In this document: positions 1 to 64,000 of the stretch, in pieces | How positions within the stretch are numbered: position 1 is the stretch's first letter | Layout of the letters: each line of letters opens with the position of its first letter | Source: Camelus ferus | Lineage: Eukaryota | Reading direction: 5' to 3' | Length of the DNA: 64,000 bases | NCBI RefSeq assembly: GCF_009834535.1 | Contig: NC_045696.1 | Coordinates: forward strand, 38,194,001-38,258,000 | Made by a program: the position numbers and the translations under genes | Notes under the pieces: model-generated | What the model saw: the letters and a program-made list of their open reading frames with translations, nothing else | The model's database searches: none | Told to the model about the DNA's origin: nothing

Positions 1-1749
1 GAGTATAAAATACAATCTTGTTTCATATTTAAGTAACCATGTGTAACCATGTGTATTGATTACAGTGGTTAGTAGCCCCCAAGAATCCATTAATTCAGAT
101 TACTCTGCTTTCTCCTAAAAAGAGTTGATGCATCTCTTAGGGTGTGACTCCAAAAATAATCAATCAGATACTCAAATAATTTATTAGATCAAAATATGGT
201 TTGGATGCAAGATTCTAGTGAGTTCATTTTCTACGAAGATTGTGTGAATTGATTCCCCTCTCTCCCACCAGCCTAGGCAGTTCAGTGACAGATGAAGTAA
301 ACAAGGGAAACAGTAGTCTGACTCTTTAGTTTTATTGAATTTATTAATTTGAATGAATTGAGTTTAAATGCACTAAGTTGTATGTAAATACAGGTGAACA
401 TACCTGAGCAGAAAAAATCTGCTTATTTAAATTCATAGCCTAAAATTAGTTGAACTGCCATAAATATTGTTCACAAACTATAAAACTGAATATTCTTATA
501 GAAAGAGAGTAATTGAAATGTTTTTGAAAAGTTTGAGTGAACTTTACTGAAAATATTAACATTTTTGTTAAATAAGGAAAACTGAATGATTTCCAAAGAA
601 TATTGCTAAAGGAACTTTCACTTAGGTAAAATTCATTTTCAGGGATAAACTGTAGTTGTAAAGGTGTAGGAGATTGTAATCACATGCCTTCTTGTTGACC
701 ATAATTATAAAAACAAACTAGGATGTAATTTTATTATATATTTACAAATTGAAATGTCATTGTGCAATTAGTTATCATGATTAGTATTTAAAATAGAAAT
801 ACAAAATGTCATTGATATGCATTGAACATCTAAATGTTTTTTGCTCTGGGTTTGGGTTAAGACTATATCTAAAAACTTTTTCTTACATAAAAATTATACA
901 CTCTTCTTTAAGGATCTCTTCTTCAAACTAGAAGTGACATGAATAAAACAGTTTTATTTGGATTTTCCTAAGGGGGAAAATATATATCTAATGGCATAAG
1001 ACAGAATGGCTAAATTACATCTTCTATTATTTTTTATATTTTCAAATTTTCCTATAAGGAACTTATATTACTTTTATGTTACAAAATGAAATATTAAGAA
1101 AATATTAGAGTAGAAATTATTTCTTTTCTTCACCAATCATTGCTAGTAGAAATAAACGAAGTACTAAAGACATCATAGATTTCTTGTATTTCTTTCCACC
1201 AATCCTCTTTCCCTATCACAGGCACCATGTATCAATCATCTCTTTCTTCTGTCTTCACGCATACAAGTACTTCTGACTACATACTCCATTTGTCCCAAAT
1301 GGTGAGAGAATAGATTTTATTTCACACTGTATATCAGTCAACCAAACCCCAAAAGTAATAGAAATTTCTTCATTGTGGTCTTGAGTCAACATTTCTTGGG
1401 AGTATAAATATGGTGGAAATCAATAGGTATAGTTAAATAATCAAAATGGGTTAACTTTGTCCACTGTACTTTGTTAGTCATCTAATCAAACTAAACTTGT
1501 ATGGAAGGATTAAATTGTTTATACTGTACAGCATTTTTTTAAATAAAAATTATGCTGTATATATCATATATATATAAATTGGACAACATAATGTGAGATA
1601 CTGTATCTTTAAGGTTCTGATCAACTTGAAATTTCATTAGACTAGCATCTTTAAAAAAAGAAATTATATTACCTCTGATTTTGCCTTATTTTATTGAGTA
1701 TTTTGTTTTAGATTTTAATATTTAGATGATGGAGGAAAAAGGATAAATA

Positions 1750-2410
1750 AGGCAAACTTTATGCCCTCTTGGAATGTATTTTCTAGTAAGGGAGAGTGGC
1801 AAAAGAAAAAAAAAGTAAGTAAGTAAAATGCTATGCTATACAGGAAACAGTAAAGGCACTGAGATAGAGAATAATAGGAAGGGCATGCTATTTTAAATGT
1901 GATGGTTGGAAGGGCCTATCTGGGAGGTTACATGTAAGCCACATTCACAGGGAAGAGAAAGAGCTAATTGTACATAATGGGAAGAAGTTCAGTCTAGGTA
2001 GAGGGAACTGCCTGGTCACTGACCTTGAAGGGAAATAAACTTGCATATTTGAAGACCTAAGTCCAGTGTGACTGGAGCATACTGTGCAAGGAAGAGGATA
2101 GCACAAAGTTAAGATTTGAAAGACTCAGGAACCAGATCCCACAGAGAAGAAAAAGAGCCATGGTAAGGAGTTGTGGTTTCATATTATCCTAGGGAAAATG
2201 GGAAGCAATTGAGATATTCTAACCCATTTTCATTTTAAGAGCATTATGGTTAGTGAGGGAAGTGATGATGGGAAGACGGTGAGACTAGAATTAGGAGTCT
2301 GTTGCAGTTGTCCAACGAAAGGGGTTAGGTGGCCTGGCCAGAGTGCTGGTAGTGAGGTGAGAGAAGAAGATGGATTTGAGGTATATTTTAGAGGTAGGAT
2401 TACAGGACCA
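1750..2410 (-). mobile_element. L2 fragment
   Basis: Purine-rich L2 antisense motifs: ccagtgtgactggagca, gccatggtaaggagtt, ggtagtgaggtgagagaagaagatggatttgaggtatattttagagg. Confidence 0.75.
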
Positions 2411-5400
2411 TTTTGTCCTTATAGAGAAATAAATGTAGATACTCAACATTTATATCATTTTTTCCCGTGGGGCCCCAAAATATTTTCCATTACTCTCCAT
2501 GAAAATGACCTTGATCATTGACAGAAGATAGGAAGGAATGGGGTAAGAAGTCCATTTCCCACTTTACTCATCTCAAGCTGTGATTTAAAATATTTCTTAA
2601 TAGTGCAGTTTTGCTATTTCAAACCATTGTGTATAACATAGTACACTCATATTGGATCAACAAGTGAAATTTGTTAATGGATTTCTGACATGATAACTTT
2701 CCATATATAGTTACTTTTTTGTCAGAGTTGATAATGGCACAAGTGGTTGGGGACATTTTCACAAAGCAATATGGTGATCCAACAGTCTATTAAAATACAG
2801 AGCAATATTTGGAAGTTTGAGTTATGGCACCAATTTTATTCATCTCTTTTATGATCAAATTAATGTTAGTAAAAACAAAAATGTAAATGTAGAAGTAAAA
2901 TAGGTGTGTTTTCAGATATTTTCCATTATTCCCTCTGCATTTTGTTCAAATGAAGAGAAACAAATAAATTTTCAGAAAGCTTGTAAGAAACCCAGAAAAT
3001 GAGATGTTAGGATATCTGATATTCTTGGGAATGAGGGAAGAAACTGTTAGTCTCCACTAAACAACAGTAAATTGCATGTAATTTGAAAAATTTCCCTGAC
3101 TAGTTCATTATTCATTTTTTTGAGTTGCCTTTTAATAATAATATAGAATATAATTATTAAATATATAAAAGCATAAATAGGCCTAACTTAAACAATAGTC
3201 CTATATACTTTATGTATATTTAGAAAATTCATACTCTGGAGATGCCTCATTGAAACATTTCCAAGTATTCCTAAATATATATTCAGACATAGTAAATCTT
3301 ATATTTTACTTCAGTGCTTAGAATGTTCTGGAAAATACTACTTTATAGTTATTCCCTTTCATTAAACATTATGCCTTCTTATGAGATATACAATTTTAAT
3401 TTTCAAAGATAAATATCCTAAAACTGAGTGAAAACAATCATTCTTTAAACAGATACTGTCAGAGACCTACTTCTCGATGGGAGTGTACTTACCATATATA
3501 AGGAATTCAAGTAGAACTTTCCCTCCAAGAATATATGGTCCAGTGAAAGAATTTTTAGTCTCTTTCCAGGTCTAGCAGGAAAATTTTCTGTTTTCTTTAA
3601 ATTACATCCAAAATTAATTTAAAAACTTAAAAAACCCACTTGTTATATGATAATATATTAACAGTATTGATGATCAGCCCTCATAATATAAAATATTTAT
3701 GTATCATTTGAAAATAATATCTATTATTTCATTACAGTTGCTTTCAAAGAAAAGAAAATAAGTCACTCAACAGTTGTATCTTAAGCATCTCCCTTTGACA
3801 TCATGCTAGATTCTGAGGCTGCAACTGATTATCATACAGTCTCTGATCTTTAGAAACTGAGTCTTCTCTGTTGATGTTATGTATCCTTCAGTAATTGATA
3901 TTTACTCTTTGATCACTTGATGGTTTTTATAAGATGAGGAATTTCACAGTAAATAAGATTATGAGGAGTGAAGGAAGAGAGTAAAATAATACTACTTAAC
4001 ATGTGTTTTACTTGTAAAATTGCTTCACAAGAATCTTCTAATGTTAGTTTTATGGATGGGCATATATTCTATTTAATTACATGAAAAATAAACATAAGTA
4101 TGCGTTAAAAACACATTCACGTATAGAAAATCAAAATATTTCACATCTGTAATGATTTTTCATAGAGTGACAGGTGGAAGGAGCTATTGTTTAGAGGATA
4201 TTAGACTGCCTTTTTCTGGTGTGTTTATTTAAAGTATGTTAATTATTAAAAACTGTGATTCATGGTAAAGAAACAAGTTTACAGTTTCAAATTGCAGCAA
4301 GCATACCTTTAAATTGAACTTTGGATCAAGAATTGGGATGAAAGTGTGTATTTTCAGTCCATGTCCTGAAAAGTACTTTCAGCTACTTTCCTAGGACACC
4401 ATTGTATCCTCTAGCCATCAACCTGTTTGAGGACCTGAACCTGGTGGATATAAATGAAAAATTACTGCTCTTCCTATTTCATTTCATAACTTCAAGTGTA
4501 AAAGCTGTACTTACTTTTTGATCAAGATAGCATCTCCTTAGAAATTGAATGTTCAGAAACAGAATTAGTTATGTATTATTTTACTATTGTAATGTTAGGT
4601 GTGTGGCTATCTGAGTTGATAAAAATAAGCACTAATTGTAAATGTATACACAATTTAATTATTTTAACTTAATAGCATAGCGGTAGAATAAGTATGTATT
4701 CTTTCAGGTTGACTGCTGTATTATAATTCATTTGTGCTACATGAGCACTGCAAAGACAAACAGGTTCTTGGATAGTACATAGAGTGTAATGTCTAGAATA
4801 AGGAAAAGCACTTACCCATGAATTAAAAAAATTGATATATGAAAATTTGCCTACCTATGATGATTATAAATTAGGTGTTTTTTAAGCAAGTTCATAAAGA
4901 GAAATATTTTGTATAATAGGAAATAAAAAAAATTACATTAGAATGTATTCCAAATAAGAATTATCTAAAACTAATTGAAATGATTGCCCTCAAATTTGAG
5001 TTGAATTTTCTTAATATCACCTTAATTTTTACTTTTAAAGGCAAAATTGTGTTCCTTATGTTGCTATGATACTTTAATATTGCTAAAAATAATTGAAATT
5101 AAATGTGTAATTAGAGAATTAAACTATGTAGCAGTGAATAAATAAGTTACAAAAATTGATATCTCAGACAACTGACGGTTATTTTAAAATATAATGCAGT
5201 AGCTAAGTAGCTATAAACAGGCCAGAATGAAAGAAAGATAGGGGTAGAAAAACTGAGTTATGGTACTGTTTTAAAAAATGAACTTGTTCTATATATCTAA
5301 CAATACCCTGGGTTAGATCCTTAATCTCTGCAAACAAAAATGTGTCCATTGAAGACAAATCCTGAAAATTTCCTTCTGCTCTCCCTCTGGACTTAAAGTA

Positions 5401-8379
5401 GACTTAGATTATATTTAAGTTGTAAATGCAAGTAAAAATAATTAGTGGTTGCCATTATGTATGACAGAAGAAAACTGAACAAACTAATAGGTCGCATTGC
5501 ACAAAATCGTAAGACTTTTGTCCATTTCTAAAATTAAATGAAATCTATACATTGGTACCTTGTTAACAATTATAATGCTTCAGCAAAAAAAAAGGAATGA
5601 AATAGCCAGGAAAATTTTAGAACCCTTGAACATTTAATGAGGAAAGTCCACTGTTACCTTGGCTATTTTATATACTCAGTTTAATGAGGAAGCAGTCAGA
5701 AAGTGATCCTAATTTTTATCTGAAGAAGAAAAAAAAATTTCAGAAGTGAATATTGTTCATATAGCATATTTGCTTAGCCTGGTTTAAAATATGTAAAAAA
5801 TTAACATGCTTCAATTTTATTGTTATTTTTATGATACTACATTAGACCAAAAAAGGTACTTATAATAACTTACTGTCTTAAACTGTTATAGTATAATAAC
5901 TTTATTTTATAGATTAGAAAACTGTAGTTCACCCAAGTTATTAAAATAACAGTTAGGTAGTTTGTTTGTAAAAATAACATGTGTAAGAACCTTTATGATA
6001 GTCACTAGTTTATGATCAAATATCTGTACGTGTGTGCGCGTGCTTTCTTTTAGATTTTTCAAGAGCTCTTGTTACCTAGCAAAGCAGAATTAATATTTAA
6101 GAATTTGTTTTAAAGGTTAGCATCCTAGAGTTTTAATATGCTTGTTAAAGCTAACTGAAATTTTTCCCCTAAAATTATCAAGCCTTAAAATCAGATAAAA
6201 TTATTAACCTCTTTCTATTATAAAGTTCTCAAATATTTTTATTGTAATATAGCTATAGTTACCTTGCAGTTTTTGTTTGTTCATTTTTATTTTTGTTACT
6301 TAGGTATCAATTCAGTTCCTAACCTATATGGTTTATTCATATATATTTTCCTAAAATTCTTAAATTAGTTCCAAATTAAATATATATTCATCCAATATTA
6401 AATGAAATGTTGATACTTAACTATGTTTTTTCACTGTGCTGGGAACAAGAAATACAAAGGTGGGTCACTTTGTCCTGGGCTTCTTAGAGTTTAAGATTTA
6501 ACTAATGAGACTATTTATATGTCACTGAATAATTAAAACATTCATTTAGCAAAATAACGTGGATTTAGCTGTCCCACAGATAAGTTCACATCTATGTATT
6601 ATTGTTTACAGAGATGAAAAGATAAAAGTACTGTTCTCAAGGATCTATGAATTATTATGTGGAATCACTGTGGAATCAATATATTTATTCAGTATATTGA
6701 TCATGAACATATATTGGCCCTAACTTGGTGTGAGTACTATAAATGAAATAAGATCTGCCCCCTGGCCTGAAGGACAGTGTTGTAAAATTGAAGAGATATA
6801 TTTGACAGTTAAATACTAGCAATATAGCAAAGATGAAATGAAGGTAAATAATTTAAAAATGTACAAACAAATAAGAATCTTGAGTTACACAAGGGAAATG
6901 AAAATGAGTCTCACATTTATCAGGATTCATCATCATGAATATATGTAAATAATAAGAGAATTAAAATGAATGACTCCTCCAGAAACCTGTTTTTAAGTTA
7001 CTTTGAATTGGTTATTCTGCACTTAAAGATTAAAACTTACTCTGCATATAAATAAAAAAAAAAATCCAGTGAACAATAGTTTAGATTAACATAGAGCTTT
7101 TAGGTGGTATGACTTGGCTTTTTCATTAAAAGTTTTATTGTATTCTTTAAGAAGTAGTTTATTTAATGATGTTTGGCTTCTTTAAAAAATATAACACAAA
7201 AACTATAACAACAGAAAAATCTCAATTTTAATGGATTATATGTGGTTTTGTCTACTGATTATTTTACCTTTAGATGACGGTAAAATTGTAAAACCTGTAT
7301 AGGTTACTTTATATGCAATTTAAAGATTAAAAATGTTTCTCTAGTTTCTTGCCATCTCCTGCTATTCTTGTTTTATTGTAATTCTCTCTTCCCTAACTCT
7401 ATTAAATATTTATTTTTAGCAGTGTTTCATAACTTTGAAATTGCTGGTATTCTTTAACATTTATCTTGAGAAATTGGTAAATTACTGTTTGATAGATCCT
7501 GTATTTTATATTTGAGAAATGTGCCTGTACAAGAACATACATATAAAAATTGCTGCCAGAATTTGCTATTTTTAAACAGAGAAAAATCAATAGCAGATTA
7601 TCCATGATTAGCTGTTGACATTTAGATTTGTACACTTAGAATGTCAAAAAGCACTGAAAACCATCAATTTAGTTTCTAAATTACAATACTATTCTTATTT
7701 TCAAATCCAACACTTTATAATTCTCATCCTCCCTCCAATATAGTGTATTTTAAAAATAATTGAAATAATTATTTTTATTGCTGTTTGGATATCAAGATTG
7801 GCTTCAACCTCCAAATTTTCCCACTCATCATTTTTTCCTCTCTAATATTTGCTTCTGAAGACATGCACACATTGAACAATAGGCAATTGGGGAATAAAAT
7901 ACTGATTTACCAATCACTTTAATAGTAATTTATATATCAATGATAAGTTCCCTGTCAAAATGTCAGCCATCGAATTACAACCAATGGAACTTTATTCTGA
8001 AGTCGGGTTTCTTACCTTCCAGTTTAAATAAAAATCATCCCAAATTCATGTAATATCCACATACATATACAATCTTCTAATACTGTCCAGCTTTGAAAAA
8101 CTCCTCAGGTGGAACAAGCTAGGAAAACAGTTGAAAGAGGGTTGAGAATTTGAATAAGAACTTAGGCTAAAAGCAAGGAAATTTCCTTCCCCAGTTCTCA
8201 TTTCTTAGTATTTTAATTAATATTTTTGGAGGAGTTTATAATTTTATGGAAGGATGTCTATTAATCTTTTTCTCTGTTAATTTTTTAGTTTTTTAATGTG
8301 TAGAGAATCTTTGGACATCCTGTTTAACTGTGCTTTCTAGATATGTTATGGTTTCAGGTTAATATATCATGCCTCAGAG

Positions 8380-8615
8380 AATGCTATGAAAACACACATT
8401 TCTTTTGAAGATGTAAAGTGTTCTGGAAAGCAATTAAGCAGAATGTTGAAAAATATTCATCGACTTGGATACATTAATTCCACTTTTATGAATTTAAATT
8501 CTAGGGGAATGCACAGATAAAGACAGGCTAAGATTTATATACAAGGATTTTCATCTCAGTCTTATTTATAATACTGAAGAATTGCATTTAAAGTAAACGC
8601 CCCCAAATAAGAACA
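8380..8615 (+). mobile_element. Ancient L1ME-like ORF2 3' fragment
   Basis: ctggaaagcaatt...attccactttt...atatacaaggattttcatctcagtcttatttataatactgaa. Confidence 0.55.
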
Positions 8616-8619
8616 TCCT

Positions 8620-9360
8620 CAAGAGATTTAACTTCCTTTATTTGGAAATTTTTCTTCGGTGAGGTCTTGTGTATCAAGAGGTGTCCCAAATTCCTCTGTG
8701 TGAGACAGTAGAAAAACTTGTTCTGCTACTGAGAGAGAACATAAGAGAGAAGATGTAGAACAAGGAGAGAAGGCTTTGCAATAGGAGCAGTCTGATGGAA
8801 ATTCTGGGATTAGTTTAGAGTAGTCAGGAAGACAGTTTAAAAATGATGGTAACTGTTGTTCTATGAAGTTATTTGCATGACTGAGATGTTAATCATTTCT
8901 TCCATCTTCACCTCTAAAATTTTGTCAGTCTGTTATACTCCAGAAAAATAAAGAATAGAAAATAGGTTTAAAAATTCTCTGAGGAAAGAAGGCTAGCTAC
9001 ATCACCACCATCCAACAACGACAACAACAACAAAAAAATCTGAAGGTATCAGAGTTCAGTTACTCAGCTAAATAGGGTTCTACCAAAACTTTGCCCATTC
9101 AAAACAGCAGCTGGATAGCTGTTTCCCTTCTCATCTGCTCCTAAAATGAGTTCCTGATCCCTTTAGAGGAGGTAACATCATCCATCTATCTAACATGACA
9201 GCATTCCCATACAAAATTTACAGAGGGCAAAGATTTTAAAAAGAAAAAGAAAAGGAAAGAAAGCCACCTCTGTGTCCGCTATGTGTACTGTTTCTCTTAT
9301 CAGGAAACACATGTCAAATATGTGAGAGAAGCATTTTAGAGATACAAAGGGGAAAGTGGT
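8620..9360. mobile_element. Possible old ERV LTR/internal fragment
   Basis: Composition shift and LTR-like motifs (ttatttgcatgactgag, caggaaacacatg); family not identified. Confidence 0.3.
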
Positions 9361-10744
9361 ACCTTTAACAATATGGGATCTTGATCATATGCTCTAAACA
9401 CACTAACTTCATTTTCGTTCTTGTGAATACATAGAATAGCTTGGTCACCTGTGCTTTTGCTCATGGCAGTAAACTCTGAAGTCAGGGATTTAGCCATAGT
9501 TTTCCCCAGAGTGAAAATGAGAGAATGTCATAGCAAAAGTGAAGAAGCAGGGCTCTGTCTGCCTCCTTTTCTTTTTTCCTGGATGATAAACACTGCCTCA
9601 TTCCCCAACACCTCCATAGCTCCATTTGCTGAGCCTTCCAATACATTTTAGAGTGACAGCCACCAATCTTAGACTCTCCTTGCTGCTTCATTCCTAGGCA
9701 AAAGCCTAATTTACATCATCCCTGATTTAGAGCAACTAGAGGATTAATTTTGATTATATGCTGTCACTGGCAAATGAATCTCTAGCGAGGATATATTTTG
9801 AATGGCAGCATTTTCAGATTTGGAGAAATTATTTTAAAAAATAGTCACTCATCCAAACTGGTTGGGGTCACTAGAGTCAGGAAGTAGATCCCTACATTTT
9901 CTCATAAGGAAAACTTCAGGCTCAGATAATATTTATTGGCTCTGTTTTGGAGATTGGAAAGTATCCCAGCCCAGTTATAATGGTTATAAAAGAGGGCATA
10001 CCATGGCACGCAGACCACTTTATCTTCAGCTAATGAGTGTCATCCATTAATCAAGAATACTTTTGCTTAAGTTATAAAAGTTACTTTTTAAAGAAAATGA
10101 TAGAAGGGGTGAGATCATTGCTTTCACTTTTGACAAATATATAAAGAGGGGAAATTAAGCCCACATAGTACGAAGAGGAAGGAATACAATTAAATGCAGT
10201 CATCTTTCACTTCAGGAAGTTTAGTTCCTATCATAATCTGTGCTTTCAAGCACTGTATGATGCTCCCTTTCCAATAAAATCATACTACAAATACCTAGAT
10301 TAGACGTCTGTGATTTTTGGAAGTCCTCAAAGGAAAAGAGATGTGTTCATTTGCTTGCTCTCCTGTCCTTGAGAACTACTGATAAGTTTTAAACATTATG
10401 AAAACATAAGTTTTAAACAATTAATGTGTATTTCTTCTTAAAACTAAGTATGTGGTAATCCATGGCAGTGTAAGAGCTATCTTCCAATCTCATGGGGAAA
10501 TAGAGGTAGCATCTGCTTCCTGTCGTCTTGAGCTTTTCACCATTCTGATTTGATGAGTGAAATTCTGCATTAAATGTTTATTATATGACGATCACACATA
10601 GGAAATGGAAAATACTTCACATAAATATTGTACGGTAAGCTTGAGTTGTATTTTGTTCAAAAGTTTAAAATAGCTTACTTAATTGTTACTGTAGCTCTTA
10701 TAATCTTTAGCAGTTATTTGGACTCTGACCTAATACTGTCTATT

Positions 10745-10775
10745 ACACACACACACACACACACACACATACACA
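10745..10775. repeat. (AC)n microsatellite
   Basis: Read directly. Confidence 0.95.
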
Positions 10776-11842
10776 GCCTGAAACACTATGATATTTGCTC
10801 TATAAACAAGTTATTTTTTACTACTGTGTAGTGGTTCACATAATTTCAAGTATTTCATTTTAGTGCTGTAGTGAAAAGAACTATAAATTTAAAGTGTGTG
10901 TACATTTTAATTTTTTCTACTATATTTCAGGCCATATCACATTAAGTATTCTAGATATAACTTGCTTGAGGCTGTGCTTTATAGGAAAATCAGTTCTAAT
11001 TTAAGTTCAAAATAATGGATAGCATCTTTGTGCTTAAGGAGGATATTTCTCTGAAAAACTCAAGCATGTTTTGCACTCAGCAGTCTCTCCCATTAACACA
11101 CATAGAGAAATTGATTGTATCTCCAGTTGATGGAGTATTTGACATAGTAGGAAAAATGAAGAAATAGACCAAATGCTTTTCACCTGTGTATTAATTTATT
11201 TCTACCACTTTATCTTTTTTATTCCATTTCTCCAAAGTAGGTAAGCGGCATAATTTACTGCACTTATTTTACTAATGGAATTTATATGGGCGATAAGTTA
11301 CTTGGCAAAGCTGATAAAACAAATAGTAACCACAGAGGAAAAAGAAATCAGGTCATAAGCCTGTTAGATCAGTGTACTTTCTAAATGGAAAGGAGAATTT
11401 CAGGCAACTCTTAGAATATTAAAAATGCAAAGATACTGAATTTAAATATTGTTCCTCTACATTAATGTTTTGAAAACTTTTTGAAGCACTGAAACTTTAT
11501 CACTTATAAATATTGGTAATCTATTTTAAAAGAATAGTGCCTCCTTTTTGCTCCCTCCTCTTCTGAGACAGCCCACACTCTGTCTATGGAGTGTGTACCT
11601 TTTACTCTAATCTGAGCACCCAGCCCCCACACCTCGTGACCTTTCTCTTGCCTTCTGAAACAGCCTACACTCTATGCAGTATGTATGTCTCTACATAAAT
11701 CTACTTTTACTCAACTGTGGCTTGCTCTTTCCTATGGAAAGCCAAGGACCCACACTTGATGGGACATGTCCCAGTGATTCAAAGGAGACCTGGGACACAG
11801 CCCTCCTCACGCCCCACACACGTTTTTCCTTCATCATCTCTC

Positions 11843-11860
11843 TGGTGCCCAACATAGGGT
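11843..11860 (+). promoter_or_regulatory. Retroviral primer-binding site, tRNA-Lys type (decayed)
   Basis: tggtgcccaacatagggt versus the Lys1,2 PBS TGGCGCCCAACGTGGGGC; the differences are transitions, two of them at CpGs. It lies just after the U5 end (...tcatca). Confidence 0.8.
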
Positions 11861-12303
11861 ATTTACATAAAGAAATGGGGCTCAAAGGGCATAACCTCGA
11901 TCAGCCTATTGGGCTTCGGCTCCCCTCTCTTCAGAGGGTAGCAGGGGGTTTCTCCCACACCATGGGATTCAAGTAGCCCTTAGGTGGTGGCTGAAGCTGC
12001 CTGCAGGATCTAGCAGAGACCAGCTCTCTATCCGTGAAGGAGCCCACCAAGCCCAAGGCTTTTCTCTCCTTGATCTTTTCTCATTCTTTCCTCTATCGCT
12101 CTGTCTCTTCGGACTCGAGAAGATCCACCAAGGCAACCACTCTGACATCCAAATTAAGACCATGTGGCAAGTAATTAACAGCCTGACTGGATGTTTAACC
12201 ATGACTTTTAAGTCTTTTTGTCATTATAGACTGTTAAACTGCTGTTACAAAGGAGCTTCATCTTTAAGAAGATTCATCAGAAGTCAGTGGAAACAGTGGG
12301 TTA

Positions 12304-12406
12304 CAAACAGTCCCGTATCAGATGATGGCTATGCAAGGATTCCAGCCCATACCACCCTTGGACTCAAAAACAAAAGGCTATCCTGCCCCTGGGGCCCCTA
12401 GATAGG
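12304..12406 (+). pseudogene. Remnant of ERV env cytoplasmic tail
   Basis: Reads QTVPYQMMAMQGFQPIPP..., then LGPLDR (12389-12406) in a shifted frame. This resembles class I ERV env tails (LQM...YQP, GPLDR) and lies just upstream of the PPT. Confidence 0.55.
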
Positions 12407-13449
12407 TATTCTGAGATTTTTACTCCCTGATAGGCAGGGTCAATGCCCCTACTCAGCCTGGAAGTAGTTTCAGAAGACAGACCTTTGCACCTCTGCAACC
12501 CCATAAGATTATGGGAATAAAATCTCTGAGGGGAAAGGAGACAGGAAGGAAGGAGACAGGGCATAGCCATTCGAGGAATAACACAACAATTAACACCAGG
12601 ATGGCAAAAGATTTAACCCCTGGTAGGCCTTAAGACTCAAGATGGTGGGAGATTTGACTTCTAGTAGACCTTGAGCTTCATTGGACACTCATTGTAATAT
12701 ATTAGCATGGTAAATAACATGCCCACAGATGCCATGACAGTCCCAAGGCTAGCCACGGAAAGTCAAAGGGTGGGAAATGGCTGACTTCCTGGTAATCCCA
12801 GCCCCTTCCTCAGGGTAGTTAGACTGGTCCTTTCACTTATTAGCATATGTAGCTACCAAGCCCATAAAAACTGGCAACATGGTGCCTCGTGTCCACCTTT
12901 TTGCTCCCTTCTCTTTGGAGATGGCCCACACTCTGACTGTGGAGTGTGTACCTACTTTTACTCTAATCTGAGCACCAAACCCCGACACCTCATGGCCTTC
13001 TGAAACAGACTACACTCTATGCAGTGTGTCTCTCTCTAAATAAATCTACCTTTACTCAAAAAATAAAATAAATAAAAGAATAGGGAATTATTTGGCAAAC
13101 ATAAGGAAGAATTCCTTTCCCTGTATCATACAGCTTTTTAAATTAGCATTTAATAGTTATGATCTTGAGTAATAGTCATTTTTACTCTTTATTTTGTTTA
13201 TATGTATTATTTTTAAATTTGTAATGCCCATTTCAGTGTGCTTTTGCCTGTTTATTTTACTAATTTGTCCATATATAGTTAAACTCATTAGGCACTGTAT
13301 AAGCAGTCTTGATTAATGAGTAATAATGACAACTTCAGTATCTAATGAGAGGCCATATAGTTTGAGTCTTCAGTCCCTGCTTCTCCTCCATGTGGGCTAC
13401 TTTTTATTTTCCTGCAGTTTGGATCTAGCAGCTATTGAGTCTTAGTGTC

Positions 13450-13601
13450 TGTAAGAATTGCTGCAGAACTTGTTCAAATGACACATTACTGAGCACCACT
13501 TCCAAAGAGTTGGATTTAGTGTGTTCAATATAGTGTTTAGGAGTGTTCATTTTTAACAAGCATTCTACTAAATGTGGATGCAGATGGTTTGAGAAACCCT
13601 G
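13450..13601. mobile_element. MER5-like hAT-Charlie MITE
   Basis: agaacttgttcaaatg...catttttaacaagcattc...gatgcagatggtttgagaaaccctg. Confidence 0.6.
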
Positions 13602-13604
13602 ATT

Positions 13605-14110
13605 TAGGGATTCATTCCAGTTCTTTGTTTGCAGCAAATAGGAATTAAAGCTAGTTAAATAAGCAGAAAAGAAATTTTTAAGAAGTAGATGTCCTATAAA
13701 TAAATACTGAATTTATAATATAACTTTTGGATTTGTAAGACTTTGGATATGATGATTCCACAGAAGCAAAGAGACTCCTAGAGAACCAACTTTAGAAAAG
13801 GATAGGAGTCAGAGCAGCATGTGGGATCTAGACGCCAGGAATTAATCATCAGTCTCACTGAACTGAATTGATTTCAACCCTTTTCTTCCTATAATTGTAT
13901 TACTGAGCTAAAAATATCAATCCTGTAAGAGTGTGTCTGGTTAGCTTGGATTGGGTCATGAGCCTCTGTATCATAGAAAGAGTAGGGCCCCTTGATTGAC
14001 AAACTTATCATGAATGGACACTATAGGAGACAAGTTAATTCCTTAAAAATGCCACTAAAACAAGTGGAATGGATAATGAGTGGCCAAAACCTCGCATATG
14101 TCTAATCACT
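13605..14110 (-). mobile_element. Old MLT1 (J/K/L-like) LTR
   Basis: ttgtttgcagcaaatagg...taagcagaaaagaaatt...gtgtgtctggttagcttggattgggtcatg...ggaatggataatgagtggccaaaa. Confidence 0.5.
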
Positions 14111-14839
14111 GGTAATATAATCATCCAAATAACTTCCTTTAGAATTTCAGCCCTTCCACTAAAAACTCAATTATGAAGTGAATATGACTTTGTATAATTA
14201 GAGTCTATAGAGTCTTCCAGTTCAGCCTAGGGGAGTTAGTCGTCATTTTGCTACTACCCTCAATAGAGTATTAGCAATTTAGGAGGCATATTATGATAGA
14301 ATCATGAAGCCAATTTCCCAAAAGGATAGTGTATATTTGCTTTTACCCAAGTACAATTTGAAACACCCCTTGTTATGATAAAATGCTTATCAACTGCAGT
14401 ATAGAAGATAAGGAAACATATAGGTGGCTTGAACTAACCTTTTCTTTACAAGAAATTGGACTTTTAGCAAGTGGCTTATGCTTATGAGTATGTCCAAAAT
14501 TTCAGTGCATTCAAAATTAAAATATTATGCAGTATTCTTGTCATTAACCATGTGCCTGGTTAATATGAGAAAATTTGTGACAAAAAATATTGTGCCCAGT
14601 ATTGATCCAGTTTCCATACACAATTCTTATGCGTTTAAAAATAAACTATAGAATGAATGTGTAATTCCTAAACTATAGAAAGAAAATTGATATGCCTCTA
14701 AACCTTATATTTTTGTCTAGTAAATGACATTTTAAGGAGCTTCGATTTTAAGATTGCCAGTGTTTCCTTTTAAGACAATTAACTTTTCTATGGGCCATTT
14801 TCCCAGAAATAGCTGCCCAAATGCAGTATAAACTCTTGA

Positions 14840-15550
14840 GTTTTTGAGTGCTTACTCCTTCCTGGGCCCCATTCTGAGTACTTCAGTGTATTCAATTGTA
14901 TACTCTTCACAACAACCTATAAAGTTAATATTACTATTTTCATCTCTATTTTATAGGTGAGGAAATCAGGATGCAAAATAGGTTAAGTAACTTGACACAG
15001 TGTTAAAGGATAACAGAGTGTTATAGGTTTAATTGTGTGCCCCCCCCCCCAACTCATATGTTTAAGTCCTAATTCCCAGTACCTCAGAATATGGCCTCTT
15101 TTGGAAAAGGGGTCATTGCAGATGTAATTAGTTAAGATGAGGTCATACTGGAGTACTGTGGACCCCTAATCCAATATGACTGGTGTCCTAATGAAAAGGG
15201 GGAAATTTGGACAGACATGCACACAGGGAGAAGGCTATGTGAAGATTAAAGCAGATATTGGAGTTACACATCTACAAGCCAAGGAACACTGCAGATTGCC
15301 AACAGACTGCTGTAAGCTAGGACAGAGGCATGAAACAGATTCTCTCTCATGGTTCTCAGAAGGAACCAGCCCTGCTGACATCTTGATTTTAGACTGGTTC
15401 TAGACCCCAGAAGTGTAAAACAATAAATGTCTGCTATTCTGACCCAACTAGTTGTCATACTTTGTTATGGCAGTACTAGGAAATAAACATGCAGGGTAAG
15501 GATTTGGATTTAGACATTATACCTCCAAAGCTTACATTCTTAACCAACAC
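14840..15550 (-). mobile_element. MIR SINE split by MLT1
   Basis: ttgagtgcttact..tcttcacaacaacctat..attttataggtgaggaaatcagg..ggttaagtaacttg, resuming after the LTR as ggatttggatttagac..ctccaaagc..tcttaacca. Confidence 0.75.
15019..15493 (+). mobile_element. MLT1 (MaLR) solo LTR, MLT1B/C-like, nested in a MIR
   Basis: tgttataggtttaattgtgtgccc...gcagatgtaattagttaagatgaggtcatactggagta...caagccaaggaacac...caataaatgtctgc...tttgttatggcagtactaggaaa. Confidence 0.9.
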
Positions 15551-16514
15551 ACTATATTATTTCCATAAAGGTAAGAGAATTGAATAAATACATAATATTT
15601 TAGGATGGGAAAGATACCTACACTAGGAAAGTGAATCCAGACTAAGAAGTAATAACATTTCTTTGAATCTTGAAGTACCTCTTTGTAAGGGCATTGAGAA
15701 AGGAGCTTAAAGTAGCATTTTTCTTCAAAACTGACAACAGGAAAAATGAAATAGATTAACTGACTAAATATGTTTGGAAAAAAGTCATGATCTGGGAATT
15801 TAACCACAAACTATAAATTTGTATAAATTAAGTTTGTTTAAATGTCAAAAAAATGTTTATTTAAATATTAAAAGATGTCTCCCTTAAGAAATCTCTAGAG
15901 AAAGATAAAAAATTTTAAGGAAGATCTCTGCTGTATCTATTTGATGACGTTTACATATATCAGTCACATAGAGCATACCTTTTGCATAAACCCAGGACTT
16001 GACTATTAGTGAATTAAACAGGAAAAATGTTGAAAAAAAAATTCTTATTACACAATGACCACAATGGAGAATCTGCATGGTATTCTGCCCATAGCTTTTT
16101 CTAATTAAAACAAACAGCTGTGGAATTAAGGAACAGTCATGCATAACCTAGGTTTCTTCTGTTCAAAAATAAATGCAGTGGAAAGCAAAATGAGAAAGAA
16201 AAGTTAGAAGTCAGTAGGAAGTACTTGATATCTCGACTCTGAAATATTGAAAACAATAATGAAAAGCTTGAGATGTCAGAGTTGCTCTGAATTGTCAAGA
16301 ATAGAGAGGTAAAAGCTTGGAAGCCATGATTTTTTTTTTTTCCTTCTAACTCTGAGAATAGATTAAAGATGAATTAAGGGGGATTTTCTGCTTGACTTCA
16401 ATAGAGGTAGGAAATAATCTGTAAAGCAGAGATATCTTGCAGTTTGGTCAGTAAGATGCTTGATTCTTGTTTCTTTATTTCTCTCTGCTCAGTGCTGCAT
16501 AGTCAAATAGGTCT

Positions 16515-16900
16515 GAGACTGAATCTCAGTCCTATGCCTTATTGAGAATGAGTTTCTTAGAAAATGGATTACTGTCTTGGCTTTGCTTTAATTATCTGTA
16601 AAATAGCAGAAATAACACCTGTTCGGTTTCATTTTGAGATTTTATAAATGCAGTATATATAGAAGTGCCTGACCACACAACGACAGTCACAATAAAATAA
16701 TAGTTAACATTAATCTAGTGATTACTATGCTTTAAGGGCTTCAGTGCATTGTGTCATTCATCTGAACTAGGAAGTAGGTCATATTATTCATTCCAATTCA
16801 ACATTGAAGGCGCTGAGTCATAGAGTTTTGGGGAATTTGCTCAAGGTCATGAACTAGTAAGTTCAGTATAGATTTTGGAATCAAGCTTAGATCATTATCT
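16515..16900. mobile_element. Two adjacent MIRs in opposite orientation
   Basis: ttatctgtaaaatagcagaaataacacc (plus); ctgagtcatagag..aatttgctcaaggtcat (minus). Confidence 0.55.
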
Positions 16901-16909
16901 TTGAAATAA

Positions 16910-17385
16910 CACAATTAAATATATTACCAATGACCCTTATCAAGGATACAAATAAGAGTAAACTTAGTTCTTTATGAATTTATTGTGTAATAGAGAAAGT
17001 CAAGTGGGTGGAGACACCTTCTTGCAGGTGTGGTGATAGTAATATGCACAAGTTACTAATGGCTTTGGAGGAAGATATTGTCATATCCATTTTCAGGTAT
17101 CAAGAAAGACTTTCTATAGGAAGCAGAGCTTGAACTAAGTGATGAAATGTTAGTCACTATTTATCAGGTGACTAGTGATAACAAATCATTCCAGAGAAGG
17201 GGAGTAACAAGTGCAATAACATGATGAAAACATAGGATAGCATTTTGTGAGACACTGGTAAATAGGATTAGGTAGAGACTACAAAGAGGAGAGAGGCAGA
17301 AGATGAAGGATGGAAAATAGACAGGGGTCAAGCCATGAAGAGCTTTGAATGCTGTGCTAAGTGGTGTGCGTTTTATCATTAAAGA
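16910..17385 (-). mobile_element. L2 fragment
   Basis: caagaaagactttctataggaag..cattccagagaagggg..gccatgaagagctttgaatgctgtgctaag. Confidence 0.6.
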
Positions 17386-17956
17386 CCAGAGATTCTTAAC
17401 CCTGGCTGTACATCAAAATCATATTGGGGCCTTTTGAAAAAATACCCATACATAAGTTCAACCCACGTCTACCTTTATAAACATACTTTTTTTGTGATGA
17501 ATTTTGAACATCTTTCTTCCTACTCTTGTTAACTCTATTAAGTGTGTAGTAGGCCCTCAATAAATGTAGGTTGGTTGATCTTAGTAGTTAGCTTCTGTTA
17601 GCTAATACAGCCACTTCAGAATTATTTTTAGTTATTTTGGTGAGTTATGTGATAGGATTTTTTTTTTATTAACATAAAAAGTTAACATTTTTATAAGGTA
17701 CTCTGGAATTAAAAAAAAAACATGAAGTTAATGATAACCCAGAATATCACTGTGATATTCTGACATATTTATTGATGATTTACTAATAAACAGTCAAAGG
17801 GTGCATTTTTGGTGAGCAGCACATTTCCATATCCCTCCCCTGTTTGCGCTGTCTTGGTGCAGGCACACTGACTGCATTTTTCCCCGTGATCTTGAAACTG
17901 ATAGTCTAGTAATTTCCCTATTTCAGCTTCTAATATAGAATATTACCTGTGGGTTT

Positions 17957-17998
17957 TGTGTGTGTGTGTGTATGTGTGTGTGTATGTGTGTGTGTATG
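17957..17998. repeat. Interrupted (TG)n microsatellite
   Basis: Read directly. Confidence 0.95.
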
Positions 17999-18096
17999 AT
18001 AATGCTACATGCAGATTTAAAGATTTTTGTTAGTGCTTCAAAGGCAGAAAAGAAGGAAACTAATCTAAAAAAATCTACCTGGGTATAAAAAGAAAA

Positions 18097-21000
18097 AGAC
18101 ATTTGATTTCACATATAAAGAGCTTATAAATCATCACTCGGTTCTAACAATAAGCAAAAACCTGAAAAGACTGAAAAATCAGCTCTTCTTGGGTCCATAA
18201 GATAGGGGAGGACATGGAGCAAAGTGCTTGCTTCCAAGATTAGAGAGACAGACAGGCAAATATAAGGAGTTACTGCTTCCCAGAGTAGAGACTTTTAAGC
18301 AGAAACAGCCACAGGAACCAGTGCCTGTTGCATCATGTCCAGCAATCAAGAAAAAAAATTGTAAGGTGTACCAGAAGGCAAAACCCACAATTTTAAGAGA
18401 CATATCAAACATCAGAACCAGATATGGCAGGGACGCTCGAATTATCAGATTGGGGATTTAAAACAGCTATAATTACTATGCTAAGGTCTCTAATGGATTA
18501 ATTAGACAGCAAGCAAGAGCAGATGGGCAATGTAAGTAGAGAGATGGAAATCTTGATAATGAAAATAAATGCATATGTATGTATGTGTGTATGCTTGTGT
18601 ATAATTGTAATGAATGACAGCAATGATACATGAGGTGGGAAGGAAGTAGGATTATTTTGTTACTATAAGGTACAGTACCTACAAAGCTGTATAGCATTAT
18701 TTGCAAGTAGACATGCATTAGTTGTAAATGTATATTGCAAACTCAAGAGCAACCACTAAAAAAAGGTGAAAAAAGAAGTATAACTGATATACTGGTAAGA
18801 CAGCGAAAATGGAATGATATAAAAGCTAGCTAAAACCACAAAAGGCAGAAAAAGAAAAAAAGAGAAAAAGAAAAAAATGAGAACAAAGAACAAGGGCAAC
18901 AAGTAGAAGACAGTAATGAATATTGTACCAGCTATACCATTAATCACTCTCAATGTCAATGATCTAAATGGGTGAAATAAAATGCAGAGATTGTTAGAGT
19001 CAATCAAAAAAACAAGGCCCAGTAATATGTTCTCTAAAAGAAACCCACTTTAAATATAAAGAAACATATGGATTAAATGTAAATAGATGGAGAAAAATAT
19101 ACCATCCTAACAGGAATCAAGAAAACACATGAGTAGCTATATTAATTTCAGACAACAGGCTTCACAGCAAGACAAGTTATTAGGGATAAAGAAGGACATT
19201 ACAAAATGATGAAAGGGTCGGTTTTCCAAGAGACATAGCAGTCTCCCATGTGTATGTGCCTAACAACAGAACATCAAACTTGTTTAGGCAGAGACTGATA
19301 GAACTGCCAGGAGTTCCATAGAATAGTTGATACACTACTATATTTGGAGACTTCAACCCCTCTATCAGAAACAGACATATCCAACAGGCAGAAAATCAAT
19401 AAGCACATAGTTGAACTCAATAAAACTATCAGTCAACTGGATATAATTTTCATCTATAGACTACTTCATCCAAGAATAGCATCCGATACACATTCTTCTC
19501 AAGCTCATATGGAACATTCACCAAGATATACATGACTGTTGAGCTTAAAAAAAAAAAAAACCAAAAACTTACCAAATTTAAAGGATAAAAATAATCCATT
19601 GTGTCAGCTAAGGACACAATGCAAATCAGTAGTAGAAAGATAACTGGAAAATACCAAAATACATGGATATAACCAACACACTAACTACCAAGACTGAATC
19701 ATGAAGAAATAGAAACTCTAAACTGACCAGTCCTACTAAGAAGATTAAATCAGTAATCAACATTCCACCACTCCATCCCACAGAAAAGTCCAGGGCCAGA
19801 TGGCTTCACTTAATGAATTCTACCAAACATTTGAAGAATGATAGTACTAATCCTTCTCAAATCCTTCTGAAAAATAAGAGGAGAGAACACTTCCTAATTC
19901 TTTTTATGAGGCCAGCATTACCCTGATACCAAAATTAGACTAGGATACTACAAGAAAAGAAAATTACAGGCCAATATCTTTGATGAGCATAGATGCAAAA
20001 ATCCTCAACAAAGTATTAGCAAACCAAATTCAGCAGTGTATTAAAAGGATCGTACACCATGATCAAGTGGTCGTTACTCCAGGGGTGTAAGAATGGTTCA
20101 ACATTTGGAAATCAGTCAGTGTGATACATCACATTAACAGATGAAAGATAAAAATCATATTATTTCAATAGATGCAGAAAAAGTTTTTGACAGAATTCAA
20201 CCATTCATGATGAAAAGACTGGGGGTAGAGGGAATGTACCTCAGCATAGTAAAGACCATGTTAACAAGCTCATAGCTAACATCATACTCAATGGAGAGAA
20301 GCTGAAAGCCTTTCCTCTGAGATCAGAAACAAGACAAGGATGCCCACTCTTGCCGCTTTTACTCAACATAGTACTGAAATTCTAGGCCAGAGCAATTAGC
20401 AAGAAAAAGAAAGCAAAGACATCCAAATCAGAATGGGAGAAGTAAAATTATCTTTATTTACAGATAACATGATATTATATATAGAAAACCCTAAAGACCA
20501 CCAAAAAACTACTAGAACTAATAATTAATTCAGTAAAGTTGCAGGATACAAAATCAATATATAAAAACCAGCTTCATTTCTATGAAATAACATCAAACCA
20601 TCAGAAACAGAAATTAAGAAAACAATCTAATTTACAATTGCATCAAAAAGAATAAAATACCTAAGAATAAATGTAACCAAGGAGGTTAAAGATCTGTACA
20701 CTGAACACTGTAAGACACTGATGTATGAAATTGAAGAAGATACAAATAAATGGAAGGATATTCCATGCTTATGGATTTGAAAAATTAATATTGTTAAAAT
20801 GTCCATACTACCCAAAGCAATCTACAGGTTCTGTGTAATCCCTATGAAAATTCCAATGACATTTTTCGCAGAAATAGAAAAAAAATCCTAAAATTTCTGT
20901 GGAACCACAAAAGACCCTGAATAGCCAAAGCAATCTTGAGAAAAAAGACATGTCCAGAGGCATCACACTTCTTGATTTCAAATTATATTAAAATAAGACC

Positions 21001-22190
21001 TGTAACAAAACTTCTAGACGATAACATAAGGGAAGAGAACCCTGATGTCAGTATTGGCAGTAGTTTGTTTTTGATTTGACACCAAAAGCAAAGGCAACAA
21101 AGGCACAAACAAGTAAGACTACATAAAACTAAAAATCTGCCCAGCAAAGGAAACTATCAACCAGATGGAAAGGCAACCTATGGAATGGGAGAAAATATTT
21201 GTAAATATATCTAATATGGGTTAATATCAAAAATAGAAAACTCACATAACTCAATAGCAAAAAAACCCAACAAAACACAAAAACTAACTGAAAAACAAGC
21301 AGAAGAACTGAATAGACATTTTCTGAAGAAGATGTGGAAATGACCAATAATGAAGAGGTACTCTATATCACTAATTATCAAGGTATTGTAAATCAAAAAC
21401 GCAATGAACTGTCAGATCATACTTGTTAGAATGGCTATCATCAAAAAGATGAGATAACAAATGTTGACAAGGATGTGGGTAAAAGGGGACTCTTATACAC
21501 TATTGGTAGGAATGCACATTGGGGCAGCCATAGCCACCAATCACATTCTGGAGATTCCTCAAAAAACTGAAAATAAAACTTTTGTATGATCCATCATTCT
21601 CACTTCTTTTCTTTCATCCTGAAAGAAATGCTCCCTGTTCATTTCAGCATTATTTACAATAGCAAGATATGGAAACAATGCTAGTGTCCATCACTGATGA
21701 ATAGATAAAGAAGATGTGGTGTATATATACATAATGGAATATTATTTAGCCACGAGAAAGAAGGAAATCCTGCCACTTATGACAACATGGATGGATCTTG
21801 TGGGCATGATGTTAAGTGAAATAAACCAGACAGAGAAAGACAAATACTTCATGGTATCACTTATATGTGGAATCTAAATAAAAGCCAAACTTGAACAGAG
21901 TGAAGAAAAATGGTTGCTGGAGGCGGAAAGGTGGAGGAAATATAAACATTTAGCTATAACATGAATTATGCCTAAGTTTCTGATGTATAACATAGTGACT
22001 GTAGTAGATGACAGTGAATTGTGTAATTGAAGTTTGCTAAGAGAGTAGAACTTAGATATCATCACAAAAATATGTGAAGTTGTACATGTACATCAAATCA
22101 TTATGGCGTACATTTTAAATTACTTATAGTTTCGTCTATTACACCCCAATAAAGCTGAGAGGTAAATAAAACTAAAGAGAAAAAAAAGGA
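18097..22190 (+). mobile_element. Degenerate composite LINE-1: old L1M 5'UTR/ORF1/endonuclease pieces (~18097-19680) joined to an L1MA-like RT-to-3' end (~19680-22190)
   Basis: EN remnants (ITLNVN at ~18941; GDFNTPLS-like at ~19345). RT remnants (ccagatggcttcact, gaggccagcattaccctgatacc, agacaaggatgcccactct, tttacagataacatgat). caataaagctg plus A-rich tail at ~22147-22190. Confidence 0.88.
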
Positions 22191-22889
22191 AAGATACTGC
22201 AGGCAATGTAATCGACCTGTGTCATAACTGTGTGTTGCCCTTTACATAGACCTAGTGACAAACTACTTTCATTCAGGTATTGTAAATTTTTGTAACTCTG
22301 TCTCTATATCCCCAAATATGTGCCGTATTTATATATTATTTCTAGGATGTGTTTTATTGTCTTATATAAAAATACTAAGTGGGAAAAAGTTTGTATTTTT
22401 ATTACAAAGTTTTTCTTAGTGAAAGTCTTTTTATTTAGTTTTCAATTTTAATACTGAAATGTAATAAAATTTTAATCTATTTACTTCAAAGTGATAATTT
22501 TTTAAAATATTGGACTTTTTTGATTAATTATGGGAAGATAGCAATATCTGATGTTTTGATTTCTTAATGTAATTCTGTGCTTTACATTTGTATTGATTTA
22601 TTTGGACACTTGGGTGTATAAAATAGGAAATCAGAGGTAAATGGAAAGCCAGAGATTGCTAGCAAAATTCTGTAATTTTGATTTGAGTGAAATGAGATTT
22701 AAAATATTAAATGAATTGTCCACAGTCACTTACCAGTTTTTGGCAAAATGAATACTAGAAACTCTAAAACACACTGACACTTCCATACAAGATATAAAGT
22801 GGATTTTCATTGATTTTTTCCTAACAAGTGTGATTTTCCTATCAATTGGCATGAATATCACTTCTTTTTTTTTATATGTAGGTGCATTC

Positions 22890-23897
22890 TTTTTTTTTAA
22901 CATGTTTTATTGAGTTATATTCATTTTACAATGTTGTGTCAAATTCCAGTGTAGAGCACAATTTTTCAGTTATACATGAACATACATATATTCATTGTCA
23001 CATTTTTTTCACTGTGAGCTACCGCAAGATCTTGTATTTATTTCCCTGTGCTATACAGTATAATCTTGTTTAACTATTCTGCATATGCTTGTCAGTATCT
23101 ACAAATTTTGAACTCCCAGTCTGTCCCTTCCCACCCCTAGCCCCTTGGCAATCACAAGTTTGTATTCTATGAGTCTGTTTCTGTTTCGTATGTATGTATG
23201 TATGTATTATGTATTTATATTCCACATATGAGCAATCTCATATGGTGTTTTTCTTTCTCTTTCTGGCTTACTTCACTTAGAATGACATTCTCCAGGAACA
23301 TCCATGTTGCTGCAAATGGCATTATGTTGTCAGTTTTTATGGCTGAATAGTATTCCATTGTATAAATGTACTAATTCTTCTTTATCCAGTCATCTGTTGA
23401 TGGACACTTAGGCTGTTTCCATGTCTTGGCTATTGTAAATCGTGCTGCTCTGAACATTGTAGTTTTGATTTGCATTTCTCTGATAATTAGTGATACTGAG
23501 CATTTTTTCATGTACCTATTTATCCTTTGTATTTCTTCCTTGGAGAATTGCTTGTTTAGGTCTTCTGCCCATTTTTGGATTGGATTGTTTGTTTTTTTCT
23601 TATTAAGTCGTATGAGCTGCTTATATATTCTAGAGATCAAGCCTTTGTCAGTTTCATCATTTGCAAAAGTTTTCTCCCATTCCATAGGTTGTTGTTTTGT
23701 TTTACATATGGTTTCCTTTGCTGTGCAGAAGCTTGTAAGTTTAATTACGTTCCATTTGTTTATTCTTGCTTTTATTTCTATTGCTTGGGTAGACTGCCCT
23801 AGGAGAGCATTTTTGAGCTGTATGTGAGAGAATGTTTTGCCTGTATTTTCTTCTAGGAGTTTTTTTGTATCTTGTCTTATGCTTAAGTCTTTGAACA
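22890..23897 (-). mobile_element. 5'-truncated lineage-specific L1, same 3'UTR family as 54111-57180, with an internal ORF2 deletion
   Basis: Poly-T at 22890. Its reverse complement matches ~56620-57180. ORF 23371-23919(-) encodes ORF2 motifs [43 protein letters not shown]. Confidence 0.93.
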
Positions 23898-24929
23898 TCA
23901 CTTCTAAATGGAGGTACACAACTTTGGCAATGAAAATTTTATAAAAATATTGCTAAGAATTTCACAGTATTAAGGGGAAATAAGTGTCAATGATGATTAT
24001 TTCTCACGCTGCTTGCGTAAAATCTATCTCATGTTCTATACAGTGGAGCTAAATTCTATATGAAGAAACTCAAATATAATCTGGAGACTATATAATTAGA
24101 AACATTGTACTATGTAAATGATGCATTACCTGAAAGTTGCTTTAATCTCTGACTTTTTCCATAAACAGCATAGTCATATATCTTCTCTCTCATTTTCTCA
24201 AAATCCAAAATCACTTTTATTCAGTCATGGTTCTGGTGCATGAATAGCTATCGGGCAAAAACATTTAGGTAATTAATATTTAACCCAAATTTTGCTAATT
24301 TTTTGGAAGTCATTGGAAAATGATATGAAGAAGGTTAAGAAAGTTAAAAACACTTTTCCCAGGCACCACACAGACTAACTAGTTGGGCTGACTGACATTG
24401 GTCTTTTTGTGGCCTTCGGAAAATACTTCACTCTCACTGAGCCACAGTTTTCTTCTTGGTGAAGTTTTGATAACAGGTTTATTGCAATATAATATTGTTT
24501 GTCAAAATGTTCTGAAAATTGTGACATGCTTATGCAACTGCATTATTTCATTACTATTTCTCAGCAATGCTGGAACACCTTTAAACATTGGTATCAAGTC
24601 GTTTAATCATTCATTCTAGATTTACTGAACAAACTTTAATTGAATTCCAGAAGCTGTGACTCATGTTGGCATTAAAAAGATGAACCATTCTGCCTCCCTC
24701 TCAAGTCAAGAAGGAGAAAAAAGAATGGAAGAGGGAGGTGAGAGAAAAGAAGGGCAGGTGAGCCAGTTGTGTCCAGGTATCACTGTGATTGTGCCTGTGC
24801 ACACGTAAGCCTAGCTGCAGCATATCACAGTGTGCCTCGGTCTGCCAAGTTAAATAGTCTGATCCTAGGTTATCTAATTGAAATAGAGCAAAAAAGGGAA
24901 AGAAGTCTACTATTTTGTATAGAATATAC

Positions 24930-25040
24930 ACACTTAATTTCCTAACAGTCCTGGGAGGTCGGTAGTACTATTATGCCCTTTTTTATGAATGAGGAAGCTG
25001 AGGTACAGAGAGGTTAAGTAGTTTACCTAGGACCACTCAT
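24930..25040 (-). mobile_element. MIR core
   Basis: atgaggaagctgaggtacagagaggttaagtagtttacctagg. Confidence 0.7.
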
Positions 25041-25402
25041 AAGAAGGCAATGGGTGAGGCATCTAGATTGGGCAGTACAAGGTGAGGCAAAGTGGAGTTC
25101 CTTGAGATGAAGATTACGAGATGGTGGTGACTTCACATATCAGCTATTATACAGCAAATAGAGGTGTGCCCAGCATCCTCAAGTTGTATTTCTGAAACAG
25201 ATGGAAATAACCTCTAATTAAGAAGCTCAGAATTCTTGAGCACAGAATGGAGAAATACTCAACTAGTAATTATATTTCAATGTGGTAAATATCCTCTAGT
25301 AGGAATATGCACAGGAGTTATTGGAGGATAAGGAAGGTTGGTGTGACTTACTTATAAAGGAATCAACAAAGGCTTTTCACAGTTGATAATGCTTGTGCAG
25401 TC

Positions 25403-26850
25403 TTTTTTTTTCCATATGAGGTAAAATATGAATAGCATAAAACTTACTATATTAGCCATTTTAAGTGTATCATCCAGTGGTATTAAGTGCATTCATACTG
25501 TAGTGCAACTATCACCATCATTTATTTCTAGAACTTTTCATCTTGCAGAACTGAAACTCTTTACCCATTAAAAAATAATTCCCCATGATCCCTTCCCAGC
25601 AACCCCTGAAAGCCACTGTAATACTATCTTTCTTTTATCAAATCTCTCCTTTCCCTCCATGCCCCAGCCTTAGGTAACCACTGTTTTACTCTTTTGTTAC
25701 TATGAATTCAGCTTTTTTCCCGATATATACAAGTGAAATCATACACTATTTGCCTCTCTCTGTATGATTTATTTCACTTAGCATAATGACCTCCAAGTTT
25801 ATCCATGTTGTTGTAAACTGCAGGATTTCCTTCTTTTTAAAGGCTGAATAATATTCCATTGTGTATGTATATATCAGTATCTTTATCCATTTATCCATCA
25901 ACTGACATTTAGGCTATTTCCATATCTTGGCCATTGTATATAATGCTGCAGTGAAAAAGGGAAGGTTGATATCTATTAGAGATAGTGGTTTATTTCCTTG
26001 GGATGTGTACCCAGAAGTGTGATAGCTGTGTAGTATGATAGTTCTGTTTTCAATTTTTTGAGAAATTTCCATACTATTTTCCGTACTGATTTGCATTCCC
26101 ACTAACAATTTACAAAGTTTCCCTTTATAAGCATCCTTGTCAATACTTACTATCTTTTGACTTTCTGGTAATAGTCATCCTAATAGGTGTGAAGTGATAT
26201 TTCATTGGGGTTTTGATGTGCATTTCCTGCTAATGTGATTTTGAGCATCTTTTAATGTCTGCTGGCCATTTATATGTCTTCTCTGGAAAAATATTTATTC
26301 ATATTCTCTGCCTATTTTTTAATTGTATAATTTGATTTTTTTTGCTTTTGAGTTCTAAGAGTTCCTTATATATTTTAGATATTAACCCCATTGGATATAT
26401 GACTTGCAAATATTTTCTCCCATTCCATAGGTTGCCATTTCATTTTGTTGGTCTCCTTTGCTTTCTGGAAACCTTTGATATAGTCCCACTTGTTTATTTT
26501 TGCTTTTGTTGCCTGTGCTTTGGGTGTCATATCCAAAAAATCATTGCTGAGACCAGTTTTAAGGAGCATTTCACCTATGTTTTCTTCTAGGAATTTTACA
26601 ATTTCAAGTCTTACTTTTAAGTCTTTCATCTTTGAGTTGACTTTTATCTATGGTTCAAGATAAGGGTCTAATTTTATTCTTCTGCACGTGGATATCCAGT
26701 TTTTCTAAGATCATTTACTAAAGAGATTATCCTTTCCCCATTGTGTATTCATAGCGCCTTTGGGAAAAATCAGTTGACTGTACATATGTGGGTTTATATG
26801 CAGGCCCTCTGTTTGTTCCATTGATCTACGTGTCTCTATTTACGTGCAGT
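25403..26850 (-). mobile_element. 5'-truncated older L1 (L1MB-like terminal 3'UTR joined to L1MA-like ORF2 3' region)
   Basis: Poly-T at 25403. ORF 26375-26629(-) reads LEENIGEML..DFLDMTPKAQATKAKINKWDYIK..WEKIFASH; ORF 25914-26108(-) reads FTAALYTMAKIWK. Confidence 0.88.
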
Positions 26851-29800
26851 CTTGAATGACATTGTTTATGATGAAGGAGAGTCAATAGCAAAGGGCTTTT
26901 CCACAAGATTGAAGAGGCTATTCCAGATAGAGAATTAAAGAGCTTGGCATTTCTGTGAAAGAATAACTGATTCAGTATAGTTTTCTTTTTTTTGAGGTGG
27001 AGGTAGCCAGAAGGGATTGGAAATAGAGGAGAAATCGAAAAATGAGGTGATCCCAAACTGTTTATCAAGTCAGCATGCTTCAATATTTTACTTTTACTTT
27101 TATATTTTACTTCTATATCCTTTTTACTATGATATGTCTTTAATACCTTTAAAGCTCATTTAATCATTTTTGGTGTAATATTGCAACTTTGGGTAAAGGC
27201 ATTTTATTTTATTATATTTTAATGAAAATTAAAGTAAATTTAAATTTAAGTCAAAATATAAGGCAGAATTTTACTTTTTATTTGATTATTAATACATAAT
27301 TTAACATCAATTATTTAAGGAATAATTATGATTTTTATATAATTCAAAAGTATATTTTAGTATACCAATTAAAGTATGTCTACTTGATATGGTATAAAAA
27401 TCTCTTAATATCTCGATATTTGAAGTTTATCAAATTTGCACTGAAATGCTCAGTGGTTCAGTTTAATAATGTTAATATTCTAGTGCATCATGATGAAATA
27501 AATGAGGTCAAATTGCAGTTTCAAGTACTTATCTGTACATAACACGTTTTACATGATGAAAGCTTCCCCAGAATAAATAGTTAACTACATACAGTCTTTA
27601 TCATGTTTTATCTTTTTAATGTAACTCTTCATCAATATTTTTCATTGTTTCTACTTTAATTGGTGGTCATTTATGGGTAGATATGGGTAGATATTAAATG
27701 CAATGTGACTGAGAATGAGCAGTTTCACACAGCTAATGGAGCTGACTGAGAGAAGGACTTGCTTTATCTCCATAAACTGCCATTAGTTCATATCCCTATG
27801 GCTTTTATTTTAAAGGGGAACAATTAGACTATTTTTATCTGTTGATTTTTAAAAAAAACTGCAAAGCCAAAATTAAAAGTTTTCATTTGTACATTTAATG
27901 CTTAGTATCAGAAACCCAGGGATTTTAGAAGATACTTGATTAGGAAGCGTAATTGATTAGAAATTATTAATGAGTTTTAAGAAATAAGAAATATATGATG
28001 TAATTAATATTTTAGAATGCTCTCTCTGGTAGTGACTAAAACATTGTGAAGACTGGAGTCAGTGGTGTCAGTTAAAAAATAACTGCAGTAGATTAGGAAA
28101 GAGAAAACTGGTTTCTAAGAATTTTGTAAGCTTTAGATTTTGGTATCTTGGTCCTAAATGTTGGGTAAGTTGTTGATGTTGTAGGAATTTACTAGGCATT
28201 TGTTTGCATAGCAGTGAAACTGTTGGCAGGTGTTAAGGGAGAGGAGCATTAAATAATCCAATTTCTTTAAAAAAATGTTTTTCTGATCCCAGAATGAACA
28301 GTGGTTGGAGACAATAAGAGTTGATCATGGGAGTCCAACTAGAACACTATTATCATTATTCATGGAAAAAATTTCTGTGACTTAGACTAGAGCAGTGGCA
28401 ATGAATGCTGAAAGAGTGAATGCTTTTGAGAGGATCTTAAACCAGCCATTGAGTTCTCCAGGTGAGAAGTAATGTGTGACTTAGCTTATAACTCCTGGGG
28501 AGTTAATCACATGTCTGAGACCAACAACAAGGGGACAAGAAGTGCAATCATACCATGTGCCTCGAATTGGGAGCTCCCTGTATATTTTGTCAGGAGCAAT
28601 AATGCCTTTTCTTATTTCTTATTTCTTATTTTACCTTTCTGGTAACCAAATACCCAAATCATTCTGCCTCATCTTGTTGTCAAAATGCACATTCACCTTG
28701 TGGTGGGGGACTCTATTATTCTCTACTCTTGATCCATTCAGGATTATTCATTTTCTCTTGAGCTGTACAAGCAAGGGACTCCACAAACTTGCTGTTATTT
28801 TCATCTTTATTAACAAGTGTGTCAGTGGTCTAAATCACTCTTGCAGGTAATTTAAAATGCCTTTTTTTTTAATGGACATTGGGCCCATTGGTGTGAGCAG
28901 TAGTGATAGTAACAGTTTCACAGATCTGAGCAGAAGAGGAGACTAGGATTGGTGGTAGAGGAAGGACAAGGGGAATGAATTGCTTGCTGGTTGACTGCTG
29001 CTAGAATATGGGATGGCGGTATTCTTTCTCTCTTAACTCAGACTTGACCCATTCTTATGGGTGAAGGTGGAATGCTGGGAAGGGCAGGAAAAGTACTGAT
29101 TCAAAGCAAAGGAGATACTGATCCCTGGCTACTGAATAGTGGCTTGGGATGGGACAAAAATCATAATTTGTTAAACTTTAATCCTTAGAGTGACTATTTT
29201 GAGGAGAAAGGAGATCTATTTCCCTTGGCCTCAATGTGGCAATCAAGTGAGTCAACAAGATTGAATTTTTTAAAAAAATCAATTTTTTGTTTCAAAGTCT
29301 GGAGCAAATCTGTCAGAGTTATAAAGGTAAAAAAACAGATGGTAGTAATTAATAATATTCGTACAGTATTTCTAGTTCTCTGTTTTTTTAAGCATGTTAG
29401 GAAGATTGTATTTCCTAGCTACCTTTGTGTTAGGTGAGGTCACCTGGATAGTGTGTCTAATGAGTTTGGATCACAACTGATATGCATGTTATATTAAGTG
29501 CCTGTGTAACACTTTCAGAGAGAGGCTCATTTTTTTCCTATTGTGAGGTGACATGCATTGATGAGGTTGGTGGCTTCTCATTCAGTGTTTATTTCCAAGT
29601 AACCACCATGAGCAGAGCCTACGACCACCATGCAGTCCATTGAGCTTCTGAAATTTTCTTTCTGCAACATACCTGTTTGATATTACTAGCAGCAGTATGT
29701 ATCGGCAACATTTTGATCTTTCTAATATGTGAGGTAAAAGCATGACTGTATTAATTTGTATTTCTTTATAAGGAAGGTTTAATGTCAAACACTGGCAGCA

Positions 29801-32800
29801 GCGCCATGAGAACACTAAGTCTGCTGCTTTTGCCACCACCCCCATAATTAATTCTGTCCATGCCTGTTACCATTTCTCACTCAGGTTGAAGGTCCTATTC
29901 TGAAACATTCTATTGAATACTCTTACGTTGTGGCACCTGTGATATAGCTGCCACGGAGCCAAATATCTGCCTTCCTTTAGATTCTCTGGTGAGAGGCAGC
30001 CTCCCATTTAGCCTGAGATTTCTTTTAAAATGAAGATGCGATTCAGGCAAGGCTACTACTCCAGAGCTGAGGTTGTAGGCAGGAAAATGTCATCTCTGAA
30101 AATCTTAAAGCATGAGAGAACCAGAGGTGCCATCAATTTCATACAGGAACGCAGGGAGCCTCATCTCAGGTATCAGCATGAATTAATAAAGTTTACACTA
30201 GCAAGAAGTCTGAGATTATGTCTACTAAACCAGGAATAGGTGTTAGCAGCCCCATTTCCTTGTCTTTTATATTCTGGTAATTGGTATGGGAGGACCAGGG
30301 TAAGGGAGAAGAAATCCAAGGTGATGTAGCTGCTTTCCACATTGTATGTGAGGTTAGGCTTCCTGCAAAGTATGCTCCTCTCCCTAGCCTCTGTTTTCTT
30401 TAGCACTACATTTTAACTCTAATCTTATAAACAGGCTTAGATGATTATCTTATCCCTTTAAAACACATCATAAATTTCAACTTTATGCTACCATTCTCTC
30501 GGTTATATATGGTGATGAGTGTTAAGACCTTTAAGGATTTATTGCACCTTAACTGTTTTCTTTTTCTCTTAGGACATCTTTGATTTCCTAATATCTTATC
30601 CTCTTTCAGTGTAAGCAGAGAGAATCACAGAACTTAAAACCAGCAGCATCACCTTATCCAGATTAGAATGTTACAGCTCATACATTTTTATCTATTTAAA
30701 ATCTTGAGTTGAGGTTGGTTCGGTTTGCGTATGATAGCTGTTTACTCTTGATAAATATTTTAGAATATTTATGTCAGCTTTTTTCACAGCTACAGTTTTC
30801 AACTCACTGTCTTTAATATTTGATGCAATCAGAAAATTTAGAATTTAGTCTCCATTAGAACCTCAATTAAAAAAAAAGACGAAAGTGCTTTCATCATAGC
30901 AGGATTCATACTTAGCTTCCACTAAGCGTCTGTCTATGAGTTGGATTTCCTTTGTGCAAGTTGATACACATCCTCTCATTTTCAGCTTGTTAGAGCAGAG
31001 CTGTCTGCTTGTTAGAGCAGCACCTGGGGTTGGCACTGATCTCATATTTTTGTTAATGAAAATGTAGTGTGGAGAGGTTAGACAGAATATTTTTGGTCCA
31101 GCTGTTACCATTATTTTACCTATAAACTTTAGGGTTTTAAAAAAAAATCTTTAAGAATAAAGATTCAGAGCTTAGTTTTCATCTATAAATGAGCAATAAT
31201 GAAAATTGGGGTTTAATAGGTGAGAGAGCATGTAAAGACATGAGTATCTGTATGATGTATGTTATTTGAAACACATGTTCATTTAAATAGTCTTAAATTA
31301 TAGATGAGAAATATTTATTGAACTCTTTCTTTAACAAAGTCAAGTTTAGTTTAGGTTAGTTGTGAAGAGATGGATGTTTGTCAATTATGTGAGGCAACTC
31401 TATCAATGAGGTGGCAGTAAGCAGGTAGAAAGGGTAGTAATGAAGTTGGGTTTTAGCCTGCAGAAATCATGAACTCCTTTTTCTAGCAAGGGAAATTTGA
31501 GTGTGAGTGTTCAGAGTAAAGTGATTGTAGTGGAGTGAGGAACAATGGATGCTTATTACCTGGATTGACAGCCAGCCAAAAATAGGCTGTCTTGAGGGCA
31601 TGTGAATTATCACTTTGAATATATCCTGGAGCAGCCTTTATTTATGTGACATCTTGATAAAAAGGTCTATTCTAACAATACTTAAAATAAAAAGAAATTT
31701 TCTTTCTTTTATTGTCCTCTTTAATAATTTATACTTTCCCTTATTTTTAAAGAAGAAACCAGTGTTGCTTAATAGATGTTATTTTATTTGAATATATTTA
31801 TAGTTATGTAAAATGCACAAAGTATATTGGAACCATATCATTCTTTCCTAATAAATTCTTCTTTGCTCGAGCCTGGACCCATTTGAGTCCCACATGTAGG
31901 CATACTTCCCATCCAGGCTGGAGGGTAGCTGTGACTTAATTGAAAAGTTTCAGCATTCTTTAACACTGTACAAAGATTCTCGTGTTGGGTTAATCCTGTA
32001 TATTCAGTTCTAATCATTGGGCTTCTCTGTTTTTTCCCTAAGACCAAATCTGATTTAGTTTAGTGGTGGAAGCTTTCTGCTTAATTCCTTACATGTATGT
32101 ACAAACTTGATCCTGAAACAGTGTTTGTAGTCTGCCCTGAATTCCTATAGTTAAACTTAACCTGAGGGACCTGTGACTGGATGGATACAAAAATGAATGT
32201 CATACATTACTTCTTTGGCCTTCTCAGTTATTCATACGTAAATTGAGACTAGAATATGGATATATCTACTCTGTCTAATTATGCTCTGACATTCACTGTT
32301 TCTACTTCCCAAAGATTTGGTCTTGCTGTTTCTGGTTTATCTTACAGAGATGCCAAATATGATGAAGGATTTATGGGAATGTATAAGCTAAGTGTATTTA
32401 AATATAGTTAAAATGTGAATAGAAAAAGATTGAGATATTTGGAAAATAACTTTTACTTAAAGGATTAAAAATTTAAAAAATATGTACTGATTCTGAGTGT
32501 TCCTAAAGTATCTTTATATGTGAATCCAGAATTATTTCTATACTAAAAACCATTTTCTGTAATTGATTTGTTTCCTTTTTTAGGTTAAATTTATGTAATA
32601 TCTGAGTTGTGATTAGCCAGTTCATAATTATGGCACAATTCTTACCAGAGAATAAAATTTTGATGAAATATAAGAGTACCAAATTATACCATGAAAAATG
32701 AATGATTTCTGTAAGCAATTGAGGGATACAGTTTACAATAATTCCAACAGAACTTGACCTATGAAAGAGTGAGAGACAAATATTAGATAGTACTTGAAGG

Positions 32801-33103
32801 GAAGAGGTGAGCATGAGAAACATGAACACGGTGGGTAAGAAAGGGGAACACCAGCTGAAATAAAATTCAGGCAAAATGATGATAGGCATAATTATATTCT
32901 AAAGGGTACTGATCTCCAGTTTATCCAGTCCATGTGAGGCCACATAATTAAATGATGTATAAATCATATGGTAATTGAAGCCGTCTTTGAACATGTGTAG
33001 AAAAATAAAGTATACTGTACATTCGATGAAGTTGAATTTATTTGTTATATGCTCTACTGTCTCCCCAGAACTTAGCACAGACACTACAAGATAGGACAAA
33101 TAT

Positions 33104-33445
33104 ATTTTTATTTTCTTTTTTTAAAATTGAAGTACAGTTGATTTGCAATATTAGTTTTAGGTGTATAACATAGTGATTTAATATTTTTATAGATTATATT
33201 CCACTTAAAGTACCTCTTAATCTTCTTCCTCTGCCTTTCCCTTACCCTGACCCTCTCCCTACTAGTAACCACTAGTTTGTTTTCTGTATCTGTGAGTCTG
33301 TTTCTGTTTTGTTATAGTCACTTGTTTTAATTTTTTAGATGGCCCTGTAAGGTATTATGCTTAGGGAGGTAAGTCAGATGAGACAAATACTATTTGTTTT
33401 CACTTATATTTGGAATCTGAAACATTAAAACAAATGAATTAATAT
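33104..33445 (-). mobile_element. Short artiodactyl-type L1 3' end with 5' inversion, inserted in an L2 tail
   Basis: T-rich tail, then minus-strand 3'UTR to 33340; plus-strand ORF2 end at 33341-33445. TSD gacaaatat at 33095-33103 and 33446-33454. Confidence 0.8.
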
Positions 33446-34365
33446 GACAAATATTTTGAAATAATGAGTGAAATTTTTAAATGAGGAAAGAATGACTTTG
33501 AGAAAAGCTTTTATGATCAAAGAAGAAAATTAATTTCCAGATCTTAATGGATTTCTCCTCTTTGGATAGTATAATTAAATGGCAGCATGTAAAAAATGTA
33601 AGTTATATTTCTCCAAATAAAATAAGTCGGTAAGAATTCAAGATTGGGTCTTAAAGGTAACTTATTAAGTTGTTGAGCAGTTGTGTTAGGGTTACTCTCA
33701 GACTGTGCTCAATTCATTTCCATTCAGCATTGTAGCTCATGTGTTACAATACAAAGACTTAGTATCTAATTGGAAATGAAAATAAACTCTTCATGTAAGT
33801 AACTATGATGATGCCTCTGCTGATGTCAGTCCAAATGTCCTGGTGATTGCTCCCAATATATTACTAAAGATATTTTTCCTGCCCTAACTTCCTGACTGCC
33901 ATCAATGAATTCTAATAGTGAATTTCTAATTTTACCCACAATGGAAGCTAATTTATTAATTATCTCATTTATCTCATCACTTAATCAGGTTTTACTTGGT
34001 TTGAGTTACTAGGAAAGGGGAACCCAGCACATTTCTGTATATCCTTAATAGGTCATAGACTAAGGAATTCGTTGGTATAAAGGGCAAGGTTCTGAGGGAC
34101 ACACTGAAATCTTTACTATCTCTTGTGTTCTCCGGATTCAGAACTGGCTCTACTTAGCAGTTCTAGTTCCAAGATATATTATGAATTCCAAGGATGGTTA
34201 GCTAAACTTGTCATAAGCAGTGATGATGTATTCACATGTCTGTTTGAAATGTGAGGAATGAATCCACAATGTTTTCTAATATTTGAGGGTAATATTATAG
34301 AGTTAGAAAGTTACAGCTCAATGGGTACTTGAAGAAGATAAAATCACAAAGCTTACATTATTAAA

Positions 34366-34561
34366 CAGTGTTTTTTAAACTGTGTGTTGTGACCCAGTAG
34401 GTTACTAAATAAAATAAATTTAAAAACAAAAGAGAATAGAAAATATAAAATTATACCAGAGCCAAGGGTTGTTTTATGAAACTTTGCTTTATGTCTGTTT
34501 ACTGGTTCCTAGTGTAAACTGTGTTTTGACTGTGGGTAGCCAATAAGATTGAAAGTCACTG
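34366..34561. mobile_element. hAT-Charlie MITE (MER58-like)
   Basis: Inverted termini cagtgttttttaaac ... ttgaaagtcactg. Confidence 0.55.
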
Positions 34562-34569
34562 GCTCATAG

Positions 34570-34790
34570 CAGAGATTCTCAAATTATAGTGCACAGAATT
34601 TTGAGTGAGACTTGTTTAAAAATAAATTTAAAAATAAAAAGAGAGAAAAGTAGGGAAAAATACTAATTGCCTGTTTCTACCCTATAAGATTCTGACCCAG
34701 TAGATCTGAGGTGTGGCCCAGGAATATGCTTTATTAAAACATCCCGGATGACTATATACATGGTCTTTATGTCACATTTTGAAAATTGAT
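34570..34790. mobile_element. MER5-like hAT-Charlie MITE
   Basis: cagagattctcaaa...gattctgacccagtagatctgaggtgtggcccaggaatatgc...cacattttgaaaa. Confidence 0.7.
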
Positions 34791-37749
34791 GCCTTTGTGA
34801 AATCTAATAGAGGAAGAGACTGTGAGCCTCTATCTTTTTTCTGTGGAGTTGAAGGAAACTATTCTCTATTCTAATTTTTATACTTGGCCAAAGATAATTG
34901 GAAAAAATGAAAATAGTCTTAAGTCATTGAATAATTTTATGCATTTGATATGTGGAATTGATGTACAATAGCTCCTTTAGTAGCTTGAGACATTGTTTAA
35001 TAATCCAACTAGATTTCCTAGTTGGTTCAACCAAAAGATGAACTTAGAGTAAACTAAGAGAGTACTGTTTTACTGGATGTGACATACCAAGCAAGAAACT
35101 AAATTTCTTTAAGCTTGTTTCAGTCACCCATTACCCTATCCCATATCTCAAATTTTTGCAAGGCAGTTATTGTTATTTACCATAGCTGTAGCTGGGAAAG
35201 GACACAATCTTAATGACTATTATTAAACTGTGTCCAGACTGTTCCTGAGGCCGTATGTTTGGTGTTTGGCTTGTATTATGGATTGTCTGTGGGAGTGTTG
35301 GGTATTATGTTTCACCTGTACTTTAGCAGTCACTCTTCCTTGATTCTGGTGCAGCTCTCTTAGGGTGGACCCTCTTGTCCATCAGAGCATGCTAACTGGT
35401 ATATCTCAGAATCCTAGTTTACCTCTCATTTTTTTCCAAAATCTCAACTGGTAGAGAGAGGGTCTATTTATTTTTGCCTCAACTATTTTATCTTGTATAA
35501 GTTAACAGTAATACTGCCTCTAAATAAAAAAAAAAAAACCATAATTCTAGTTAGGTCCCATTAATGAATAAAACTTATATCTGATTCTTGATAAATTATT
35601 AACTAAAATATTCTCAGGAACTAATCCTAAATAGTCAGTAATTTCTTATATTTACTGACCTCTCTTACCCCTACTCCTGAACGGTGATAATTATAAGTTT
35701 GGACATTTATCAAAACATAGATTGACACTTCAGTTTTTCTTTTCTAAGATGGTGAGGTGGCAAAAATAAAGCTCTTAGGAATCCTCTAAAATCAAGGCAT
35801 TATTCTAATTATTTTATTATTTTCATTATAGAGTAATGCTTCTTTTAAGAAGAAAGAAACATGCTTTTTTAGAACTGAGTGAACGTGTCATGCTTAAATA
35901 AGTAAATATATGAGTATGAATTATAATCCATGAGATAAAATATTTGACAGGTGATTCTTAAGATTCTTAGGATTATGGTCTTTAAGAAGAGAATTATACA
36001 AGAAATAATTTTTGCTAAGTGGATGAGGGGATAAACTGTGTGAAAAATGAAGTATTTATTTATTTTTGGACATCTAGGAACTATATATCAGAGGAGGACA
36101 AAATACAGTTTTGCCCCAAAAGATATACAACAGAGTCATTGTAAATAACTCACAATTTGATTTGGTCAGGGGTAATACAGGGTCAAAGAAAAAAAGAGTA
36201 AAAAAAATTAGTGAAAAGAGTCATATGTATTCATTCAGTACATGCTATTGATATTAGATAGTAACTCTACCAAATGCCAGTGTTAAGAAAATGGGAAATT
36301 TTGTTGAGATATGTTTTGTAATGCTCACAGTTTTCTTGGACTTTGCAAAAAAAAAAGTCATTTGGAGTCTTGTTAGCAGTAGGAAATATATTCATTAATT
36401 TCACATGGACTTACAATTTAAAAAACATGTTTCAAGCTGAAAATTCTCGTGTATACGTATATTTCATTAAATGTGTGTTGCAAGTCAGATTTTATGATAA
36501 ATTTTTAATATGCTCTTTCCCCTAATGAAATTTTGCTAATGTGTATTAAGCTTCTAAACAGATAATAATGATCCTACATTGAGTTTTAAGTTATTTCTAA
36601 TATTTCTACCTTAATAAAAATTTGGTCAAGTCCAAATCTTTTTTAAGAATACCCAAGAATATGTTAAAATAAAGTTTTGTGAAAACTACTAGTGACTATA
36701 TTAATCATTAAAAAATATTTAAACCTCCATATTTTAAGTTTTATATGAAAATTTGATTAATACACTTTACCATTCTATATAATACTTAATGGTTTTGAAA
36801 TACATGTTCAAGAATTTCTTGAGAGGGGATAAACTGGTAATGTTTATATCCTTAAAAAAATAAGATGTATTTTAAGCCAGACTAGATTGCATTTGTTTTC
36901 TCTATTCTTAGGTTATCTGAATATCTTTGTGCTTATATTTCTTATAAAAATGTCCAAGGTTAGTAATTCTGTTTAGACACATGAAAACATTGGTGTCCAG
37001 ACATACTTAAGTGACATAACTGTAATTCTGCTTTCTGGATACACAGCAGACAGTAACTGCTTTTCCCAGAACAATTTGAAAAAAATGGAAATTTCCTGAG
37101 GGGAAATATATGCTTATCAAGAGTTAGAGCTGTCTTCTTGATCAGCCTTCAAAGCTGAAGTAAATAAGACATGAAGTTTAGCTTCCAAGCGGGCTTTAAT
37201 TCAGAAATTGCTGACCAAATACAAATGCCCATAGCCTTCTGTCATGAGATTGTTCATTACCTTGGTCCAGTTGCTCAGATTAGGTGTGAAATATTATAAA
37301 ATTCAAAGGTAAATGCTTTAAAAAGTGCCAGCTTACATATTTTATTGTTCAATAGAAATGTGGATGACTCCAGCTCAGTATTAATTCATTTCACACTGTG
37401 GGAGATTAGGCAGTAAACAAGACTCTTGTAAAATCAATTAAATTTAAAATCAAGTTTTACGATATTTTATTTCTAAAATTCTAAATAAATATTAAGGTAA
37501 TTATTTTGTTGGTTTTATGTTAGGAAAATTTCCATATAAAATAATGTAAACTTTTATGTCATGCTGTGTTTTTTATAGCTGCTTATTAGAATCCTTTAAT
37601 CAGAAAACCAATTGAGTACAGGATACCTCTCAAATCTCATGTGTTAAAAATCCTTCCTCCCTTTCACTCTTCTTGTAATACTGGCTGCTCTATTTTTCCT
37701 CTCTCTTCAACTGTCCTGGTTTCTCATCCTTCACAAGATCAGAGAGATG

Positions 37750-38005
37750 TTAGCATAGTGGTGAGGTACTTGGGCTTTAATATAAGACCAACTGGCATCA
37801 AATTCAAATGCTTCTGCCTCTTACTAGATTTCTTTCCTGAATTACATTTCTTTACCTCTTCAGGACTTTGCTTTCTTAACTGGTAAAGTGAAGGTAGTAA
37901 TAAGAACTTTAAAAAAAGTGTGAAATAAATAGCAAGTAAGATACTCCATGTAGAACATGCTTAGCTAAGTGTTTGACTCATAGGATTAATTCAATTAATG
38001 TTAGA
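37750..38005 (+). mobile_element. MIR
   Basis: tagcatagtggtgagg..ttcaaatgcttctgcctcttactag..tttacctcttcaggactttgctttcttaactggtaaagtg. Confidence 0.6.
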
Positions 38006-39499
38006 TAAAATTATTATATTACAATATAGGATTTTAAAATGAGACTCATGAATTCAGCTGGAATTTCAAAGCCAAGAACCGTATATAGGTTCATACTAAG
38101 GTGAAGTATGGGATAGAGCATCCCCTCTGCAGCTCATAGTTAAAAGTTTTTAAAAACAATCTTTCTAGCATTAAAGATGGCCAATTTCAACTATTATAAG
38201 TGATTACATTTGGGAACATTGAAAGGAATTGCAATTCGGGGTGGAGAAGTAATGCTTTAGTGGAGGAAATATTAAAGGGACAACTCAAAGGTTAATATGT
38301 GTTAGCTATAATTTTGGGAGCCTAAGAATGGTAGGGGAGTCTATGACGTGGTGGCCAGAGACGGGAGAGCAGAGCAGATACAGGGCTGCACCAGGAGGGA
38401 ACTCCATAAACTAGGGTGCACGGGTCAAATCTGTGCATTTCTATATCCTAAATGTGGACCATTTAGAAAGGAACTGTCCTGGAATACACATTAGAAAGGT
38501 ACTGCCTCATATGTTCAAATGGTTTATAATTAACTGGAAGAGACACTGTTTTCTTCAGAGTTAGTTTCCCAGCAGGAAAATTTCCTTAAAATGGTCACAT
38601 AAGGTAAAGCCATCTTTGACCATCTTCCAGTCTCAGAGAGCCCCAAAGTCAGATCAACTGAACCAGTCGTGAAAAGCTTACCCTTCTCTACTTTGACCCC
38701 GGTGAGTCGGAAATAGCAGTCAATGAGTGGTGGCTTGTGAAGAGAATCTAAACACAAACTACTTCCACACTGTACACAGGCCTTAAGCAAAATCAAATTG
38801 ACGGAGAAGTGCAAAGTCATATGAATTTTGAATTTTGGCTGTTTAATATTAAAAATTTTTGAAATACAACATATTTTGACTAAGAAGGCATAGCAGAATA
38901 ATATACCTGCCTGAGATTTCATTGGAGGATGGGATAAAAGTAGATGACAGAGATTTTTTTGAACGAGGGTGACAGAAAATAAAAACAAAGTAAAAACTAC
39001 GTATAATTAATAAAATGAATGTATAAACTAAAATATAAATAAAATTAAATTCTAATTATTTCAATAAAATCATAATATAATCAAATACTTCTTTAACTAC
39101 TACGTGACCTAGTTACAGGAGATACATGTTTTGCCACCCTCTAGAAGCATGAATGCTAGTTATGGAAATGAAATTTTATGGTATAGCAGGAAAATCAGTA
39201 TTCTTGGTGAGAGATATGGATTTTAATCTAGTAGTAGCACTAACTACCTGTGTGATATTTAATAAGTCTTATAATATTTCTGGGTCCCATATTCCTCCTC
39301 ATCTGTAACATGACATTATCTATAAATAACATAAACTGACATATCATAAGTTTCCAGTGAGAAGCAAAAATTAGCTGGACACATACTAAGCATATTTAGG
39401 GGAGGGAGAGTTCACTGTGGCCTTGATCAGTTGGGAGAATTTTGTTATGCCAACTCTACCATCATTTCTCATCTGGATACTTCAGTAGCCTTTTGAAGG

Positions 39500-39960
39500 G
39501 TCATGGTGCTAGGTCCTAGGAAAAAGTTGGTGAACAAGGTGACTGAGGTCCATAAACGTAGGAAACCTAGTCTCTTCTGGGAGATAAATGACTGAATAGT
39601 TATAGTAAAGTCATGCTTTTTTGGTGTGGTACATGCATTAATCTATGGAGACTCATTAAACATGACATTTCCTTACCATTAGGTAAAAGAAATCAGAAGA
39701 GACTTCCAACAAGAGCTATCATGTAAATTGAGACCCAGGAGAGGTAGTCACCAAGATGAGAGAATATTAGTTTGTGAGAAGGCCCAAAGAGTTTGATATC
39801 AGAGAGAACACTTGAATTAATTTAGTAAGGCCTGGAGCACTGAATTTGAGGGATGTAGTGCTGAGAAAAAAGGCTTGAGAGGTGAATGTGACAGATTCTG
39901 GAGGGACACGGAAGCATAATGTTGGTCACTTGAGAATTGCTGAGAATTTTTAAGACAGCT
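39500..39960 (-). mobile_element. L2 fragment
   Basis: ggtgctaggtcctagg..tgaacaag..aatcagaagagacttcc..gtgagaaggcccaaagag. Confidence 0.55.
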
Positions 39961-41758
39961 AATCATTGCTAGTCCAAAAACTTTTTGAAAAAATCCAAAT
40001 TTGATTTGGTTATAATAGTGATTTAAAAATTGTCTTATTATTGTTTTACTATAAACTGAAGGGTGTGAATATGTAGTGTACAGTACACATGGGGAAAAAG
40101 TAAATATTAGTCTAAAATACTTTAAAAGGTTCTGCTTATTGTAGCTACTAGAACACTGACTATGGTTATTTTTTACTATTATCTCAATTCTCAAATTAAT
40201 CTCTCAGAATATACATTTCTTTTATTTTTTAAGAATCATAAAGATAACACAATTATTAATTGAGACTAAAATCAATTTATGGAATAAAAGCAATGTAATA
40301 AATACTTTTTCACTGTGTTCTCATTATACATGAGCCATCATTGAGAATTGAGTCATGTTTTTAGGTTGATTCAACTGTACAAAAGGGAGAATTTTTGTTG
40401 AATGTAGGTGATACTAGAGCAAATACCATCTTCAACAGGAATCTAAGTAAAGAAAAGCTTAGTGAGTAAATGCATACCTGCAAGTTGTGTTTTGTTTTTA
40501 AATTGACATAATACTTAGCTTAGTTTCATCATTATTTATGGTGTCATGGTAGGACTATTTCATTATAATGTGTGTCATTTTCAAGTTGGCCTGAAGCAAC
40601 TGGAGTATTAATCTTCTAGAAAAACCAGAACTTCAATTTCTTATCAACACGAGTTCAATTCTGTATCAGGAGGATGCTCATTGAAATTTAATCTTCTGGA
40701 CAAAATAAATTCAGAGTTCTCTCCTTAAGTCACTCAGTTTCACAAGTTTGGGTCAGATTCCCAAATATTCTCAGCTACCCTATATTTAAGGGATTTATAT
40801 GGTATAGTATAATACTTAGATTTTGAAGTAATTTGTTTATCTCAGAATATACTTTCTAATGCAAAATGGTTTGCTGTCCATCATCCCATTCCCTTCTGTT
40901 CTATATTTACTTGAGTGCCTCACACAGCTCTTGGATTTACTAAGTACTCAATAGATGGTTGACAGAGGTGAGGAGGAGGCAAATGACTGTATCTGTCAGT
41001 GTTTCTGACATCAGTAGCTTCCTTATCTGGGATTGGGGCTTTAGCAGAACTATTTAATAGTTGCATTGTGGAATTCCTTTGAGTTAAAATTATTTTAATG
41101 TCACCCATTTCTCTGTAAGCAGAATGACCAGGGTATCATTGCCCTTCTAATAGGGGGTATGTGGGATAATTGCCACTGACCCATTGTCAGAGTAACTTAC
41201 ATGTTGCTGGTTACTGTCAGTTTGGGTCCCCTTTCCCCAGTAACAGTATGAAATCTTGATTATTTCAGGGCTTCCATGCTTCCTTATATTCACAATTTGC
41301 TTCTCTAAGGCACAAAGGCACGTGATTAAAATTTATAACTATGTCCTCGAGCAATAGTAGGCATGAGGATTTGTTAATACTCTGTTTTATTTTCTGACAT
41401 TTCAGTATATCTAGTGTCTAATAAAAATAATTCGCTAAAAGTTTAAATTTATATGAAAACCCAACCATGTAGGGACTCTATAAAAGTACCATTCTGGCCA
41501 CTTCAAGATTAAAGTGTCAGATCGGTAGGGTCCCTACATTTAACTTCAAAGCTGTTGTAGATGCTTCTGTAGCTCTTTTTAAATGCTTTTTAATACCATC
41601 TGATGTTCCTTTCCCTAGCCATTCTCCAACATCAGTGGCCATAATACATTGATTCTTTTCTTTGTCCAGAGCACCAGCTGATTTATTTTATTTTGGGTAG
41701 ATGGTTCTTTCTGTTCATAGGTATGTTTTTTTCCTTATATTTGAGTGTATTCTTTCAG

Positions 41759-41761
<3 letters not shown>

Positions 41762-41809
<48 letters not shown>
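41762..41809. repeat. Perfect (AT)n microsatellite, about 24 units
   Basis: Read directly. Confidence 0.97.
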
Positions 41810-41812
<3 letters not shown>

Positions 41813-41858
41813 CTAATCTGAAAACGCCTAAAACTACTTCAGATATACTTTATCATGT

Positions 41859-41879
41859 ACACACACACACACACACACA
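41859..41879. repeat. (AC)n microsatellite
   Basis: Read directly. Confidence 0.95.
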
Positions 41880-43435
41880 GAATCTCTCCTACTAGGGTTT
41901 CCATTGAAATTTTTGCTTAAGTAGTGATTTCACTTCAGTAGTTTTTATTTTTTTAATTTTCTTTTCCATATGATCAGGATTGCAGGATTTTTACTATGAC
42001 TTTTCCACTGCTTTGACTCTGCTCTAGTAATTTCTTTTGATACAATCTGATAGAAAAGCAGAAAGTTCCTTTATTATTTATTGCTTTTGGAACACTGGAT
42101 TTATAATCACAGACTTTACTCCTTCCCCAGTGTACTTGTCTCAGTAGTTTGCAGCTACTGAAAGGATACTATAATTTTTGTTTGTGTGTTCTAACTTATC
42201 CATTTTTATCGAATTTTGAGCCTTTACTAACTGAAGTTATATATATTCTAAATTCCTCATCTGTGTATTTTCATTTTCTTCTTCTATTCCTTTATTCATT
42301 TTTAAAAAAATAATCTTGAGGAAGAGTGTGGGGATTAAAATACACAGTTTTGGTCTTCAAGGAATTTAATCTAAGGAAGAACAGTTATACAAAGAAATAT
42401 ACACTTTGTGGTAAAATAAAGTAAGATAATTACTGTTAGTGAAGTATGTGCAAATTTCAATAGGGCATAAGAATAAGAGCATTTCCATCTTATGGGGGTA
42501 AATTATGGAAGAAATCAAATTCAGGTTAAGCTTTAAGTGATGACTAGGAGTCTTCTTGTTGGGACCAAAAGAGCAAGAATATTCCAAGCAGAAAGGAATA
42601 GCATGAAATGTGGAGAGGTGAAAGGGCAAGGTAAGTTTCAGGATTACCAGTGCATCATAGTAATGTTGGGTGGGGATGAAGTGCTACAGAGGAACAGGAA
42701 GAAGTAGGACTGGTAGATGGGATCAAGCCAAGAAGGATCTTGCATGCAGTGTAAAGGAATTCAAAGTAAACTTTGTAAGGCAACAGTTGTCATTCCATGT
42801 TGTCTTGAAAAATTTGCCATAGAATGTTAGTACATATTCATTGGGAACGAGGTTTTTAGTGCCCATCTCTAACTTTAGTGAGGAGAATACTGGGTTAAAA
42901 CTAGTTAAGCAGTTATCTTATGTCTTCTCTGATCATTGTTATGTAATTATATCATGAATCTAAAGGGAATATAGAGAATAGCTCAACTCTGTCTAATCAT
43001 GTCTTCCTTACTACAGGTTTTATGTGAACCAGAAATCCAAATTAGATTCATAGCACTTATGAAATGCACAGTTATATATTTATTTTATAGTTTATTTTCT
43101 CTTTATCACATTATATTATAATCACCCTGAAGACAGAGTTTATGTTTATTTTGATTCACTTTTATACTCAGAACCTGGTCGGATGGTCAGTGTGAAGAAA
43201 TAAGTGCACATTTAAAGCAATTATTTTGGGAGAATTTTTTTTAAAGTGATAAGGGAACCACTGAGGAATTTTGAATAGAGAATGGAGAAATCAGATTTGA
43301 ATTTTAGGTAGATCACTGATGCTACATTGTGGAAGTTAAATGAAAGGAACAAGACCAAAGGATACTGTCCAGTTGAAAAAGAAAGTAAGTAAGGAATAGA
43401 AAAACTGATAGATTTGAAGATGGTCTAGAAAGCTC

Positions 43436-43945
43436 AGTATTAGTTCTCTATTGCCGTTGTAACAAATTACCTTAGATTTAGCAGCTTAAACAACACAAAT
43501 TTATCCTTACAGTTTTGTAGGTTAGGAATCTGATATGATCTCCCTAGGCTAAAATCAAAGTGTCAGTGGGACTGTGTTCCTGTATGGAGGCTCTAGAGGA
43601 GAATCTGTTTCCTCACGCTTTCCAGCTTCTGGAGGCTGTTCACATTGTTTGGCTCATGGCTGCCTTCCTCCGTCTTTAAGCCAGCAGTGTTACATCTCCC
43701 TGGTCCTTTCTTCTGTAGTCACATATTTCTTTGACTCTCTTCTGCTCTTAGGTACCCTTGTTACTCCAGTGGGCCCACCAGATAATCTAGAATAGGATAG
43801 TCCCTTACTTTAATGTCAGATGATCAGCAACCTTAATTCTATCTGCAAACTCAATTTCCTTTTGCCATGTAACAAAGCATACACCCACAGGTTCCTGGGA
43901 TTAGAGCATGGACAACTTCGGGGGACTCTTATTCTGCTTGTAACA
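43436..43945 (-). mobile_element. MLT1 (MaLR) solo LTR, MLT1C/D-like, nested in L2
   Basis: gtattagttctctattgccgttgtaacaaattac...ggctaaaatcaaagtgtcag...ggaggctctagaggagaatc...ttttgccatgtaacaaagcata...gggattagagcatgga. Confidence 0.88.
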
Positions 43946-44156
43946 TCCAATTTGCAAACGATAGCTGGGGAGTTGGGACAGGTAAATCAAGAATTAGATA
44001 TGGGTTCTCAATTTTCTTCACTTGTGCAGATCCTGGGTATCTGAAATAGTAGCTGAAATAGGGAAATCAGGAGGTGGTACCTGTTCATGTGAAAATAATG
44101 AGCTCAGGTGCAGACATGTTAAGTTTGAGGAGTGTTTGAGGAGGTAATTGAGAAGA

Positions 44157-44532
44157 TGTGAATACTAGTTGACCTGTGATTTGTACTCAGACAATGGGAG
44201 GCTCCTTACCCCCTCCCTGTCCTTGGAATGTACAGTTCTGCCCACCATTTCTGCAGTGGGAGCAGATCGAGGGACAGAGTCTTGAGAGAGTAAGGTATTG
44301 TAGAGACCATCTGGACGGTATGCAGGACTGAACCCAGTTGAGAACTCTGTATAAAAATTTAAGATTCTGTCCAGTGGGTGTGGAGATTTTTCATCTTACA
44401 GCTGCCCAAGACAAACCTTGTATTTTAGTTCCTTTATGTATTAAGTGCTACCACCCACCAGTCTGTAATGGTCTGACTCTTCCTTGGTCTCTCCTCACCC
44501 CCTGTGTATAGGCGCCAGTTTGCAAACCAACA
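44157..44532 (+). mobile_element. Solo LTR, ERVL-type (MER54/MER74-like; name tentative)
   Basis: TG...CA ends, TATA-like gtataaaa at ~44349, and homology over its length to the reverse complement of 59070-59465. Confidence 0.75.
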
Positions 44533-47500
44533 AGGGGCCTCTTAATTGTGTCTAAAGCATAAGAGAGAGAGTTATGCTGGAGATACTGTTTTGGAGATTG
44601 ACACCACTGAAATAATAGTTGAAATCCCCAAATGGATAAGTTTTCTCTGAAAAGTGCAAAGACAGGGAAAACAAGAGAACAGATTCCTGAATAATGTACA
44701 ACTATGCATTACTCAGAATATGGAGGGTTTTGATTATATAATGAAATAAAGTCATAGAGAAAGGAGAAGACTATTAATATTAAGATAAATTGCTCAGAAA
44801 CTATTTGCATTAAGAAATCAACTGGCTTTTAGTCTTTTAAACTCTTCATTCTTTGTCAATAAAAATAAGGACCACAGTGTGTTTCCCTTTGTAAAGAGCA
44901 ATCTAAGACCGAAACAATCTGGCAGCTAATAGCAGATACCATGCCTGAAAGTTTAGATTCTTCCCCACATCATTAGGAAATATTATTCTCTGTCCTTATT
45001 TGAAACCGGATACAATCAACTCAGTAATTGGAATTTATTTTACTCACATGTAAAAATCTTTTTTGGAAGAAATACAAACTACTTTGCAATTAAAGAGAGT
45101 CTGTAGATAGAACCAATTTTCTTTACAAAAAATAAAAATTAAGCCTTCTAAAATTTAGCCAATATCAGAAAGGCTATAATAGTGGAAACTATAATATGCC
45201 TTGTAAATAGTGTTTGAAATGCCAGAGTTGTAGTTGGCAGTACATATGTTTGAAAAACAATTTAAATAGAAACTTTCAATGTTTTTTTCAGCACTATTTA
45301 ATGTTAAGAGCTTTAAAATGGGTAGATAAAACTCTTAATTCTATAAATAGAAATAAACCTAGAGGATTAAGAAAAAATAAAACAGGGTTACTACTTTCCA
45401 GTCATTTAGTACTTTCCAAGAAATCTTTGATAGGTAATTTTGTCTCTTGGTGTGTTTACCTGCAAGAAAGGAGACTCCCTGGGGAGACAAATCATCAGTT
45501 AATAAATCATCCTTCTCATTTTAAAGTTAGTCTCCTATATGCCTGATTAGCAAGGTGTAGTCTCCTGAAATACGATCACTCCTTGTTGGAGGAATAAAAA
45601 TTGAGCTTCTTAACCATGAAAGCTGAGGATGGAATTTGGGTCCTGACAACTTCACCAAAAGAATTTCTCAACATTTTACGTTTCTGATCGTAATTCATGT
45701 CTTGGGTAATCAATAAATTAAAACTGATCAAGATCCTATGAAAGCCTGCATCTGCTTTCTTATGCTTAATTATACCTGAGAAGCCCATGTTGGATAAAAT
45801 ATTCTCCATTTGCCTAAATGTTAAAATGCCACTATCATTTCTATTGTATTTACTTTATTGCACAAGATCCTATGGATAAACCCTATGACAATAGCACTTA
45901 ATGATCTGCATTCCCTACAGGGTAATGGTGATAATTCCTGTTTTTTTTTTTTTAATGCTATTTTCTTTTATTTTTTCTGCCAACAATAAAGCTTCCATCT
46001 GTCGTTCTTTTCTGTATACTGAAGCCATGCTGCTCTTGGCATGGGTCACCTTTGTAAATGTTTCATTTATGAAACATTCCTTCTCCTGACTCCTCAGCAG
46101 TACAGAAATATGCCACAAAAGATCAGCTGTCTTGCAGTTCATGTGCCGCTAAATCTGGCATCACATTCACTCTGTCATTTCCTCAATAGTTTCCAGTAAG
46201 AAGTTGTCCTACATAATTTTCGTGACTTTATTTATCAAATAATTATGCTAAAAAGCTATTTAATGTCTAAATGATATGACATTCTCTCATTATAGACTAT
46301 TCTGTTCCACAGGCAATATTACTTAGCAAAATCCTCAGTACAATTCAATTTACCGATTCAGAAGATAATACACCTTCTTCAGGCAGTCAAGGATGTTGAA
46401 ATCGTGGTAAAAGAGTTAAAAAATTACATTTTTATTTAAATTATTATTTTACAGCATATCCCCAGAATGTATATTATTATGTGAACAGATTATCAAGTTT
46501 CATGACCTGACAACCATGTTTTATAAGCAGCTGACTGTGAAATATACATGTTCATAAGGAGTTTAGTTAGCTGATGTAGAGAAGAGTCTTCCACATTGGC
46601 AATTTAGCTTTACTTTTTTTTAGAGACTAAAGAAACTACAGTATGGATAGTATTTCTGTAGTCAGCTGCAGAGGAGGCGGTTGGGAAATCTAAGGAAAAA
46701 AAAATCACTATCTTAGATCTCTGTTGAAGACGCTTTAAGTGGATGAATTAATAAGAGAAATTCAAAGGGCAAAGGGGAGATAACCATGACCCATGAAACA
46801 ATAAGCAAAGTTTTGTTTTGTTATTATGTACTAAGCCATGCTGTCCTGGTAGAGTGGCTAACAAGATCAGAGTCTGTTGAGAGCTAGATAATATGGCTTA
46901 GAGAATTACCTGGTTTAAGGCAGAACAACTCCTAACAATTAGAAGAATAAGAATTTTGAGTTGGCTAAGTTTATATAAGCACACAATACTAGAGTCAAGT
47001 ACAGAACCCAGGAAGTAGATAGAAGATATTATCTAAACAGAGGGTAATATCTTTGGACATGGTAGGAACTGGAGTTTTAGGTTTTCTCTTTCAATATATT
47101 TCTATGAGGAATTACTTCTGTGGTGTGATTTTGGTCATGACATGAAAGACTCTCAAGTCACTATCACCTGAATGGTGCTGTAATCAAATTTAGCTTGAAT
47201 AAATAAATAAATAGTGTAGAAAGCATAAGGGGAAATGAGTATTCATAAGCACATTTGTGTGCTGCTTTAGTTAAGATGTTTTATTGGTATGATGATTGCT
47301 TTTAGTGGGGCAGCAGACACGAGGGGGATGATTTGGACACCACACTCTCAGAGACGGGGATAGACACACAGGGTTTGGACTGAGAGTGAGCAAGCCTGAA
47401 GGCACTCTGTGTTAAAAGGGTAGGGCCTTGGATAGAGCAGAGAAGAGTACACCAAAGGGTACAGAAAATGTTTGTCTCTCATAATCCATTCTGTGCTTAA

Positions 47501-50496
47501 CACAAATGCCTACTTTGATTTTATTTTTCCGAAGACCACTTTGTCTCTTAACCACATCTTAGAGCGATCATATGTGATAACCTTTGACCTTCTCCATTAC
47601 AGACAAAAGCACAATAGCCATTTAAATTTTGTGCAGTGCCTGCCTCCCCTCTAATCCTGCACTGCTTTTTCAATATGTGGTTAAGAATGTTTTTACCCAA
47701 GACATGAGTTTCTTGCTCATACTCCCTTCCATTCAGTTCATTCACTTGTTCATTCATTCATTTATTCATTTTATTCAACAAATATATACACATACATACA
47801 CAGACCCTGCCTTTGAGGAGCTCATATTGCATTGGCAGAACTAATTTGTAAATTAATACTGATGATTGTGTCTTTATCTGGTATAATTTCAGTGGACAAA
47901 AATGAGAATATTCTCCTTTCAAAGTTTTTTAATACATGTTTTTCAAAAATTTGACAATTACTATTTTTACCTGATAATTTTTTATTTCTGATGATTAAAA
48001 CTTAGATTAGAAAAATATCCTTATAACACTTCTTAATTTATCTCCCACTCTAACTAAAACCTATGTCTCTCCTTTAAAATTTAGCAGATATTTCTTGTCT
48101 TTGCTATTATTTTAGAGATGAGTATCCTTCAGGTAAAAAATTGTTTCCCTTCCTGTTGTCTACTGCTGACATATTTCTACAATCTATTCATTCCTTGGCA
48201 CTTTTCTATAGGAACTGAGATAAGTGGTCCAATTACCAACAGTTTTGATGGTGATATTGATGTGCTGTTGGATGTCTGCCCTTTTGGAATAGCAATTTAT
48301 TTCTACACATTCTACTAAATAGCTACAGCCTTTCCTCTTCTGCATCTTCTGAATAGGGCATTTTAATCTGTTTTGCTATTTACATGTTTAAATAAACTAT
48401 GTCGGTTGACACAAAAATCCTAACAATAGGAGTGAAAAAATAACACCAGATACTCCTTGAGGGTAGATATTACGTCTTATAAACTTTCTATACCCTGAAA
48501 TAGTTAATATAGAGACTTAAATATAACAGACTCAGTAAATGCTTGTTGAAATAATGTTGAAATGTCTTCATGTAAAATCAAGTAACATTTTTGTAACTCT
48601 GCATATCCTTAAGAAGGAAGTCGAAAAGTACTAAAAGTATTTCCATTACAACCATGTGAGTGTAATGGAGGGAAAAAACAACATTGCAGGAGAACTTCTT
48701 TTCTTCCGTTTTCAAGAAAAGAGACAGACTCTTCTTTACTCATATAATTTTTTCTTAGATTCCTAGTAAAAGTAATTTTTTCCTCCTCAATAGAAAGCCA
48801 CTATTTTTTGTTTTTAAAGTAAGGGTTTTGATACGGTTGTCTTCCATTATATAGAAATGGTTTTGCATTGGGATGCCCATTATATTGTAGATAATTCTTT
48901 CAAGTAATTAGTCATAATCTCTTTTACCAATGCTATAAAAAATGATTTAGACACATTTCAGACCTTGATTTTCATTAAAAAGGGCAAGTGTCCAAAGCCC
49001 ACGGAAGACAAATGAGAAATGTAAGACAAGAAAGAACTAGAAAGGCAAGAAGCATCCTTGATGCTGTTTAAGTGATGGGGAGGAGGTTCAGTGGTTTGGG
49101 CTAAGTGGAGTATATGTAATAAATGTTGTAAGTTTCTGTGAGAGATGAGAAAATCACAACATTTGATAAATACAAGACTAACAATCAAAGACTAAAGCGC
49201 AATAGTCTTTTCTACCTATTAAAACTGTGTAATTGAAGGAAATGGAAATAGTACTTGTCCTAAATGAAGCTACTTAGCTTCTTTATAGACTGAAGTGCTG
49301 AAGATGTCAAAATGGAAGAATTGTGTATTGTCATTAATTTAGAACGTGCCAAATTTACTTTCCTTTCCTTTTTTAACCATAAAGATAACTGAACACTTTG
49401 ATGGGAAAAGCACGACTTTGAAGTGACTTGTTGATAATCTTAATGGCCTTGTTTGGGAGCCCAGAGTGAGCCTATCATTTAGTGACCTTATGATGGATTA
49501 AATCCACACCTGGGTTCTCCTTGGGTATCTGTGGTAAGCCCTCCTGTCTAAAGGCAGGCTTTAGAAATGATCATGAGGCTGAAGCAAATAGAGCTGTGTC
49601 AAGCAGGATAACGGTATAGAGTTCTTTTGAGTCAAATAGGAAGGTGTGGAAATGAGGATGAACATTACTAGTTATATTTTTAATCAACTACTAACCATTC
49701 ATTATTTGGATAAGATTTTCGGTGGCAGTTCTTCCTGAATAGTATAGCTTTTCTTCTAAATAAGCAAGCTAGATTGAATTGTTTACCCATTTTCTCCAGG
49801 TAAGGTGATAATCAAGTAAAATAATTTCTGATTATTATAGCTTATTTTTCCATCAGAACAGAAAGAAAGAATGATCTGTTTTCTAGAAGGGACAGAAACA
49901 CACTTTTGAACATACTTTCTGAAAAAGATTTTTTTCTAGGAGAGTAGAAAGTGAATGTTATGAGTTCAATTGTTCTAGACTTGATTTTATTGTCTACTTT
50001 TGAGAAAACTGTTTAACGTCTCTATGTTCCTATTGCCTTATCTTTCAAATAGGAGTTCTAAACTCACATGGGGTAGAAAAAATAATAATAAAAATATCTA
50101 TATTAAAAACCAATAGGCAACAATGGAAATAAGAAAGCTATGACAAAACAAAATGCTATATGTATACTTAATGAATAAGTATCGATCTCAGTTTCCAGAT
50201 AAAAGTATTTTTGTTATTTTTAAGAAAGGGTGATTCTCTTTGGAAAATGTTGCCTTAAAAATAATGCCAATACACAGAGGGACATACCAGGGGTTAATGT
50301 AATAATCCTATGCTTACCTAAAGCAATCTCTTTTTGATTTTGTTAGGAATTAAATATTGATTCTGACTCTTTGTGAGGTTACAGACTCATAGTATCTGGA
50401 AGTTATAATTGTGCTTTTTTTTCAATCAAAAAAATGCAGTTATGTCAAAACATTAGTTACTGTGGTAACCTGGCATTGAAATAGACAGTTGCTGTA

Positions 50497-50520
50497 TAGG
50501 TAGGTAGGTAGGTAGGTAGG

Positions 50521-50567
<47 letters not shown>

Positions 50568-50581
50568 GTAGATAGTTAGAT
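50497..50581. repeat. Compound (TAGG)n(TAGA)n tetranucleotide repeat
   Basis: Read directly. Confidence 0.97.
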
Positions 50582-53500
50582 GTTTGTTTATGTATCTAGA
50601 TCTATAGCTTGAAGTATTCTGATTACATTTAATCTGACCATGATGTTGGAAGTTATTTTACCTGTTTGTTTAGATCTATGGGAGGTGGTAGGGTGTGTTA
50701 CAGTCAGTGGAACATGGAAGTAACTATTAAAAACCTCTACTAGGTTGTTACTAAGTGACTTAGTAACTTACTTTACCTTTCTGGATCTTATTTATAAAAT
50801 AAAAGTTCTAAATGGAATGATTCTAAGAAGAAATGGCTTTCCCTTCTTTGCATGAAAACTATTGGAGAAAATCCCAAGCCTGTATTTACTGCTGTCTGAA
50901 CTTTTAAAAATATTGGTAAATCTCTGGACTCAGTTCACATGCCATTAACTTGAATTTTTACAGAGAAATTATCCTAAAAGAATAGCTACTTTCTTAGTAG
51001 GTTGATTGATCTCTTCCTTGTTTAATTTTTCGAAGTGATATATAAATGAAATCTTACACCTTTTATTGTGCAGTTGGAATAAAGATGATCTATTATACAC
51101 TGTAAAACCTATATGCTAATTGTTTTAAAACTAATATATCTTAAATTTGCTAAAAGGGTTATAAGGATAAATTATTCAAGGGCAAAAAAGTAACATTGAG
51201 CTTTTTAATCTTTGTACTCATTACTCTGACTTTTAATTCAGTGCTATCAACCTTGTCTTTAATATCTAATATCTTCTTTTAGAACACAATAACATTTTCT
51301 TATAACTTCCAAAAGAATGAGTAAAGGAAGCACTAATAAATTAAGAGACATTTCCAGAGAAACATATAATATGCTGGAAATTTACTTCTAAAGTTAATAG
51401 GAAAATTATATATAGTTTAACATATTCTATGCATTATATTGGTTATTAAGTATTATAAAACTTTGTTTTGATACCACCTGCAATTTATTTTCTGGTTTAA
51501 CCAATTTCTTATTTATTATGACATGAATAAATATATTTTGATGTGTACTCCTTAGATAAATAAGAGATGTTAATCTTGCTGTGTTTAAAACCTCGCCGTT
51601 AAATTAAAAATCTAAAAAATGTTCACATTTTATTGAAGTTAATGTTGACATGTTTTTTTTTCCTCCACTCTGGTAGGGACTAGATAACTTTTACTTAAAG
51701 CCAGCAGGAGGAGCTCTCACCTTGCTGGGTTCAATGTAATTAGTGTGCCTGAAAAACCTGATTTTGTGGGGGTTTTGTATATGAAACAGATGATAAAATT
51801 TAAACACTTATCACATGTAATGGTATTAAAAATCTAAAAAATCCTCAGTTTTATTTTGATATCAGTGCATCATTCACTTGTCAAGAATGCAAAATTGAAA
51901 TTTTACTGTCCTTAAGAATTTTTTTCAAAGTATGCTTGTAGTTTAATGAGGAAAATAAAGCAATTATATAAATATTGTTTCTTGAAGCTACTAATAAACA
52001 AAAAAAACCCTTTTCCTAAGGGTCTACACTGTTGTTTAAGTATATACACATTTTCCTTTTTTATTTTGAAATGAGTGTATTTCATAGTTTATAAATTATA
52101 AATACTAACAACCAAGCAGCCCCAATATGTTTTAGAAAAATATTACATCAATTAATCAATTTATTAATTTGTCAACCTATGAAAAAGAAATCTGTGTCGC
52201 TAGGCATCTTTGTATTAGGCATCTTTGAACACTCTACTTCAATAAACCTCTTGATTTAAATAGCATGATTTGTAGGTAGTGCCAGTAAAGTTTCTGTTGA
52301 AACCACTGGTGAGAAAACTAGGATAAAAACTTACGAAGGTTTGGAATCAGCAAAAGAAATAGTGATTTTTCTCTGCTTCTACAAAAATAAAATGATAAAA
52401 CAATGAAGTTTTATATTTAAATTTAAAAAGTAATAAGAAAACACTTAAAAATTGGAAAGGTTTAAAAAAATTTTTTTAATGGACATTCTAGCATCAGTCT
52501 CCTTGGTGGGACTCACTTTGTGATCTTAAGGAAAATTATGTAACCTCTCTCAGCCTCAGTTTTCTCTGCTGTAAATTGAGCATTTTAAAAAAGAAACAAC
52601 TTATAGGACAACATGGAGATTCCTTGAAGAAGAAAATATATAGAATGTCCTTTCTACAGTGACTGTGAATTTGTGTCATTACTTTATCAACTTACTAGGG
52701 AAATAATGATATATTCCAAAAATGTAAATGTGCTAAATGAGTAACATTAAACTTTTCAGTACCCCAAAGTAGATATCGGGATTGCATACCTCTGAATTCT
52801 TTTCAATAGTATATACACAAAATAAAATAACATTTATTTGACAATAAGATAAACTTATGGTTTTGAATATTTATTACAATGATATCTTCAGCTTTTTTCT
52901 CTAATATGTGAGATTATTTTTGTTAAACTGAATGAACCCAAATGTCATCAGGTGTTTATTTTGTGTATTTGCATGTGTGTGTTTTTGTGTGTACATATAT
53001 ATGTTAAGTCTGTATATATATTCATATATAGGTATATAATCCATTTGTTCTTTCTGTTACGTTTAGGTTTGTTAGCATTGTGTGTTAATATGGAGTAAAT
53101 GAAACTATAAAGAAAGCCTTCTGAAAGGCTCTAGCCTTTTATGTGTCTTTATATCTTTATGTGACATTAGCAACATTGAGAGCCATTACCTAGATATGTT
53201 AATTCTTTAAGAGTAGAAAATGATGTAGCCTAATTCAGTCATTTTGTCTTCATTTATTAACTGAAATATTTCAGTAAGAGAAATATCCCATCATTAACTA
53301 TTTCTTTATTTACGAGTAGTTCTTAGAGAAAAAGCAAAATAAATGTTTTATTCTTTTCAGATTATTTACCAGTTTTTAAAATATGGTTTCCTACTGTACT
53401 GCAAGTTATCAGTGGATATATTTTATCATTATGAATGCGTAGACTTAAGCATATTTGAAGGGTTTCAATCCCTTAGAGTCATTAACCTTGTGTATGGTCA

Positions 53501-54110
53501 AATTATCCATTTTTGGCCATTTGGAAGCCTGTGCCAGTTGGCTCCTGAATCCTTTTGACATGACACTGGTAAACATTGATATCTTCCCTGATTTCTGGTA
53601 TTAAATTTATAAAACACCACCAATGAAATAATCTTACAAAAAATAAAAATAAGCGGAACCTAGATCTATCTGGTCAAGCCACTGAATATATCTACCAATT
53701 TAAAGAAAATACAGGGAATGGAGGAATACGTTCAGTGATATCTCATGGTAAGGAAAATCTAGAATGTGGGATAAAACAACTTTTATGGGACAAATATTTC
53801 TTATCAAATTTGATTTCATGTAGTGAAAAAGATGACTGGCTCTTCATTAGGAAACAAATTAAAATAACTATGAGATACTATTGCACACCTGTTACAATGT
53901 CTTAAAAAAAAAAAAGCTGGACAGTACCAAGTACTGGTGAGGATGTGGAGCAACTGGAAAGCCGTACATTCTGCTAAAGGAAATGTAAAACTTCATAGCC
54001 ATTTTGAAATACAGTTTGACTTTTTCTTAAAACATAAGCCTTCTTTGTATAACCCAGTAATCATTATTTACCATGCAGAAATGAAAACATAGGTTCATAT
54101 AAAAATTTAT

Positions 54111-55460
54111 GAGAGAAGCAAGATGGCGGATTAGAAGGACACTTGTAGCTCACCCTCTCCCACAAATACACCAAAACTCACATCTACGGACCTACTCAAC
54201 CAACCAGAGCACCTGCCAAACTCCGACAGAACATCGCCCTCTTTGAAAGACAAAGACGCCAAATATCTGGTAGGAGAAAAGGGAAAAAGAAAGAAGAAAA
54301 AGCAAAACGGTGCGGGACCGGTCCCTGTGGGGAGAGAGCAGCAGAGGAGGACTGGAGCTCATTCACTGGGTCTCCCCCCTCCAATGGAGAGGCCAGTGGG
54401 ACAGAGGGGGAGCCTCTGAGGCTCAGATCTGCCCCGAGCACCCCTTGACCGACAGAACTGAGTTAAATGGGCACAAAGGGTCCCCGTGACACCCAGCGCA
54501 AGACTCGAGCCAGCAGCTGGGGGCTGGGCCAGGCTGCCTGAGCTAGGCGGAGGACTAGGGGGGCTGTACTGAGGCAGCCCCGGGGGACTGCAAGGTGCTG
54601 CACGCCGTGGCTGGGAGGGGATACGGACTGGAACAACCTTGGTCCCCCATAAATTGCAAAAAAAGCAAAGAAACATGGCTGGTGTGCCCTGTGGGGAGGG
54701 GTGCCATAGCCTTTGTCTCCTCAGGCCTGCGCCGCCATTACTGGCTCTTCTCCTGAGAAGAGAGGCGGGGCGCAGCCACAGCTGCCATCTCCTCCAGTGC
54801 GCAGCGCCCAGGCGGGGGCAGGGCCGAGACCTGAACCCGAACCCTGAGGCTCTGGAACCTCCTAGTCAGGACTGAGACTTGTTTACAGCCTGAGGCAGAT
54901 AGGATCTTTCTGCCCTGGTACCTCAGAGAACTTGTGCTGCCAAGACAAACAAGGAGCTGAGAGTTGGCATGAAGCAGGGGCGGGGCCGTTCTGTGGTCTT
55001 CCCTGAGCCCGCCTTTGGAGCGCTGACTGGAGGCAGAGCAGGCAGCTGCACAGAGCAGCGGAACTACGGGCTCCAGGAGAGGGCGGGTAGACACCCGCCT
55101 TGTGGCAGGAACGCAGCACCTGACCACCGTGCTGGGAAGGGGCAGGATCCGCCCACCTGCCTCCCCACCCCCCCAGAGTGCAGCATCTGACTGCAGCAGT
55201 AGGAGGGGGAGTGACCCGCCTGCCCACCGGGTAAGAGCTCAGCTCCAGACCCAGTATTAGGAGGGGGCGTGACTTGCTAGCCAATAGCCACTGGGAGCAG
55301 CACAGACGAGGGCGCCAACAGAGGGCCTCTGGAAACAGCAAGCTGAGTTCGTGAAACAGGGCAAAGACACAAAGACCTCTCAATAAGAGCGTTAAGGGCA
55401 CACCATCTCCAGGAGAACTAGATAACTGATAAGCCACAGTGCCAGAGAGATATAAGCAAT
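54111..55460 (+). promoter_or_regulatory. L1 5'UTR internal promoter (only CpG-rich segment in the window), with YY1-type motif
   Basis: AAGATGGCG lies about 10 nt from the 5' end, as in mammalian L1 promoters. GC and CpG content are high relative to the flanks. Confidence 0.75.
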
Positions 55461-56354
55461 ATGAAGAAGCAGAGGAACCACTCCCAATTAAAAGATCAAG
55501 AGAAATCCCCTGAAAGCACAATCAAGGAAATAGACATTGATGGCCTACTAGATCAAGATTTCAAAAGACTGATCAAAGTACTGAAGGAACTAAAAGAGAT
55601 AATGTTTAGAGATATAAAATATGTCAAAAATGAAATAGAAGCTATAAAGAAGAACCAAGTAAAATTAGTAAACTCATTTGCTGAGATGAGAGCTGACCTA
55701 AAAGCTGTGCAGAGCAGACTAGATAATGCAGAGGAACGAATAAGTGACCTAGAAGACAGGACAACAGAGAGCACCCAATCAGAACAACAATGAAAAACAA
55801 ATGAAAAACAATGAAAACAATGTAAGGGACCTATGGGATAATAAAAAGCATGCCAATCTACACATAATAGGGGTTCCAGAATGAGAAGAAAGAACAAAGG
55901 GGATTGAAAAGGTATTGGAAGAAATTATGACTGAAAAGTTCCCAAACCTAAAGAAGGAATCAGATATACAAGTACAGGAGGCTCAGAGGGTCCCAAACAG
56001 GAAGAACCCAAACAGACCCACACCAAGACATATCATAATCAAGATGGCCAGAGTCAAGGATAAAGAAATGATCCTAAAGGCAGAAAGGGAAAAACAAAGA
56101 GTGAGTTACAAGGGACCCCCCCCCCCCCATAAGGCTCTCAGCTGTTTTCTCTACAAATACTACAGGCCAGAAGGGACTGACAAGATAAATTCAAAGTCCT
56201 GAATGAAAAAAAGATGCAGCTTAGGATACTCTATCCAGCAAGGCTATCCTTTAAAATAGAAGGAGAGATAAAGAACTTCACAGATAAGCAAAAAGAATAA
56301 GAGTTTAGCAACACTAAACCCATGCTAAAAGAAATATTAACAGGTCTACTCTAA
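55461..56354 (+). pseudogene. L1 ORF1p, disrupted by stops and frameshifts
   Basis: MKKQRNHSQLKDQEK...RLDNAEERISDLED (coiled coil), then EEIMTEKFPNL..IQVQEAQRVPNRKNPNRPTPRHIIIKM (RRM region). Stop at 55791-55793, poly-C slip near 56116, terminal TAA at 56352-56354. Confidence 0.92.
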
Positions 56355-56497
56355 ATAGAAAAGAAGCAGGATACTACAAAAATGAGAAACTCATAACTGG
56401 AAAGGAGATAACTGTCATGAATTGCAAAAAGAATAAACACAAAATTGTAAAAGAAGACATCTAAATTATTAAGAGTGGGAGAGGGAAGCAAGGAAAG

Positions 56498-56868
56498 CCA
56501 CTGTGGAAAACAGTATGGAGATTCCTCAAAAGACTAGGAATAGACTTACCATATGACCCAGGAATGCTACTCCTGGGCATATATCCAGAAGGAACCCTAC
56601 TTCAAAATGACACCTGCACCCCAATGTTCATAGCAGCACTATTTACCATAGCCAAGACATGGAAGCAGCCTAAGATGTCCATCAACAGCTGACTGGATAA
56701 AGAAGATGTGGTATATTTATACAATGGAATACTATTCAGCCACAAAACCCGACAACCTAACACCATTTGCAACAACATGGATGTTCCTGGAGAATGTCAT
56801 TCTAAGTGAAGTAAGCCAGAAAGAGAAAGAAAAATACCATATGAGATCACTTATATGAGGAATCTAAA
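56498..56868 (+). pseudogene. L1 ORF2p C-terminal fragment only
   Basis: [71 protein letters not shown]... Confidence 0.9.
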
Positions 56869-58039
56869 AAAAAGCTAAACCAAAACAAAACATAAATACA
56901 AAACAGAAACAGACTCATAAACATAGAATACAAACTTGTGGTTGCCAAGGGGGCGGGGAGTGGGAAGGGACAGACTAAGGTTTTAAAATGCAGAATAGAT
57001 AAACAAGATTATACTATATAGCACAGGGAAATATATACAAGATCTTATGGTAGCTCACAGAGAAAAAAATGTGACAATGAATATATGTATGTTCACGTAT
57101 AACTGAAAAATTGTACTCTACACTGGAATTTGACACAACATTGTAAAATGACTATAACTCAATAAAAAATGTTAAAAAAATTATATGTGAAAGTTTATCA
57201 AGTAGAGAATTCCATGCAATATAACACTTTTCAGCAATAAAAAGGAACTGAGTATTCTGTTGTGTGTATTGATATATACAGTAACATATATGAATCTCAA
57301 ATGGATTATGCTATGTAAGAGAAACTAGGCTCACAAGACTTCATGTTGTATAATTTCATTCATGTAACATTTGGGGAACGGCAAAACCATAGAGACAGAA
57401 TTCACATTAGTAGTTGCCAGTTGTTGGGACAGAGAAGGAATTCGCCATAAAGAATCACAAAGGAAATTTTGGTGGTGATAGATGTATTCTGTAGCTTGAC
57501 TGTAATGGCTGTTACATGGATGTAGGAGCTGACCACAATTCCTAGAAATGTGCATTTAAAAAGGCTGAATTTTAAATTATACCTCAATAAATCTAACTTA
57601 AGAAATATAAAAGGGGAACCTATAGATTGAAAAAAATACTTAAAAACAAGACCTCACTATAATGTGTGGGATTTATTTGGATCTTGATTTTCTGTTAAAA
57701 TAAGTTGAGATCATGGGAATATTAAGCACTGATGGGTATTTGATTACATTAAATAATACATACTATTTATAGTAATGAATTAAGATATTTTAATTATATT
57801 TAAAAAGAGTATGTTAGATATACATGCTAAAACTTTTACATATCAAATGATATGATTACTAGAATTTACTTCAAAGAAATCTCACAGTGAAAGAGTAACA
57901 TGTATAGATGAAATAAGATTGGCTATAGTTGGTAATTACTAAAGCAGGGTGATTAGTATATGAGGTTTCATTGTACTGTTATCTCCACATTTTAAAATAT
58001 TTTTGAGAGAGAATTTTCCATAATAAAAATTAAATAATT

Positions 58040-58330
58040 ATGGCTCAGTTTTACAAATATATGCTTGGTGAATAGATTTTAACAGTATTGAAGGAATATT
58101 CTACAATGAGTAAGAATTTATTGCAGAAATTTAAGCATGGTTTAATGATTAAAAATCAATAAAATGTATCACAGGGATTCCAATAAGAAGAAAACACAGA
58201 ATCCTTACAATAGATGCTAAATGGCAGATGGCAAATAACATACTCCCAATGGCATTTTTAAAAAACTATTAAAAAAAAAAAAAAACCTGCACTTCCTTAA
58301 CCAAATGAAGGACTAAAACTCATGGTAAGA
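58040..58330 (+). mobile_element. Ancient L1M ORF2 (RT region) fragment
   Basis: gaatttattgcagaaatttaagcatggtttaat..aaaatcaataaaatgtatcac..caatagatgctaaa resembles the [22 protein letters not shown] coding region. Confidence 0.5.
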
Positions 58331-59069
58331 TATCAAAGCATTGTTTCTCAGAGGTCCATGACCTTACTGGCATCTGGGAGACGTGGAGGTAGTAGTTAAA
58401 ATAAAGATCTTCTGAATCATGGGCACTACATATTAACCTGCCAGAAGCACTACACCTCAAGTTGATCACCATTTAGCTCTATAGTCTCATTGATGTCCTC
58501 CTAGTTCCTCCAAATAATCTCCACTCCTGCTCCCTACTCCAGCAACTGAGGACTGGCTTAGTCATAGCTCAGTTAAGTTATAGAAAGTATTTTAAAATAA
58601 GTTTTTTCTTATCACATCTTTTTGAAGACCTCCTCATCTTAGGCCAGCCCAAATTGCATTTCCTTTGTGAAATATTCCCAGACTTGCCCTATCAGCCTTA
58701 GCCTAACTTAATTGCTGAGCTATTATATATAGTCTTTTAGAATTTAAGAGAAATGTTCTGATCATTTGTTTATATGTCTCTTCAACCAGTTTATGAATTA
58801 CTTTTGGTTAGGAAAAAAGATGCATGGTTTTTATTTTTGCTTTTGCCTCCCTTAGCAGTAAGTATACTAGTGCATACAATGATAATGTAATCTATGCTTT
58901 AAAGATAGTAGGTTTATTCAAAATGTGTTTTTTTTTTAAATTCTTTTCCAAGCATGTATAAGGGTATTTAATAACACAGAAAGAAAATAAAGAAGCCTGC
59001 TTTAATAGTTTCTCTTCCTTTAATGTGATATAAAAAGACTATATATGAAAATGGCAGAGAAAGCCATGA

Positions 59070-59465
59070 TGGTTATTTCATGGTTGGTTTGCAAACTGGC
59101 CCTGTACTCCTGGAAGGCAAGGAGAGTCTGAACAAAGAGGCAGATAACTCCAGATTGGAGGTTGGTAGGTACGGGAACTTACTTACCAAGCTGGTCTTGG
59201 GCAGCTGTAAGACGAATAGATCTCTGCACTTGCCCTTTAGAATCTTGAAGTTTATATAGAGTTTATATAGCCTCAACTGAATCTGGGTTCATTCATATGT
59301 ATGTCCAGGTGGTCTCAACAGTGCGTTCCTCTCTCAAGGCTCTCTCCTTGGAACAGCTCCCGCTGTGGGAATGGTGGGCAGAGCATACATTCTAAGGACA
59401 GGGGAGGAGCTGGAGAGCCTCCCATTCATTGCTTAGGTCCGTTCGTGGGTCAACTGGTGGTTACA
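59070..59465 (-). mobile_element. Solo LTR, same family as 44157-44532
   Basis: Reverse complement begins tgtaaccaccagttgaccc and shares gggaggctc, cctgtcctt.gaatgta, tcttacagctgcccaagac and gccagtttgcaaaccaac. Confidence 0.75.
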
Positions 59466-59806
59466 TCCTCCTCATTACCTTCTCTAACATTCATCAGTTT
59501 TAAAAGTCAGCTGTTAAAAATGACTTTATTAAGTTTTATTATTCAATTATCCATTTTATTTAACATTGCTAAACACAAATTTCATATTTTAAACTTAATT
59601 TATAAGCACCTCATACATTTTAGAATTACTTAATATCATTATATGCTAATATTTCATGTAGTCAAATTTTAAAGTTAGTAATGCAACTTATTAAAGCTAA
59701 TGCAATGAATAATAATAAGGGAGTTAACATTAATGATTTAAATTACTGATACATTTTTACATTAATTGAGAAGTTCATGCAATTTTTTTAATTTATTTAA
59801 TTCCAG

Positions 59807-59871
59807 TTGTGTTGCTTGATACAACAACTGTGCTGGGAGAGCTGGGATGGAAAACATATCCATTAAATGGG
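59807..59871 (+). CDS. EPHA6: Ephrin type-A receptor 6, internal coding exon 2 (start of ligand-binding domain)
   Basis: Acceptor ttccag (59801-59806) and donor GGG|gtaagt (59872). The 65 bp (2 nt + 21 codons) translate to (V)VLLDTTTVLGELGWKTYPLNG, matching the EphA 'V.LLD....GELGW..YP..G' motif and my recollection of EPHA6. Too short to appear in the ORF track. Confidence 0.93.
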
Positions 59872-60489
59872 GTAAGTTTAAATATCTTTTTAAAATTGTC
59901 ATAGTTGTAGGTTAATTTTAGCATCTATTATAATAGTTAAAGGAACAGTGCATTTTTAGCTGTATTTAGTATGAATTTTAGCATATTACTTAAATCCCAC
60001 AGGAAATACTAAAATATAATTAGAACTGATAATCAATGGTATAAAAATTCTTTGCTTTCTTCTAAATTAATAATTCTTCCTTAATATATTGTTTATACAT
60101 AGTAGTATTAGAATAGCTCCCATATGAATATTTTCTTTAGAAATAAAATTTTACGCTCAAGATACTTTTCTTTGTATATATTTATTAAATTTGGTAACCT
60201 CAATTTGTGCATAAAAAAACTATAGATTGTTGTAAATAGATTTTACAGATACTAACAATTTGGTATTTATTAGAAAGTATGAATCTACCAAAGCAGTTTG
60301 TGTTTTTTGAACTTGGCAAAAAGATACATTATGATTAGCATTTTGTTAGCAGAATGTAGTTGCTTTTGAAAAGATTATAAAGATGTGTAATTTCCAAAGT
60401 ACACCATTTCAGGTATTAACATCATTTTACCTATGGTTATACTTGACTTTTTATATGTTTTGATATATTTTGTGTCATTTTCACATTAC

Positions 60490-61070
60490 AGTGTATTTCT
60501 ACATCTTTTTTTTTTTTTTCTCATTTCAAGCTAAACTTAAAAGGGTGGGTTGTGAAGCTTTTTAGTTTGCTTTTCTCTGTTTAAACAGAATCTTCAGTAA
60601 TGGAGTAGTCAACCTTTTCCAGATATACTTGGGTTAGCTTTCCTTCCTTTTCTTAGAAACTGTGTTTTTCTTATTCATCACATTCTTACTTGATATTGTT
60701 TTACATTGCTTTTTTCATTATCTCTACAAATTTAAATCTCAATGGAGAAGTTGACCCAAAATTTTTTTATTTTTTAGAATCATTCAAATATTGCTGTTTT
60801 AATTTGAAACAGAAATCAGAACTTTATATCAGAAATTATTCAATAGTTATCATTAAACATGTATATTTTCAACTGAAAGTTCCTATGAAGAGTTCAGTTC
60901 TTATGTCTTTGTTTAACAGGCCATTTGTTTCTTTAGATTTGTTTGTTTTATAGACTATGGTTTTATTTTTTCTGAAATTTTTGTTTTATTCTAATAGAGC
61001 TCTCCTCAAACCATTTCTGAAAATATACCTTTTAAACTAAGATTATGCTTTTCTTCATTATCTTATTTTC
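60490..61070 (-). mobile_element. Possible very old L1ME/HAL1 ORF1-region fragment
   Basis: T-rich strand bias and motifs such as tggagaagttg, aatattgctg and ctttatatcagaaattattcaatag. Confidence 0.3.
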
Positions 61071-62024
61071 ATTAAAATGAGTAAATATCAGTATCTGTTG
61101 AGCGTATTGAGAATGTCACATTTATCACAATTATTTTCAAAAAGTGAGTGAAACTTCTTTTTTGGAATGCCCTTCCGAGATAAATACACATGTCCTTTTC
61201 TCGATATACTAAGTAACTTACAACTAGTTAGGTAGTTTATAAGCCTCACTTTTTCATCTTCTGAAAAAAATGACAAAAAATATTAGTGATCATACTATCA
61301 CTGACCTTATGTAGTCATAGCCAAAGAATCATGTGAGGAACAGGAGTTGCACCCCTGCTCTAGTGATTGTGTTTGGTTTGATCAGACTGCATTTCCTAAA
61401 GCAAACTGGTAACTGGAGACACAGAGACTTAGAGAGTTACAAATAAACTTCATTGCTATCATACTTATAATGACTTTGTCATTGGTGTTATGAAACAGGG
61501 CATTTTTCTACTTGTGGTTTACTATAGAGAGAGGGAAGAATTGTCTGAAAAGTGATGCTTACTTACCTCATAGTTTTCCGTTTGCCAGACACTGCACTAA
61601 GAATTTTATACTTTATTTTCAAGATGGCTCTATGAAGTACGTCTTAATTCTTTTTCCCTGTTGGAGAAGCCCAGTCTTAAAGATGGCAAGGAACAAAAAA
61701 TGCCAAGAAGTTATAGGCCAAATAGTGAGTGATGGCCTCCAATTCAAACTAAATTATTTCTGACTCTAAAGCCCGGATACTTACGATGGAACTGCAAACA
61801 GAGAGAAGCATTGAAAACTTCCTGAAAGGTCAATTACTTATGTGTGATATTTGCATAATTGATTCAGATTTTTTTTCTCCCTTGTTAAACGTACTGCTGA
61901 ACTGAGATGTACATGTTGGGCACCAGCCCAAAAATGAGCAAGAGGAAAGAGAAAGAAGATGGGAAGGAGAGTACAGTAGAAAATAAATACAATAGAATAA
62001 GGTAGAAAATGAAAAGACAGTTAA

Positions 62025-62185
62025 AATTCATTGAGCGTTTACCATATGCTAGGCTTTGTTCAAAGCACTTTACTCACGTGAGTCCTAGAAATCAAGTATA
62101 ATTTTTCCCTATTGAAAGATGTGAAAATTGAGACCTGAGTATGTTAAATAACTTCAGTATAGTCGCAGAACTAGGAAGTGATGCA
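62025..62185 (-). mobile_element. MIR
   Basis: ttcattgagcgtttaccatatgctaggc..gatgtgaaaattgagacc..gttaaataactt..ctaggaagtg. Confidence 0.6.
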
Positions 62186-63464
62186 ACAAAACCTCTGAGC
62201 CATATATAGACTAATCTTCACAGGTAGGGGTGGTTATTTCACAGCTGTGCACTTTTTATTTCTTTTAAGATTCTGCCATGTAAAGATAAAGGGCAATGAC
62301 CAATAATATAGACTACAGAGAGAAAAATAGCACATGGATTCAGAAATTAAAGAGTAAATTGAATACTCAGTTACCTTGGAATATCACTGATAGAATAGGC
62401 TATATTACTTTTAGATTATTCCCCAAATAATAATGTATATATGGCACGTGTCGCCAGTAGGGATACTTGAAAATTGGAGTACATGGACATACTTTGTAAT
62501 AGATATGGACTAAGCTTTATGAATTAGATAAAACAAAGGTGAATCAAGGGAAATAATAAAATGGATAGATGACATGAGTAAATTTTAAAGAAAACATACA
62601 ACTTAAATTTTCTCTTTGAATGCAGAGGATAGATTACTGACAAGAATAGAGCTTTACTTAATGCTATTTATAGATAAAACAAGTAAGGAAATGGTAAGGA
62701 TGAAAAGCTTTGAAAGAAATCTACTAAAAATGGCAAGACTGAAAAGCATCCAGACATCATAATTGGTTAAATAATTTGAAATCTATAGAAGCTGTAAATC
62801 AGTTTATAACATTTAAACTACCATTTATGTCTGCATATTAAAATTATATCTATTTGAAATTTTCTAGCTTTTTGAGGGTCTCAGGTTTTTTGAGCCATGC
62901 TAATTTGAGTTTTAACTAAAGTTGCCTTTTCTCAGAGACACTACTTCAGTTGGTTTTACAAATATGTCATGGAGAGAAAAGACAACTAGGTGATATATTT
63001 GGCAATCTTATGATTTAAAGTATATTTGATATTTCTCTGACTAAAGTAGTTTCTATGAATAACTTTAAAATTGATAAATTTTCTTTATGTAAAGAATTGA
63101 ACTAATAGATATTTTTGAATCCATCTACTATATAAAATATATGATTTAATAAATTATTTCATAGTGGGTTTATTTTTTTTTTATTTTTTTTTAAACTTAA
63201 AATACCCATTCCACCAGTAATATCACACTGATGTAGTTACAGGAGTAGGCATTCATGATGTGCCTGTAAACAAAACCATTACTGGTTATTTAAGTGTAAC
63301 ATAAGTACCTATGGTTAGCAAATATGAGTAGTTTTGAGCAAATGATGTTTTAGTTTTGTAGAAATGAAAGGAAAATATATTTATTTTCTGAAATGCTTTC
63401 TTGTTAACTCATTTTTGCCAATGCAGAAAATACACTTTGTTTTTTTTAAGTCATGTCCAGAATT

Positions 63465-63990
63465 CAATTCAGTAAACTTTAATTTTACGTTCTTTGTGCC
63501 AAGTACTCTGTGAAAGTGTTCTAAGAGTTTTTTCCTACCCACAAGGAGTCTTGCAGTTTAGAGATAATTCTACACAATCATCAGACCAAAGAGAATGTCT
63601 TCAGGAAATTTTGAGTAATGTTTTGTGAAAGAATAATAATGAGAGGGGTCAGTTCTGTTCAAGGAAAAGTGGTAGTAGGATGTGATACATCAGCTCTTTC
63701 TTGTAAACTGAAGGAATCACATATGGGCTGGAAGAGAGGATAGAAAGCACCTGTTAGGCAAAGAGAATGGCTTGAGGACAGGCACAGAATTTTTAAATGT
63801 GTGCATTAAGTTTTAGGAATGTTGAGAATCATTTGTGTGGCTAGAGTGAAGGGCGGTGGTGGGAAATAAGGCTATGACCATAGACTAAGCTGTATTGTAG
63901 AAGACTTAGAATTTCAATGTCTTAGTTGATTTAGATAGTGTATAGCTCAGCCCCAGTAAGTAGAAGTAAAGTTAAAAACTTTCCAGATTT
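63465..63990 (-). mobile_element. L2 fragment
   Basis: attcagtaaactttaatt..tttgtgccaagtactctg..gtgtggctagagtgaaggg..gtagaagacttagaattt. Confidence 0.6.
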
Positions 63991-64000
63991 ACTTAAACAC

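Follow-up and report, generated by a model that had tools for sequence, protein, structure and literature searches.

A probable processed pseudogene of a spliced endogenous retroviral RNA in Camelus ferus

Results

The window analysed here, a 64,000-nt stretch of the Camelus ferus contig NC_045696.1 (forward-strand positions 38,194,001 to 38,258,000), contains an element at 11538-13058 that is laid out as R-U5-leader, exon 2, U3-R-(A)n, without complete U3-R-U5 LTRs (TG...CA) or a 4-6 bp duplication. The positions of its parts, together with the acceptors used by the spliced members of its family, are given in Table 1. Direct repeats at 11540-11714 and 12893-13059 align in three pieces with 87-91% identity, and over the whole of R the 5' and 3' copies are 82% identical across 177 nt. 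By comparison with the family, the internal sequence between the end of U5 (11836) and the start of U3 (12537) measures 700 bp, close to the ~680 bp claimed in an earlier reading of the letters alone (hereafter the sequence-only reading).

Table 1. Parts of the copy in the window and acceptors of the spliced copies
Feature	Position	Strand	Remarks
5' target-site duplication	11527..11537	+	TAAAAGAATAG; tttt/aaaag site
5' R	11538..11713	+	copy starts at the predicted transcription start, without upstream U3
U5	11714..11836	+	terminates ...catca, like true LTRs of the family
Primer-binding site, tRNA-Lys1,2 type	11843..11860	+	14/18 matches; CpG decay
Leader (remainder of exon 1)	11861..12190	+	3' end ...ctgactgg at the putative splice donor
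Putative exon-exon junction	12190..12191	+	~4.1 kb absent relative to unspliced relatives
Exon 2 to 3' LTR, acceptor 1 form	12191..12536	+	short purine run gaggggaaag abuts the LTR
U3 of 3' LTR	12537..12883	+	family LTR start TGAGACAGG; first T>G in the window copy
TATA-like box cataaaaa	12863..12870	+
3' R	12884..13058	+	start ambiguous, 12884 or 12890
Polyadenylation signal AATAAA	13039..13044	+	copy terminates 14 nt downstream
Decayed A-tail	13059..13072	+	aaaaataaaataaa; 14 nt long; replaces U5
3' target-site duplication	13073..13083	+	TAAAAGAATAG
Acceptor 1			users: window copy, L002
Acceptor 2	+22 nt		users: L003, L069, L071
Acceptor 3	+38 nt		users: L004, L005, L070

The sequence-only reading had taken the element for an ERV RNA inserted by LINE-type target-primed reverse transcription, on the grounds that it lacks a 5' U3 and a 3' U5, starts at R near the predicted transcription start, ends ~14 nt past AATAAA (13039) in an A-tail, and is flanked by a 10-11 bp target-site duplication; all four structural claims were confirmed. 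No U3 was found upstream of the 5' R, where the alignment score was 28 (maximum 180), compared with 44-140 for true 5' LTRs. At the 3' end the window copy terminates in ...actca (13058) and then runs into the A-tail, and the 5' copy continues after the same actca into U5 (actgtggc..., from 11714). The element's 5' end aligns to position 12884 or 12890 of the 3' copy, 20 or 26 nt past the first A of the TATA-like box, an ambiguity caused by one small indel in the alignment; relatives that keep U3 have a common start, GGCC, 27-28 nt past the first A of the box. The 11-mer TAAAAGAATAG is an exact match on both flanks and abuts both ends of the element. Its three occurrences in the 64-kb window compare with an expectation of 0.23, and none of 100 shuffles reached that number.

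Rfam gave zero matches within the window, and Pfam returned nothing relevant for the window's 14 longest reading frames. A stop-free frame of 168 aa spanning the junction (11895-12401) was considered; it matches no Pfam family and is absent from the other seven spliced copies, whose longest frames across the junction are only 25-119 aa, and it is therefore treated as a chance frame.

Unspliced relatives in the same genome carry ~4.1 kb between the equivalents of window positions 12190 and 12191 (query positions 653/654), a stretch bounded by GTGAG...AG that contains gag, a zinc knuckle and the start of a protease. One of them, L036, is an entire 6.2-kb R-to-R unspliced copy, and other examples are L032+L008, L033+L012 and L035+L018. 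GTGAG follows the donor in 13/15 unspliced copies, with ATGAG and GCGAG in the remaining two, AG stands directly before exon 2 in most copies, and in unspliced copies AG precedes each of the three acceptors. All eight spliced copies found, including that of the window, use the same single donor with three alternative acceptors; L002 is imperfect, its junction being one base short and its 5' end having 5 additional bases, and the junctions of L004 and L070 are blurred by later mutation. Short junction queries retrieved no ninth spliced copy (candidates scored 27/27, 40/41 and 16/16). From these alignments we infer that the junction in the window copy was made by splicing, not deletion, and the shortness of the element would thus be due to removal of the 4.1-kb intron.

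The same exon 1 and the same donor are present in L048, where they are fused at exon boundaries to three exons of BTBD9, which in the parent gene on C20 are separated by 24 and 52 kb. The chimera ends with poly(A) and a ~15 bp duplication. Among the best 40 scored matches, no family member that might be its source provirus lies near the C20 BTBD9 exons.

Across the family, R starts without U3 at 17/25 distinct 5' ends, although 16/24 is the fairer count because a single locus is represented twice, as L049 and L066. Where R is preceded by U3 (50 ends), it passes directly into an A-tail in 27 cases, into U5 in 21, and into other sequence in 2. Duplications of 9-17 bp, mostly A-rich at their start and following T's, flank 11/16 processed copies, and 5/16 are without a clear duplication. 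Elements for which both ends were seen combine either an R start with a poly(A) end (n=10) or a U3 start with a U5 end (n=3), and none of them mixes the two. The R start and poly(A) site are found again in many independent copies, which each have a duplication of their own. Complete LTRs (TG...CA) together with a 4-6 bp duplication are found in relatives, e.g., L031+L030, L050+L025 and L063, and the single provirus comparable at both ends has flanks of merely ATAC/ATAT. The processed type represents about two-thirds of family ends in the sample, a rough figure because the sample is non-random, consisting of the 40 copies that scored best in each search, the queries having been derived from processed copies. 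Such repeated finding of R starts together with poly(A) ends and long duplications is what LINE-type retrocopying of ERV RNA would leave and bears out the expectation of the sequence-only reading that other such copies exist; the insertion signature points to L1 as the probable inserting enzyme. Direct descent of the processed copy L032+L008 from the provirus L031+L030, which lies 1.5 Mb from it, was considered and dropped because their identity is mosaic, being 89%, 96% and 98% in different parts.

Gag_p30 was detected above the Pfam cut-off in the unspliced copies L036 and L032 (E 9e-12 and 7e-11) and is absent from the window copy. Also encoded in the intron are zf-CCHC (E 5e-7) and, at E 8e-4, the start of RVP; a survey of 104 reading frames from 5 copies turned up no RT domain. 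Among named Gag relatives the nearest, at 76% identity, is one annotated in Camelus dromedarius, and the Gag fragment gave no match to longer proteins. Assignment of the primer-binding site to the Arg type proved wrong; the published tRNA-Lys1,2 18-mer (PMC8775094) fits, with 16/18 matches in L069. The domain content suggests that the parent is a gamma-like (class I) ERV that has gag and the start of protease, with no room for pol and env.

Phylogenetic trees were used to count the origins of the spliced form. The 6 spliced rows of the exon-1 tree require 6 changes, and the 7 spliced rows of the 3' tree, where only the spliced label of each row was used, require 7 changes, at least 4 of them demanded by the strongly supported branches by themselves. 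Both main clades (support 100/99) contain every acceptor type, and the spliced copies fail to group together on either tree. Over 150 nt on each side of the junction, the closest relatives of spliced copies are unspliced (90-92% versus 86-89%). Poly(A) is present in 8/8 short copies and an R start in 6/6 full-length spliced copies; two spliced copies and several unspliced copies are truncated at the 5' end. The three acceptors and the scatter over the family tree therefore favour repeated retrocopying over a self-propagating SINE-like lineage, and the spliced copies would represent repeated, independent retrocopies of alternatively spliced RNAs from at least four lineages of the family. The amplified unit is the whole 5-6 kb ERV group, with spliced RNAs only occasional templates.

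Discussion

We put at roughly 90% the probability that window positions 11538-13058 are a processed pseudogene (retrocopy) of a spliced RNA from a gamma-like ERV with gag and no room for pol and env. A provirus would have been transcribed from its LTR promoter, with the RNA starting at R, ~27 nt past the TATA-like box, and would have been cleaved and polyadenylated in the 3' R, 14 nt past AATAAA. Splicing from the leader donor (...ctgactgg/GTGAG) to an acceptor ~350 nt before the 3' LTR (...attacAG/ATGTTTAAC) would have removed ~4.1 kb comprising gag and the start of protease. A LINE-1-type endonuclease/reverse transcriptase would then have nicked the tttt/aaaag site, used the poly(A) for priming and reverse-transcribed the RNA as far as its 5' end, giving R-U5-leader/exon 2-U3-R-(A)n flanked by 11-bp duplications. 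In gammaretroviruses, as established for MLV, the packaging signal lies downstream of the splice donor, and LINE-type retrocopying would thus be the only route by which the spliced RNAs could spread. Lacking both an upstream promoter and a conserved reading frame, the window copy was dead on arrival and is an old, inert, non-coding insertion.

The sequence-only reading had gone further and suggested that the element may belong to a miniature, non-autonomous, SINE-like family spread by L1. In an SVA-like form of this proposal, L1 would amplify the transcripts of a miniature ERV-derived master copy. Eight copies do have a common R-U5-leader/exon 2-U3-R-(A)n layout with duplications, and L1 is known to amplify composite non-coding RNAs such as SVA (part of the account in PMC3287187). 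We nevertheless judge this proposal very unlikely: the small size is due to the spliced-out 4.1 kb, the eight copies use three different acceptors, and their rows never cluster (6 changes for 6 rows, 7 for 7, at least 4 origins forced). Each acceptor type is divided between the two main clades, and the spliced copies are nearest to unspliced ones. Copies that start at R would also have no upstream promoter, their sole U3 being at the 3' end, and the short junction queries failed to enlarge the group.

Internally deleted ERV variants are common, and the splice is read from DNA only, so the short form might instead have arisen when a provirus suffered a deletion, at the DNA level or by template switching, and its transcripts were then retrocopied. 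This is highly improbable given that the missing stretch begins with GTGAG in 13/15 unspliced copies and ends in AG, and that one common start point is paired with three alternative end points, each right after AG. L048 joins the same start point to BTBD9 exon boundaries, and none of the eight short copies, with their uniform poly(A) ends and, in all six full-length ones, R starts, is a deleted provirus that has complete LTRs. A mini-provirus made by integrase whose 5' U3 and 3' U5 were deleted later, the case that the sequence-only reading had held against itself, accounts for the presence of LTR-derived sequence and nothing further, and we assign it a negligible probability. The ends of the element correspond to a transcription start and a poly(A) site, an A-tail occupies the place of U5, and an exact 11-bp duplication abuts both ends; later loss is ruled out by independent copies that have these two end points again, between duplications that differ from copy to copy, and the one provirus compared at both ends has only the ATAC/ATAT flanks.

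The processed pseudogenes of HERV-W resemble the camel copies in their R-U5 start, U3-R end, poly(A) and duplication of about 5-15 nt at a TT/AAAA-like site, and they make up 135 of 213 HERV-W loci, comparable to the roughly two-thirds of sampled ends in the camel family. The hosts differ, catarrhine primates for HERV-W and another mammal for the present family, as do the primer-binding sites, Lys1,2 type in the camel family and Arg type in ERV-W-like elements according to a passage of PMC6995185. By its primer-binding site the camel family is probably not ERV-W, and its likeness to HERV-W is one of structure. The reduced coding content of the camel parent, with gag, the start of protease and no room for pol/env, is counted as a further difference.

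Spliced retrocopies of human HERV-H, HERV-K (HML-2) and HERV-W are already in print, and the window copy is a clean example in another mammal; spliced HERV-H was reportedly described by Goodchild in 1995, a work cited in PMC3590776. A section of PMC6995185 treats HERV-W pseudogenes lacking pre-gag as retrocopies of spliced RNA, with GT/AG kept in unspliced members, and an excerpt of PMC3590776 describes the rec-like HML-2 locus 2q32.1 as intronless, with poly(A), an L1-type duplication, and GT/AG in unspliced members. All of these ERV copies share with the camel ones the lack of introns, the poly(A) and the L1-type duplications; the camel family differs in that its intron removes essentially the whole coding part, and in that three alternative acceptors are represented as DNA copies from at least four lineages. 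In the artiodactyl Hippotraginae, the spliced ERV-derived mRNA of ARTenvV was retrocopied by LINE-1 with a 14-bp duplication at a TTAAAA site, as stated in a portion of PMC9604959. ARTenvV is a single co-opted, protein-coding env copy, whereas the camel copies are non-coding and recurrent. SVA is similar in that L1 mobilises in trans a non-coding RNA with ERV-derived sequence and leaves poly(A) and duplications, but SVA lineages descend from master copies, whereas the camel spliced copies do not and only 8 were found.

HERV-W is the only group of HERVs that L1 specifically mobilises, and the determinants that limit this are unknown, according to a review (PMC5537654); New World monkey ERV-W-like elements are without such copies, for reasons left unexplained in the relevant passage of PMC6995185. 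We tentatively suggest, at slightly less than even odds, that the present family is an independent non-primate counterpart of HERV-W, that is, an ERV group, probably camelid, that spread mainly via LINE-1, with alternatively spliced RNAs and a host-gene chimera captured, and that it may be undescribed in print as an L1-mobilised group. If so, a second, unrelated group behaving like HERV-W would provide a basis for comparison, which could reveal the RNA features that make an ERV transcript a good L1 template. The retrocopies also constitute a DNA record of old transcript structure, with a single start, a single poly(A) site and a single donor alongside three acceptors. A 1.5-kb R...R copy with 175-nt terminal repeats could pass for a short LTR element in paired-repeat searches.

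Structure of the window element

The window corresponds to C1:38194001-38258000 of the 2.09-Gb Camelus ferus assembly. The terminal repeats of the 1.5-kb element are 87-91% identical in three pieces and 82% identical across 177 nt. The first repeat extends into further sequence, and the second stops 14 nt past AATAAA (13039-13044), after which comes aaaaataaaataaa. An exact 11-mer, TAAAAGAATAG, adjoins both ends of the element; the window holds three occurrences (0.23 expected), a count reached in 0 of 100 shuffles. The sequence-only reading had described the ends, the AATAAA, the A-tail and the duplication, and was correct at every point checked, with the repeats, tail and 11-mer all confirmed. 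The U3 start was placed using the true 5′ LTRs of the family (L043, L045, L047, L050, and L063), because these start with TGAGACAGG. The primer-binding site of L069, another spliced copy, matches 16 of the 18 positions of the published tRNA-Lys1,2 18-mer (PMC8775094). A 168-aa stop-free frame (window 11895-12401) crosses the splice junction; it matches no family, and the other spliced copies do not conserve it.

Features of the window element and of a chimeric relative
Feature	Location	Strand	Structure or basis
1.5-kb element, direct repeat at each end	window 11527-13083
LTR end ...catca	window 11836		family LTRs
Primer-binding site	window 11843-11860		14/18 match to the published tRNA-Lys1,2 18-mer
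U3 start	window 12537		after a short purine run; true 5′ LTRs of the family
L048, chimeric retrocopy	C17:11830901-11834051	minus	R-U5-leader spliced to three BTBD9 3′ exons, 3′ UTR and poly(A)

One donor joined to three acceptors

When the host genome was searched with the window element, 47 matches were scored of 4687 first-look candidates. Among these 47, L002, L003, and L004 are collinear with the element along its entire 1.5 kb (77-79% identity); they start within a few bases of a common point and share the ...actca end with its A-tail, and each has a flanking duplication of its own. Many other scored matches begin only at position 653 of the query, then reach poly(A) or carry on into U5. 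Since these copies share a different upstream sequence, ending in ...attacag, query 653/654 (window 12190/12191) is a junction and not an LTR boundary.

In sequence of up to 10 kb fetched around several copies, approximately 4.1 kb separates the two halves of the window element in unspliced relatives. L036 is a complete 6.2-kb copy with an R start, a poly(A) end and a 9-bp duplication, L032+L008, L033+L012, and L035+L018 are built in the same way, and L031+L030, which opens with U3 and closes with U5, is a provirus. GTGAG follows ...ctga(c/t)tgg in 13 of 15 unspliced copies (ATGAG and GCGAG in the other two), and in most copies the sequence preceding ATGTTTAAC ends in AG. The window junction, ...ctgactgg/atgtttaac, is the exact join of this donor and acceptor. 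In L003, L069, and L071 the common donor is joined 22 nt further on, after ...ttttaag, and in L004, L005, and L070 it is joined 38 nt further on, after ...attacag. The use of a single donor with three AG acceptors points to alternative splicing, and on sequence grounds we read the junction of the window element as a splice. If the short form had been made by deletion instead, this arrangement would be hard to obtain, with one start point and three end points each lying after an AG. Junction probes of 300 nt and 80 nt found eight spliced copies in all in the host genome, and the 80-nt searches, in which nearly all candidates were scored (27/27, 40/41, and 16/16), gave no ninth. Six of the eight are full length; L005 is 5′-truncated at query 429 and L070 at query 484.

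Insertion mode and parent retrovirus

Seventeen of 25 distinct 5′ ends lack upstream U3 and begin at R, and the other eight have U3. L049 (C8:4.88 Mb) and L066 (C1:95.18 Mb) share 86% identity across their full 3.1 kb, which takes in 1 kb or more of flanking sequence upstream of the ERV copy; as an old segmental duplication they are counted as one insertion, making 16/24 the fairer figure. Most of the 17 R starts, read by eye from the sequences, open with (G)GCC, GGCT, or TGCC, and in U3-bearing copies this point lies 27-28 nt past the first A of an ATAAAAA box. U3 precedes 50 of 70 distinct R ends; 27 of the 50 go directly to an A-rich tail, 13 to U5 without a primer-binding site (3′ or solo LTRs), eight to U5 plus a primer-binding site (proviral 5′ LTRs), and two to something else. 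Where both ends were seen, ten elements combine an R start with poly(A), three a U3 start with U5, and none is mixed. Target-site duplications of 9-17 bp, mostly opening with A's after T's, flank 11 of 16 processed copies, with no clear one in the other five; the one provirus with two comparable ends has only ATAC/ATAT flanking it. The mechanism proposed earlier, L1-type retrotransposition of ERV RNA, was right, as R-U5 and U3-R ends, poly(A), and long duplications recur across copies; from these hallmarks we infer that the enzyme was L1.

A Pfam search of open intron frames from five copies (20 from L036; 84 from L031, L032, L033, and L035) identified Gag_p30 (E 9e-12 and 7e-11), a zinc knuckle (E 5e-7), and the first third only of a retroviral protease (E 8e-4, just short of Pfam's cut-off), and no reverse transcriptase, integrase, or envelope. 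With approximately 4.8 kb between the LTRs, pol and env do not fit. Size and Pfam matches suggest a gamma-like, gag-bearing, non-autonomous ERV as the parent. Among named proteins, the Gag fragment is closest to 'Gag polyprotein [Camelus dromedarius]' (76% identity).

The provirus L031+L030 (C37:88.60-88.61 Mb) and the processed copy L032+L008 (C37:90.15-90.16 Mb) lie 1.5 Mb apart on one contig and are unusually close but mosaic, with 96% identity over 3.4 kb and 89% over 1.6 kb; the 5′ R-U5 of the processed copy is 98% identical to the 3′ LTR of the provirus. More family copies lie nearby, e.g., C37:88623412. In L055 (C11:8250332-8253494), which may be a rearranged copy, a U3 stretch is directly joined to the last 160 nt of leader plus donor.

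Recurrent retrocopies

The sequence-only reading had also proposed a miniature, SINE-like family, and this does not fit the spliced copies, which use three acceptors, are scattered on both trees, and are nearer to unspliced copies. In the exon-1 tree (25 rows), six spliced rows give six label changes (shuffled mean 5.5). In the 3′ tree (39 rows, L069 and L036 being lost to a filter), seven spliced rows give seven label changes, at least four of which are forced by well supported branches alone, and every acceptor type is present in both main clades (support 100/99). Over 150 nt on each side of the junction, identity is 90-92% between spliced and unspliced copies versus 86-89% among spliced copies. 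Given the tree scatter and the closer identity to unspliced copies, the spliced copies are independent retrocopies from different sources and not offspring of a miniature master copy. A better description is that alternatively spliced RNAs of one ERV group were retrocopied recurrently. The end-branch lengths (median 0.08; window copy 0.11) indicate that the events are old.

The chimeric retrocopy L048 has the family's common R start, the same exon 1, and the same donor, and can be taken as an independent witness for donor use. Beyond the donor lies an open frame that encodes an F5/8 type C domain (E 1.7e-8) and shares 94-95% identity with mammalian BTBD9; the matching parent exons are at C20:25.67-25.75 Mb, spaced 24 and 52 kb. 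An A-tail closes the copy, which is flanked by a duplication of approximately 15 bp with one mismatch. This anatomy indicates that an LTR-driven, donor-spliced ERV-BTBD9 chimeric mRNA was also retrocopied; its source provirus was not found, as none of the 40 scored family hits lies near the BTBD9 exons on C20. A second copy of a BTBD9 exon (C20:40341044-40341235; 95% identical, opposite strand) lies 14.6 Mb away from the gene and could reflect exon duplication or an artefact of assembly. L042 (C37:61088670-61091816) is a retrocopy of exon 1 only, ending at the donor with approximately 25 A-rich nt and a 15-bp duplication; premature polyadenylation or a very small last exon may explain it.

Comparison with known systems

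HERV-W, with 135 processed pseudogenes among 213 loci, has been described as the only HERV group that L1 specifically mobilises, and its pseudogenes are marked by R-U5 and U3-R ends, poly(A), and duplications of 5-15 nt at a TT/AAAA site (PMC5537654). All three hallmarks are found in copies of the window element's family; like HERV-W, this ERV group appears to have spread largely via LINE-1. Retrocopies of spliced ERV RNAs are already in print: HERV-W pseudogenes lack a pre-gag intron whose GT/AG is conserved in proviruses (PMC6995185), HML-2 has a rec-like spliced retrocopy at 2q32.1 (PMC3590776, which also cites spliced HERV-H copies), and spliced ARTenvV mRNA was retrocopied in antelopes (PMC9604959). 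Our literature searches, covering main texts, found no account of L1 mobilising an ERV group in hosts other than primates. A camel transposon survey reports that short ERV1 elements lacking ORFs form clusters in alpaca; its main text has zero occurrences of 'L1-mediated' and no mention of an L1-mobilised ERV (PMC8605555).

Elsewhere in the window, positions 54001-56000 form a G+C-rich island (0.51 versus approximately 0.33 around it) with a strong AT skew of 0.32. Several stop-free frames, 120-210 aa long, overlap there on both strands, and Pfam gave only sub-threshold coiled-coil matches for them. Positions 18001-22000 show an A-rich strand bias, with an AT skew of 0.25-0.28 across 4 kb, like a LINE sense strand.

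What the first reader, a model, noticed from the sequence alone, without database searches (positions are those of the whole stretch)
54101..57184. Half-L1: intact promoter, ORF1 and 3' end but essentially no ORF2
Seen: a 3.07-kb TSD-flanked element with a YY1-type 5' motif, a 1.35-kb 5'UTR and full-span ORF1, then a clean junction into roughly the last 120 codons of ORF2. The endonuclease and RT domains are absent. Established: HAL1 elements are ORF1-only L1 derivatives that arose repeatedly in mammals and depend on ORF2p in trans. Inference: if the junction recurs at other loci, this is a lineage-specific HAL1 family parasitising the L1 whose 3'UTR also appears at 22890-23897.
Basis: partly seen in the sequence, partly recalled or inferred. 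Interest (0 to 1): 0.7.

Follow-up and report, generated by a model that had tools for sequence, protein, structure and literature searches.

The report
Dead L1 copy missing its ORF2
This is a real but long-dead LINE-1 jumping gene that kept both ends and its first gene and lost almost all of its copying enzyme; whether it is a one-off accident or one copy of a parasitic "half-L1" family, a kind already known in mammals, is still open.

Summary
The anatomy is confirmed. At 54112-57180 (+) there is a true L1 5' end, a 1.34-kb 5'UTR, a full-span ORF1, about 140 bases of inter-ORF spacer, then a jump into the last 124 codons of ORF2 and the 3'UTR; endonuclease and RT are absent. Two corrections: ORF1 is dead (3 frameshifts, 3 stops) and the promoter is CpG-decayed (o/e 0.38), not shown intact. 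The target-site duplication is imperfect and statistically weak.

Recurrence of the junction, the decisive test, stayed open: no genome is held, no read count was obtained, and the collection scans were blind to this L1 family. Indirect evidence leans slightly to a one-off deletion. The ORF2 remnant is no more decayed than ORF1, and the only sister copy in the window has a different internal deletion. The break position, which spares all of ORF1, favours a family.

Odds: one-off 0.5, HAL1-type family 0.4, splicing 0.05, misassembly 0.05. Unchecked notes of this scan report roughly 3.1-kb HAL1-type families on other DNA (this genome and another), described with different insides. Every reading is a known kind.

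The parts
54101..54111 (+). Left copy of probable target-site duplication (A-rich, L1-endonuclease-like site)
   Evidence: imperfect match to 57176-57187; 38 of 5000 random and 183 of 3000 A5-containing flanks score as high
54112..55451 (+). L1 5'UTR, 1.34 kb, complete in span, CpG-decayed
   Evidence: GC 59%, CpG o/e 0.38, TpG 1.37; no other copy in the window; a 31-nt two-copy repeat at 55194/55252
54120..54129 (+). YY1-type motif at the L1 5' end (label recalled)
   Evidence: only occurrence in the window on either strand
55452..56354 (+). ORF1, full span, dead: 3 frameshifts, 3 stops
   Evidence: first frameshift lies in a 10-bp tandem repeat 55782-55822, second in a C run
56355..56495 (+). 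First ~140 bases of the inter-ORF spacer; no ORF2 start
   Evidence: pig spacers are mostly 390-529 bp (PMC6501411), so the left break probably lies inside the spacer (inference)
56496..56867 (+). Last 124 codons of ORF2 (from human residue ~1152); one +1 frameshift near 56675 and one stop just before the end; the junction is fixed to within about 2 bases
56868..57180 (+). Lineage-specific L1 3'UTR and short A tail
   Evidence: 28 of 291 aligned bases differ from the sister copy
57176..57187 (+). Right copy of probable target-site duplication (overlaps the A tail)
22866..23891 (-). Sister copy of the same L1 lineage: 5'-truncated, 14-bp TSD with 1 mismatch (22852-22865 / 23892-23905), own in-frame loss of 84 ORF2 codons at a 5-base overlap near 23455-23459

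Best explanation
A full-length L1 of a camelid-type lineage was inserted into the tail of a much older L1 roughly 9-20 million years ago and lost about 3.7-3.8 kb (most of the spacer, endonuclease, RT) in a single event at this locus. Most likely the reverse transcriptase copied ~680 bases from the poly(A) end, jumped to the spacer of the same or another L1-type RNA and ran on to the 5' end; a later DNA-repair deletion gives the same picture. The copy could not move on its own and has decayed neutrally since. Shown: anatomy, dead ORF1, equal decay of ORF1 and remnant. Inferred: uniqueness, mechanism, deleted length, age, host.
For: Breaks are equally dense in ORF1 (6 in 300 codons) and the ORF2 remnant (2 in 124; Fisher p = 1.0). 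In 110 of the 124 remnant codons, 9 of 74 columns conserved in the relatives differ; by eye 6 of these 9 are shared with P0002 or the sister, leaving about 3 of 74 private, against 9 of 200 private changes in ORF1. So the remnant did not drift for long as non-coding tail of a separate lineage. Element and sister differ evenly: 22 of 245 bases in ORF2 end, 28 of 291 in the 3'UTR. The sister has a different internal deletion, so 2 of 2 copies of this lineage in the window are internally deleted. Template switching during L1 integration is reported (PMC11702581, passages).
Against: The left break spares all of ORF1 and its stop while both enzyme domains are gone, which a random deletion would do only in a minority of cases (my rough estimate 15%). 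A family with hundreds of copies would be met far more often than a singleton. The decay tests have little power and do not exclude a short-lived family. The two measures of private change were made by different methods. Unchecked notes suggest camelid L1s spawned ORF1-only families more than once. The sister's deletion could itself be a subfamily trait. Uniqueness was not tested.
Confidence: 0.5

Rival explanations
1. One decayed copy of an amplified HAL1-type family: a master copy with this deletion was transcribed from the L1 promoter, made ORF1p for its own RNA, borrowed ORF2p from full L1s and spread.
For: All HAL1 parts are present: both ends, full-span ORF1, no endonuclease or RT. HAL1s arose repeatedly in mammals (PMC5753468, passage). 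Rat HAL1 is described as derived by deletion of ORF2, with its 5' 2600 bases 98% identical to active L1 (PMC2241872, passage), so young families need not look diverged. Unchecked notes describe ~3.1-kb HAL1-type families in this genome (e1-7801562) and in another genome (e1-7856012).
Against: No second copy was seen anywhere, though none of these searches had power. No excess decay of the remnant. The noted families are described with foreign or ancient tails, and pig HAL1_SSc has, by eye, unrelated sequence after the spacer, unlike this clean sense-strand join.
Confidence: 0.4
2. The junction is a splice joint: an L1 RNA was spliced from the spacer to the end of ORF2 and then retrotransposed (SpIRE-like), so it could recur without any master element.
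For: The right break falls where a 3' splice-site dinucleotide would stand if the parental Gln codon allows it (inference). Spliced L1 insertions exist and are mostly dead ends (PMC5860796, passages).
Against: The parental sequence after the left break is unknown, so no donor is shown. The three SpIRE classes in the passages read lie in the 5'UTR or 5'UTR/ORF1. The codons upstream of the right break in P0002 do not suggest a pyrimidine tract (inference).
Confidence: 0.05
3. Assembly misjoin of the two ends of a full-length L1.
For: Long repeats are hard to assemble; no read evidence across the junction was obtained. The listed runs hold only 0.65-0.72 of the sampled words of 52500-58500.
Against: No N in the window. 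No long homology is apparent at the join that would let an assembler collapse it (inference; the parental spacer is not known).
Confidence: 0.05

Closest known systems
HAL1 ('half-L1') non-autonomous L1 derivatives (Smit 1999; Bao & Jurka 2010: neither seen, known through passages of PMC5753468, PMC2241872, PMC4859970)
   Same: L1 5'UTR and ORF1 kept, no ORF2p, poly(A) end and TSD; rat RNHAL1 is described as an ORF2 deletion product.
   Different: HAL1s are multi-copy families; only one copy is shown here. This copy keeps 124 sense codons of ORF2 and the parent's 3'UTR, whereas pig HAL1_SSc carries other sequence after the spacer (by eye).
Internally deleted or template-switched L1 insertions (PMC11702581 passages; further cases recalled)
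   Same: Both ends and a TSD kept, interior skipped, dead afterwards; the sister copy in this window is an example at smaller scale.
   Different: The skip here is about 3.7 kb with at most ~2 bases of overlap as far as can be judged; the internal deletions in the tumour study read are short (median 14.5 bp) and tied to inversions.
SpIREs, spliced integrated L1s (PMC5860796, passages)
   Same: Full 5' and 3' ends with a precise internal gap; evolutionary dead ends.
   Different: Described classes remove 5'UTR or 5'UTR/ORF1 sequence; no donor site is shown here.
Cetartiodactyl L1 (pig L1A-L1D, PMC6501411)
   Same: Similar 5' start, ~900-bp ORF1, long spacer, ~300-bp 3'UTR.
   Different: ORF1 N-terminal part is only 48-50% identical to the pig-type proteins against 78-89% to three unnamed NCBI/Logan proteins: another lineage.

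Membership tests
HAL1 | L1-derived 5'UTR and full-span ORF1 | tested here: met
HAL1 | No endonuclease or RT coding sequence | tested here: met
   Only ~140 bases lie between the ORF1 stop and ORF2 residue ~1152
HAL1 | Inserted by target-primed reverse transcription (A tail, TSD) | tested here: inconclusive
   Short A tail; imperfect TSD, 38 of 5000 and 183 of 3000 controls reach its score; flanks weakly collinear with one older L1 tail (E 0.008-0.6)
HAL1 | Same junction at many independent loci | tested here: inconclusive
   No genome, no read data; blank scans lack power because a family control was also blank
HAL1 | ORF1 under purifying selection after loss of ORF2 (criterion recalled from Bao & Jurka 2010) | not testable with these tools
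   Needs several junction-bearing copies. The one-copy proxy, excess decay of the ORF2 remnant over ORF1, was not seen
HAL1 | Mobilised by ORF2p in trans | not testable with these tools
   Needs a cell assay
SpIRE | Junction flanked by splice donor and acceptor in the parent | tested here: inconclusive
   Acceptor side possible; parental spacer beyond the break not available (searches gave none)
Autonomous L1 | Intact ORF1 and ORF2 | tested here: not met

The most novel reading that the evidence does not exclude
A camelid HAL1-type family, not found in the papers searched, made by a clean spacer-to-ORF2-tail deletion and distinct from the chimeric ~3.1-kb families noted elsewhere in this scan. 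In the boldest form it shares its head with those families, so that the spacer is a repeated breakage or template-switch point from which ORF1-only parasites arose several times in one lineage, a natural series for testing why ORF1-in-cis RNAs are good ORF2p substrates.
Probability: 0.4. Interest if true: 0.4.

Novelty: already known. Interest (0 to 1): 0.22.

Why it matters
As a one-off it is an ordinary fossil with no consequence beyond repeat annotation. As a family it would add one more independent origin of HAL1, of a simple deletion type, in a lineage whose repeats are thinly curated, and many copies would allow a direct test of selection on ORF1 after ORF2 loss. Neither reading opens a new mechanism.

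Tried and rejected
Whole-genome search: no genome held. Junction 28-mer in metagenome contigs: 0 hits; rejected as evidence because the family's 3'UTR 27-mer also gave 0 in viral, genome and metagenome contigs. Loci encoding ORF1 relatives: 0 of 12 candidates in viral contigs and 0 of 184 in genome contigs confirmed. Sequencing runs: 20 of 23 listed runs, from 3 coded organisms and 7 studies, hold 0.65-0.72 of the words of 52500-58500; this does not resolve the junction, and laying reads returned no data. Protein search with the frame that crosses the junction: of 120 listed hits I read 9; none has spacer-derived residues in front, but the database holds few proteins of this lineage (5 hits). 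The sister copy cannot test the junction because its own deletion removes that part of ORF2. Earlier-findings look-ups by sequence were blank. Pig consensus files gave no spacer close enough to place the left break. Rejected: a functional or domesticated ORF1 gene (6 breaks); an 'intact' promoter (CpG decay); reading the ancient L1 tail on either side as part of the element (it lies outside the TSD). Literature: no description of a camelid HAL1 in searches; searches returned nothing; Bao & Jurka 2010 is not held; Repbase and Dfam were not available; supplements of PMC8605555 were not opened and may list such a family.

Full report
What is there. The element runs from 54112 to about 57180 on the + strand. 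It opens with a YY1-type motif (label recalled) at 54120 that occurs only once in the window and resembles by eye the first bases of pig L1 consensus sequences (PMC6501411 supplement 1, part 1), so the 5' end is complete. The 5'UTR is 1340 bases, 59% GC, with CpG o/e 0.38 and TpG 1.37: complete in span but decayed. Promoter activity was not tested.

ORF1 covers 55452-56354. A frameshift-aware alignment to the intact 300-residue relative P0123 matches 296 codons, 242 identical, with 3 frameshifts, 3 stops and one lost codon. Pfam and PDB confirm L1 ORF1p. About 140 bases of spacer follow, with no ORF2 start in any frame (compared by eye). The sequence then enters ORF2 at human residue 1151/1152 of 1275; P0002, 90% identical over this part, shows what the parent encoded upstream. 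The remnant has one frameshift and one late stop. Taking pig lengths as a guide (spacer mostly 390-529 bp, ORF2 about 3800 bp; passages), about 3.7-3.8 kb is missing; this is an inference, the parent's spacer was not seen.

Boundaries. The likely TSD is 54101-54111 / 57176-57187, one base different in length. Its alignment score is reached by 38 of 5000 random flanks and 183 of 3000 flanks that hold five As, so it is plausible, not strong. The two flanks give weak collinear matches to L1 ORF2-end and tail sequence (E 0.008-0.6), which fits insertion into an older L1.

Host and age. The ORF1 N-terminal part is 78-89% identical to three unnamed proteins and 48-50% to pig-type ones. An unchecked note calls this genome camel (e1-7801668), and the runs that hold the locus are about 2,000 million letters. 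Element and sister differ at 22 of 245 ORF2 bases and 28 of 291 3'UTR bases, with 4, 6 and 8 changes at the three codon positions of 64 codons. About 4.5% per branch gives roughly 9 million years at the rate quoted in PMC8605555 or about 20 at a slower rate (recalled).

Does the junction recur? This is the question that separates a HAL1 family from an accident, and it remains open. No genome is held. The read-laying run returned no data. The junction pattern is absent from metagenome contigs, but so is a 3'UTR pattern shared by both copies, in three collections, so the blank means nothing. ORF1-based locus searches confirmed 0 of 12 and 0 of 184 candidates. Sequence look-ups among earlier findings were blank.

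Indirect evidence for a one-off event. If a HAL1 lineage had lived long, the ORF2 remnant would have drifted while ORF1 stayed under selection. It has not: 2 breaks in 124 codons against 6 in 300 (p = 1.0). In the 110 remnant codons examined, 9 of 74 conserved columns differ, of which 6 are shared by eye with P0002 or the sister; about 3 of 74 private changes compare with 9 of 200 in ORF1 (different method). The sister copy at 22866-23891 has a clean 14-bp TSD and its own in-frame loss of 84 ORF2 codons at a 5-base overlap, so both copies of this lineage in the window are internally deleted, at different places. These tests have low power and do not exclude a short-lived family.

Indirect evidence for a family. 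The left break spares all of ORF1 and its stop, and both enzyme domains are gone; I estimate that a random deletion of this size does so about 15% of the time. A family of hundreds of copies would also be met more often than a singleton. HAL1s arose independently several times (PMC5753468, passage), and rat HAL1 is described as an ORF2 deletion product 98% identical to active L1 in its 5' part (PMC2241872, passage). Unchecked notes of this scan describe a repeated 3.1-kb half-L1 in this genome (e1-7801562) and, in other genomes, a 3.06-kb one with about a thousand copies, a cTAGE-bearing one and an ORF2-less L1 fused to NSUN6 exons. The first two are described as chimeric, with older repeat sequence or an ancient tail inside; this element has the parent's own sense ORF2 end and 3'UTR, so it is probably not the same family. 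I could not check them.

Mechanism. Most likely (0.5): one event at this locus. Reverse transcription started at the poly(A), copied about 680 bases, jumped to the spacer of the same or another L1-type RNA and finished at the 5' end; template switches at integration are reported (PMC11702581, passages). A repair deletion after insertion looks the same and is counted here. Second (0.4): a master with this deletion amplified as HAL1, supplying ORF1p in cis and taking ORF2p in trans. Minor: splicing (0.05; PMC5860796, passages) and misassembly (0.05). In every reading this copy is now dead.

Comparison with what is known. It is built like HAL1: ORF1 span and absence of ORF2p are met. Membership needs multiple loci and selection on ORF1, neither shown. 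Searches turned up no paper on a camelid HAL1; PMC8605555 has 0 occurrences of 'orf1' or 'orf2' in its main text (12 of 23 passages shown, supplements not opened). Bao & Jurka 2010 is not held, and Repbase and Dfam could not be consulted, so an existing entry is possible. Also read as passages only: PMC13756887, PMC6726744, PMC4859970, 10.1101/2024.08.27.596794, PMC4161310.

Verdict. Real feature, overstated in 'intact promoter'; dead copy; family status undecided; known kind either way. Interest 0.22.

Noticed in passing
window 22866-23891 (-): Sister L1 copy with a 14-bp TSD and an in-frame loss of 84 ORF2 codons at a 5-base overlap; a 193-codon stop-free frame (23374-23952) crosses the join, and the A tail is interrupted by a short extra piece.
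   Followed up: partly
P0002 (UniRef100_A0A8C3H5B0): A protein labelled painted turtle is 90% identical to this mammalian L1 ORF2 tail, well above the other 119 listed hits (at most 82%); contamination of that annotation or assembly is the likely cause, horizontal transfer was not tested (one search found nothing on it).
   Followed up: partly
window about 18000-21890 (+): Older, heavily decayed L1 with ORF2 pieces over about 3 kb, 76% to the element's ORF2 end.
   Followed up: no
window 25727-26626 (-): Another old L1 ORF2 3' fragment, 68% to the element.
   Followed up: no
window 53800-54111 and 57181-57600: The flanks look like the ORF2 end and 3'UTR of one ancient L1 into which the element inserted; matches are weak.
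   Followed up: partly
window 11540-11714 and 12893-13059; 44126-44531 and 59083-59496: Two unexplained repeat pairs: a direct pair at 82% (possibly LTR-like ends of a 1.5-kb element; a 168-codon stop-free frame at 11895-12398 lies between them) and an inverted pair at 69%.
   Followed up: no
window 55782-55822 and about 56115-56128: Two ORF1 frameshifts sit in a 10-bp tandem repeat and in a C run, typical slippage sites; the C run could also be a sequencing error.
   Followed up: no
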